Virus genome (UHGV): UHGV-0082263
Origin: a virus
Length of the DNA: 10,840 nt
Strand: one strand, 5' to 3'
Part shown: in pieces, positions 1-10,840 of the stretch
Layout: each line of letters begins with the position of its first letter
Numbering within the stretch: the first letter of the stretch is position 1
Position numbers and translations under genes: made by a program
Notes under the pieces: generated by a model
What the model was told of the DNA's origin: nothing
Databases searched by the model: none
What the model saw: the letters and a program-made list of their open reading frames with translations, nothing else

Positions 1-600
1 ACGGAATAGAGATAACACGAGGAGTGGTTAGAAATGGCTAAAGTTCTGGTGCTTTTACATAGCTAAACACGTACATTCAACTACCTGTTAATAACAGGAC
101 AATATCAGGTGAATCCCTATTCAATTTAAAGGCATTTTCCCAAGTATCTAAGCAGTTTTACACAGATTCTATGCAGTTGGTCACTATCAATATTCCCTCA
201 AAGTGACTATCAAGCTGCTTAACAGTTTTCCATGTGAAAATGTGATGAAGGTTTCTTGAGGTGGGCTTAACAGATGCTATGAAGAAAGTCAATAGATATT
301 TTAAAATTCTGCAAAGGGGGTCACATAGCTGGTGTGACAGGTACTTAGCAGCTACAGACATCTGTCTGATATTTTTGAAGATTCGGGGAAGATGAGATTC
401 AAAGAGGGCTAGTCATTTTTTATAAAAATTTTCAGAGTCTGAAAAGTTACTGTACAGATTTTGCACAATCTTACCAAGCCTCATAGTTGATTCGATTAGA
501 AGCTAATCTCATAGAAAGCTCTGTAGAGAGTTTTAACCCCATTTTTAGGGGTAGTCTATAGGTATGTACCAACCATCTTAAAATAAGGTGGTAAAATCGC

Positions 601-630
601 TTAGAATGCGTTACAGAGCGTCTGAGAAGC
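601..630 (+). repeat. Repeat element E1 (ttagaatgcgttacagagcgtctgagaagc), core CGTTACAGAGCG
   Basis: Its reverse complement (gcttctcagacgctctgtaacgcattctaa) matches 4049-4078 at 27/30 positions: 16 identical, a 4-nt block with 3 mismatches (gtaa vs caat), then 10 identical. Lies in a region with no convincing CDS. Confidence 0.75.
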
Positions 631-749
631 TATATTCACAGATTTTACTAAAGTCTCAGACTTTCTAAGTGGTCTTTTTAACAGGAGGGGTTCCTATGGT
701 CATTATCACCCTCTCTCTCGCTTAGTGAGCTACACAGACCTAGAGAACA

Positions 750-766
750 TGCTCTGTAACGCCTTC
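750..766 (-). repeat. Repeat element E4, partial inverted copy of the E1 core (tgctctgtaacgccttc)
   Basis: Matches the reverse complement of E1 at 15/17 positions, including the 12-mer gctctgtaacgc. With E1 it forms an inverted pair about 120 bp apart. Confidence 0.6.
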
Positions 767-1176
767 ACAAACATTGACTAAGGTCAACTTCATAAACTCA
801 GAGTTAAGTTACCTTGAAAGATTCTACCAAGAAACTACACAGGTGTTATTTAGTCTGACTGTGAAGGGATATTTAACGGGAGAAGAGATACGATATAACC
901 CGAAGGGAGAGTATCATCTTAACAATTATCTTAAGAATAAAACTGAAAAGTTCTTAACAGATGACTACCTAGAAAGAAGGGAACGATAAGACCAGAGGTA
1001 GTGACCTTGTTAAGTAGGTCGTTTCAAAGCCTCTTAAAAGTCTGTTAAGTAAGGTCATATGAACAATCATACCATTTTGTCAAGTGTTTTGTCTTTAGCA
1101 AAAAGTGCTAAACTCAACAAAAAGCACTAAATGCTAAAGAGACGATTAAGAAATATACTAAGAGGGCGCTTCGCTT

Positions 1177-1845
1177 GTGTCACATCCAATAATCAATATC
1201 GGTCGTTATCATGGTGGTTCTGATGACTGGCGTACACCGTATCGTTTATTTCGTAACCTACACCGTGAATTTGGTTTTACGTTAGATGGTGCCGCAACTA
1301 AGCATGACGCATTGCTACCACGGTTCACCGATGATATAAACCGTCAATCATGGGTTGGTGAACGGGTCTTCGTTAACCCGCCGTTTAGCATGGCTGAAAA
1401 GTTCCTCCTAAAAACCCCTGAAGCTGATGTGTGTGTATGTCTGGTTCCGCACAGGTCAAAGACAACTTACTGGCTTCGGTGTGTATATACAAACCCCTTT
1501 CTGCATGAGATTCGAACGTTACACCGAGCAGTCAAATACCTTCCACCAGCAGGGAAGAAAGGTGTTGTAGCGCGTTCACCGTTTGCAAGTTGCGTCCTAA
1601 TATACAGGAACACACCCCGTAAACCGAAGGTTGAAATTACCCAGACAATTTATTGTGGCGACACAATGCTTTTACTTGCCGTGGTTAACAGGGGTGGTTT
1701 ACGTGGAAGACCTCATATACACGATGCACAGACGCTTGACAGGTTGATTAAAATGTATGACCAAGAACAATCCATCAAGAGCATCGCAGAATCGCTAAGA
1801 ATGCCTCTAAGCACCACTTACAGGACTGTTCAAAGGTTGGGCTGA
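1177..1845 (+). CDS. Phage Dam-family DNA N6-adenine methyltransferase with C-terminal resolvase/Hin-like helix-turn-helix
   Basis: 222-aa ORF, GTG start at 1177 with AGAGGG at 1161-1166, stop TGA 1843-1845. Translation has WRTPYRLF near the N-terminus, FTLDGAA, and the catalytic NPPFS motif (D/N-P-P-Y/F), the pattern I recall for phage Dam-type methyltransferases. The last ~35 aa (LDRLIKMYDQEQSIKSIAESLRMPLSTTYRTVQRLG) resemble the Hin/resolvase-type HTH. Recognised from memory, no search run. Confidence 0.8.
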   Translation: MSHPIINIGRYHGGSDDWRTPYRLFRNLHREFGFTLDGAATKHDALLPRFTDDINRQSWVGERVFVNPPFSMAEKFLLKTPEADVCVCLVPHRSKTTYWLRCVYTNPFLHEIRTLHRAVKYLPPAGKKGVVARSPFASCVLIYRNTPRKPKVEITQTIYCGDTMLLLAVVNRGGLRGRPHIHDAQTLDRLIKMYDQEQSIKSIAESLRMPLSTTYRTVQRLG

Positions 1846-1891
1846 AATTCTCATATAGAGCACTGATTACGAGAATGTTAAAGAGGCGATT

Positions 1892-1914
1892 CCCCCCTCT
1901 CTGGGGTTATTCGC
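1892..1914 (+). repeat. Direct repeat copy 1 (cccccctctctggggttattcgc)
   Basis: Imperfect direct repeat of 2061-2083 (ctccctttctggggttatcgcc). Shared core is a C/T-rich tract followed by TCTGGGGTTAT and CGC. About 170 bp apart, in the 850-bp non-coding stretch downstream of the methyltransferase gene. Confidence 0.6.
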
Positions 1915-2060
1915 TTTTTACTGGAAGGGTTATTTTACAGAGGTTTTTCAAACCCCCTCAATAATAGAAACGAGCAACAAACGAAGAGCGAGAAATAAAA
2001 TATTGAGACTGGTGAACGGGGTCTGTAAAGATTGTTTAAGAAGTCGGTTAAGAAGGTGGC

Positions 2061-2083
2061 TCTCCCTTTCTGGGGTTATCGCC
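2061..2083 (+). repeat. Direct repeat copy 2 (ctccctttctggggttatcgcc)
   Basis: See copy 1. It is followed by cttagtgag (2090-2098), which also occurs at 720-728 right after another CCCTCTCTC tract (709-719). Confidence 0.6.
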
Positions 2084-2309
2084 TTGTATCTTAGTGAGTC
2101 CAGGAAGTTCTCTGTGAAGGGTCTTGTCAGTCCTTTATATTGGCTAATTACAACTCATTGAAAAATAAGTATTTTTAGAAATTACTGTCAGAGAGGTGAA
2201 TACTTGATAGATACAGCTTTCCGGTTCTGTCAAGCTGTTTTTTTAATAGATAGCACAAAATGCTAAAGATGCCCCTATACCATCACGTACAGGGGGTTTT
2301 GAAGGGAGT

Positions 2310-2498
2310 TTAACGGGGTTCTGTGTGGTTATCTGTTCGAGTCCTGTCCTTGAGGTCAAATGACCATTCACGACCAAACAATCGGAACACGATAAACACC
2401 CGAACGATGAAATAGCGGAGCAGAAGATCTGCAATCAATCCAATACCTCCACCAGCCCATACATCAGGTGACCCCAGCTCAGGAGGGAGATTTACCAT
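2310..2498 (-). CDS. Hypothetical small protein with one predicted hydrophobic helix (low confidence)
   Basis: 62-aa ORF on the - strand with ATG at 2498-2496 and AGAAGG 8 nt upstream on that strand. Translation contains GGGIGLIADLLLRYFIVRVFIVFRLF. Divergent from the 2699 gene. No motif recognised; could be spurious. Confidence 0.2.
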   Translation of the reverse strand: MVNLPPELGSPDVWAGGGIGLIADLLLRYFIVRVFIVFRLFGREWSFDLKDRTRTDNHTEPR

Positions 2499-2593
2499 TC
2501 AATGTACCTTCTGTGTGCAATGCAAAAACATGTGACCAAATACATAGCCACGCTTCATATTTCCCCCTCTCTCATAAACCATTATACCACAAA

Positions 2594-2613
2594 TGTTACG
2601 AATTTGTTACGAA
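2594..2613 (+). repeat. Tandem direct repeat TGTTACGAA-tt-TGTTACGAA (11-bp period)
   Basis: Two exact 9-mers at 2594-2602 and 2605-2613, immediately upstream of a -35-like TTGACA (2619-2624). Confidence 0.6.
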
Positions 2614-2618
2614 AATAC

Positions 2619-2660
2619 TTGACATTAGTCTTTGAAAATGCTAGTATTGTATATATAAGT
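2619..2660 (+). promoter_or_regulatory. Candidate sigma70-type promoter for the 2699-4041 cassette
   Basis: TTGACA at 2619-2624, 17-bp spacer, TAGTAT at 2642-2647; an AT-rich TGTATATATAAG tract at 2648-2659 is an alternative -10. Lies 40-80 bp upstream of ATG 2699. Hexamer match only, not validated. Confidence 0.35.
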
Positions 2661-2698
2661 TAACAGAATAATAACATCTTATGAGAGTCGGAACATGA

Positions 2699-3253
2699 AT
2701 GAGAGACGCAGAATTTAGAGCGATGCTTCAGGCATCGAGACAACGTAACAAGCACAACTCCTACGCTTACACAAACAACCCAACCAGCTACGAACTACCC
2801 AAGCTCACCAAGAAAGAACGCAAAGGCATTGACGAAGTAATTCGTAGCATTACGCCACGAGACAGATTTATGCCAACCAGAAAGAGCACCCAGAACACTA
2901 TTAAAAATTATCTGGCTAACTTTGATTCTTACGAACAATTACCAAGTAAGATTGAAGATGTAATTATCGGATTCTGTAGAAGTGAAGGCCACCCCAAATA
3001 CAACAGAAAGCTATTTTATCTGCTAAAGAATCTTGATGAAATTAACTCAGCTACCGTGACAAATCATCTTCAGCGTCAAGCAACCAGACTTAGCTACGAA
3101 TTACCAACCGATGCCTATTGTGCATTGCTTGCTGTAATGTGTGCAAAGCTAATTGGTATTGTTGAACATCATATTGCCGTTGGGAATATTGAGCCAATGG
3201 AAAACGAGCAACCAGACTTTGAGTTTGACCCGTATATTTTGGAGGAATTTTAA
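2699..3253 (+). CDS. Hypothetical protein (184 aa), first gene of a four-gene coupled cassette
   Basis: ATG 2699, stop TAA 3251-3253, 1 nt before the ATG of the next gene. SD is weak (GAGAG at 2683-2687). Acidic C-terminus (EPMENEQPDFEFDPYILEEF). No motif recognised. Confidence 0.55.
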   Translation: MRDAEFRAMLQASRQRNKHNSYAYTNNPTSYELPKLTKKERKGIDEVIRSITPRDRFMPTRKSTQNTIKNYLANFDSYEQLPSKIEDVIIGFCRSEGHPKYNRKLFYLLKNLDEINSATVTNHLQRQATRLSYELPTDAYCALLAVMCAKLIGIVEHHIAVGNIEPMENEQPDFEFDPYILEEF

Positions 3254-3254
3254 A

Positions 3255-3542
3255 ATGAAAACCAGACACACACTAACCAGAGTTACAAAGACAGCCTTTG
3301 AAGAACTTAACAAAATTAAGAAGGTTACAGGTCTTTCACATGCAGCAGTGATGAAGCTTGCAATTAACCGTGATATTAACGAGCAGGATTTGCTTAATAG
3401 TCGCTTAGAGGCAGCAAGACACCATATCAGGATTAAGCAAGATGACCTTGATAGTCTGAAATCTTTAAATGCTTTTGGACTGGATTTAGCAAGGTTGCTA
3501 AGCATCAAAATTCACAAGTTAAAGTTAGAGATGGGGGTCTGA
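3255..3542 (+). CDS. Putative ribbon-helix-helix (CopG/Arc-like) DNA-binding protein, 95 aa (tentative)
   Basis: ATG 3255 with GGAGGA at 3241-3246 (8-nt spacing). I chose this start over the track start at 3153, which would overlap the upstream gene by 100 nt. The N-terminus TLTRVTKTAFEELNKIKKVTGLSHAAVMKLAI fits the strand / helix / G-x-S turn / helix pattern of RHH folds. Pattern-level only. Confidence 0.5.
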   Translation: MKTRHTLTRVTKTAFEELNKIKKVTGLSHAAVMKLAINRDINEQDLLNSRLEAARHHIRIKQDDLDSLKSLNAFGLDLARLLSIKIHKLKLEMGV

Positions 3543-3757
3543 TGCTATGCGTTACCTTTGAATACCACACGGATAAAATGATTCGCTACATCTCCGACCT
3601 CCTGATTAAAGGAAACGGATTCGGTGACATCCATAACTCAAAAGATATTTTCATTAAAGCCATTGGCCCAAATGAAGCACTGAAAACAGCAGTTAAACCG
3701 GAATGGTTTGAGCGTCACAAGATTGAATTAGGTTATTGGGGTGAGGAGGTTTTATGA
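3542..3757 (+). CDS. Hypothetical protein (71 aa)
   Basis: ATG 3542 overlaps the upstream TGA (tgATG); G-rich tract at 3533-3537. Its stop overlaps the start of the next gene (ATGA at 3754-3757). No motif recognised. Confidence 0.45.
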   Translation: MLCVTFEYHTDKMIRYISDLLIKGNGFGDIHNSKDIFIKAIGPNEALKTAVKPEWFERHKIELGYWGEEVL

Positions 3758-4041
3758 AACCTTGGCATGAAGATGTTAGACGATATTTTACAGAACACCT
3801 TATCTATGATGAATCCAGTGATTCCCTGTGCTGGTCTGATGGAGAGTCAGTCACGATAAATACCGACGACTACGGCAACAAAACATTTAATATAGGCCGA
3901 TATACTTTCTACGTGAAATATGTTGTCTGGTTCCTTTATCATGGCTATCAATCCAACAAGCAAATTATCCATCGAAATGGTAACAGAGCCGATACCAGAC
4001 CAAAAAATCTTATGCAAGTCCGAGACTTTAAGAGAAATTAG
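3754..4041 (+). CDS. Small HNH endonuclease (HNH_3-like, phage/homing type), 95 aa
   Basis: ATG 3754 with GAGGAGG at 3743-3749, stop TAG 4039-4041. The C-terminal IIHRNGNRADTRPKNL matches the H-x-N-G-N ... D-x-R-x-x-N-L core I recall for the HNH_3/AP2-type family. No search run. Confidence 0.55.
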   Translation: MKPWHEDVRRYFTEHLIYDESSDSLCWSDGESVTINTDDYGNKTFNIGRYTFYVKYVVWFLYHGYQSNKQIIHRNGNRADTRPKNLMQVRDFKRN

Positions 4042-4048
4042 AAAAACA

Positions 4049-4078
4049 GCTTCTCAGACGCTCTCAATCGCATTCTAA
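4049..4078 (-). repeat. Repeat element E2, inverted copy of E1 (gcttctcagacgctctcaatcgcattctaa)
   Basis: 27/30 identical to the reverse complement of 601-630. Starts 8 nt after the HNH stop codon. Confidence 0.75.
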
Positions 4079-4149
4079 CGCAAAAAACTATCTTATTTTA
4101 GGGTGGGTAATACCACTGTACAGGCTACCCCTGAAAAAGACTGTTTAGC

Positions 4150-4172
4150 TCGTTACAGAGCGATTGAGGAGG
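4150..4172 (+). repeat. Repeat element E3, degenerate direct copy of E1 (tcgttacagagcgattgaggagg)
   Basis: Contains the exact 12-mer cgttacagagcg; about 18/23 identical to E1 608-630. Forms an inverted pair with E2 across ~70 bp and ends just upstream of the SD of the 4198 gene. Confidence 0.6.
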
Positions 4173-4197
4173 TCTGGTAAAAAGGAGATTTTAAGAA

Positions 4198-4503
4198 ATG
4201 AATTATTCAATGCAAGTTATGGTTGACCAAGAAACTATGAATTGGCTTAATGACCTGAACAGGTCAGGCTTTAATATCTATTTCATGCATTGTTTTGAAG
4301 CATCAACGTATATTGACAAGCATATAATCAACGAAATTAAACTTGGTGACTTTGTTCACAAACTGGAAGTAACAGACCCAGACTACAAGAGATTTATCAC
4401 AAGCGAATGCAACCGACTTGATTTAAGCCCGGAGCAATTATTGAAGCTGAATGTATTCTTAACCTATCAGAATGAATTAAACCCTTACAGTGAGGTGATG
4501 TAA
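4198..4503 (+). CDS. Hypothetical protein (101 aa)
   Basis: ATG 4198 with AAAGGAG at 4181-4187, stop TAA 4501-4503. No motif recognised. Confidence 0.5.
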   Translation: MNYSMQVMVDQETMNWLNDLNRSGFNIYFMHCFEASTYIDKHIINEIKLGDFVHKLEVTDPDYKRFITSECNRLDLSPEQLLKLNVFLTYQNELNPYSEVM

Positions 4504-4580
4504 TGATGCTCGTTATTCTCTGGACGGCTTTAGGGTTATTTGTTGGTTGCTGGGTAGGTAATACGGTAAATAAGAATTGA
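4503..4580 (+). CDS. Small hydrophobic peptide (24-25 aa), possible membrane peptide
   Basis: Tandem ATGs at 4503 and 4506 overlapping the upstream TAA; GAGGTG at 4492-4497 (5 or 8 nt spacing); stop TGA 4578-4580. Translation MMLVILWTALGLFVGCWVGNTVNKN is one hydrophobic helix plus a short polar tail. Below the length cutoff of the ORF track. Confidence 0.35.
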   Translation: MMLVILWTALGLFVGCWVGNTVNKN

Positions 4581-4604
4581 TGTTACCAATCTGTTAAAAA
4601 GCTG

Positions 4605-4633
4605 TTGACAAATAACCTTAAGCATGACATAAT
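4605..4633 (+). promoter_or_regulatory. Near-consensus sigma70-type promoter (TTGACA - 17 bp - CATAAT)
   Basis: Perfect -35 TTGACA at 4605-4610, exactly 17-bp spacer, -10 CATAAT at 4628-4633 (5/6 to TATAAT). Predicted start about 4640. First downstream gene with an SD is at 5034. Confidence 0.5.
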
Positions 4634-4642
4634 TTTAATTAT

Positions 4643-4659
4643 AGAGAGAATTTCTCTCT
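4643..4659 (+). promoter_or_regulatory. Perfect palindrome AGAGAGAA-t-TTCTCTCT at the predicted transcript start (operator candidate or 5-prime hairpin)
   Basis: 8-bp arms with a 1-nt centre, beginning about 10 nt after the -10 hexamer. Confidence 0.45.
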
Positions 4660-4808
4660 TATTTCTTTCAACAATTCCATCTACATCTAGGGATAGTTAT
4701 TCTGAAAGGTGCAATGCTTTTCGCTACATGGCCTCTTATATAACCTGAGAGGCTATCTCGAAAAGTCTTTGTTCATTCATTCGTTTGAATCCTTTACAGC
4801 TTTGCCCT

Positions 4809-4836
4809 GATTCATGATTAGGGCTTTCTTTAAGAG
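4809..4836 (+). repeat. Leader direct repeat copy 1 (gattcatgattagggctttctttaagag)
   Basis: About 25/29 identical to 4913-4941. Confidence 0.55.
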
Positions 4837-4912
4837 TTTTTAAACAGAGCTTTTAAAGAAAGTTTTCCTGAAACTTCGTTAACGTTATAAGCAAACCTTC
4901 AAAGCCCTTCAC

Positions 4913-4941
4913 AGATTATGTTTAGGGCTTTTCTTAATAGA
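4913..4941 (+). repeat. Leader direct repeat copy 2 (gattatgtttagggcttttcttaatagag)
   Basis: Direct repeat of 4809-4836. Its 3-prime end overlaps the 13-mer tcttaatagagca (4932-4944), whose perfect reverse complement tgctctattaaga lies at 4993-5005. Confidence 0.55.
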
Positions 4942-4992
4942 GCATCTTTAATAAATCGTTAAGTCATCTTCTAAGTGTATTGGCGTTGAAGG

Positions 4993-5005
4993 TGCTCTAT
5001 TAAGA
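4993..5005 (+). repeat. 13-bp perfect inverted-repeat partner (tgctctattaaga) of 4932-4944
   Basis: Exact reverse complement of 4932-4944, 48 bp away and about 15 nt upstream of the SD (AGAGGA 5021-5026) of the 5034 gene. Confidence 0.6.
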
Positions 5006-5033
5006 AATAACCACACACTTAGAGGAAAAAATA

Positions 5034-5744
5034 ATGACAAACGATATTTACATTAATGGCAAAGTGATTGATAGCTTCGGTGACTGGTCGCCACAGACTG
5101 AACATCCAGCTATCACTATCCAGCGCAAAGAACACGATGAAAGAATTGCACTTGAGCAAGAGTTAAAGATGTCACCAAAGGTAATTTCCTTTGTGTCTCC
5201 TGAGCCTCAAGAGATGCCTGATGTATGCAAAACTGAAGCATTACTTGAGCTTGAGCGTGAATATTACCCACAGTTAAAAGCACAGCGTATTAAACTTGAT
5301 GACGCTTACAGCAAAGTTACCCTGATGCAATCAGCTATTGAGCCGTCAGAATTTGAGATTCAGGATGAATTGTCACAGAAACCATTTGTCTATTACAAAT
5401 ATGAAGACAATGATGGTTTTGGTACTTTTCCTGAGAATATCCCAGACGTGATTAATAATCTTTCTGACGGATATCGAATTGTGAAGATGGTTAAGGCATC
5501 AAGAGGTGCTGGTCAGTTTATCTACATGACCAATAAAAGCGATGAAGAACTCTGTGAAATTGCTAAACAGAACATCTTGGCATCACGTAACAAGCAGCTT
5601 GATAGTGCTAAGTTGTATCTCTCAAGAGAGCTTCAGGCTATGAAAGAGCTTGTGAAAGAATATGAAGATGCTAAGAAGGTTGCTATGCAGGCTGATATTG
5701 AGCAGCTTACGAAGATTTCTCAGAAATATGCAAAGGCTATTTGA
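5034..5744 (+). CDS. Hypothetical protein (236 aa), first gene of the operon containing the tape-measure gene
   Basis: ATG 5034 with AGAGGA at 5021-5026, stop TGA 5742-5744. Acidic, helix-rich C-terminal half. No motif recognised. Confidence 0.6.
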   Translation: MTNDIYINGKVIDSFGDWSPQTEHPAITIQRKEHDERIALEQELKMSPKVISFVSPEPQEMPDVCKTEALLELEREYYPQLKAQRIKLDDAYSKVTLMQSAIEPSEFEIQDELSQKPFVYYKYEDNDGFGTFPENIPDVINNLSDGYRIVKMVKASRGAGQFIYMTNKSDEELCEIAKQNILASRNKQLDSAKLYLSRELQAMKELVKEYEDAKKVAMQADIEQLTKISQKYAKAI

Positions 5745-5752
5745 GGTGATTA

Positions 5753-6169
5753 ATGAGTCCTATTTTTTATATTCTTAGAAAGAAGTTTGATGCTATCGAT
5801 GAGATTACCGGATATCTTCGTGAACGTATTTACGAAGGTGAGTCTCTGGAAGATTTAAAATTTGATGGTCGAGATGACTTAACTTTCCTGATTAGGGATG
5901 TTAATCGGGATATTGAGCGATTAAGAGATAGTTATAATCCACCAGAAATTACTGAAATGATAGACTTTGATGATGGAACAAGAACTATTAGCGTAGCGAT
6001 TGGTGGGAGTTACATCAGGGACTTTACCAGTAAAACTAATGAAGAGTTACTTGCTGAATTTAAAGATGACTATCTAAAAAATCTCGATTCTTATCAGGCA
6101 GAATTAGATAAGCGGTATCGGGATTTAGCTGGAAAAGGCTACTTAATAGAGGAATTGCTGGACTTCTAA
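5753..6169 (+). CDS. Hypothetical acidic protein (138 aa); tail-assembly-chaperone-like by position only
   Basis: ATG 5753 with GAGGTG at 5743-5748. Acidic composition and a position two genes upstream of the tape-measure gene fit a G-type tail assembly chaperone, but no motif supports this. Confidence 0.5.
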   Translation: MSPIFYILRKKFDAIDEITGYLRERIYEGESLEDLKFDGRDDLTFLIRDVNRDIERLRDSYNPPEITEMIDFDDGTRTISVAIGGSYIRDFTSKTNEELLAEFKDDYLKNLDSYQAELDKRYRDLAGKGYLIEELLDF

Positions 6170-6192
6170 TTGAAACTAATGTGAGGTGGTGA

Positions 6193-6411
6193 ATGATTGA
6201 TTTAACAGAACGCTATGAGCTTATTAAAGCAATTAGTGAACGATTGAAAGAACAACCCAACAAACCAAAGCTACGAATTGGAAATCAACGTCGAGTTATC
6301 ACCTCACACAAACCAAAGGTACGTAAGATTCCTTCATGGTGCTTAGATAAATTACCATGTGACGCACAGATTTTAGGTGATGATGGGATGTATTCTTACG
6401 TTTACCATTAA
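6193..6411 (+). CDS. Hypothetical basic protein (72 aa)
   Basis: ATG 6193 with GAGGTGG at 6183-6189. No motif recognised. Confidence 0.45.
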   Translation: MIDLTERYELIKAISERLKEQPNKPKLRIGNQRRVITSHKPKVRKIPSWCLDKLPCDAQILGDDGMYSYVYH

Positions 6412-6454
6412 TTTGAGATTAGCTTCTAATAGAATTGGTTGGGTAAAAATCTAC

Positions 6455-6495
6455 GGGAGAGATTATCGAGTGACATCGGTAGCCCTCCCTTTTTT
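6455..6495 (+). terminator. Possible intrinsic terminator or attenuator hairpin followed by a T6 run
   Basis: GGGAGAG (6455-6461) pairs with CCCTCCC (6483-6489) with one mismatch, then TTTTTT (6490-6495). The 21-nt loop is atypically long, and the site sits inside an apparent operon. Confidence 0.25.
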
Positions 6496-6545
6496 GTATA
6501 TGAGGATAGTCTTCTATCCGAAGTCTATGAGGTGAAATATGAACA

Positions 6546-8717
6546 ATGGCACAGTTTAAAGTTGATGATTTTCTGATTGAGTTAAGTTTTAACTCTCAGA
6601 AAGTTTTAAAAGGTCTGGAAAAAGCCGAGAAACAAACGATGCAGGTAGCATCACGAATTGAGAAGCGATTGAATAAGGCGTTTAAAGTGAATCCTACGCC
6701 TTTAAATGATTCTCTCAAACTAATGGAAAAGAATGTCGATAAAACTGTTTCCAAGATTGAGCAGCGTCTTAAAAACACTAAAGCGTTTAAGATTAAAACT
6801 GAAATTGAGGATACTCTAAAGCCACTTAGACAGCCAAGACAGCCACGAATTAGCGGCAACAGAGCAATCACAGCAGCGCATAGCGTGAATATGTCTAAGC
6901 TTGGTGATATTAATCCGCTGATGGCTAAAATGTTTAAAGCACAGTATTACAGCTTAAGCGGTAAGGCTGGTAATATTGGAAGTGAAAAGTTTAACGCTGA
7001 ACTTGCAATATTAAATCAATCTCTTCGTGAAACGTTGAATAAACTCAGGTCACAGACAAAGACCACCAGCATTAACAATACAAGCGACGCATTTAATAAT
7101 CTTGCAAGCAATGCAATCAAGTTATCTGGTGCATTTTACTCTGTGATGGGTGCTCTTAACGCTTACAAGGCCATCATGAATGCAGGTCTTAAACGAGATT
7201 CCGCACAGAGAGCCGCTAAGTTTGTACTTGGTGATAAAGCATCTGAAGCTGAGGTATTTATTCGAAATTTAGCAGACAAGACAGGTCTTAATATCTCTGA
7301 AGGGCTATCAAGCTACGCTAAGTTTGCAGCAGGTGCTCAGGGTTCTATGTCACAGGAACAGACACAGGAGCTATTTGGTAATGCAACGGCTATGAGTCGC
7401 TTAATGGGGCTTTCTAACGATGAGCTAAACGGCATTTTGAAAGCTTTTGAGCAGATGGCGAGCAAGGGCAAGATTCAGGCTGAAGAGCTTCGTGGACAGT
7501 TGGGTGACCGTATGGCTGGTGCATTTAAGCTATTCGCTGAAGCATTGGGTATGACTGCTACAGAGCTTGATAAAGCGATGAAAGACGGGAAGATTTTAAG
7601 TAGTGATACTCTCCCTAAAGTCGCTAAACAGATGGGCTTGATGATTGATAAAGCGGGTGGCTGGGCTGAAGTCGCTAAGAGCACTCAGACAGCTTTAGGG
7701 AAACTGGCTAACAACTGGGATGATACGATGGTGAAAATCTTCTCAGGTTCACAGGATGAGCTAAACGGCTTCTTATCCAGCCTGAGTAACCTGCTTAGTG
7801 AAATGGGGATGAGTTCTTCTATCGCTGGTGATGCTATCGGTGGACTTATCGACATGCTTAAAGCTGGTGTAGATGACATCCGTATCTTTAACAATCACCT
7901 TGAAGGCTGGATTTTACAGACTAAGAAGTTCTATTACAGCCTTGATGACACTAAACGAAAACTACTTGATGAAGTCGGTGATGGATTTATCAATTTTGTC
8001 AAAGGTCTTGCTATAGCGTTATCTGCAAAGACGCTATTCAGTGCCACTACAGGGATTATGAACCTGACAAGAGCAATCACAACGTTAGGTACAAGAGCTA
8101 ATCAGGTGGCTGGTCAGGTAGCTACTGGTAAAGGTGGTGGAAAACTGAAAGGTGTAGCTGGTGGTGTAGGTAGTGCTCTTGCAATTGGTTATGCTGATGA
8201 CGGTTATGAAACAGCGTTAGCATTAGCTTCAATGATTCCACAAATCAGAGGCGTCACTCTTGGTTTATATGCATTGAAGAAAGCACTGGATTTTATGAAT
8301 CAGGAAGTAGTCAAAAACGCTAATATGCATCCATCTGGGGTAGGTGTGGGTAGTGACTTTAATCCTGTGTATTCTGGTGACCCTAATAAACCGAATATGA
8401 TTAACGAAGGATGGAGTAGAATTTTTAGTTCAATGGGTGAATTGTTTAACAATGCCACAATGAATATTGCAAGATTCAATCATCCAGAATTGATTACCAT
8501 GAAACAAGATGCATCATTAACGAGCACTGACATCCAAAATCTAAGAGATGAAATTAGTGCTTTAAGTAAGCGTATTCAGGAGCCTGTGAAAGTTTCACTT
8601 GGTGGTGAAGTTGCCATTAAACCAGATGAAACCAGCTTTATGACCTTTAGCAGTAATATCTACGACCAATATGCAGAAGCTACGTTATTAAGTTCATCAT
8701 TCCCAGAAGATGATTGA
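6546..8717 (+). CDS. Phage tail tape-measure protein (723 aa)
   Basis: ATG 6546 with GAGGTGA at 6529-6535, stop TGA 8715-8717. The central segment LNGILKAFEQMASKGKIQAEELRGQLGDRMAGAFKLFAEALGMTATELDKAMKDGKILSSDTLPKV matches the conserved tape-measure domain signature as I recall it. Also has a glycine-rich hydrophobic stretch (GKGGGKLKGVAGGVGSALAIGY) and a long helical N-terminal region, both typical of tape-measure proteins. Confidence 0.8.
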   Translation: MAQFKVDDFLIELSFNSQKVLKGLEKAEKQTMQVASRIEKRLNKAFKVNPTPLNDSLKLMEKNVDKTVSKIEQRLKNTKAFKIKTEIEDTLKPLRQPRQPRISGNRAITAAHSVNMSKLGDINPLMAKMFKAQYYSLSGKAGNIGSEKFNAELAILNQSLRETLNKLRSQTKTTSINNTSDAFNNLASNAIKLSGAFYSVMGALNAYKAIMNAGLKRDSAQRAAKFVLGDKASEAEVFIRNLADKTGLNISEGLSSYAKFAAGAQGSMSQEQTQELFGNATAMSRLMGLSNDELNGILKAFEQMASKGKIQAEELRGQLGDRMAGAFKLFAEALGMTATELDKAMKDGKILSSDTLPKVAKQMGLMIDKAGGWAEVAKSTQTALGKLANNWDDTMVKIFSGSQDELNGFLSSLSNLLSEMGMSSSIAGDAIGGLIDMLKAGVDDIRIFNNHLEGWILQTKKFYYSLDDTKRKLLDEVGDGFINFVKGLAIALSAKTLFSATTGIMNLTRAITTLGTRANQVAGQVATGKGGGKLKGVAGGVGSALAIGYADDGYETALALASMIPQIRGVTLGLYALKKALDFMNQEVVKNANMHPSGVGVGSDFNPVYSGDPNKPNMINEGWSRIFSSMGELFNNATMNIARFNHPELITMKQDASLTSTDIQNLRDEISALSKRIQEPVKVSLGGEVAIKPDETSFMTFSSNIYDQYAEATLLSSSFPEDD

Positions 8718-8812
8718 TTTAACGGTGTTCTACGTGAATAAAGCAAAGTTAATACCCACACTGAAAAATAATTTTTACGTAGCTCACGCTTAACAGAGAA
8801 AATACTTATATA

Positions 8813-8856
8813 TCAAAGGCTTGGTTAAAAATGATTAAAATACACTAAGCCTTTGA
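8813..8856 (+). promoter_or_regulatory. 10-bp inverted repeat (tcaaaggctt ... aagcctttga) with 24-nt AT-rich spacer, just upstream of the SD of the 8874 gene
   Basis: Arms at 8813-8822 and 8847-8856 are exact reverse complements; the SD AAAGGAG at 8861-8867 follows. Confidence 0.4.
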
Positions 8857-8873
8857 AATCAAAGGAGAATTTA

Positions 8874-9662
8874 ATGATTTACACTAATCAAATCCGCTAC
8901 AGTGGCAAAGATGGCATCTATTTCCACTTAAGAGATAATGTAGATGCCTTCTTAACCCTATCAGCAACTGAGAACATGGAATTTGATAGTCCTATGCAGG
9001 TAACTACACAGAATATGCAATCAGGGCAAACAGTCACAGATAATGTGCAAAGAGCACCCAGAACAATCACTATTAGTGGTGTCGTCGTAGTTGGCTATGA
9101 AGGGAGCTTATTACTAACTCGTCAAGGCCAATTAGTAGAGAACTTCATCGACACTCTTGAAAGCTGGCGTGACCAGAAGCAGATTATTTCGGTCATCTGT
9201 AAAGATGGTATCAAGATTGATGATTCCATTATTACGAGTTTTAAAGCCTCTAAAGATGTTGGTATTTCAAATGGTCTAAGAATCCAGCTAACTTTTCAGG
9301 AAATTAACTTCAAAGCTGTTGTGGGTCAAACTGATATCTCGGCTGCAACTGGAAAGGCTGCCACTACGAATGATGGTGGTGTGACCAGTAAGAAGAATGC
9401 AGGTAACGTGACCACTGAACGCAATAACGCGCCTATGCTATCGTGCAAAGAGCTAATGAGTATTAGCGATGTATCCGGTTACGCTCCAGCTATCAGAAAT
9501 GATATTCTCGATGCTCAGATTAAGTGTAATAAGGCTTGGAAGCTGGACTATTCAGACTTAACAGAAGCTGAAAAAACCAACGTCACCAATGCTAATAGTA
9601 ACGCTGGTCGAGTAGCTTCAAAGCTTAAAAAGTACTCAGTGAACCCTAATAAAAAATACTAA
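8874..9662 (+). CDS. Hypothetical protein (262 aa); possible tail or baseplate component by position
   Basis: ATG 8874 with AAAGGAG at 8861-8867, preferred over the track TTG start at 8853. Stop TAA 9660-9662 overlaps the stop of the convergent recombinase gene. Sits directly downstream of the tape-measure gene. No motif recognised. Confidence 0.55.
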
Positions 9663-10786
9663 GCGTCCACCTCTTCCATATCACCAGCAGGATAAATCCT
9701 TGTTACTGGTTCACCAAAAATAAGCATATCATCTAATGACTGCATCTCATCGGTTGCTTCTTCAAGCGTTAAGGTGTGGTCATCTTTACCATCAAGAGGA
9801 AAACCACGAATCATATTTCCATTGTGAAGATATATATCCACCAGCTTTTCATTACCAGAAACAACAATCTCTTTCACCAGACGCTTAATGATAATCTGGG
9901 CTTCAGTTCTCCCCTCTACAGACTCCATATCAAGACCGCTTAAATCCAAGCTTGATACAGATTTTACCCTCGCCTTTTCTCGTGATAACTGAACTATCAG
10001 TTCATCTTTTTCTTCCTGTTTAACCCGTAGTGCTTCCTGAATCTGAGTGATGTTAGGAAGCTGTATCAGCGTCTCAGTGAGTTTTTCCAGTTCACCATCA
10101 ACGGTGTTTAATCTTCTTTGTAGTTCATCTAATTTAGCTGTATCGGTAGCTTCATCGTGTAGCTGTGACAGTTTGCTGAACAGACGACTACAAAGCTGTG
10201 TATCAAGTAACTTTCTGGACACTGTACCGTAGCTACAACGGGACTCCTTATTACCATTGCAACGGTAAGTACCTTGATAAACGGGTTTACGTATCCCTGT
10301 AGGAGTCATTACAAGCCCACACTTACAACGGATAAGCCCCTTCAGTATGTTCACATATAGCCAGTGTTCACCGCTGGATGTTTTCCCCTTCCCTGTTTCC
10401 TCTAACAGTTGCTGTACAGCGTAAAACTTAGAATCTGTGACAATCTGAGGATAGAACCCTTCAATTTCTTCACGTAACACTGTTTTACGGTCTTCTGTAG
10501 AAATCTTGGCGGGAAGGTAACCTAATACACTTCGTGAAGTCAGGATGTGTTTAACGCTTAAAGCTGACCAGTTACCATCCGGTTTCTTAGTCTTGGATAT
10601 TCTGACCTTACGCTGATTAATGGTCGGGTAACCTTGTTCGTTTAGCCATTTACAGATAGCAAACATCGACATACCAGAAAGACGCTTGTCATAGATGATA
10701 TTCACCAGTGACGCTTTATCTTCATCAACGATGTAGTGTGAACCGTCTTCTGATAGCTCTAACCATCCGGGGGCTTGCTTACCCAT
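9659..10786 (-). CDS. Large serine recombinase, recombinase-domain + zinc-ribbon + coiled-coil portion (375 aa); N-terminal catalytic domain not in this ORF
   Basis: Translation opens with GKQAPGW...[37 protein letters not shown], which looks like the start of the recombinase domain. It then has [16 protein letters not shown]...[21 protein letters not shown], the four-Cys zinc ribbon typical of large serine recombinases, and a long coiled-coil-like C-terminus. No resolvase catalytic motif is present. An in-frame TGA (10796-10798) lies 3 codons upstream of the ATG and no SD precedes the ATG. Confidence 0.8.
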
Positions 10787-10840
10787 TGCGTATTTTCATG
10801 AAAGGAGATCACTCAATAACTTCCATCGAGATCGGGTAAT

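Follow-up and report, generated by a model that had tools for sequence, protein, structure and literature searches.

Why should a sequence of ~30 bp recur in inverted orientation 3.4 kb away, on either side of a block of genes running from a methyltransferase to an HNH endonuclease? The question arises in a 10,840-nt stretch of DNA (UHGV-0082263; hereafter the window), which represents a ~10.7-kb E. coli chromosomal island at the wrbA locus whose gene content includes a Felix O1-type tape measure and a Dit gene. An earlier sequence-only reading had offered three candidate explanations: a transposase-less cassette ending in inverted repeats, recombination or inversion sites, and scattered operators for an island-encoded DNA-binding protein. 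Detailed comparison revealed an imperfectly palindromic intergenic cassette of ~130-165 bp, with the 30-bp element as one of its arms.

Architecture of the palindromic cassette

The 27/30 inverted match between positions 601-630 (TTAGAATGCGTTACAGAGCGTCTGAGAAGC) and the reverse complement of 4049-4078 was confirmed, with three mismatches that are stable across independent relatives, and a pair as good was obtained in 0/200 shuffles. The core CGTTACAGAGCG occurs exactly at 609-620 and 4151-4162 and with 11/12 identity on the minus strand at 750-761; these three matches compare with 0.39 expected, a number equalled in 3/200 shuffles. The inverted repeat is far longer than 30 bp, as self-blast aligned 542-663 with the reverse complement of 4016-4137 (71% over 126 nt, E 2e-10), and in one relative it extends to 4177 (162 nt, E 7e-13). 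The cassette is present in two copies of opposite orientation in the island and in a third copy, upstream of ORF184, in relatives. The two island copies, an L-module (~500-665) and an R-module (4016-4177), form a ~125-165-bp inverted duplication with the 27/30 match at its core; either module, taken alone, is an imperfect palindrome as well (Table 1).

The arm is composed of three ~10-bp phased units (TTAGAAT/GCGTTACAGA/GCGTCTGAGA), an iteron-like run with the unit consensus (C)GCTTAGAAT-GCGwTnnAGA-GCGTyTnAGr, and the pattern GCG[AT]TnnAG[AG] occurs eight times, against 0.9 expected. A dyad-symmetric crossover site of ~26 bp was considered as well and rejected, the 30-mer being made of three direct 10-bp units.

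Four copies arranged as two inverted pairs had been claimed. The right-hand pair (4049-4078 with 4150-4177) stands; on the left, alignments and the fold identify the true partner of 601-630 not as 750-766 but as a fifth, degenerate copy at ~512-534 on the minus strand (AGCTCTGTAGAGAG), in which TACAGAGC is the pairing partner of GCTCTGTA in arm 601-630. In the right cassette, GCGATTGAGGAG of the 4150-4177 arm pairs with CTCTCAATCGC at 4061-4071. The core had been recognised at both 750-766 and 4150-4172, but 750-766 is not a copy of the 30-mer: it is a single 10-bp unit (TCTGTAACGC), present in the window and in relatives L002, L003 and L004 and precisely missing in L005, L006 and L011, that is, an exact 9-10-bp indel.

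For the L-module, folding of either strand predicts a long hairpin (dG -53/-46, z -3.9/-3.0). Positions 4016-4028 and the L014/L020 variants have palindromes equivalent to that at 651-665. The 22-mer at 490-511 is possibly another unit of the arm-motif word family. The right cassette and the cassette at a position designated 'mid' are located within transcription units, a setting equally compatible with a role at the RNA level.

Table 1. Coordinates of the cassette modules, their arms and associated sequences in the window.
Feature	Position	Strand	Evidence
Left non-coding region, embeds L-module	198..1029	+	Blocks homologous to Ounavirinae terminal non-coding region
22-mer containing TTAGAAGC; inverted copy at 6414-6435 (21/22)	490..511	+	Sequence comparison
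L-module, ~165-bp imperfect palindrome, inverted copy of R-module	500..665	-	Self-blast 542-663 vs 4137-4016; alignment
L-module outer arm, degenerate AGCTCTGTAGAGAG, counterpart of 4150-4177	512..534	-	Alignments, fold
L-module inner arm, three-unit motif TTAGAAT/GCGTTACAGA/GCGTCTGAGA/AGC	601..630	+	27/30 to reverse complement of 4049-4078
Perfect 15-bp palindrome AAAGTCTCAGACTTT beside L arm, includes third-unit word GTCTGAGA	651..665	.	Sequence inspection
Solitary 10-bp unit (reverse complement of GCGTTACAGA), formerly the 750-766 copy	752..761	-	11/12 core match
R-module, palindromic cassette between HNH stop codon (4041) and ORF101 start (4198)	4016..4177	+	Self-blast, alignment, fold
Near-palindrome AAGTCCGAGACTT, counterpart of 651-665, overlaps HNH gene 3' end	4016..4028	.	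Alignment
R-module inner arm, minus-strand TTAGAAT/GCGATTGAGA/GCGTCTGAGA/AGC	4049..4078	-	27/30 pair; phage matches
R-module outer arm CGTTACAGA/GCGATTGAGG/AGGTCTGG	4150..4177	+	18/21 to 609-629; fold

Distribution and conservation among related islands

Whole-genome searching detected the R-module in 394 of 5,426 complete E. coli genomes, in all cases on the chromosome and in this island family, which excludes a generic host repeat. The module is 97-99.6% identical across 8-12 relatives, compared with 66-92% in its flanks, and mosaic breakpoints are located at its edges (4016/4017, 4052 and 4201). All of the ~15 relatives compared are colinear and carry the bracketed block in the same orientation. 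Relatives L002 and L004 are devoid of the left copy and the methyltransferase, yet keep the ORF184-to-HNH genes, and L006 possesses the methyltransferase while both the left and right copies are missing. Given these patterns, the 631-4048 segment does not come and go as a whole with both repeats as breakpoints, and its interpretation as a cassette delimited by terminal inverted repeats is not supported.

The operator proposal fared differently in its two parts. Protein-binding sites are still a viable reading of the repeats, and of the three proposals the closest to the one favoured here, but the binding partner is probably neither the RHH protein encoded by the island nor the HTH of the methyltransferase: the proteins of the island are absent from the motif-bearing phages described below, which encode neither of these two, and cassette modules occur in relatives without the methyltransferase. 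Moreover, the RHH gene is 66-77% conserved, against >97% for the sites.

Occurrence of the motif in phage terminal regions

Positions 594-636 match many T5-like phage genomes at 39/43 (E 6e-7), within non-coding sites annotated as terminal repeat or as 'similar to DNA injection stop signal', the motif bordering the 'injection stop signal' repeats within the terminal repeat. The similarity to T5 spans ~43 nt only, an observation that counts against a phage signal. In T5 itself, a motif copy at 9265-9300 adjoins palD/IRD', and the 4049-4078 arm is identical to T5 9270-9284 (15/15), whereas the match of 4150-4177 to inverted repeat B' (22/27, E 1.3) is suggestive only. Positions 591-623 are identical (33/33) to part of a 248-kb viral (jumbo-phage) contig, the 4049-4078 arm matches 121Q-like phages at 24/24, and the motif was also found in Asteriusvirus, Seoulvirus and ~145-kb myoviruses. 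Distinct phage contexts with shared flanks beyond the search pattern number 58.

Phage phiEa104, a relative of Felix O1, harbors 12 TTAGAA units in five groups of 2-3 units each, with a 10-12-bp phase, within a 1.43-kb non-coding region. Phages wV8 and H12 contain a degenerate array (TGTTAGAAG.. TTTAGAAGG.. TATACAGAGG), and the exact motif (21-nt pattern) was not found in the Felixounavirus wV8. Five Felixounavirus records begin at one common point within the terminal non-coding region; for two of them, PhageTerm termini, along with direct terminal repeats, are reported by the authors (PMC11737134).

The left non-coding kilobase of the island has blocks in common with the Felixounavirus genome-end region. 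Blocks homologous to Ounavirinae were located at 198-214, 294-318, 402-458, 952-973 and 977-1029; wV8 aligns with 295-450 (70%, E 5e-9) and 977-1029 (81%, E 2e-7), phiEa104 with 438-453 (16/16), and left-region blocks are also present at the left end of H12 (positions 266-317, 530-553 and 645-685). Only the left cassette is embedded in such terminal-region sequence, between the flanking blocks 294-458 and 952-1029. The window contains only two exact DnaA boxes, at 156 and 459, against 1.2 expected. Across the genomes compared, the motif family is characteristic of non-coding DNA in the terminal-repeat regions of virulent phages whose terminal repeats are direct, namely T5-like phages, Ounavirinae, Vequintavirinae-size myoviruses and Asteriusvirus.

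Candidate functions and comparison with known systems

T5-like phages and relatives of Felix O1 have this motif in their non-coding terminal-repeat regions, which gives it the look of a protein-binding signal that was borrowed. We put at roughly even chances that the cassettes hold iteron-like binding sites for a protein, in common with phage terminal regions, and are neither an inversion site nor a transposon end. The units would be bound by a sequence-specific DNA-binding protein that comes from the infecting phage or the host and not from the island; the island may use them in cis for a helper-dependent step; candidate steps are packaging or replication recognition and phage-responsive control of adjacent genes. 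In view of its very high conservation, the cassette could also serve as a homologous-recombination joint for swapping neighbouring cargo genes. Against a phage signal, the phage units form same-orientation arrays or single groups and the palindromic pairing is island-specific, its nearest phage parallel being IRB/IRB' of T5. The lack of the exact motif in wV8, which has the degenerate array only, and the position of the right and 'mid' cassettes in transcription units count against it as well.

That a serine recombinase inverts 631-4048 at specific sites is extremely improbable, despite the inverted 27/30 pair 3.4 kb apart and the small serine recombinases in the left region of some relatives. 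All relatives with these recombinases lack the left cassette, the window contains no small invertase gene, the repeat has no dyad-symmetric core, and the large recombinase, disrupted by IS21, is an integrase encoded at the island's far end. Contrary to the earlier suggestion of recombination sites, a chimeric query for the inverted junction matched none of the 5,426 E. coli genomes at 80% cover or more, while the native left junction is present in 42. Very unlikely, too, is a selfish miniature inverted-repeat element or a transposase-less cassette with terminal inverted repeats. The ~130-bp palindrome does occupy three different intergenic positions in the family, of which 'mid' is empty in the window, but this 'mid' site, the only one compared, shows no target-site duplication and holds an internal 6-nt remnant instead of a clean empty site; besides the behaviour of the bracketed block, it also weighs against such an element that the cassette is limited, within E. 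coli, to this island family and that its arms are homologous to single-copy phage motifs.

Two further explanations have more in their favour, and we consider both of them unlikely, the second slightly more so. Transcribed in an operon, the right and 'mid' cassettes would form a ~130-nt hairpin acting as an intercistronic processing or stability signal (e.g. an RNase III site) or modulating translation of the next gene. Hairpins are predicted for every cassette type (dG -46 to -62, z -2.8 to -4.5), the right cassette separates the HNH stop from ORF101 in a spacer for which neither promoter nor terminator is predicted, and arm complementarity is kept in all three cassette types, partly via register shift (13 two-sided changed cells vs 4.5 in shuffles). 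However, the covariation score is equally high in a slid control (-1) as in the true register, and folding is equally good on both strands, as in any DNA palindrome; 'mid' copies have uncompensated arm changes (e.g. CAACCAC in L006), the structure of the cassette centre is not conserved between left and right, phages without the partner arm still conserve the single arm, and Rfam returned no family match. The other explanation is a specific version of the protein-binding reading, in which the palindrome (651-665, 4016-4028) would be a cleavage site, the adjoining three-unit array would bind a small terminase, and a helper terminase would package the island. The motif is indeed located in the terminal-repeat regions of phages that have direct terminal repeats, the island cassettes and T5 share the arrangement of a symmetric site next to a phased repeat array (in T5, motif and then palD), and a neighbouring 95-aa protein, with the HNH gene adjacent, has a P27-type small terminase match, albeit a weak one (E 7e-4, below the curated cutoff) with an uninformative structure model (pLDDT 46). 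It would nevertheless be unusual for a packaging start to occur in two or three copies of opposite orientation, the sequence of the helper junction is missing from the window, and the island is only 10.7 kb long, without capsid genes.

Extending the reading as shared protein-binding sites, the three-unit motif might be a common cis-acting terminal-repeat signal of virulent phages that have direct terminal repeats but are otherwise unrelated (T5-like, Ounavirinae, Vequintavirinae-size, Asteriusvirus and Seoulvirus), read by one conserved host or phage factor at DNA entry or end processing and copied by an undescribed satellite-like island family to sense or exploit several such phages. This proposal is a long shot; if true, it would offer a minimal system, accessible to genetics, for the 50-year-old question of the role of the T5 injection-stop repeats, a region described in 2026 only as 'rich in repeats and palindromes'.

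T4-type phages possess mobile intergenic regulatory cassettes (promoter-early stem-loops), and other conserved boundary sequences mediate module shuffling. Like them, the island cassette is a conserved hairpin-forming intergenic repeat with mosaic breakpoints and variable cargo at its edges, although it has no recognisable promoter and the sequences are unrelated. In SaPI replication origins, two iteron sets flank an A+T-rich spacer, and the island similarly has two inverted phased-repeat sets around a ~75-bp spacer with A/T runs, directly downstream of an operon; unlike SaPIs, it has several cassette copies per element and no recognisable initiator, primase or helicase among its encoded proteins.

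The first-step-transfer repeats of T5 carry the same motif as the island (TTAGAATGCG-ATCTAGGA-CGTTTTAGG in T5; 39/43 to Epseptimavirus). In both, it is non-coding and consists of ~10-bp phased units followed by a palindrome, and inverted copies a few kb apart bracket a variable block of small genes. The T5 copies, however, belong to a virulent phage, within its 10-kb terminal repeat, and are associated with 131-bp IRC-spacer-IRD repeats that contain DnaA boxes and have no counterpart in the island, whereas the island resides in the chromosome at wrbA and not in a Demerecviridae terminal repeat. Relative to the gene block, the motifs face outward in T5 and inward in the 27/30 pair of the island, and no homology to T5 was found beyond the motif. 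Finally, the TTAGAAG/TGTTAAG arrays of Ounavirinae (phiEa104, Felix O1, wV8 and vB_EcoM_H12) have the unit word and the 10-12-bp phase of the island. Their units form same-strand arrays in several groups and are degenerate in Felixounavirus, whereas the island arms form palindromic pairs, also inside an operon. Ounavirinae are likewise the phage lineage of the island's tape measure and Dit genes, and it is among blocks homologous to their terminal non-coding region that the left cassette sits.

Gene content and spread of the island

Apart from its chromosomal flank and the end of an IS21-family element (table below), the window is occupied by an integrative island. Among 5,426 complete E. coli genomes, several hundred (about 7%) carry relatives of it, at wrbA, yecE and tonB, and ORF184 homologues are also present in Salmonella, Shigella, Citrobacter, E. 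albertii and E. fergusonii. Parts of the tape measure gene (about 7450-7590) and of the Dit-like gene (8889-9407) reach up to ~93% DNA identity with Felixounavirus phages. No capsid, terminase or replication genes were found in the island and no tRNA genes in the window, and ORF184, ORF71, ORF101, ORF236, ORF138 and ORF72 received no assignment from Pfam, PHROG, NCBIfam or PADLOC. Homologues of the island proteins are restricted to Enterobacteriaceae, and AlphaFold models of these proteins have pLDDT values of ~46. A literature search returned no description of this family, which is probably a satellite of virulent Felix O1-like myoviruses that has not been described before. The copy studied here is probably immobile, because the IS21-family end interrupts its serine recombinase gene.

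Features of the window and of the island
Feature	Position	Strand	Remark
E. coli chromosome	1-55		wrbA locus
Integrative island	56-10786		~10.7 kb
L-module, degenerate outer arm	512-534		
L-module, inner arm	601-630		
Single unit	750-766		exactly one unit, TCTGTAACGC
Dam-type methyltransferase	1177-1845		C-terminal HTH
Strong sigma-70 promoter	2619-2647		drives operon of ORF184, 95-aa RHH-like protein, ORF71 and HNH
HNH endonuclease gene	3754-4041		in the ORF184 operon
R-module, inner arm	4049-4078		
R-module, outer arm	4150-4177		
ORF101	4198-4503		
ORF236, ORF138, ORF72			further island genes
Tape measure gene	6546-8717		Felix O1-type
Dit-like baseplate gene	8874-9662		Felix O1-type
Large serine recombinase	9659-10786	(-)	gene cut at 10787
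IS21-family element, end	10787-10840		breaks serine recombinase gene

The helix-turn-helix of the methyltransferase is a resolvase-type domain fused to a Dam-family enzyme, with weak matches to HTH_7 and HTH_23, and the gene is carried by some relatives only. The left non-coding region of the island is length-polymorphic. In the closest genome, TUM1886 (locus L001, 6177-6721), the segment corresponding to 168-239 carries ~140 and ~330 extra bases with short-overlap joins, and IS3 and IS1414 insertions lie downstream; in other relatives the region holds small serine recombinases of 182-189 aa, encoded by differing genes in either orientation (L002 6582-7130, L004 3424-3993, L006 2249-2818), whereas the window is empty at that position. 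Further right, a near-consensus promoter (4605-4633, TTGACA-17-CATAAT with TG) is followed by ~400 bp without an ORF. This stretch (4605-5033) contains hairpins at 4643-4659 and, terminator-like, at 4804-4824 and ~4895-4935, together with direct (4814-4836/4918-4940) and inverted (4930-4951/4986-5007) repeats; it has no Rfam match and is a candidate small RNA or leader.

Repeat modules and mosaic joints

The repeat is genuine, and its structure is more elaborate than the first description suggested. As proposed in the sequence-only reading, only three mismatches separate 601-630 from the reverse complement of 4049-4078, a pairing that no shuffle yielded, and the shared 12-mer core occurs exactly at 609-620 and 4151-4162, and with 11 of 12 positions at 750-761 (minus strand). 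The similarity exceeds 30 bp: positions 542-663 align with the reverse complement of 4016-4137 (71% over 126 nt, E 2e-10), and in the relative L005 the corresponding alignment reaches 4177 (162 nt, E 7e-13). A left (L, ~500-665, minus orientation) and a right (R, 4016-4177) module can thus be delimited, and a third, direct copy ('mid') lies directly upstream of the ORF184 promoter in L004, L005, L006, L011 and L012, being missing from the window at about 2503-2510. Each module is an imperfect palindrome. In the R-module the inner arm pairs with the outer one (CTCTCAATCGC with GCGATTGAGGAG, and CAGAC with GTCTG), while in the L-module the inner arm pairs in a shifted register with the degenerate arm (GCTCTGTA with TACAGAGC); the predicted folds of L, R and mid range from -46 to -62 kcal/mol (z -2.8 to -4.5) on both strands. 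Because of these pairings, what had been described as a four-copy element does consist of true repeats, but its actual layout is two palindromic cassettes of two arms each plus one stray unit.

The arm itself is an iteron-like phased motif of three ~10-bp units (TTAGAAT / GCGTTACAGA / GCGTCTGAGA), and the unit pattern GCG[AT]TnnAG[AG] has 8 occurrences in the window, where 0.9 would be expected. The single unit is shared by the window, L002, L003 and L004 and is cleanly missing from L005, L006 and L011. In every variant, a palindrome of 13-15 bp (AAAGTCTCAGACTTT at 651-665, AAGTCCGAGACTT at 4016-4028) sits 20-28 bp outside the inner arm. Long-range inverted matches also connect the left non-coding region with the ORF72 spacers (490-511/6414-6435, 21 of 22 positions; 466-502/6163-6199, 70% over 37 nt).

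The repeat marks neither an invertible nor a transposable segment. Inversion at the two arms had been one suggestion. A chimeric query made of the left flank followed by the HNH side in inverted orientation was compared with the same 5,426 genomes: none matched at 80% cover (the best cover, 73%, was the ordinary right side alone), against 42 genomes carrying the native left junction at 80% cover or more. All fetched relatives are colinear, and the three differences between the 30-mers (TTAC versus ATTG) are identical in independent relatives. The proposal that the arms are terminal inverted repeats of a cassette fails as well, as the bracketed block (631-4048) is not one unit: L002 and L004 are without the left module and the methyltransferase and yet keep the genes from ORF184 to HNH, and L006 has the methyltransferase and lacks both L- and R-modules. 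The relatives with small serine recombinases in the left region are without the L-module. A generic host repeat was likewise rejected, the module being restricted to the island family.

The palindromic cassettes of the island are unusually conserved and located at mosaic joints. The HNH gene and R-module (3751-4200) are 97-99.6% identical across 8-12 relatives, the genes on either side being 66-92% identical; in most relatives homology ends at 4201, and unrelated small genes take the place of ORF101 there; other breakpoints fall at 4016/4017 (L003, L010) and, within the arm, at 4052 (L014, L020). The R-module is therefore either strongly constrained or being homogenised, and it is a recombination joint beside a variable gene slot. 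Such identity could also reflect a sweep in the recent past, or homing-like homogenisation beside the cargo slot. A homing endonuclease tied to the motif was considered and rejected, the island HNH having no close phage homologue (only a generic 41-aa match with the T5 HNH).

The motif in phage terminal regions

The motif is common to the terminal non-coding regions of several virulent-phage families. When positions 570-640 were compared by blastn with 50,697 phage records, 594-636 matched many Epseptimavirus and Tequintavirus genomes (39/43 identity, E 6e-7), typically at two places per record, in sites annotated as terminal repeat. In phage S114 the match forms the first ~40 nt of a feature labelled 'similar to DNA injection stop signal'. 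The T5 copy (AY587007, 9265-9300) has the palC terminator on one side and palD/IRD' on the other; it sits within the left terminal repeat (10,139 bp), ~870 bp short of the right edge. Two-unit versions are present in T5 as the annotated inverted repeats B (5285-5310) and B' (6184-6209), which resemble the island arm at 4143-4169 in 22 of 27 positions, a likeness not significant alone. Davison, comparing 25 T5-like phages, noted that these non-coding regions are highly conserved and that their function is unknown, with 131-bp inverted repeats spaced 1.9-4.3 kb (10.1101/866236), and a 2026 preprint goes no further than calling the T5 stop signal 'rich in repeats and palindromes'. A DnaA-box idea derived from T5 found no support in the window, which has only two exact boxes and no enrichment of one-mismatch boxes.

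An exact-pattern scan of viral contigs returned 70 loci in 58 distinct contexts. Among them are T5-like contigs, three copies in one 121Q-type genome, and contigs 142-248 kb long, of which one of 248 kb matches 591-623 at 33 of 33 positions. The phage consensus reaches past the search pattern (AAAC-C / TTAGAATGCG / wTnnAGrrCG / TTTTAG..TATAT). Additional matches were found in phages of Vequintavirinae size, in Vibrio phage phi 3 ('left terminal repeat') and, less than 2 kb from the record end, in further phages; none of the motif-bearing phages encodes island proteins near the motif. A scan of genome contigs with 15 specified bases gave mostly chance matches across unrelated phyla, and a literal literature search for the motif sequence returned nothing relevant. 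In the 348-kb 121Q-type phage (L047, L053), Chi (GCTGGTGG) lies 13-33 nt upstream of two of the three motif copies, on the same strand.

Among Ounavirinae, the presumed helper lineage, the motif of Erwinia phage phiEa104 (Kolesnikvirus) lies inside a 1.43-kb non-coding region with convergent gene blocks on either side, which carries 12 TTAGAA units on one strand, in five groups of two or three with a 10-12-bp phase. The 22-mer shared by 490-511 and 6414-6435 of the window includes TTAGAAGC, the unit word of this array. The syntenic 1.6-kb non-coding region of the Felixounavirus wV8 (13.9-15.5 kb) lacks the exact 21-nt pattern and contains dense TGTTAAG-type words and a degenerate array (TGTTAGAAGA GTGTTTAGAGG GCTATTTAGAAGG GTTATACAGAGG). 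Five Felixounavirus records begin at one shared point of this region (wV8 ~14,351), and the source paper of two of them, a study that applied PhageTerm, describes direct terminal repeats (PMC11737134), which together suggest that Felixounavirus genome ends are located here. The left non-coding kilobase of the island is similar to the same region at 295-450 (70%, E 5e-9) and 977-1029 (81-83%, E 2e-7), with further shared blocks at 952-973 and 198-214, and 438-453 matches phiEa104 at 16 of 16 positions. These blocks flank the L-module and map to the first ~700 bp and last ~100 bp of phage H12; the helper terminus junction sequence is not present in the window. Taken as a whole, the left non-coding region (198-214, 294-458, 952-1029) is a scrambled mosaic of Felixounavirus/Kolesnikvirus terminal-region blocks.

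Direct repeats at 2593-2613 (TGTTACGAA-TT-TGTTACGAA; ATGTTAATGAAATGTTAAAAAA in relatives) abut the -35 of the operon promoter. TGTTAA(G) dominates among the repeated words in the terminal non-coding region of Felixounavirus, and two copies of AGTTACGTAAA stand immediately before the right end of the phage; the island repeats may be a helper-responsive operator.

Possible role of the motif

The phased units would be bound by a sequence-specific protein, and the suggestion of scattered operators survives in this modified form: the partner had been sought among the island's own DNA-binding proteins, but it is more plausibly supplied by the host or an infecting phage, because conservation of the motif far exceeds that of the island candidates and because the motif is found in phages without them. 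The island may use these sites in a helper-dependent step, namely packaging, replication or phage-responsive control of neighbouring genes. An RNA-level role is a real alternative for the R and mid copies, which are transcribed and strongly folded in prediction; however, covariation between the arms scored above shuffled controls and no higher than in a register slid by -1, the mid copies contain uncompensated arm changes, a single arm is kept in phages without a partner arm, and Rfam scans of the window and phage loci gave nothing relevant. A promoter reading was rejected: neither TAGAAT within the motif nor TATATT after it is accompanied by a usable -35 at a spacing of 16-18 bp (scan score 9/12), and a motif that is single-copy in most phages is a poor fit to a general promoter.

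As far as we could find, the kinship of the island motif to the injection-stop region of T5 and to the genome ends of Ounavirinae had not been described before. To our knowledge, decades of cataloguing the conserved T5 first-step-transfer repeats have not yielded a mechanism. Several unrelated families of virulent phages share a 30-40-nt core of these repeats, which consists of 10-bp phased units, in their terminal non-coding regions; in a small chromosomal island with Felix O1-type tail genes the core takes the form of a compact palindromic cassette. The search for the mechanism of the T5 repeats is thereby narrowed to one short motif, for whose binder and role a 10.7-kb E. coli island offers an easy test bed.

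Follow-up and report, generated by a model that had tools for sequence, protein, structure and literature searches.

The Dam-HTH gene is a real, intact gene on a chromosomal island of Escherichia coli, and its product joins an orphan N6-adenine DNA methyltransferase and a serine-recombinase-type DNA-binding tail in one polypeptide. The gene was identified in UHGV virus genome UHGV-0082263, the analysed stretch of which (10,840 nucleotides) is referred to below as the window; the coordinates of its features are collected in Table 1. Our preferred explanation, held with middling confidence, is that a minimal methyltransferase with no recognition domain gained a recombinase-type arm and helix-turn-helix (HTH) that read DNA or anchor the enzyme on it, and that this enzyme is carried as accessory cargo on an island resembling Felixounaviruses.

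Table 1. Features of the window, with the cargo slots of four sibling islands in the last row
Feature	Position	Strand	Remarks
Non-coding element	285..460	.	In all six E. coli islands examined; shared with Felixounavirus wV8
8-bp perfect inverted repeat TTTTCAGAGTCTGAAAA	429-445		Within element 285-460
Inverted pair of 19-nt motif TCTTTAGCAwwwwGTGCTA	1092..1140 (1092-1110, 1122-1140)	.	37-85 bp upstream of start
Shine-Dalgarno-like AAGAGGG	1160..1166	+	10 nt 5' of GTG; from sequence
Dam-HTH gene	1177..1845	+	222 aa, GTG start, TGA stop
Methyltransferase core, aa 15-145	1219..1611	+	Pfam PF05869
Motif I / SAM-binding FTLDGAA, aa 34-40	1276..1296	+	
Catalytic motif IV NPPF, aa 67-70	1375..1386	+	
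Clade-specific core extension, aa 146-171	1612..1689	+	Beta-strands predicted at 155-159 and 166-171
Arm RGGLRGRPHIHD, aa 172-183	1690..1725	+	Homologous to GxxGRP minor-groove arm of Sin/resolvases
Three-helix HTH, aa 184-222	1726..1842	+	Putative recognition helix 211-221, S-T-x-Y-R signature
Third copy of 19-nt motif	2251..2269	-	Also conserved in islands without Dam-HTH
HNH_3 endonuclease, 95 aa	3754..4041	+	Not a restriction partner
Tape-measure protein (723 aa) and gp74-like 269-aa protein	6546..9662	+	Felixounavirus gp73-gp74 order
Large serine recombinase, C-terminal part (375-aa ORF)	9659..10786	-	Recombinase and Zn-ribbon domains
Left-end cargo slots compared	L001 8582-9130; L006 568-1092; L007 5074-5625; L005 4084-4917		

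Architecture of Dam-HTH

The GTG at 1177 is the earliest start codon possible for the reading frame and is preceded by a Shine-Dalgarno-like sequence, in agreement with the GTG start given in the initial annotation, and the Dam motifs listed there are likewise all present (W18RTP21...LF25, F34TLDGAA40 and N67PPFS71). The chromosome of E. coli TUM1886 matches the window at 99.8%, and its RefSeq record has an identical 669-bp CDS labelled 'DNA N-6-adenine-methyltransferase'. The fusion is already detectable in database annotation as precomputed PF05869 and PF02796 matches, and some NCBI records of the protein carry the name 'helix-turn-helix domain-containing protein'. In the literature on the architecture and on PF05869 specificity we found no study of this combination.

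Residues 15-145 match PF05869 (Dam) with 49.8 bits, above the gathering cut-off of 28.1, and the same family is matched by 15 of the 16 members of the full-length Dam-HTH clade. The protein also matches PHROG 111 (DNA methyltransferase; 6e-26) and is placed by PADLOC in the class orphan MTase. In an 82-sequence alignment of the family, F34, D37 and A40 of the SAM-binding motif and N67-P68-P69 of the catalytic motif are nearly invariant. The core thus looks like a minimal SAM-dependent N6-adenine methyltransferase of gamma-class-like fold, whose intact motifs predict catalytic activity. No homology was found to the alpha-class E. coli Dam/T4 Dam family (MethyltransfD12, PF02086), and the score against TIGR01712 (phage_N6A_met) is 38 bits against an equivalog cut-off of 97.05, the match being limited to residues 15-82.

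The phage Dams of PF05869 and TIGR01712, which share the WxTP, FxxDxAA and NPP(F/Y) core motifs, are likewise orphan enzymes on enterobacterial mobile elements. However, they are single-domain proteins that end near residue 150, whereas Dam-HTH adds a 26-aa extension and a 51-aa arm and HTH, so that with 222 aa it exceeds the compact format of the family (about 140-190 aa). Identity to the phage members of PF05869, which we take to include M.EcoVT2Dam, T1 Dam and HP1 Dam, is about 30%, a level from which neither a GATC nor a non-GATC specificity can be inferred. A gamma-class-like methyltransferase fold normally depends on a separate target-recognition domain, and the canonical 140-190-aa members of PF05869 have none. 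In the gamma-class N6-adenine enzymes M.TaqI and M.BseCI recognition domains are large (about 150-250 aa), C-terminal and of a fold unrelated to the HTH. M.EcoGI and M.EcoGII were considered as relatives and set aside as a functional precedent only, M.EcoGII having been placed in the beta class (PMC7544214).

Four independent lines of evidence (clade-wide profile matches, a search with the tail alone, a structure model and a profile comparison with a sibling-island resolvase) agree that the tail is a resolvase-type HTH. In the tail of the window copy, the matches to HTH_7 (resolvase HTH, residues 177-216; E 0.0033) and HTH_23 (E 0.0011) are both below threshold, but HTH_7 is matched by 13 of the 16 full-length clade members (best E 8e-7) in an alignment that reaches down to 42% identity. 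When a profile of residues 168-222 alone was searched against solved structures, it matched the Sin/Bin3 resolvase (E 1.3e-6), the DNA-binding domain of gamma-delta resolvase (E 1.9e-5), Tn3 resolvase (E 4e-5) and the PAI subdomain of Sleeping Beauty (E 6e-5). The alignment with Sin places RGGLRGRPTIY of Dam-HTH opposite KGVYKGRPLLY. An AlphaFold2 model made from a diverse alignment of 82 sequences reached a pLDDT of 91 and a pTM of 0.83, whereas 23 close homologues gave a core pLDDT of 48 only. It predicts a core to about residue 171, a linker at lower confidence (172-183, pLDDT 69) and tail helices at 184-195, 200-206 and 211-221. Searched as a whole against the PDB with Foldseek, the model matched generic methyltransferase folds only. 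The initial annotation had read the tail as a resolvase/Hin-type HTH and proposed profile searches and structure prediction as checks. Both support it: PF05869 lies above its cut-off, HTH_7 is found in most of the clade, and three helices are predicted over residues 184-221, in line with the matches to the resolvase structures.

Dam-HTH has the C-terminal HTH_7-type DNA-binding domain and GRP arm of small serine recombinases, and with Sin/Bin3, gamma-delta and Tn3 resolvases and Hin it shares the GxxGRP arm, the three-helix HTH and the S-T-x-Y-R/K recognition helix. Unlike these proteins it lacks a resolvase catalytic domain along with the serine nucleophile, and has the module attached to a methyltransferase instead. 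Since the Resolvase catalytic domain (PF00239) gave no match and the N-terminus is a methyltransferase, Dam-HTH is no recombinase. The C-terminus of the small resolvase that adjoins Dam-HTH in one sibling island is related to the tail profile in hhalign (89.5% probability, E 2e-6), while BLASTP found no similarity between Dam-HTH and the small resolvases of sibling islands. A recent domain swap with a resolvase of the same slot was therefore rejected, and homology detectable only at the profile level indicates that the fusion, or any shared origin, is old.

The recognition helix is nearly invariant across the clade, and both the arm from R172 to P179 and the junction NRGGLRGRP are invariant in 23 alleles of the E. 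coli clade. The tail matches the core in conservation, mean pairwise identity among E. coli alleles being 0.80 in the core, 0.84 in the arm and 0.77 in the HTH. This bears on the idea that the methyltransferase is inactive and the protein a DNA-binding regulator or an accessory factor for island recombinases, as might be suggested by the small serine recombinase with a homologous HTH that some sibling islands hold in the same slot. We regard it as highly improbable, because equal conservation of core and tail argues against it and the family-invariant SAM-binding and catalytic residues are all retained across the clade.

Distribution of the fusion and the island that carries it

When 1.84 billion cluster representatives were searched exhaustively with HMMER, 2,505 relatives were found. 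About seven clusters (P0122, P0123, P0125, P0127, P0130, P0132 and fragments) match through residue ~221; the others are 140-190 aa long and match residues ~12-150 only. The fused form is found in Escherichia and Shigella and also in Pseudocitrobacter, Winslowiella and Erwinia, at 42-55% identity (44-48% in a genome scan with an alignment-based query of 7 sequences). The initial annotation had named two findings that would overturn its reading. The first, that the tail is the normal C-terminus of the family, is contradicted by nearly all of the 2,505 relatives, which end near residues 145-150. The second, that the tail is a separate gene joined by a frameshift or sequencing error, is refuted by the present results and can be given practically no probability: the reading frame is unbroken in the window and in 211 complete genomes (220-222 aa), the fusion recurs in the other genera, and the junction NRGGLRGRP is invariant within the E. 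coli clade.

The fusion is present in none of 50,697 phage records, in which every Dam match stays under 60% identity (the matches listed lie at 28-34%), falls short of 80% query coverage and stops before the HTH; the tail alone, searched against the same records, gave nothing relevant. None of the best 80 matches in IMG/VR extends into the tail, and viral structures in BFVD match the core only.

The window holds no restriction gene by open reading frames, Pfam, PHROG or PADLOC, nor an adjacent methylation-dependent endonuclease of the kind that defines a type II restriction-modification system. The HNH_3 protein is 100% identical in two sibling islands without Dam-HTH (L001 and L006) and so cannot be a methylation-dependent partner, which bears out the initial description of the enzyme as an orphan. 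Another candidate partner, orf71 (774-989), was rejected: its identity is 62% as protein against 86% as DNA, RefSeq does not annotate it, and it is probably non-coding.

The window corresponds to an island of ~11 kb (1-10786) flanked by ymdF and wrbA. With related islands in mdtG and near yecN, the family uses at least three integration sites. The island core segment was found in 460 of 5,426 complete E. coli genomes (~8.5%; 509 copies, always chromosomal) and the Dam-HTH gene in 214 of the 5,426 (231 copies, all chromosomal), while roughly 250 genomes have the island and lack the gene, so that the gene is common yet accessory. It lies at the integrase-distal end, in a variable left-end cargo slot that in sibling islands is occupied by a small serine recombinase (Resolvase and HTH_7), by an HNH-AP2 protein or by unknown proteins; a resolvase and Dam-HTH adjoin each other in L007. 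A Pseudocitrobacter island of similar layout uses a tyrosine integrase instead of a serine recombinase and also has Dam-HTH, an HNH protein and a homologue of the tape-measure gene.

Positions 7450-9400 are about 90% identical at the nucleotide level to some Felixounaviruses, including phages ECOH1 and SapYZU01, while the product of the 269-aa gene shares 73% identity with gp74 of wV8. The other island proteins have no homologue in wV8, and the remaining island genes gave no Pfam, PHROG or PADLOC match. A small chromosomal island with just two Felixounavirus tail genes is unusual. A 236-aa protein (5034-5744) is called 'transposase' in several RefSeq genomes, a label that looks unsupported, as the protein has no match in these three resources either. 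Downstream of Dam-HTH is a gene-poor spacer of 850 bp (1846-2698) with the only GATC of the island (2426), a small minus-strand ORF (2310-2498; hypothetical in RefSeq) and a strong sigma-70-like site, TTGACA-17-TAGTAT (2619-2647), 5' of the next operon. Scans of the window for Rfam families, tRNAs and tandem repeats gave nothing relevant.

The large serine recombinase of the window lacks its N-terminal catalytic domain, apparently cut off by an insertion sequence (IS) at the window end. At the near-identical TUM1886 locus the recombinase ORF is followed by ISEc12, on the far side of which is the 549-bp N-terminal piece. The integrase of the window copy thus appears to be IS-disrupted, and this island is probably immobile.

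With an integrase, tape-measure and gp74 homologues, 39% GC, and both an avoidance of GATC and palindromes and a non-coding element shared with the phages, the island family resembles, as far as genes and composition can tell, a satellite of FelixO1-like phages. Like PLE of Vibrio cholerae and PICMI, both satellites of virulent phages, it is small and integrated, encodes a large serine recombinase, is helper-like in composition, and has a few helper-derived genes beside variable accessory cargo. To our knowledge, a tape-measure gene together with a gp74-like tail gene is not a described feature of the PLE and PICMI families. In the literature on satellites of FelixO1-like phages we found no paper describing these islands as such. 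A methylome study of O111:H- STEC describes Phi9, a prophage region of O111 strains that is devoid of CTGCAG and classed as 'unclassified Myoviridae' (PMC6602927). O111 genomes are among our island matches (H80-H83), and Phi9 may belong to the present family, having been binned as a prophage remnant.

GATC avoidance and the specificity of the enzyme

The target of the phage Dams, GATC, is almost missing from the Dam-HTH island, which has one site (at 2426) against about 47 expected; the other two sites of the window lie beyond the end of the recombinase ORF, probably within the interrupting IS. Islands without Dam-HTH have none against 46 expected, and the flanking chromosome is normal (0.66-0.89). 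The comparison covered window positions 1-10786, L001 8001-19222, L007 5000-12642 and wV8 (L087 and L168). The wV8 genome has no GATC in 88,487 bp, with 298 expected, and its GC content is 38.9%, that of the island being 39.6%; absence of GATC has been reported for the genus Felixounavirus (PMC4690856, PMC5477317). Of the 64 six-base palindromes wV8 lacks 27, and 24 of these are missing from the island as well. Together the 27 account for 6 sites in the island against 43.6 expected, a ratio of 0.14 compared with 0.58 in the flanks. The sibling islands without Dam-HTH show the same pattern of palindromes and GATC. An avoidance signature common to the island and virulent phages suggests that the island, like a satellite, may travel as unmodified DNA through the same host range.

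None of five E. coli alleles of the Dam-HTH gene contains GATC, although 8.7 sites would be expected among them, whereas the homologues in Pseudocitrobacter, Winslowiella and Erwinia have 2-5 sites. The GC content of the gene, 44-46%, lies between that of the island and the approximately 50% of these homologues, as would fit a gene that came from a higher-GC source and then underwent partial amelioration and purging of GATC. The homologous islands of these three genera have a normal GATC frequency, with no depletion, which limits the GATC argument to the E. coli lineage.

It is rather unlikely that Dam-HTH is an ordinary GATC Dam, its HTH merely raising DNA affinity or processivity and its substrates being host or invading DNA rather than the island. 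The E. coli host already has Dam, a GATC-specific enzyme would be nearly substrate-free on the island and on FelixO1-like phages, and the score of 38 bits falls far short of the TIGR01712 equivalog cut-off of 97. Moreover, a resolvase-type arm and HTH with an invariant S-T-x-Y-R helix is what would be expected of a sequence reader and not of a generic clamp. In its favour, the databases label the protein simply a DNA N-6-adenine-methyltransferase, GATC is normally frequent in the homologous islands of the three other genera, and the specificity of M.EcoVT2Dam is GATC (PMC6602927). The initial annotation had argued for something other than plain GATC methylation, and this has indirect support. 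With one GATC on the island and none on FelixO1-like phages, the enzyme cannot serve to methylate GATC on its own element; a non-GATC specificity does not follow from this, given that M.EcoVT2Dam is a GATC enzyme.

Under our preferred explanation, in which the gained module reads or anchors on DNA, the HTH would dock in the major groove and the arm would track the adjoining A/T-rich minor groove, as in resolvase-DNA complexes. Docked in this way, the tail would keep the catalytic domain tethered near adenines about one helical turn away, and may thus serve the methyltransferase as a target-recognition or anchoring module. As neither the island nor FelixO1-like phages contain appreciable GATC, the methylation that matters biologically is probably not at GATC of the element. 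It would be at another motif, by which island DNA is protected or marked, or at GATC in other DNA.

Upstream motifs, the phage-shared element and a possible role

The 19-nt motif that lies as an inverted pair ahead of Dam-HTH has four matches in the window against 0.38 expected, and each of three copies contains the palindrome TAGCA-N5-TGCTA. In the window copy the pair is a candidate operator, but as a general operator of the gene the motif was rejected: although statistically real, it occurs in islands without Dam-HTH, and the upstream pair is missing at four other Dam-HTH loci (L003, L004, L005 and L007). Islands that lack the gene (L001 and L006) have kept the downstream copy just as those with the gene have, and it therefore probably binds a core island or helper factor rather than Dam-HTH. 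No 8-mer is common to at least four of five divergent Dam-HTH upstream regions, and no candidate DNA site co-occurring with the gene was found.

These results bear on autoregulation, in which the HTH would regulate its own or another island promoter and the specificity of the methyltransferase would be independent of the tail. There is a precedent in M.SsoII and M.Ecl18kI, which also combine a methyltransferase and a separate, transcription-regulating HTH in one polypeptide (PMC3978073, PMC2760811), and the inverted pair close to the start, with its third copy downstream, is what such a system might look like. However, these are C5-cytosine enzymes of restriction-modification systems, with an N-terminal HTH and a defined operator in their own promoter, whereas Dam-HTH is an orphan N6-adenine enzyme whose HTH is C-terminal and of recombinase type, and a conserved operator was not found for it. 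The absence of the pair at other Dam-HTH loci, the persistence of the downstream copy where the gene is missing, the lack of a shared 8-mer despite a nearly invariant recognition helix, and the orphan state, with no restriction partner needing timing control, all argue against it. We therefore think autoregulation unlikely, and the suggestion of it in the initial annotation is not supported, as the motif pair is not linked to the gene and the divergent upstream regions have no motif in common.

The non-coding element is 70% identical to wV8 14903-15059, within a 1.6-kb gene-free region of the phage, and includes blocks identical in island and phage, for example ATTTTATAAAAATTTTCAGAnTCTGAAAAGTTAC. 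It is single-copy in both, and some 150 bp separate it from the Dam-HTH start downstream of it in L004, L005 and L007. Shared non-coding sequence is also present at 977-1029. An RNA structure in the element was considered and rejected, having no covariation support. The element is a candidate for a shared origin, packaging site or regulatory site.

Returning to a tail that reads DNA, we can speculate further that the recombinase module was co-opted as a target-recognition domain and directs a long or bipartite non-GATC m6A mark, which an as yet undescribed family of E. coli satellites, dependent on virulent FelixO1-like phages, would use to shield satellite DNA from restriction once transferred or to mark a cis-element. 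This more specific proposal is distinctly improbable as it stands, a shade more so than either an ordinary GATC Dam or autoregulation. The single-copy non-coding element shared with the phage is a candidate for the cis-element, and its methylation could contribute to hijacking the helper.

If the HTH sets specificity, Dam-HTH would be a naturally modular methyltransferase, consisting of a catalytic unit of ~170 aa and a recombinase-type reader of 50 aa. It would then give insight into how minimal methyltransferases find their sites and offer a template for engineered site-directed m6A writers. If the enzyme is an ordinary GATC Dam, the finding shrinks to a minor variant of domain accretion. 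The main interest lies in the GATC paradox and the island context, which the initial annotation had missed, rather than in the fusion itself. Around one in twelve complete E. coli genomes has an island that is free of GATC, poor in palindromes and equipped with Felixounavirus tail genes, in what looks like an unrecognised satellite family of virulent phages, and Dam-HTH, present in nearly half of these islands, is the most tractable handle on their role.

Follow-up and report, generated by a model that had tools for sequence, protein, structure and literature searches.

A conserved promoter and a folded leader RNA with two predicted terminators and a putatively sequestered ribosome-binding site precede the tail-gene operon of an Escherichia coli and Citrobacter island

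What controls a tail-gene operon that is preceded by a near-consensus promoter and a long, repeat-rich noncoding segment? The question is raised by positions 4605 to 5033 of a 10,840-nucleotide stretch of the virus genome UHGV-0082263, the whole of which is referred to here as the window. An original prediction, made from the letters alone, had listed a promoter, a palindrome, and several repeats in this segment and had proposed either a structured leader RNA or an array of regulator-binding sites; a sequence check confirmed each of the listed features at its position. The operon concerned is the following.

5034 to 9662, + strand: putatively gated operon, with open reading frames (ORFs) of 236, 138, and 72 amino acids (aa), the tape-measure gene (6546 to 8717), and a Dit-like baseplate gene (8853 to 9662)

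Our data suggest that the region in front of it comprises a strong conserved promoter and a folded leader RNA of ~390 bases with two transcription stop signals and a hidden ribosome-binding site.

The element that harbors the operon is an island of ~10 kb with a serine recombinase and tail genes only; a weak TerS-like ORF and an HNH gene are also encoded on it. The island family is present in ~9% (about 1 in 11) of the complete E. coli genomes, with ~477 E. coli copies and TUM1886 as one carrier strain, and also in Citrobacter. No relevant description of the island was found in the literature, and this small E. coli/Citrobacter element is apparently undescribed. Only 8 or 9 O157:H7 genomes contain it, and none of the reference strains with published sRNA maps is among the perfect matches. 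A noncoding region of 320 to 520 nt is kept in ~100 related islands, where its conservation equals or exceeds that of the flanking genes. The homologue set consisted of 84 distinct E. coli leaders and 4 Citrobacter loci, and identity and co-occurrence were determined on 77 loci. The leader architecture was retained in all 84 distinct leaders. Mean pairwise identity amounted to 0.94 for the promoter, 0.76 to 0.77 for positions 4715 to 4794, and 0.73 to 0.76 for positions 4915 to 4994, as compared to 0.60 to 0.70 for flanking coding sequence, the first two values being inflated because part of the promoter and positions 4709 to 4733 were used for homologue selection. In distant islands the alignment was limited to positions 4560 to 4796, and a covariance model of the 5' module gave a single strong match in each island, located on the strand of the genes. 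A protein-based locus search of GTDB genomes returned just two Escherichia loci and no distant leaders, and the relatives listed for the 236-aa protein, all at least 90% identical, likewise added none. When positions 4400 to 5300 were compared by blastn to 50,697 phage records, neither similarity nor complementarity was detected; the leader is thus not a copy of known phage sequence, nor does it have extensive antisense complementarity to known phages. A tRNA/tmRNA scan of the window was negative, and an Rfam cmscan of both strands of the whole window (E values up to 1; IsrK, C4/CI, JUMPstart, and leaders included) gave 0 matches.

Two features define the start of the putative transcription unit.

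4605 to 4633, + strand: sigma-70 promoter, with the -35 hexamer TTGACA (4605 to 4610), a 17-nt spacer, an extended -10 TG (4625 to 4626), and the -10 hexamer CATAAT (4628 to 4633)
4580 to 4604, + strand: upstream promoter element ATGTTACCAATCTGTTAAAAAGCTG, with TGTTA motifs in 11-bp phasing and an A-tract

The TTGACA-17-CATAAT promoter of the original prediction proved to be real and of the sigma-70 type. With a score of 11/12, it ranks first among the promoter-like sites of the window, and it is, including its spacer, nearly invariant in the 84 E. coli and 4 Citrobacter homologues. The window contains 28 promoter-like sites compared to a shuffle expectation of 28.0, so that the match alone is weak proof and the conservation carries the support. 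Transcription is predicted to start near 4640-4641. In most homologues the initial transcribed sequence reads TTGTATATATA; like the spacer, it is conserved, and inspection of the alignments by eye revealed in this region neither a conserved TAnnnT hexamer nor a convincing -10-like pause element. The upstream element (mean identity of 0.80 to 0.94 over 77 loci) recurs at the early promoter (2593 to 2618 of the window) at an equal distance from TTGACA, and likewise in 33 homologous islands. This early promoter, located ~2 kb upstream, also shares the -35, the extended -10, and the initial transcribed sequence; its leader measures only ~45 nt and lacks terminators. Positions 4580 to 4604 are thus a candidate UP element and/or a regulator-binding site common to both promoters, and the long leader sets the second operon apart from the early one, as in an early-to-late cascade. 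This element just 5' of the -35 hexamer, which the original prediction did not mention, is a better candidate for a DNA-level operator than the palindrome. A triple repeat, GGTTATTT/AAATAACC (4534, 4610, and 5005), was rejected as a set of operator half-sites, since its upstream copy is not conserved.

The 5' part of the leader folds into three hairpins.

4643 to 4659, + strand: P1, 5'-terminal RNA hairpin, AGAGAGA-AUU-UCUCUCU in the window
4704 to 4722, + strand: P2, hairpin GAAAGGU[GCAAU]GCUUUUC, with invariant loop and closing pairs (GUGCAAUGC)
4728 to 4756, + strand: P3, hairpin AUGGCCUCUU...GAGAGGCUAU, with a variable loop

Positions 4643 to 4659 of the window (AGAGAGAATTTCTCTCT) indeed form the perfect 17-bp DNA palindrome (8+1+8) that had been reported at the transcript start. 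Its proposed role as an operator was not upheld: the palindrome is perfect in just 7 of the 84 homologues, 64 of them need 1 to 3 G.U pairs, and the stem covaries as an RNA hairpin. Most homologues have the P1 form AGGGAGA[GCAAU]UCUCUCU, with the GNRA-like loop variants GCAAC, GUAAU, and GUGAU; the GCAAU loop is missing from the P1 of the window itself. In alignment A4, 94% of the P1 cells were paired, and 5 of the 7 pairs showed changes on both sides. For P2, 99% of the cells were paired and 2 pairs had changed on both sides; a compensatory stem (GGCGAGU/GCUUGCU) is found in C. braakii, and in L006 and C. freundii each arm carries a compensating 1-nt deletion. The P2 loop motif was a selection criterion for most homologues; the Citrobacter loci were not selected by it, yet keep it. 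P3 consists of 12 pairs (95% paired), 5 of which had changed on both sides. For the three hairpins together, 96.1% of the cells were paired, as compared to 47 to 62% with slid partners, and 12 pairs had changed on both sides, as compared to 1 to 3 in the slid controls; none of 500 shuffles matched the observed values. The conserved hairpins P2 and P3, upstream of the first terminator, had been missed initially.

A number of ideas on this 5' module were discarded. The pairing of GCUUUUCG with CGAAAAGU, preferred by the single-sequence minimum free energy fold, is broken in the Citrobacter sequences, which retain P2. A boxA at 4653 to 4660 (CUCUCUUA) overlaps the 3' arm of P1, and the sequence there is unrelated in other leader classes. 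Mimicry of a phage site by the GCAAU hairpins is unsupported by hairpin counts and a covariance search in the genome of Felixounavirus wV8: hairpins with a GCAAU loop were not enriched (4 versus 1.6 expected, none with the P1/P2 motif), exact P1/P2 motifs were absent apart from one GTGCAATGC in a coding region, and the P1-P3 covariance model found no match.

The central part of the leader contains two predicted terminators with a hairpin between them.

4804 to 4831, + strand: T1, intrinsic terminator GCCCUGAUU-CAU-GAUUAGGGC followed by UUUCUUU; an RNA of ~190 nt is expected
4824 to 4862, + strand: H5, hairpin between the T1 U-tract (CUUUCUUUAAGAG) and CUUUUAAAGAAAG (inverted repeat I4)
4901 to 4936, + strand: T2, intrinsic terminator AAAGCCCU...AGGGCUUU followed by UUUUCUU (inverted repeat I6); an RNA of ~295 nt is expected

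Among the terminator-like sites of the window, T1 ranks first. Both terminators, neither of which had been recognized initially, are present in 61 of the 84 leaders, and 80 of them have one or more GCCCY..RGGGC hairpins followed by a T-rich tail. T1 is missing from the O157-type leaders and carries a long loop insertion in L006; T2 is 98% paired, shows a CG/UA compensation at 4912/4920, and tolerates loop insertions of 12 to 30 nt. The stability of T1 and T2 is moderate (about -7 to -10 kcal/mol), and the O157-type leaders have a single terminator with a weak U-tract (UAUUCAGUU); termination could thus be incomplete, with the leader doing no more than fixing a low level of constitutive expression. 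The 13 pairs of H5 are 99% paired across the homologues, as compared to 39 to 77% with a slid partner. These data also shed light on the repeats. The direct repeat of ~29 bp is present, with a 23-nt core of 83% identity (4814 to 4836 and 4918 to 4940) within its span, and it is made up of the 3' halves of T1 and T2. The inverted pair AAAGCCCT/AGGGCTTT (4901 to 4908 and 4924 to 4931) coincides with I6. The only tandem repeat detected by TRF was a 13-nt unit in 1.9 copies inside H5, and there was no iteron-like array. The attenuator that had been suggested could not be maintained in its classical antiterminator-fold form: the alignments contain no conserved upstream complement of the 5' arm of T1 or T2, and the sole antiterminator candidate, a pairing of 4895 to 4906 with 4982 to 4993 downstream of T2, is not conserved.

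The last part of the leader connects to the start of the first gene.

4930 to 5007, + strand: H8, long hairpin with a 22-bp lower stem (4930 to 4951 and 4986 to 5007) and the anti-Shine-Dalgarno (anti-SD) sequence in its apical region
4968 to 4978, + strand: anti-SD sequence CUUCUAAGUGU in the H8 loop, forming 11 contiguous pairs with 5015 to 5025
5015 to 5036, + strand: SD region ACACUUAGAGGA and ATG (5034) of the 236-aa gene, the first gene of the operon

The 13-bp perfect inverted repeat of the original prediction (4932 to 4944 and 4993 to 5005) is the core of a longer pair of 22 nt (4930 to 4951 and 4986 to 5007; 91% complementary) and is part of the 22-bp H8 stem. Across the homologues, H8 is a 20-bp helix (96.5% paired) with 11 pairs changed on both sides in five sequence classes, and it may serve as a substrate of RNase III. 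The first SD had been placed at 5021, in agreement with AGAGGA at 5021 to 5026 and ATG at 5034. Its sequestration by the H8 loop had been overlooked: the anti-SD:SD duplex has an energy of -13 to -23 kcal/mol in every homologue and occurs in three covarying classes, namely, CUUCUAAGUGU/ACACUUAGAGG, CUCUUCUAAGU/ACUUAGAAGAGG, and UUCACCUCU/AGAGGUGAA. For T2, H8, and anti-SD:SD together, 89.9% of the cells were paired (32 to 59% with slid partners) and 18 pairs had changed on both sides (3 to 7 in the controls). Translation of a read-through RNA is predicted to be blocked by this structure. An IsrK-like pairing in trans of the short with the long RNA was rejected, as the best duplex between the 5' and 3' modules was within ~1 to 2 standard deviations of shuffled controls in 8 representative leaders.

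A number of conclusions on the leader as a whole can be derived. (i) Folding of positions 4640 to 5040 gave a z value of -8.1 relative to dinucleotide shuffles, and the three 300-nt windows of the leader were the most structured of 71 (z = -9.4, -7.0, and -4.3; median, -0.5); the RNA folding that had been suggested as a check thus identified the leader as the most structured part of the window. (ii) The Alifold energy was -120 kcal/mol for the + strand versus -94 for the - strand, and the consensus pairs included 1059 G.U cells versus 99 A.C cells; this strand-specific excess of ~10:1 indicates that the structure is that of the + strand RNA. (iii) The comparison across homologous elements, also suggested originally, revealed covariation in P1 to P3, T2, H8, and the anti-SD:SD helix, with counts that rest on few sequence classes, so that the number of independent events is small. 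(iv) No conserved ORF is present in the leader, where ORFs have only 25 to 47 aa, and the leader evolves through hairpin-cassette indels. Taken together, folding, conservation, and covariation bear out the structured leader RNA that had been proposed ahead of the tape-measure operon; a short RNA product, corresponding to the possible small RNA mentioned there, is also expected. Sequence and comparison establish four elements of this region, namely, the promoter, the helices of the RNA, the U-tract hairpins of the terminators, and the anti-SD:SD pairing.

There is no promoter-like site between T2 and the ATG, and transcription of the operon must therefore pass the terminators. Directly upstream of the promoter are a gene of ~101 aa and a small membrane ORF. 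In each of the 77 loci they are found together with the leader, including those with an otherwise different early module. The early ORFs of the window occupy positions 2699 to 3253, 3255 to 3542, 3542 to 3757, 3754 to 4041, 4198 to 4503, and 4503 to 4580. The 101-aa protein had no match in Pfam, PHROG, NCBIfam, PADLOC, or the PDB, and its AlphaFold model (pLDDT, 51) was not of sufficient quality for a search by fold; neither this protein nor the 236-aa protein gave a meaningful result in sequence searches of the PDB. Basic stretches were noted by eye in the 72-aa ORF (6193 to 6411) and at the N terminus of a 184-aa ORF (2699 to 3253). The tape-measure and baseplate proteins, the only recognizable cargo behind the leader, have close relatives in virulent Felix O1-like phages.

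We propose, with a probability of roughly 60%, that the region is a promoter plus a cis-regulatory leader RNA that keeps the tail-gene operon off by default at two levels. The strong sigma-70 promoter (4605 to 4633), built like the early promoter, would give rise to an RNA starting near 4641, the 5' end of which would fold into the terminal hairpin P1, followed by P2, with its invariant GCAAU loop, and P3. RNA polymerase would then meet the tandem terminators T1 and T2, and most transcripts would end at ~190 and ~295 nt; the start site, the 3' ends, and the efficiency of termination are predictions. In read-through RNA, the 22-bp H8 would form and its loop would pair with the SD region of the first gene, stopping translation. 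Two terminators and an SD block imply that full expression needs a trans-acting input. The likeliest would be a processive antiterminator that acts either boxB/N-like on nascent P1/P2 or Q-like at the promoter and is provided by the early operon of the island or by an infecting Felixounavirus-type phage; we consider the existence and identity of such a factor plausible, at somewhat less than even odds. Opening of H8 or its cleavage, for example, by RNase III, would free the SD.

Other explanations need to be weighed against this default-off gate. The main product might be the short RNA (~190 or 295 nt), acting as an abundant sRNA in trans, with the operon being expressed by leak-through. This is compatible with the default-off gate rather than exclusive of it, although we consider it unlikely. 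A strong promoter followed by terminators, the P2/P3 module as the most widely conserved part (4560 to 4796 in distant islands), and the single strong covariance-model copy per island on the gene strand are in accordance with it, and there are precedents for by-product sRNAs (PMC7547250) and for short and long isoforms (PMC4825925). However, such an RNA has no known target, phage similarity or complementarity was not detected by blastn, and the 5' module is no more complementary to the SD-blocking region than shuffled sequences are; the interrupted U-tails are poor for Hfq-type sRNAs, and no explanation would be given for H8 and the anti-SD, which are conserved and covary to an equal degree and are sensible only for a read-through mRNA. 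A constitutive attenuator and stabilizer that fixes a low ratio of tail-gene expression, with hairpins protecting the mRNA and regulation at the promoter only, would need no trans factor. It would account for the moderate-to-weak terminator hairpins, for the leader class with one terminator and a poor U-tract, and for the fact that no antiterminator gene was recognized; the upstream DNA element common to both island promoters could carry all regulation. In addition, 5'-terminal hairpins are classical mRNA stabilizers, as in the ompA 5' UTR. We nevertheless regard this explanation as more doubtful still, given that two terminators and SD sequestration behind a very strong promoter are an odd route to low output and that an invariant GCAAU loop on the covarying P2 stem points to partner recognition beyond stability.

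An action at the DNA level, with the palindrome as an operator, the repeats as a repressor or activator array, or the segment as a replication or packaging site, appears very improbable. The scarcity of perfect palindromes (7/84, with G.U pairs in most leaders) and the strand-specific G.U:A.C ratio of ~10:1 argue against it, and the array of regulator-binding sites that had been proposed is disfavored by the nature of the repeats, which are terminator halves or arms of RNA helices with compensatory changes instead of conserved motifs, and by the lack of iterons in the TRF analysis. What the almost invariant promoter spacer and 25 bp upstream do suggest, together with the TGTTA-phased element common to the early promoter, is that a DNA-binding regulator at the promoter is plausible; the weak TerS-like ORF and the HNH gene on the island would fit with a DNA-level role as well. 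ToxIN-type loci consist of a promoter, a noncoding RNA, an intrinsic terminator, and an ORF, an order that the locus resembles, and a structured antitoxin RNA, a leaky terminator, and a 236-aa toxin would make it a type III toxin-antitoxin-like system. We give this the lowest probability of all, since TRF detected no tandem antitoxin repeats, the 236-aa protein matched neither ToxN nor any Pfam or PADLOC entry, and its ORF opens a five-gene operon that ends in tail genes.

The default-off gate would make the leader the control point for when the tape-measure and baseplate proteins are made. A more specific and speculative version, which we put forward as a tentative possibility at rather long odds, is that the leader is the infection-sensing switch of undescribed E. 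coli/Citrobacter satellites or defense islands directed against virulent Felixounavirus phages, with the twin GCAAU hairpins as a new boxB-like site for a new, non-lambdoid antiterminator. This factor could be encoded by the phage or by the island, where the always-linked 101-aa protein is one candidate; if so, polymerase would pass both terminators, leading to the production of tape-measure and baseplate proteins that act as decoys or hijackers. Felix O1-like phages are used in typing and therapy. Identification of the trigger that opens the leader would allow the island to be classified as a satellite, tail-poisoning defense, or remnant and might bring to light a new antitermination factor along with its RNA site. 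For applications, the leader could serve as a compact, tightly-off expression cassette and as a marker for the island family.

The closest parallels are found in phage regulatory leaders. In the lambda-type arrangement of PR', 6S/StxS RNA, and tR', StxS, a by-product RNA of antitermination, has gained an sRNA function (PMC7547250). The island appears to share with lambdoid PR'-tR'/Q a strong promoter, intrinsic termination within ~200 nt, and structural genes beyond, as well as a small conserved gene immediately upstream, in the position of Q, and an expected by-product RNA of ~190 nt. It differs in that no Q-family protein and no recognizable -10-like pause element were detected, in its two terminators and SD-sequestering hairpin, and in the host element, a ~10-kb serine-recombinase island instead of a lambdoid phage, with no sequence or Rfam similarity. 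The promoter-proximal short hairpins with GNRA-like pentaloops are reminiscent of the lambda pL leader, in which nutL (boxA/boxB), an RNase III hairpin, and the start of N follow one another, a resemblance only, as is the long duplex further downstream that adjoins the SD of the first gene; unlike pL, the island has no conserved boxA (CGCUCUUA-like), its two hairpins have 7-bp stems and are ~60 nt apart, its terminators sit between the hairpins and the first gene, and no island protein matched a family of N-like arginine-rich-motif proteins. In the immunity leader of satellite P4 (CI RNA/seqA-seqC) and in type III toxin-antitoxin leaders, as proposed for the island, a noncoding RNA opens a satellite or defense operon and premature termination controls it, but the island has neither a C4/CI Rfam match nor a tandem repeat array, and seq-type repeats that could pair with an internal RNA are absent. 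IsrK of Salmonella Gifsy-1 combines a short terminated RNA with a structure-silenced read-through mRNA (PMC4825925). The sequence and gene content of the island are unrelated to it, without an Rfam IsrK match or short-to-long complementarity in trans, whereas the predicted products of the island promoter, a short terminated RNA and a translationally blocked read-through mRNA, are of the same kind. On the default-off reading, the leader is a variation on known regulatory logic, namely, that of lambda PR'-tR', the N leader, and IsrK.

Homologous regions came from viral and metagenomic contigs scanned for motifs, from hits in E. coli genomes, and from four Citrobacter loci. Among the ~100 regions retrieved, 84 are distinct and 73 share less than 95% identity with one another. 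The selection motifs comprised part of the promoter and positions 4709-4733; the Citrobacter loci, which were found through the upstream protein instead of these motifs, retain every element. All homologues share a layout: the non-coding region lies downstream of a ~100-aa gene and a small membrane ORF, and a ~236-aa gene comes after it. The distance from the -35 box to the ATG of that gene ranges from 317 to 516 nt, and conservation of the non-coding region equals or exceeds that of the flanking genes. The leader, i.e., the ~390-nt RNA region between the promoter (4605-4633) and the ATG at 5034, contains no conserved ORF and no tandem array, and it matched no Rfam family.

The original prediction had proposed a structured leader RNA as one option, and folding of 4640-5040 bears this out (z = -8.1); among 71 segments of 300 nt along the window, the three covering the leader rank highest in predicted structure. 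The helices are also conserved in related elements, with compensatory stem changes among the 84 distinct homologues, and the positions of all features listed at the outset proved correct when checked against the sequence. The predicted structure belongs to the + strand RNA: the alifold energy was -120 kcal/mol for this strand versus -94 kcal/mol, and paired columns contained 1059 G.U cells versus 99 A.C cells. The following elements were located.

Predicted elements of the leader RNA
4704-4722, + strand: P2, hairpin GAAAGGU[GCAAU]GCUUUUC with an invariant loop and a covarying stem
4728-4756, + strand: P3, hairpin
4804-4824 plus UUUCUUU, + strand: T1, highest-ranked terminator-like site of the window
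4824-4862, + strand: H5, hairpin following T1
4901-4931 plus UUUUCUU, + strand: T2, intrinsic terminator
4930-5007, + strand: H8, hairpin with a 20-22-bp stem in five sequence classes
4968-4978, + strand: anti-SD CUUCUAAGUGU, in the apical loop of H8

The palindrome at the transcript start, initially taken for an operator, is predicted to be an RNA hairpin, P1, which lies 2-3 nt past the predicted transcription start. It is a perfect DNA palindrome in only 7 of 84 copies, and 64 of 84 need G.U pairs. Most homologues carry AGGGAGA[GCAAU]UCUCUCU; covarying variants include AGGAAGA/UUUUCCU and GGGAGAG/CUCUCC, among others, and both sides have changed in five of the seven pairs. An extra hairpin cassette precedes P1 in about a quarter of the leaders, and the recurrent feature is therefore a hairpin at the 5' end. 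P2 and P3 come after a variable, cassette-like stretch. The P2 stem covaries (GGCGAGU/GCUUGCU in C. braakii; paired 1-nt deletions in locus L006 and C. freundii). For P1, P2, and P3 together, 96% of cells are paired, versus 47-62% with slid partners, and 12 pairs have changes on both sides, versus 1-3 in controls; these values were not reached in any of 500 shuffles. Each island gave a single match of 86-145 bits to a covariance model of P1-P3 on the gene strand; echoes on the opposite strand scored only 20-36 bits. In the 5' part of the leader (alignment columns 1-175; window 4641-4703), whole hairpin cassettes (GAGGAUAGUCUUCUAUCC; GGUGAGGUAUGUUCUAUACCGAAC) have been gained or lost and the number of GAUG(G) repeats varies; this turnover suggests frequent recombination among islands.

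The ~29-bp direct repeat is present, although not as the proposed array of regulator-binding sites, since it corresponds to the 3' arm and U-tract of two predicted intrinsic terminators, T1 and T2. Of 84 leaders, 80 contain one or more GCCCY..RGGGC hairpins followed by a T-rich tail, and 61 contain two; their loops tolerate large insertions while the stems remain intact. The U-tract of each terminator doubles as the 5' arm of the next hairpin (H5 or H8). In H8, 11 pairs have changes on both sides, and the anti-SD CUUCUAAGUGU forms 11 contiguous pairs with the SD region ACACUUAGAGG (5015-5025). This duplex is retained in every homologue (-13 to -23 kcal/mol) in three sequence versions, one of which is UUCACCUCU/AGAGGUGAA.

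Sequence and comparison show that a strong promoter precedes a structured RNA, that one or two terminators stand ahead of the first gene, and that the SD is sequestered in the read-through RNA. Most transcripts would stop at T1 (~190 nt) or T2 (~295 nt) as short RNAs, and the read-through RNA would be translated poorly; a trans-acting factor would raise read-through, and H8 would be opened or cleaved. We favor processive antitermination, because (i) no alternative antiterminator fold is conserved in the homologous leaders, (ii) the promoter design is that of a highly active constitutive promoter, (iii) a stem that covaries around an invariant GNRA-like loop resembles a recognition site, and (iv) the layout has parallels in lambda PR'-tR'/Q (PMC7547250) and in the lambda pL leader. 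The positional candidate for the factor is the 101-aa protein, which is present wherever the leader is and has no detectable homology. Alternatively, the short RNA may be what the region chiefly makes, perhaps alongside the gate, or the leader may only attenuate expression constitutively. Disfavored alternatives are DNA-binding arrays and a type III TA-like module. Activation of the long form in trans by the short form, for which IsrK (PMC4825925) is the model, found no support.

Antitermination would act on transcripts from the promoter at 4605-4633 (TTGACA-17-CATAAT with an extended -10 TG), which is indeed the best promoter-like match in the window. Such matches are no more numerous than in shuffles, so that a match alone is not evidence; however, the spacer and the 25 bp upstream of the -35 box (ATGTTACCAATCTGTTAAAAAGCTG) are nearly invariant among homologues. 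Downstream of T2, no promoter-like site occurs before the ATG. A second long non-coding region (1846-2698) contains divergent promoter-like sites.

Promoter-like sites in region 1846-2698
2619-2647, + strand: early promoter, TTGACA-17-TAGTAT with TG
2610-2581, - strand: divergent promoter-like site

The early (2593-2647) and late (4580-4645) promoters have in common an upstream element ATGTTACnAATnTGTTA, the -35 TTGACA, an extended -10, and, in most homologues, the initial transcribed sequence TTGTATATATA; the same resemblance is found in 33 homologous islands. The recurrence of these elements at both sites indicates that the promoters are paralogous and probably co-regulated. The leader is ~45 nt long at the early promoter and long, with terminators, at the second. 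If there is an operator or UP element, the best candidate is the element upstream of the -35 box, and not the palindrome. Region 1846-2698, which also carries CTCTGGGGTTAT(T)CGC repeats near 1897-1915 and 2066-2083 and a second exact copy of GTGCAATGC at 2515-2523, is probably the main regulatory switch of the island.

The window is a ~10-kb genomic island of E. coli, 99.8% identical to a copy located between ymdF and wrbA in strain TUM1886. Related islands are present in 477 of 5,426 complete E. coli genomes (~9%), at wrbA, at yecE, or between yciI and tonB, in each case adjoined by a large serine recombinase gene, and the same family occurs in Citrobacter. The + strand order is Dam methylase, the long non-coding region with the early promoter, an early block (ORFs of 184 aa, 95 aa [weakly TerS-like], and 71 aa, an HNH endonuclease, and ORFs of 101 aa and 25 aa [hydrophobic]), the leader region (4581-5033), ORFs of 236, 138, and 72 aa without a family match, and finally the genes for the tape-measure protein and a Dit-like baseplate protein. 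The latter protein shares 74% identity with its counterpart in virulent Felixounavirus phages, and DNA identity to these phages reaches up to 93% in the two tail genes (6546-9662). The island (1-10840) lacks capsid and large-terminase genes and may be either a satellite of a lytic phage or a defence island interfering with its tail; we found no description of this family in the literature searched.

Several further observations concern individual genes. (i) The 95-aa ORF (3255-3542) has a weak, sub-threshold match to P27-family small terminases (E = 7e-4) and lies near the HNH endonuclease gene (3754-4041), a pairing typical of cos-type packaging modules that hints at redirected packaging. (ii) Homologues of the 236-aa protein (5034-5744) are labelled "transposase" by RefSeq/PGAP, a name that appears unfounded because Pfam, NCBIfam, PHROG, PADLOC, and PDB offer no support. 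(iii) The 25-aa ORF (MMLVILWTALGLFVGCWVGNTVNKN; 4503-4580) overlaps the stop codon of the 101-aa gene, is kept in homologues with synonymous-type changes, is replaced in position by a 74-aa ORF in Citrobacter, and is likely a real small membrane protein. (iv) The recombinase ORF (9659-10786, - strand) encodes 375 aa in the window, versus ~500-550 aa in related islands (1644 bp in locus L002; 1524 bp in locus L004). In the near-identical TUM1886 copy (L001, 15943-23657), IS3 and IS1414 interrupt the baseplate gene, and ISEc12 and a second IS1414 lie beyond the recombinase gene. Many island copies are decaying.

The early region of the Felixounavirus wV8 (L142, 8100-13640) contains many repeated units of a promoter (TTGACA...) and a 5' hairpin (GGGGAGGGAAUGACCUUCCCC), one ahead of each small early gene; their design is like that of the island promoter with P1, the sequences are not homologous, and nothing in the wV8 genome resembles the leader site. 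The leader would be of greater interest if its trigger proves to be virulent phage infection. Its regulatory logic is already known. The RNA itself is unrelated, in sequence or by family, to known examples. Its unusual features are its two GNRA-like hairpins, its tandem terminators, with U-tracts that also fold into the next hairpins, and the pairing of the SD with the loop of a 22-bp hairpin.

Follow-up and report, generated by a model that had tools for sequence, protein, structure and literature searches.

The question raised by this locus is what a phage tape-measure gene is doing in a short operon between a regulatory region and a convergent serine recombinase gene. The window (the whole stretch of viral DNA that was analysed, 10,840 nt) carries five co-directional open reading frames between positions 5034 and 9662, as the earlier note had described, and the tape-measure signature which that note had read in the 723-aa product of one of them (6546 to 8717, plus strand) was borne out by profile searches. 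The protein matched PF20155 (TMP_3) with 77.2 bits against a cutoff of 41, TIGR02675 with 58.3 bits (E 7e-16) against a cutoff of 21.35, phrog_4036 with an E-value of 9e-90 and gp17 in PDB entry 9NDY with an E-value of 9e-71. [quoted passage not shown] The start of this tube-initiator reading frame lies at 8853 or 8874, giving 269 or 262 aa, and the better ribosome binding site precedes the ATG at 8874.

To place the operon in its surroundings, we inspected both flanks. Positions 1 to 58 (plus strand) are chromosomal and consist of the wrbA upstream region and the first seven wrbA codons, with the ATG at 35, and they match the wrbA flank in Stx prophage records at 100%. The attL crossover falls approximately at GTGCTTT/TA (the slash marks the crossover), about positions 49 to 58, where the flank sequence is ATGGCTAAAGTTCTGGTGCTT. 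In an intact copy of the element (L001) attR reads CTAGTGCTTT/ATTATTCC and is followed by a new wrbA start, while the displaced 5' end of wrbA corresponds to positions 35 to 55 of the window; in the intact copies the element ends about 50 bp ahead of the re-created wrbA start. The junctions thus indicate that the whole element is an island of about 11 kb, placed in the 5' end of E. coli wrbA by a large serine recombinase, and that the TMP operon is its right arm. If an ordinary, complete module for tail morphogenesis began or ended with this operon, its other genes would lie outside the window, and the sequence of TMP followed by tube initiator is indeed the normal phage gene order. This reading, which we consider to have next to no chance of being correct, is refuted by the flanks, since wrbA lies to the left and the integrase and then wrbA to the right, and no sheath, tube, wedge or fibre gene was found in the window or within 8 kb on either side of the intact copies. 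The full morphogenesis module that the earlier note had thought might continue beyond the window is therefore not there, and neither are capsid or terminase genes in the inspected flanks. Of the two suggestions in the note, a tail-module edge and a satellite or defective element, the second is supported in its satellite form, while the module edge did not stand and a defective remnant is unlikely.

The gene content of the island agrees with that of phage satellites in general, in that the element is integrative and has some phage-related genes, while scans with Pfam, PHROG and NCBIfam showed no capsid, terminase, sheath, tube or lysis gene in its approximately 11 kb. Among the island proteins we recognised neither a replication initiator nor a small terminase or capsid-size factor, and Rfam and tRNA scans gave no match. 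A small terminase in a 129-aa reading of 3153 to 3542 was considered and not accepted, as its match to the P27 family (E 2.9e-4) reached 20.8 bits against a cutoff of 45.6. The markers of P4-like, PICI and cfPICI satellites (sid, psu, delta and alpha; alpA, pri-rep and terS; capsid genes) were absent from the island reading frames in the Pfam, PHROG and NCBIfam searches.

The convergent serine recombinase that had been noted at 9659 to 10786 (minus strand) is present, but as a fragment only, comprising the C-terminal 375 aa with the Recombinase and Zn_ribbon domains, whereas the intact homologue has 502 aa (502 to 507 aa in intact copies) and a Resolvase domain in addition to these two. Its stop codon overlaps that of the tube initiator as described before, with TAA at 9660 to 9662 on the plus strand and TAG at 9659 to 9661 on the minus strand. 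An IS21-family element, of which the window holds the end (10787 to 10840; ISEc12 in strain TUM1886), interrupts the recombinase gene at 10787 and so deprives it of the catalytic Resolvase domain. Homology to intact islands ends at 10786, positions 10770 to 10840 match hundreds of plasmids, and in the annotation of strain TUM1886 istA and istB adjoin the recombinase fragment. Insertion sequences disrupt several island copies including this one, and with the catalytic domain of its recombinase removed in this way the window copy would be crippled for excision.

A comparison of the two structural proteins with their counterparts in Felix-O1-like phages showed that similarity is distributed very unevenly along them. 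The island TMP is 32% identical to the phage TMP overall, with a core at about 71% and an N-terminal stretch of about 47 aa at about 52 to 56%, and its C-terminus reads LLSSSFPEDD where the phage protein has LLSSSYPEEE, so that islands and phages share the motif LLSSS[FY]PE[DE][DE]. Its length is also close to that of the phage protein, 692 to 725 aa among the islands (723 aa in the window) vs 735 to 743 aa in the phages. In the structure of Bas63 the C-terminal 25 residues of the TMP contact the hub and the puncturing-apparatus protein (PDB 9NDY; PMC12609058), and within the baseplate hub complex the tail tube starts at a hexamer formed by the tube initiator, while the TMP C-terminus docks on hub and puncturing-apparatus proteins (PMC12609058). 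The tube-like N-domain of the island initiator is 97 to 100% identical to phages in amino acids and 93 to 95% in nucleotides, whereas the C-terminal extension of about 75 aa is island-specific and only 22 to 50% identical to phage. A patch of about 500 bp (8941 to 9390) is 93 to 95% identical to phages vs 75 to 87% to a sister island, and that same sister island is 94 to 100% identical on both sides of the patch. The tube-like N-domain is thus, on this evidence, phage-derived and lies within a recombination patch, which appears to be recent and to show that the islands are in current contact with phages. Taken together, the alignments indicate that the island TMP and initiator keep those parts that must fit the phage, i.e., the TMP N-terminus, the C-terminal docking motif and the tube-like domain, and are diverged elsewhere. 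Between islands the TMP identity falls to 34%, and this diversity is extreme; simple matching to a helper phage fails to explain it.

The island belongs to a large family. The order of the genes for the 236-aa protein, a protein of about 69 aa, TMP, tube initiator and convergent recombinase had remained intact in 10 or more diverged islands, which occupy at least three integration sites, in Escherichia and in one enterobacterial contig in which the 236-aa protein is only 37% identical. The sites wrbA, yciI/tonB and opgH/mdtG are each associated with a different recombinase (26 to 33% identity). A match was found in 478 of 5426 complete E. coli genomes (about 9%), at up to four places per genome, and a scan of genome contigs yielded two loci only. 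Matches in IMG/VR apparently represent, by their UViG names, prophage predictions from isolate genomes rather than virus-particle data. An early gene of the island encodes a 184-aa core protein (2699 to 3253, plus strand) that is specific to the family and has 1084 homologue clusters; it is kept in L001, L007 and L008 and has no match in Pfam, NCBIfam or PADLOC. Among 120 listed homologues of this protein, those named come from E. coli, Shigella, Salmonella, Citrobacter, E. albertii and E. fergusonii, and in the phage searches Escherichia, Shigella, Salmonella and Citrobacter are also recorded as hosts of Felix-O1-like phages.

Conservation within the family bears directly on whether the operon could be a decaying prophage or other phage-derived remnant that has kept a TMP and one baseplate gene by chance, a reading that we regard as very improbable. 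The IS insertions and the broken integrase of the window copy and several others could be taken as signs of such decay, and gene flux is suggested by the 138-aa ORFan and by the variable cargo genes. The related Felix-O1-like phages, which are the closest ones, are virulent, have genomes of 86 to 90 kb and lack an integrase; the 11-kb gene order is preserved at those several sites and in the diverged enterobacterial contig; and the recent phage-derived patch argues for a current interaction with phages. The dN/dS values of the module genes are 0.12 to 0.34 (0.27 to 0.34 for the TMP gene), all module reading frames are intact in the eight loci that hold the whole module (nine for the TMP gene), and the gaps and short reading frames of other loci lie at contig ends or IS insertions. 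The module genes are thus, to judge from these substitution patterns, functional and under purifying selection and not decaying, and a defective remnant is unlikely because the module has stayed intact in many diverged islands while the related phages are virulent and free of integrase.

The three smaller proteins of the operon are less readily interpreted. The 236-aa core protein (5034 to 5744, plus strand) is predicted to form an antiparallel coiled-coil hairpin with a small alpha/beta tip domain; the model is good and matches generic coiled coils only (the MukB elbow, prefoldin and Rad50), with no match in BFVD. It is a candidate TMP chaperone or capsid or tail assembly factor. The NCBI name "transposase" for this protein has no Pfam or NCBIfam match behind it. 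The 138-aa protein (5753 to 6169, plus strand) is an accessory ORFan of a minority of islands, with near-identical homologues in E. coli only, and its gene is missing from most islands, L001, L007 and L008 among them. An hhalign match over the tip domain (E 0.014) gives a weak hint that it may be a truncated paralogue of the 236-aa protein; its single-sequence AF2 model was unusable (pLDDT 43). The 72-aa core protein (6193 to 6411, plus strand), encoded directly upstream of the TMP gene, has 62 to 72 aa across all islands (alignment A6, 10 islands) and consists of an N-terminal helix, a basic linker and a conserved C-terminal motif, KWC(I/L)D(K/R)(I/L)PSDxQI(I/V)GE, with no similarity to phage chaperones or PDB entries.

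By position alone, the 138-aa and 72-aa reading frames (5753 to 6411) stand where the phages encode chaperones of 132 and 79 aa. BLASTP and hhalign did not relate the 236-, 138- and 72-aa proteins to the Felixounavirus chaperones, and PDB profile searches with the three matched no solved protein, the chaperones 5IR0 and 2OB9 included. The earlier note had also raised a programmed frameshift site at the end of the 138-aa gene, and on checking none was present: a G/GT-type -1 frameshift joining the 138-aa and 72-aa genes was rejected, as there is no canonical slippery heptamer and an in-frame TGA at 6190 to 6192 ends the -1 frame just before the ATG at 6193. An extension of the 72-aa reading frame in the +1 direction into 6377 to 6535 is improbable, given that no more than about 70 nt precede the TMP gene in L008. 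In the window a terminator-like hairpin (GGGAG..CTCCC followed by T6) and then a 39-nt hairpin box (6497 to 6535) lie upstream of the TMP gene within 6455 to 6535 (plus strand), and the 39-nt box recurs in L001 at 12967 to 13005, directly after the leader promoter.

The regulatory region that had been placed ahead of the operon was found there, consisting of a predicted promoter (4605 to 4633; 11 of 12 consensus positions and an extended -10 with TG) and a 400-nt structured leader, together spanning 4605 to 5033 (plus strand). Terminator-like hairpins occur in the leader at 4643 to 4659, 4804 to 4824 and about 4902 to 4927, its minimal free energy is -124 kcal/mol vs -78.9 +/- 5.0 for shuffled sequences (z -8.96), and a consensus structure is retained in four variants. 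An SviR-like antisense RNA was also considered, and the complementarity of the leader and other non-coding stretches to the ECOH1 genome was not above that of shuffled controls; the sole ECOH1 match of the non-coding stretches was that of the left arm, which aligned in sense orientation with the direct terminal repeat (DTR) region. Further upstream, a divergent promoter-like pair (2581 to 2647; consensus matches only), with TTGACA-17-TAGTAT on the plus strand and GTAACA-18-TATAAT on the minus strand, both with TG, precedes the early operon. After the 184-aa gene this operon contains three small genes (3255 to 4041, plus strand) for proteins of 95 aa, 71 aa and 95 aa, of which the last (3754 to 4041) is an HNH endonuclease by its match to PF13392 HNH_3 (E 1.8e-8) and the first is possibly DNA-binding, judging from weak, sub-threshold matches only. 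They are followed by a variable 101-aa gene (4198 to 4503, plus strand), which is 25 to 27% identical to the gene in the same position in L001 and L007, 55% in L008 and 95 to 100% in L020 and L022.

The left arm provides a second connection to the same phages. Two segments, which we call box A and box B, correspond in four islands to the Felixounavirus DTR and its boundary, and packaging in this genus is reported to proceed via the DTR (PMC8303462). Box A (246 to 469, plus strand) is homologous to the region that straddles the internal DTR boundary, with pairwise E-values of 4e-11 to 8e-18 against phages Pr103Blw (485 to 706; DTR 1 to 581) and UAB_69, and its equivalent of the boundary lies near 342 to 347 (GGTACTTAGCAG). 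This block of about 200 bp is retained in four diverged islands, the independently annotated DTR ends of the two phages agree within 2 nt in the alignment (A9), and they fall on the motif G.TAC..AGCAG, which is invariant between phages and islands. Box B (954 to 1029, plus strand) is 78 to 87% identical to a segment within the DTR (Pr103Blw 245 to 318). When positions 1 to 1180 were compared with a 2.3-Gb phage collection, all matches listed, apart from the wrbA flank (1 to 55), were to box B (E 3e-8) and came from Felix-O1-like phages of E. coli or Salmonella. The left arm therefore contains a candidate cis-acting copy of the packaging or genome-end site of a helper phage. The mimicry covers the internal boundary and one inner segment only, the two boxes stand in the opposite order to that in the phages (box A first), and a search for the other DTR boundary gave no copy, all of which counts against the satellite explanation given below.

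The combination of its own TMP and tube-initiator genes with a copy of a phage genome end suggests that the island is a previously undescribed phage satellite which would build hybrid tails. We consider that the TMP operon is probably the tail-remodelling module of a family of integrative islands of about 11 kb, serving as satellites or for defence, which would depend on virulent Felix-O1-like myophages (Ounavirinae) and interfere with them through chimeric tails in the manner of the Vibrio PLEs. Infection by a helper phage would switch the island on, perhaps through read-through of the terminator-rich leader, and the island would then excise and be copied. The phage terminase would cut and package it at the mimicked end site, and the island would leave the cell in phage capsids on chimeric tails that contain its own TMP and tube initiator. 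Such tails would compete with normal phage tail assembly, and the bacterial population would be protected as well. It counts against a satellite that a unit of 11 kb amounts to about an eighth of the 86 to 90-kb phage genome and is not readily seen to fill a capsid. The failure to recognise a replication initiator, small terminase or capsid-size factor, the IS disruptions in several copies, the extreme TMP diversity and the apparent isolate-genome origin of the IMG/VR matches speak against it too.

The same evidence could be read as an island that serves purely in defence against phages, without being mobilised by them, and spreads by other routes only. In such an island the variant TMP and initiator would be dominant-negative decoys that poison the tail assembly of Felix-O1-like phages, and the DTR-like block would serve to decoy the terminase or to sense it. 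Interference with tail assembly is an established strategy (Tai/Tab and Rta; PMC12987554), a phage-identical tube domain with a foreign C-terminal extension is what a poison subunit is expected to look like, the fast diversification of the TMP fits an arms race, and no replication or packaging genes were recognised. A decoy, on the other hand, needs neither a full-length TMP with both termini and a length close to that in phages nor an exact phage genome-end motif kept in every island. The islands, moreover, have their own integrase with several site specificities, pointing to horizontal mobility, and PADLOC matched no known defence system, reporting an orphan methyltransferase only. We regard pure defence as an unlikely alternative, which overlaps with the preferred satellite explanation since defence and hitch-hiking coexist in PLEs.

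The closest known parallel to a tail-remodelling island is given by the Vibrio PLEs, satellites of the virulent myophage ICP1 that carry a large serine recombinase and whose TMP, chaperone and baseplate hub genes give rise to chimeric tails (PMC12987554). Both are small chromosomal islands with a large serine recombinase and a virulent myophage partner, both encode their own TMP and a baseplate-hub-region protein beside small genes in the chaperone position, and in both the proteins are diverged from their phage counterparts, so that chimeric tails and interference with tail assembly may be proposed here by analogy. The present island differs in its host (Enterobacteriaceae), in its putative helper (Ounavirinae and not ICP1) and in size (about 11 kb vs about 18 kb). 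No resemblance to a chaperone, in fold or in sequence, was detected in it, whereas the PLE TAC resembles the HK97 TAC (PDB 5IR0 and 2OB9), and its tube-initiator N-domain is about 98% identical to phage, whereas PLE BhuB is 41% identical to that of ICP1. We have not classified it as a PLE; the likeness is one of gene content and architecture.

The island pair belongs to the same families as the TMP gp17 and tube initiator gp18 of Felixounavirus phage Bas63 and has the same gene order (PDB 9NDY; PMC12609058). In the phage, genes for the sheath, the tube and two chaperones precede the pair and those for hub, wedge and fibre proteins follow it, while the island pair stands alone, and the gap between the TMP and initiator genes is 156 nt in the window vs 0 to 18 nt in phages. 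Like P4 and the cos-type PICIs, the island has no terminase of its own and appears to carry a short cis-acting copy of a helper genome-end or packaging sequence, but their helpers are temperate cos phages, whereas the island mimics a DTR boundary and lacks their marker genes. Tai/Tab and Rta would act at the same step, i.e., tail assembly around the TMP and baseplate hub; they are small non-structural inhibitors, while the candidate effectors of the island are full-length structural homologues, and the 72-aa protein is about as small as Rta (80 aa).

To our knowledge, satellites were thought until 2026 to use phage tails unchanged, the Vibrio PLEs being the sole family shown to have chimeric tails. 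In the literature that we searched, no paper connected satellites with Felix-O1-like phages, and none referred to the proteins of the island. We see about an even chance that virulent Ounavirinae have in these islands their first family of satellites, one which is widespread in E. coli, Shigella, Salmonella and Citrobacter, which has converged on the PLE strategy with its own TMP and tube initiator for chimeric tails and a borrowed terminal-repeat boundary for packaging, and whose TMP genes diversify much faster than the phage ones. If so, tail remodelling would be a general satellite strategy, found in an unrelated island family present in roughly one in eleven complete E. coli genomes, and a tractable model in E. 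coli and Salmonella would become available for which the helper virion structure is solved (Bas63). Such islands would also be relevant to phage therapy and biocontrol, where Felix-O1-like phages find wide use against E. coli and Salmonella, since the islands could restrict these phages or be spread by them. The misleading annotations "transposase" and "phage baseplate protein" on thousands of genes would be corrected as well.

The left arm also has a variable cargo position, which in the window is occupied by a Dam-type N6-adenine methyltransferase (1177 to 1845, plus strand; PF05869, E 4e-13) fused to a resolvase-type helix-turn-helix (HTH_7/HTH_23 at residues 177 to 220). An invertible switch beside a small resolvase was considered, and no convincing long inverted repeats were found. 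In other islands, a 182-aa resolvase is encoded in the left arm in place of the methyltransferase fusion.

Twelve plausible genes were identified in the window, and five of them, encoding proteins of 236, 138, 72, 723 and 262 aa on the plus strand (5034-9662), make up the operon considered here. The earlier note had called the 723-aa product a tape-measure protein (TMP), which was borne out by PF20155 (77 bits against a cutoff of 41), TIGR02675, phrog_4036 (E 9e-90) and a sequence match to gp17 of phage Bas63 in PDB 9NDY (E 9e-71). Its statement that no neighbour carries a tail motif was wrong for the 262-aa protein, which matches PF21821 'Dit-like' (E 2.7e-20) and, by sequence, chain A of PDB 9NDY, the Bas63 'tube initiator' gp18 (E 8.6e-115), and whose start codon is more probably ATG 8874, preceded by AAAGGAG, than TTG 8853. 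Remote-homology checks of the four neighbours showed this one to be a standard baseplate protein, while the 236-, 138- and 72-aa proteins did not resemble the phage chaperones or solved chaperones. The Bas63 tube initiator forms a hexamer with a tube-like fold seated on the trimeric hub, its C-terminal extension of about 100 residues passes through the baseplate, and the TMP touches both hub and puncturing-apparatus protein with its last 25 residues (PMC12609058). Among phages, only Felix-O1-like ones, virulent myophages of 78-90 kb, showed extended similarity to the window; in them the genes for sheath, tube and two chaperones of 132 and 79 aa lie upstream of the TMP and tube-initiator genes, and those for hub, wedge and fibres lie downstream.

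The convergent serine recombinase with overlapping stop codons was confirmed as a fragment on the minus strand (9659-10786), its stop overlapping that of the tube-initiator gene, and together with the TMP and the regulatory region it is the part of the earlier observation that stood. Intact homologues, 502-507 aa long, include the catalytic Resolvase domain, of which the fragment has nothing, its domains being Recombinase and zinc ribbon only, and the match to intact islands ends at 10786, with the end of an IS21-family element from 10787. The window copy is therefore probably immobile, because the IS removed the catalytic domain of the integrase. The window is matched at 99.8% identity by E. 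coli TUM1886, whose chromosome carries two further IS insertions, and at 88-93% by islands in many other strains. IS elements riddle many island copies, and the tube-initiator gene of TUM1886 is also interrupted by an IS3 element.

The start of wrbA lies at window 35-55 (ATGGCTAAAGTTCTGGTGCTT), and in the intact copy of E. coli MS 196-1 (locus L001) the island begins at the displaced wrbA 5' end and extends some 50 bp past the recombinase start, with the crossover at GTGCTTT. At attR of this copy (L001 19250-19310, outside the window) wrbA is re-created by a new ribosome-binding site and first codons (MSVKARILVLYYS...) supplied by the island, so that the gene stays intact after insertion; wrbA is a known attachment site of Stx prophages too. 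The island is about 11.2 kb in size, its neighbours are normal genes of the chromosome (rutG and ymdF to one side, wrbA, yccJ and agp to the other), and no tail or head module continues beyond the window on either flank. Of the two alternatives previously offered for a TMP in such company, the satellite was the one supported, and the edge of a normal tail module continuing outside was refuted by these flanks, leaving it a negligible probability.

Another E. coli (L007) has the same gene order between yciI and tonB, and it recurs beside opgH/msyB/mdtG in an enterobacterial contig (L008), where the 236-aa protein is only 37% identical, and in further loci. It comprises a left non-coding arm that holds cargo such as a small resolvase, genes of 184 and about 95 aa, further small genes, as a rule with an HNH endonuclease among them, a variable gene of about 100 aa, promoter and leader, followed by genes of 236 and about 69 aa, those for TMP and tube initiator, and the convergent large serine recombinase. 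In all eight loci with a whole right arm the 236-aa (235-250), ~69-aa (62-72), TMP (682-725) and tube-initiator (253-269) frames are intact, and in seven of the eight the recombinase is full length (502-507 aa), with only 26-33% recombinase identity between integration sites. Matches to 5034-9662 were obtained in 478 of 5426 complete E. coli genomes, all of them chromosomal, at up to four places per genome and with very mosaic coverage. The island-specific 184-aa protein has 1084 homologue clusters, the named ones among 120 listed being from Escherichia, Shigella, Salmonella and Citrobacter, genera which phage searches also recorded as hosts of Felix-O1-like phages. These islands are a mobile family and not a remnant; a remnant prophage is a very improbable reading of the operon. 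At the cargo position the window encodes a Dam-type methyltransferase domain fused to a resolvase-type HTH (1177-1845), where most sister islands have a 182-aa resolvase/invertase in the same arm (L001 8582-9130), and this looks like a domain swap.

The island TMP is 32% identical to the phage TMP overall and close to it in length (692-725 aa in islands versus 735-743 aa in phages). Three parts are common to all islands and phages: about 47 residues at the N-terminus, a central core of ~71% identity and a C-terminal LLSSS[FY]PE[DE][DE] motif. Its whole-gene dN/dS was 0.27-0.34. Within E. coli islands no gene changed faster than that of the TMP (34-93% identity, the 236-aa protein being mostly at 81-92%), and when the window gene (6546-8717) was compared with loci L007, L008 and L016-L022 it stood out as by far the most divergent one, with its neighbours at 81-92%, although the two phage TMPs compared were almost identical to each other; an arms race or different helpers may account for the island divergence. 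The tube-like domain of the island tube initiator (residues 1-185) is 97-100% identical to phage proteins (pS 0.30, dN/dS 0.13), while its last ~75 residues show 22-50% identity to phage and 97-100% to the MS 196-1 island. At the nucleotide level the window is 94-100% identical to the latter island over 7105-8790 and 98% over 9529-9651 but only 75-87% over 8791-9528, and 8941-9390 is 93-95% identical to phages ECOH1 and SapYZU01. The tube-initiator gene thus contains a patch of about 500 bp that arose by recombination between island and phage, so the two come together inside one cell.

The left arm of the island is non-coding over 56-1176, and two blocks, box A (246-469) and box B (954-1029), resemble the single large non-coding region of Felixounaviruses. 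DNA packaging of these phages uses direct terminal repeats, of 581 bp in Pr103Blw (PMC8303462), and the repeat is annotated independently in two records (Pr103Blw 1-581 and UAB_69 14626-15243). Box B corresponds to Pr103Blw 245-318, inside the repeat, and box A, which is kept in four diverged islands, to Pr103Blw 485-706, across the internal repeat boundary. In the alignment over this boundary the two annotated repeat ends are at most 2 nt apart, at GGGCTACC(AA)|GCAG, and the islands read GGTACTTAGCAG in these columns; G.TAC..AGCAG is invariant in phages and islands, with invariant flanks GATATTT..TGCAAAG upstream and GATATTTT downstream. Such a genome-end copy would be what a terminase-less element needs for cutting and packaging by a helper terminase. 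The other repeat boundary was not found in the island, and the box order is rearranged relative to the phage. The main rival reading, a non-mobilised defence island encoding decoy tail subunits, overlaps with a satellite and is possible, at a distinctly low probability. The Felixounavirus non-coding region (L006 2287-3956) is dense in CTGTTAA/CTTGTTA repeats at 11 bp spacing, and 8 of the 20 YTGTTAR sites of the window fall within its first 1050 bases. A 16-nt inverted repeat, GAATGCGTTACAGAGC / GCTCTGTAACGCCTTC (604-619 / 751-766, ~130 nt between arms), is conserved in the non-coding left arm of two diverged islands (in L007 at 5080-5095 / 5224-5239) and could be a protein-binding site or an origin.

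We consider it reasonably probable that the operon serves as a tail-remodelling module in satellite-like islands of Felix-O1-like phages, an undescribed family working like the Vibrio cholerae PLEs, which are its nearest functional counterpart. PLEs are satellites whose helper is the virulent myophage ICP1 and which insert by means of a large serine recombinase, and in 2026 PLE-encoded TMP, chaperone and baseplate hub proteins were shown to replace phage counterparts in chimeric tails, with PLE11 adding an 80-aa inhibitor of the phage TMP; putative tmp genes were noted in other Vibrio elements and some cf-PICIs, and Felix-O1-like phages were not mentioned (PMC12987554). The island was not classed as a PLE because its size, host and helper all differ, nor as P4-like, PICI or cf-PICI, since Pfam, PHROG and NCBIfam scans returned none of their marker genes. 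The literature searched contained no paper linking Ounavirinae to satellites or mentioning the island proteins.

The 236-aa protein (5034-5744) had no match in Pfam, PHROG, NCBIfam or PADLOC, and HMMER, run exhaustively over 1.84 billion representative proteins, gave only about five diverged full-length relatives, of which the one looked up (P0129) has the same gene context. Its AlphaFold model (12 sequences, pLDDT 79) predicts a long coiled coil of antiparallel helices, tipped by a small alpha/beta domain. Thousands of copies are labelled 'transposase' in RefSeq; this NCBI name is unsupported, as no Pfam or NCBIfam model matches, and looks like a propagated annotation error. The 138-aa protein is an ORFan restricted to E. 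coli and missing from most islands, whose profile aligns weakly (E 0.014) with that of the 236-aa family over the tip domain, and the 72-aa protein is a core gene product in which a basic linker lies between an N-terminal helix and a conserved C-terminal motif. The programmed frameshift proposed for the end of the 138-aa gene was checked, and none joins it to the 72-aa gene. By position, these three proteins are candidates for a chaperone, capsid or tail assembly role.

A regulatory region upstream of the operon, as previously claimed, was recovered as a near-consensus sigma-70 promoter (4605-4633) and a structured 400-nt leader (to 5033) whose predicted fold is much more stable than those of shuffled sequences (z -8.96). 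The leader holds at least three terminator-like hairpins with U-tracts and a perfect hairpin of ~21 bp just 5' of the ribosome-binding site of the 236-aa gene, and its consensus structure is kept in four variants that are too similar for much covariation. Neither the leader nor the other non-coding stretches gave an antisense match to the phage genome (ECOH1). The TMP gene is preceded by another terminator-like hairpin and a 39-nt hairpin box (6497-6535, hairpin GGATAGtcttCTATCC), and these elements suggest that the tail module is controlled by termination and read-through. In other islands the 39-nt box directly follows the leader promoter (L001 12967-13005), and at this position the window has a different hairpin (AGAGAGAatttCTCTCT) instead.

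Follow-up and report, generated by a model that had tools for sequence, protein, structure and literature searches.

ISEc12 is known to split the tssM gene of Escherichia coli ST131, where it is flanked by a 5-bp target duplication (PMC10711316). In clade C of this sequence type, the disrupted tssM is annotated as two fragments, the insertion goes back to one ancestral event inherited clonally, and contigs tend to break at the IS (PMC10711316). The locus described here is alike in each of these traits, including the identity of the IS. It differs in its target, an island integrase instead of a T6SS gene, and in strain TUM1886 the IS itself carries a nested IS1414. On a more general level, the locus follows the standard pattern of prophage or island "grounding", in which an IS inactivates the integrase and the cargo genes are kept, and no notable difference from that pattern was found.

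Large serine recombinases (LSRs) of the phiC31/A118/Bxb1 type are the closest relatives of the affected integrase. Its intact allele shares with them the order of Resolvase, Recombinase and zinc ribbon with a putative coiled-coil, and its attP likewise lies just upstream of int. The relationship to phiC31 integrase is distant (E ~1e-9) and, unlike phiC31-type LSRs, the copy studied here has lost residues 1-172 together with the catalytic serine.

PLE of Vibrio cholerae is an LSR-integrated satellite of the lytic myovirus ICP1. In its gene content, the island that hosts our integrase resembles PLE: it measures ~11 kb, carries an LSR integrase, gives no matches to capsid, terminase or replication families, and has apparently exchanged genes recently with a group of virulent myoviruses, here Felixounavirus. 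We regard this likeness as a lead only.

We analysed a stretch of 10,840 nucleotides (UHGV-0082263), hereafter called the window, which has a 375-aa ORF on the minus strand near its end. According to the alignments presented below, this ORF almost certainly represents the last two-thirds of a 547-aa serine integrase gene, of the ordinary kind, that ISEc12 has cut in two.

Results

A recombinase ORF devoid of its catalytic domain

Coordinates of the features are collected in Table 1. A preliminary description of the window, made from its letters, had reported a large serine recombinase ORF devoid of its catalytic domain. Pfam agrees: the Recombinase domain (PF07508) spans residues 22-130 with a score of 73.1 bits (cut-off 21.1; E=2.4e-20), and no match to the Resolvase catalytic domain (PF00239) was obtained in the 375 residues. 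The reported zinc ribbon stands in so far as four cysteines are present, arranged as CxC...CxxxxxxxC and aligning with the zinc-domain segment CECGAVMT...YRC of phiC31 integrase, but the Pfam score of Zn_ribbon_recom (PF13408, residues 147-196) is 22.5 bits, just below the cut-off of 25.3. Similarly, the ORF was said to begin exactly at the recombinase domain. Its start aligns with phiC31 integrase at RELGGYVGGKAPYGF and, by this alignment, is taken to lie in the linker between alphaE and the recombinase domain; the Pfam domain itself starts 21 residues later.

The surroundings of the start codon are also much as first described. No GGAG-like motif is present within the 20 nt 5' of the ATG at 10786, in agreement with the reported lack of a Shine-Dalgarno sequence, and an in-frame TGA does occur on the minus strand 3 codons upstream of the ATG, at 10796-10798. 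Read from the window edge, the minus-strand frame is ITRSRWKLLSDLLS-TGA-KYA-ATG. The open frame noted upstream of the TGA is only 14 codons long and carries no meaning, as 14 stop-free codons have a chance probability of ~0.42 at this composition.

Table 1. Features of the window and of the recombinase fragments annotated in TUM1886 (L001)
Feature	Position	Strand	Remarks
Chromosomal flank and attL	1..55	+	displaced wrbA promoter, Shine-Dalgarno sequence and first 7 codons; ATG 34-36
Island body	56..9658	+	served by the disrupted integrase; several ORFs without family
Dam-like methyltransferase with HTH tail	1177-1845		
HNH endonuclease	3754-4041		
Tape measure protein	6546-8717		
Dit-like baseplate protein	8853-9662		
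Large serine recombinase (integrase), 3' fragment	9659..10786	-	375 aa, ATG start; Pfam and alignment to intact gene
CCCAT target-duplication copy	10782..10786	.	CCCAT on + strand, ATGGG on - strand, encodes Met173-Gly174
First 54 bp of ISEc12 left terminal inverted repeat (TGCGTATTTTCATGAAAGGAGATCAC...)	10787..10840	+	54/54 identical; holds TGA 10796-10798 (- strand)
Recombinase C-fragment CDS	L001 6025-7152		WP_226454150.1, 375 aa; PGAP
Recombinase N-fragment CDS	L001 11029-11577		WP_242791671.1, 182 aa; PGAP

The intact gene

An intact counterpart of the ORF is found in strain A7. This gene is 1644 bp long and codes for 547 aa. The Resolvase domain covers residues 5-155, the Recombinase domain 194-302 and the Zn ribbon 319-368; the gene product aligns to the phiC31 integrase and A118 integrase structures. 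The N-terminus of the protein, MKLLVTYIRWSTKEQ, contains the sequence YIRWSTKEQ, which we take to be the usual serine-nucleophile motif (Ser11). In the alignment, the window fragment corresponds to codons Met173-Ala547 plus the stop codon; the Recombinase domain, the probable zinc ribbon and the putative coiled-coil/C-terminal region are kept and the catalytic domain is missing. Nucleotide identity to the A7 gene is 99.4% as far as position 10786, where the similarity ends, and the protein sequences differ in a single amino acid.

The break falls within ...RELKKPM173G174KQAPGW... of the intact protein. What serves as the start codon of the window ORF is the native codon of an internal residue, Met173, situated inside the duplicated ATGGG (minus strand). 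The fragment thus begins with ATG because the target duplication CCCAT/ATGGG includes the Met173 codon.

A search through 5426 complete E. coli genomes found the integrase gene in 74. In 58 of these carriers, 80% or more of the gene is covered by a single place, and at least 55 have it uninterrupted along 100% of its length; ~19 of the 74 have the wrbA-type gene without a contiguous copy. A contiguous 1644-bp gene in at least 55 genomes means that this family does not naturally start at the position where the window ORF starts.

The sequence beyond the breakpoint

When positions 9400-10840 were compared with phage records by megablast, matches were confined to the last 54-55 bases, which are 100% identical in unrelated E. 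coli phages. A search of complete E. coli genomes with the window end returned 28 records with a single place spanning 80% or more of the query. Among the best 30 matches, 29 end exactly at query position 1387, equivalent to 10786 of the window, the sole exception being TUM1886, which continues through the junction to 10840. Perfect copies of the last 54 bases are present in 2222 E. coli records; the median genome has them at 3 places, and they occur on plasmids too. Such multi-copy occurrence in genomes and plasmids is the signature of an insertion sequence end. Indeed, in TUM1886 the sequence that precedes istA and istB of ISEc12 is identical to these 54 bp.

The window, the intact allele (A7, L002) and the IS allele (TUM1886, L001) were aligned base by base. 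All three are identical through ...GCTTGCTTACCCAT, after which the window and TUM1886 proceed with TGCGTATTTTCATGAAAGGAGATCAC... and A7 with AGGCTTCTTAAG... The left breakpoint consequently lies between CTTACCCAT and TGCGTATTTT. Alignment to the IS allele places the right junction between ...AATACGCA and CCCATAGGC, and the far side of the IS in TUM1886 reads ...GGTAATACGCA followed by CCCATAGGCTTCTTAAG. The pentanucleotide CCCAT flanks the IS on both sides in TUM1886 and in three further assemblies (L007, L008 and L010), which identifies it as a 5-bp target-site duplication; its second copy is located beyond the window.

The ends of ISEc12 are imperfect inverted repeats of the TG...CA form (IRL TGCGTATTTTCATGAAAGGAGATCAC, IRR TGCGTATTACCGTGAAGGAGATCGG), and the element is 2581 bp long without the nested IS1414. 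The consecutive genes istA, for the DDE transposase, and istB, for the AAA+ helper, lie outside the window; their membership in the IS21 family was checked on genomes that have exactly this junction. With the NCBIfam models, IstA (513 aa) reaches 310.5 bits for NF033546 (cut-off 160) and IstB (248 aa) 269.5 bits for NF038214 (cut-off 200).

These alignments change the meaning of everything upstream of position 10786. The TGA does not stand in the place of a recombinase sense codon; comparison with the intact gene puts it in the ISEc12 terminal inverted repeat. The KYA codons and the open frame upstream are ISEc12 sequence as well and bear no likeness to the intact gene. Followed through the full ISEc12, the same frame is closed again after another 30 codons, with many stops after that, and no Resolvase domain appears in the translation. 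The catalytic domain expected in the minus-strand frame is accordingly not encoded by the upstream sequence of genomes with the identical allele.

The split allele in other genomes

In the assembly collection, 135 index blocks contain precisely this 375-aa protein. All eight independent assemblies with this protein that we examined have the identical junction. Four draft contigs break off 77-157 bp into the IS, as is expected for a repeat. The full IS is present in all four long contigs, three of which (L007, L008, L010) continue after it with CCCAT and a Resolvase fragment adjoining wrbA. Removal in silico of the IS and of one CCCAT from L010 restores the 547-aa ORF. Recurrence of the same junction in independent assemblies excludes sequencing error and shows one ancestral insertion, clonally inherited.

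The fourth long contig, L009 (GCA_051593065.1), has the identical left junction, but a CbtA-toxin/antirestriction island is located beyond ISEc12. This implies recombination between IS copies, inversion or translocation, and the far side may thus vary between strains.

The closest complete genome, TUM1886, matches the window end to end with 99.8% identity, save for two additional IS in its Dit gene, and the last 1206 window bases with 100% identity, junction included. The order of elements in this strain is recombinase C-fragment, ISEc12 istA/istB, nested IS1414, 549-nt recombinase N-fragment (182 aa), wrbA. The 182-aa fragment contains the catalytic domain and no DNA-binding domains, and it ends in IS sequence as ...KKPMG-AYYREGDR, followed by a stop codon. 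RefSeq/PGAP annotates the two halves as separate "recombinase family protein" CDSs and not as one pseudogene.

TUM1886 has suffered IS damage beyond that of the window (L001/L003 12359-15684 and 9694-10902): its Dit-like gene contains an IS3-family element and an IS1414, and a further IS1414 has entered the right end of ISEc12. Since the window is free of these extra IS, its lineage represents an earlier stage of decay.

Proposed course of events

ISEc12 (IS21 family, istA and istB, 2581 bp) almost certainly transposed into the island integrase gene in E. coli. The insertion took place after codon Gly174, between the catalytic domain with the alphaE helix and the recombinase domain, and duplicated the 5 bp CCCAT. 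The window thus stops 54 bp into ISEc12, and the 375-aa ORF is a 3' fragment without promoter or Shine-Dalgarno sequence, read from the accidental start Met173. The 182-aa catalytic fragment with the Ser11 motif YIRWSTKEQ would be left on the opposite side of the IS, adjoining wrbA. Of the IS, the window includes 54 bp, together with one copy of the duplication; the rest of the element and the N-terminal fragment are deduced, for the window's own genome, from genomes with the identical allele.

We also considered expression of the fragment from an outward-facing promoter at the left end of the IS. This was rejected, as a sigma-70 scan of both strands of L001 6900-7450, which covers that end, detected no promoter-like site. 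In IS21, the known outward -35 sits at the other end (IRR).

Alternative explanations

A recombinase that naturally lacks the catalytic domain, or is split or recoded, might be envisaged, with the 375-aa DNA-binding protein as a functional product that, for example, regulates or binds att sites, or that works together in trans with the 182-aa fragment. Neither fragment has yet acquired a frameshift or a stop, the allele is common (the 135 index blocks mentioned above) and PGAP calls both halves CDS. Yet homologues have 547 aa, and at least 55 of the 74 complete genomes carrying the gene have it uninterrupted, the ORF has no Shine-Dalgarno sequence, the scan of both strands at the left end of the IS detected no promoter-like site, and the start coincides with the IS target duplication, not with a conserved start. 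The frequency of the allele fits clonal inheritance of one event. To our knowledge, there is no precedent for trans-complementation of separated LSR halves. We therefore consider this explanation very improbable; the contiguous 1644-bp gene and the ORF restored upon deletion of the IS exclude the split or recoded enzyme suggested in the preliminary description.

An artefact, be it a chimeric join or a base-call error at the junction, deserves hardly any credence. IS copies do break short-read assemblies, and several draft contigs stop 77-157 bp from the junction, but the same junction recurs in eight of eight assemblies, among them complete chromosomes with the full IS, the matching 5-bp duplication and the other half of the gene. 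The sequencing error suspected earlier can accordingly be discarded.

Finally, the chance that a sense codon mutated to TGA, with the catalytic domain encoded in an open frame past the window edge, is negligible, as this idea had nothing but the appearance of the 14-codon frame (itself expected by chance with a probability of ~0.42) in its favour, whereas the TGA and all DNA upstream of 10786 belong to the IS and lack similarity to the intact gene, and the frame shuts again 30 codons up in the IS without any Resolvase domain. Alignment to the intact allele thus refutes the claim of a nonsense mutation and, together with translation of the frame through the full IS, disposes of recoding as well.

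The island and its integration site

The integrase disrupted, in our reading, by ISEc12 belongs to an island of ~11 kb integrated in the 5' end of wrbA. The window comprises nearly all of it, from attL to the IS in int. Homology to K-12 MG1655 stops at window position 55. Comparison of the sites revealed a core, GTGCTTT, common to attB, attL and attR (window 49-55); attB corresponds to codons 5-8 of K-12 wrbA, attL to window 46-55, and attR is found in L002 at 5930-5985. The start of int is ~75 bp from attR, and attP is immediately upstream of int. The original wrbA start (ATG 34-36) is left as a stub at attL, and the island supplies a new Shine-Dalgarno sequence and start, so that WrbA begins with MSVKARILVLYYS instead of MAKVLVLYYS as in K-12.

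The tape measure and Dit-like genes (together 6546-9662) are the only recognisable virion genes of the island. The tape measure protein shares ~32% amino acid identity with that of Felixounavirus. The Dit-like gene is much closer to its relative, the gene directly downstream of the tape measure gene in Felixounavirus SapYZU01 (91% nucleotide identity over 519 bp, 8889-9407; 73% amino acid identity). No matches to capsid, terminase or replication families were found in the island. PADLOC, run on the island ORFs, returned an orphan-methyltransferase match for the Dam-like gene and nothing else, and NCBIfam gave no matches for the three ORFs without family that were scanned (184, 236 and 138 aa) or for the Dit-like protein. 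Lone tail genes without those of capsid, terminase and replication suggest a satellite-like or tail-interfering island and not a decayed prophage. A literature search for a wrbA-integrating serine-recombinase island or a Felixounavirus satellite found nothing relevant.

The 236-aa ORF (5034-5744) has no match in Pfam, PHROG, PADLOC or NCBIfam. PGAP tags its counterparts as "transposase" (e.g. L004 7838-8545), a label to which our searches gave no support. The island varies in its left part. The methyltransferase of the window (1177-1845) is fused to a resolvase-type HTH (HTH_7, weak match), and related islands possess a ~185-aa serine recombinase gene near attL (L004 2924-3493; L005 4409-4957), at a position corresponding to the region upstream of the methyltransferase gene in the window.

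A related island with the same gene order is present in 1EC213 (L005 4409-17604), where it lies between yciI and tonB and has a different serine integrase. One island architecture thus recurs at two places in the chromosome, each time with a different serine integrase.

Repeated IS insertions in island integrases

The integrase of the 1EC213 island is also split by ISEc12, at another position and with the target duplication CCTGA. Independent IS insertions into the wrbA-type integrase include IS66 in L015 and L017, the IS21-family element ISSso4 in L016, two IS3-family elements in L018, and ISSen4 in H105. Altogether, the wrbA-type integrases of the 74 genomes have been hit independently at least six times, to which the one insertion in the yciI/tonB-site integrase of 1EC213 is to be added.

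Discussion

Neither product of the split gene should be able to catalyse recombination, since one fragment is without the nucleophile and the other without the DNA-binding domains. With no recombining fragment, the island would be fixed in place, probably immobilised and no longer capable of excision except with the help of an intact paralogue in trans. The preliminary description had likewise considered an inactivated integrase in a decaying, immobilised element, and this part of it is supported; the cause is different, the ISEc12 insertion. Because both halves are otherwise undamaged and the window fragment is one amino acid off the A7 protein, we infer that the event is recent.

The repeated IS insertions could reflect either neutral decay or selection for immobilisation. 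The island itself may represent a satellite-like element or a defence island with ties to Felix O1-like phages. Should it be an undescribed PLE-like satellite or anti-phage island directed against virulent Felix O1-like phages, IS hits in the integrase could reflect selection to lock it in the chromosome, the 375-aa remnant being non-functional also then. We consider this full scenario unlikely, though worth keeping in mind.

The finding also bears on annotation. Catalogues of "catalytic-domain-less recombinases" are open to contamination by halves of pseudogenes such as those annotated here by PGAP, and an apparent in-frame stop near the edge of a window or contig should be compared with IS ends before recoding is invoked.

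An integrase pseudogene disrupted by an IS is an already known kind of event and belongs to routine genome decay. For the bacteria that have inherited it, the junction between CTTACCCAT and TGCGTATTTT is a handy clonal marker of the carrier lineage.
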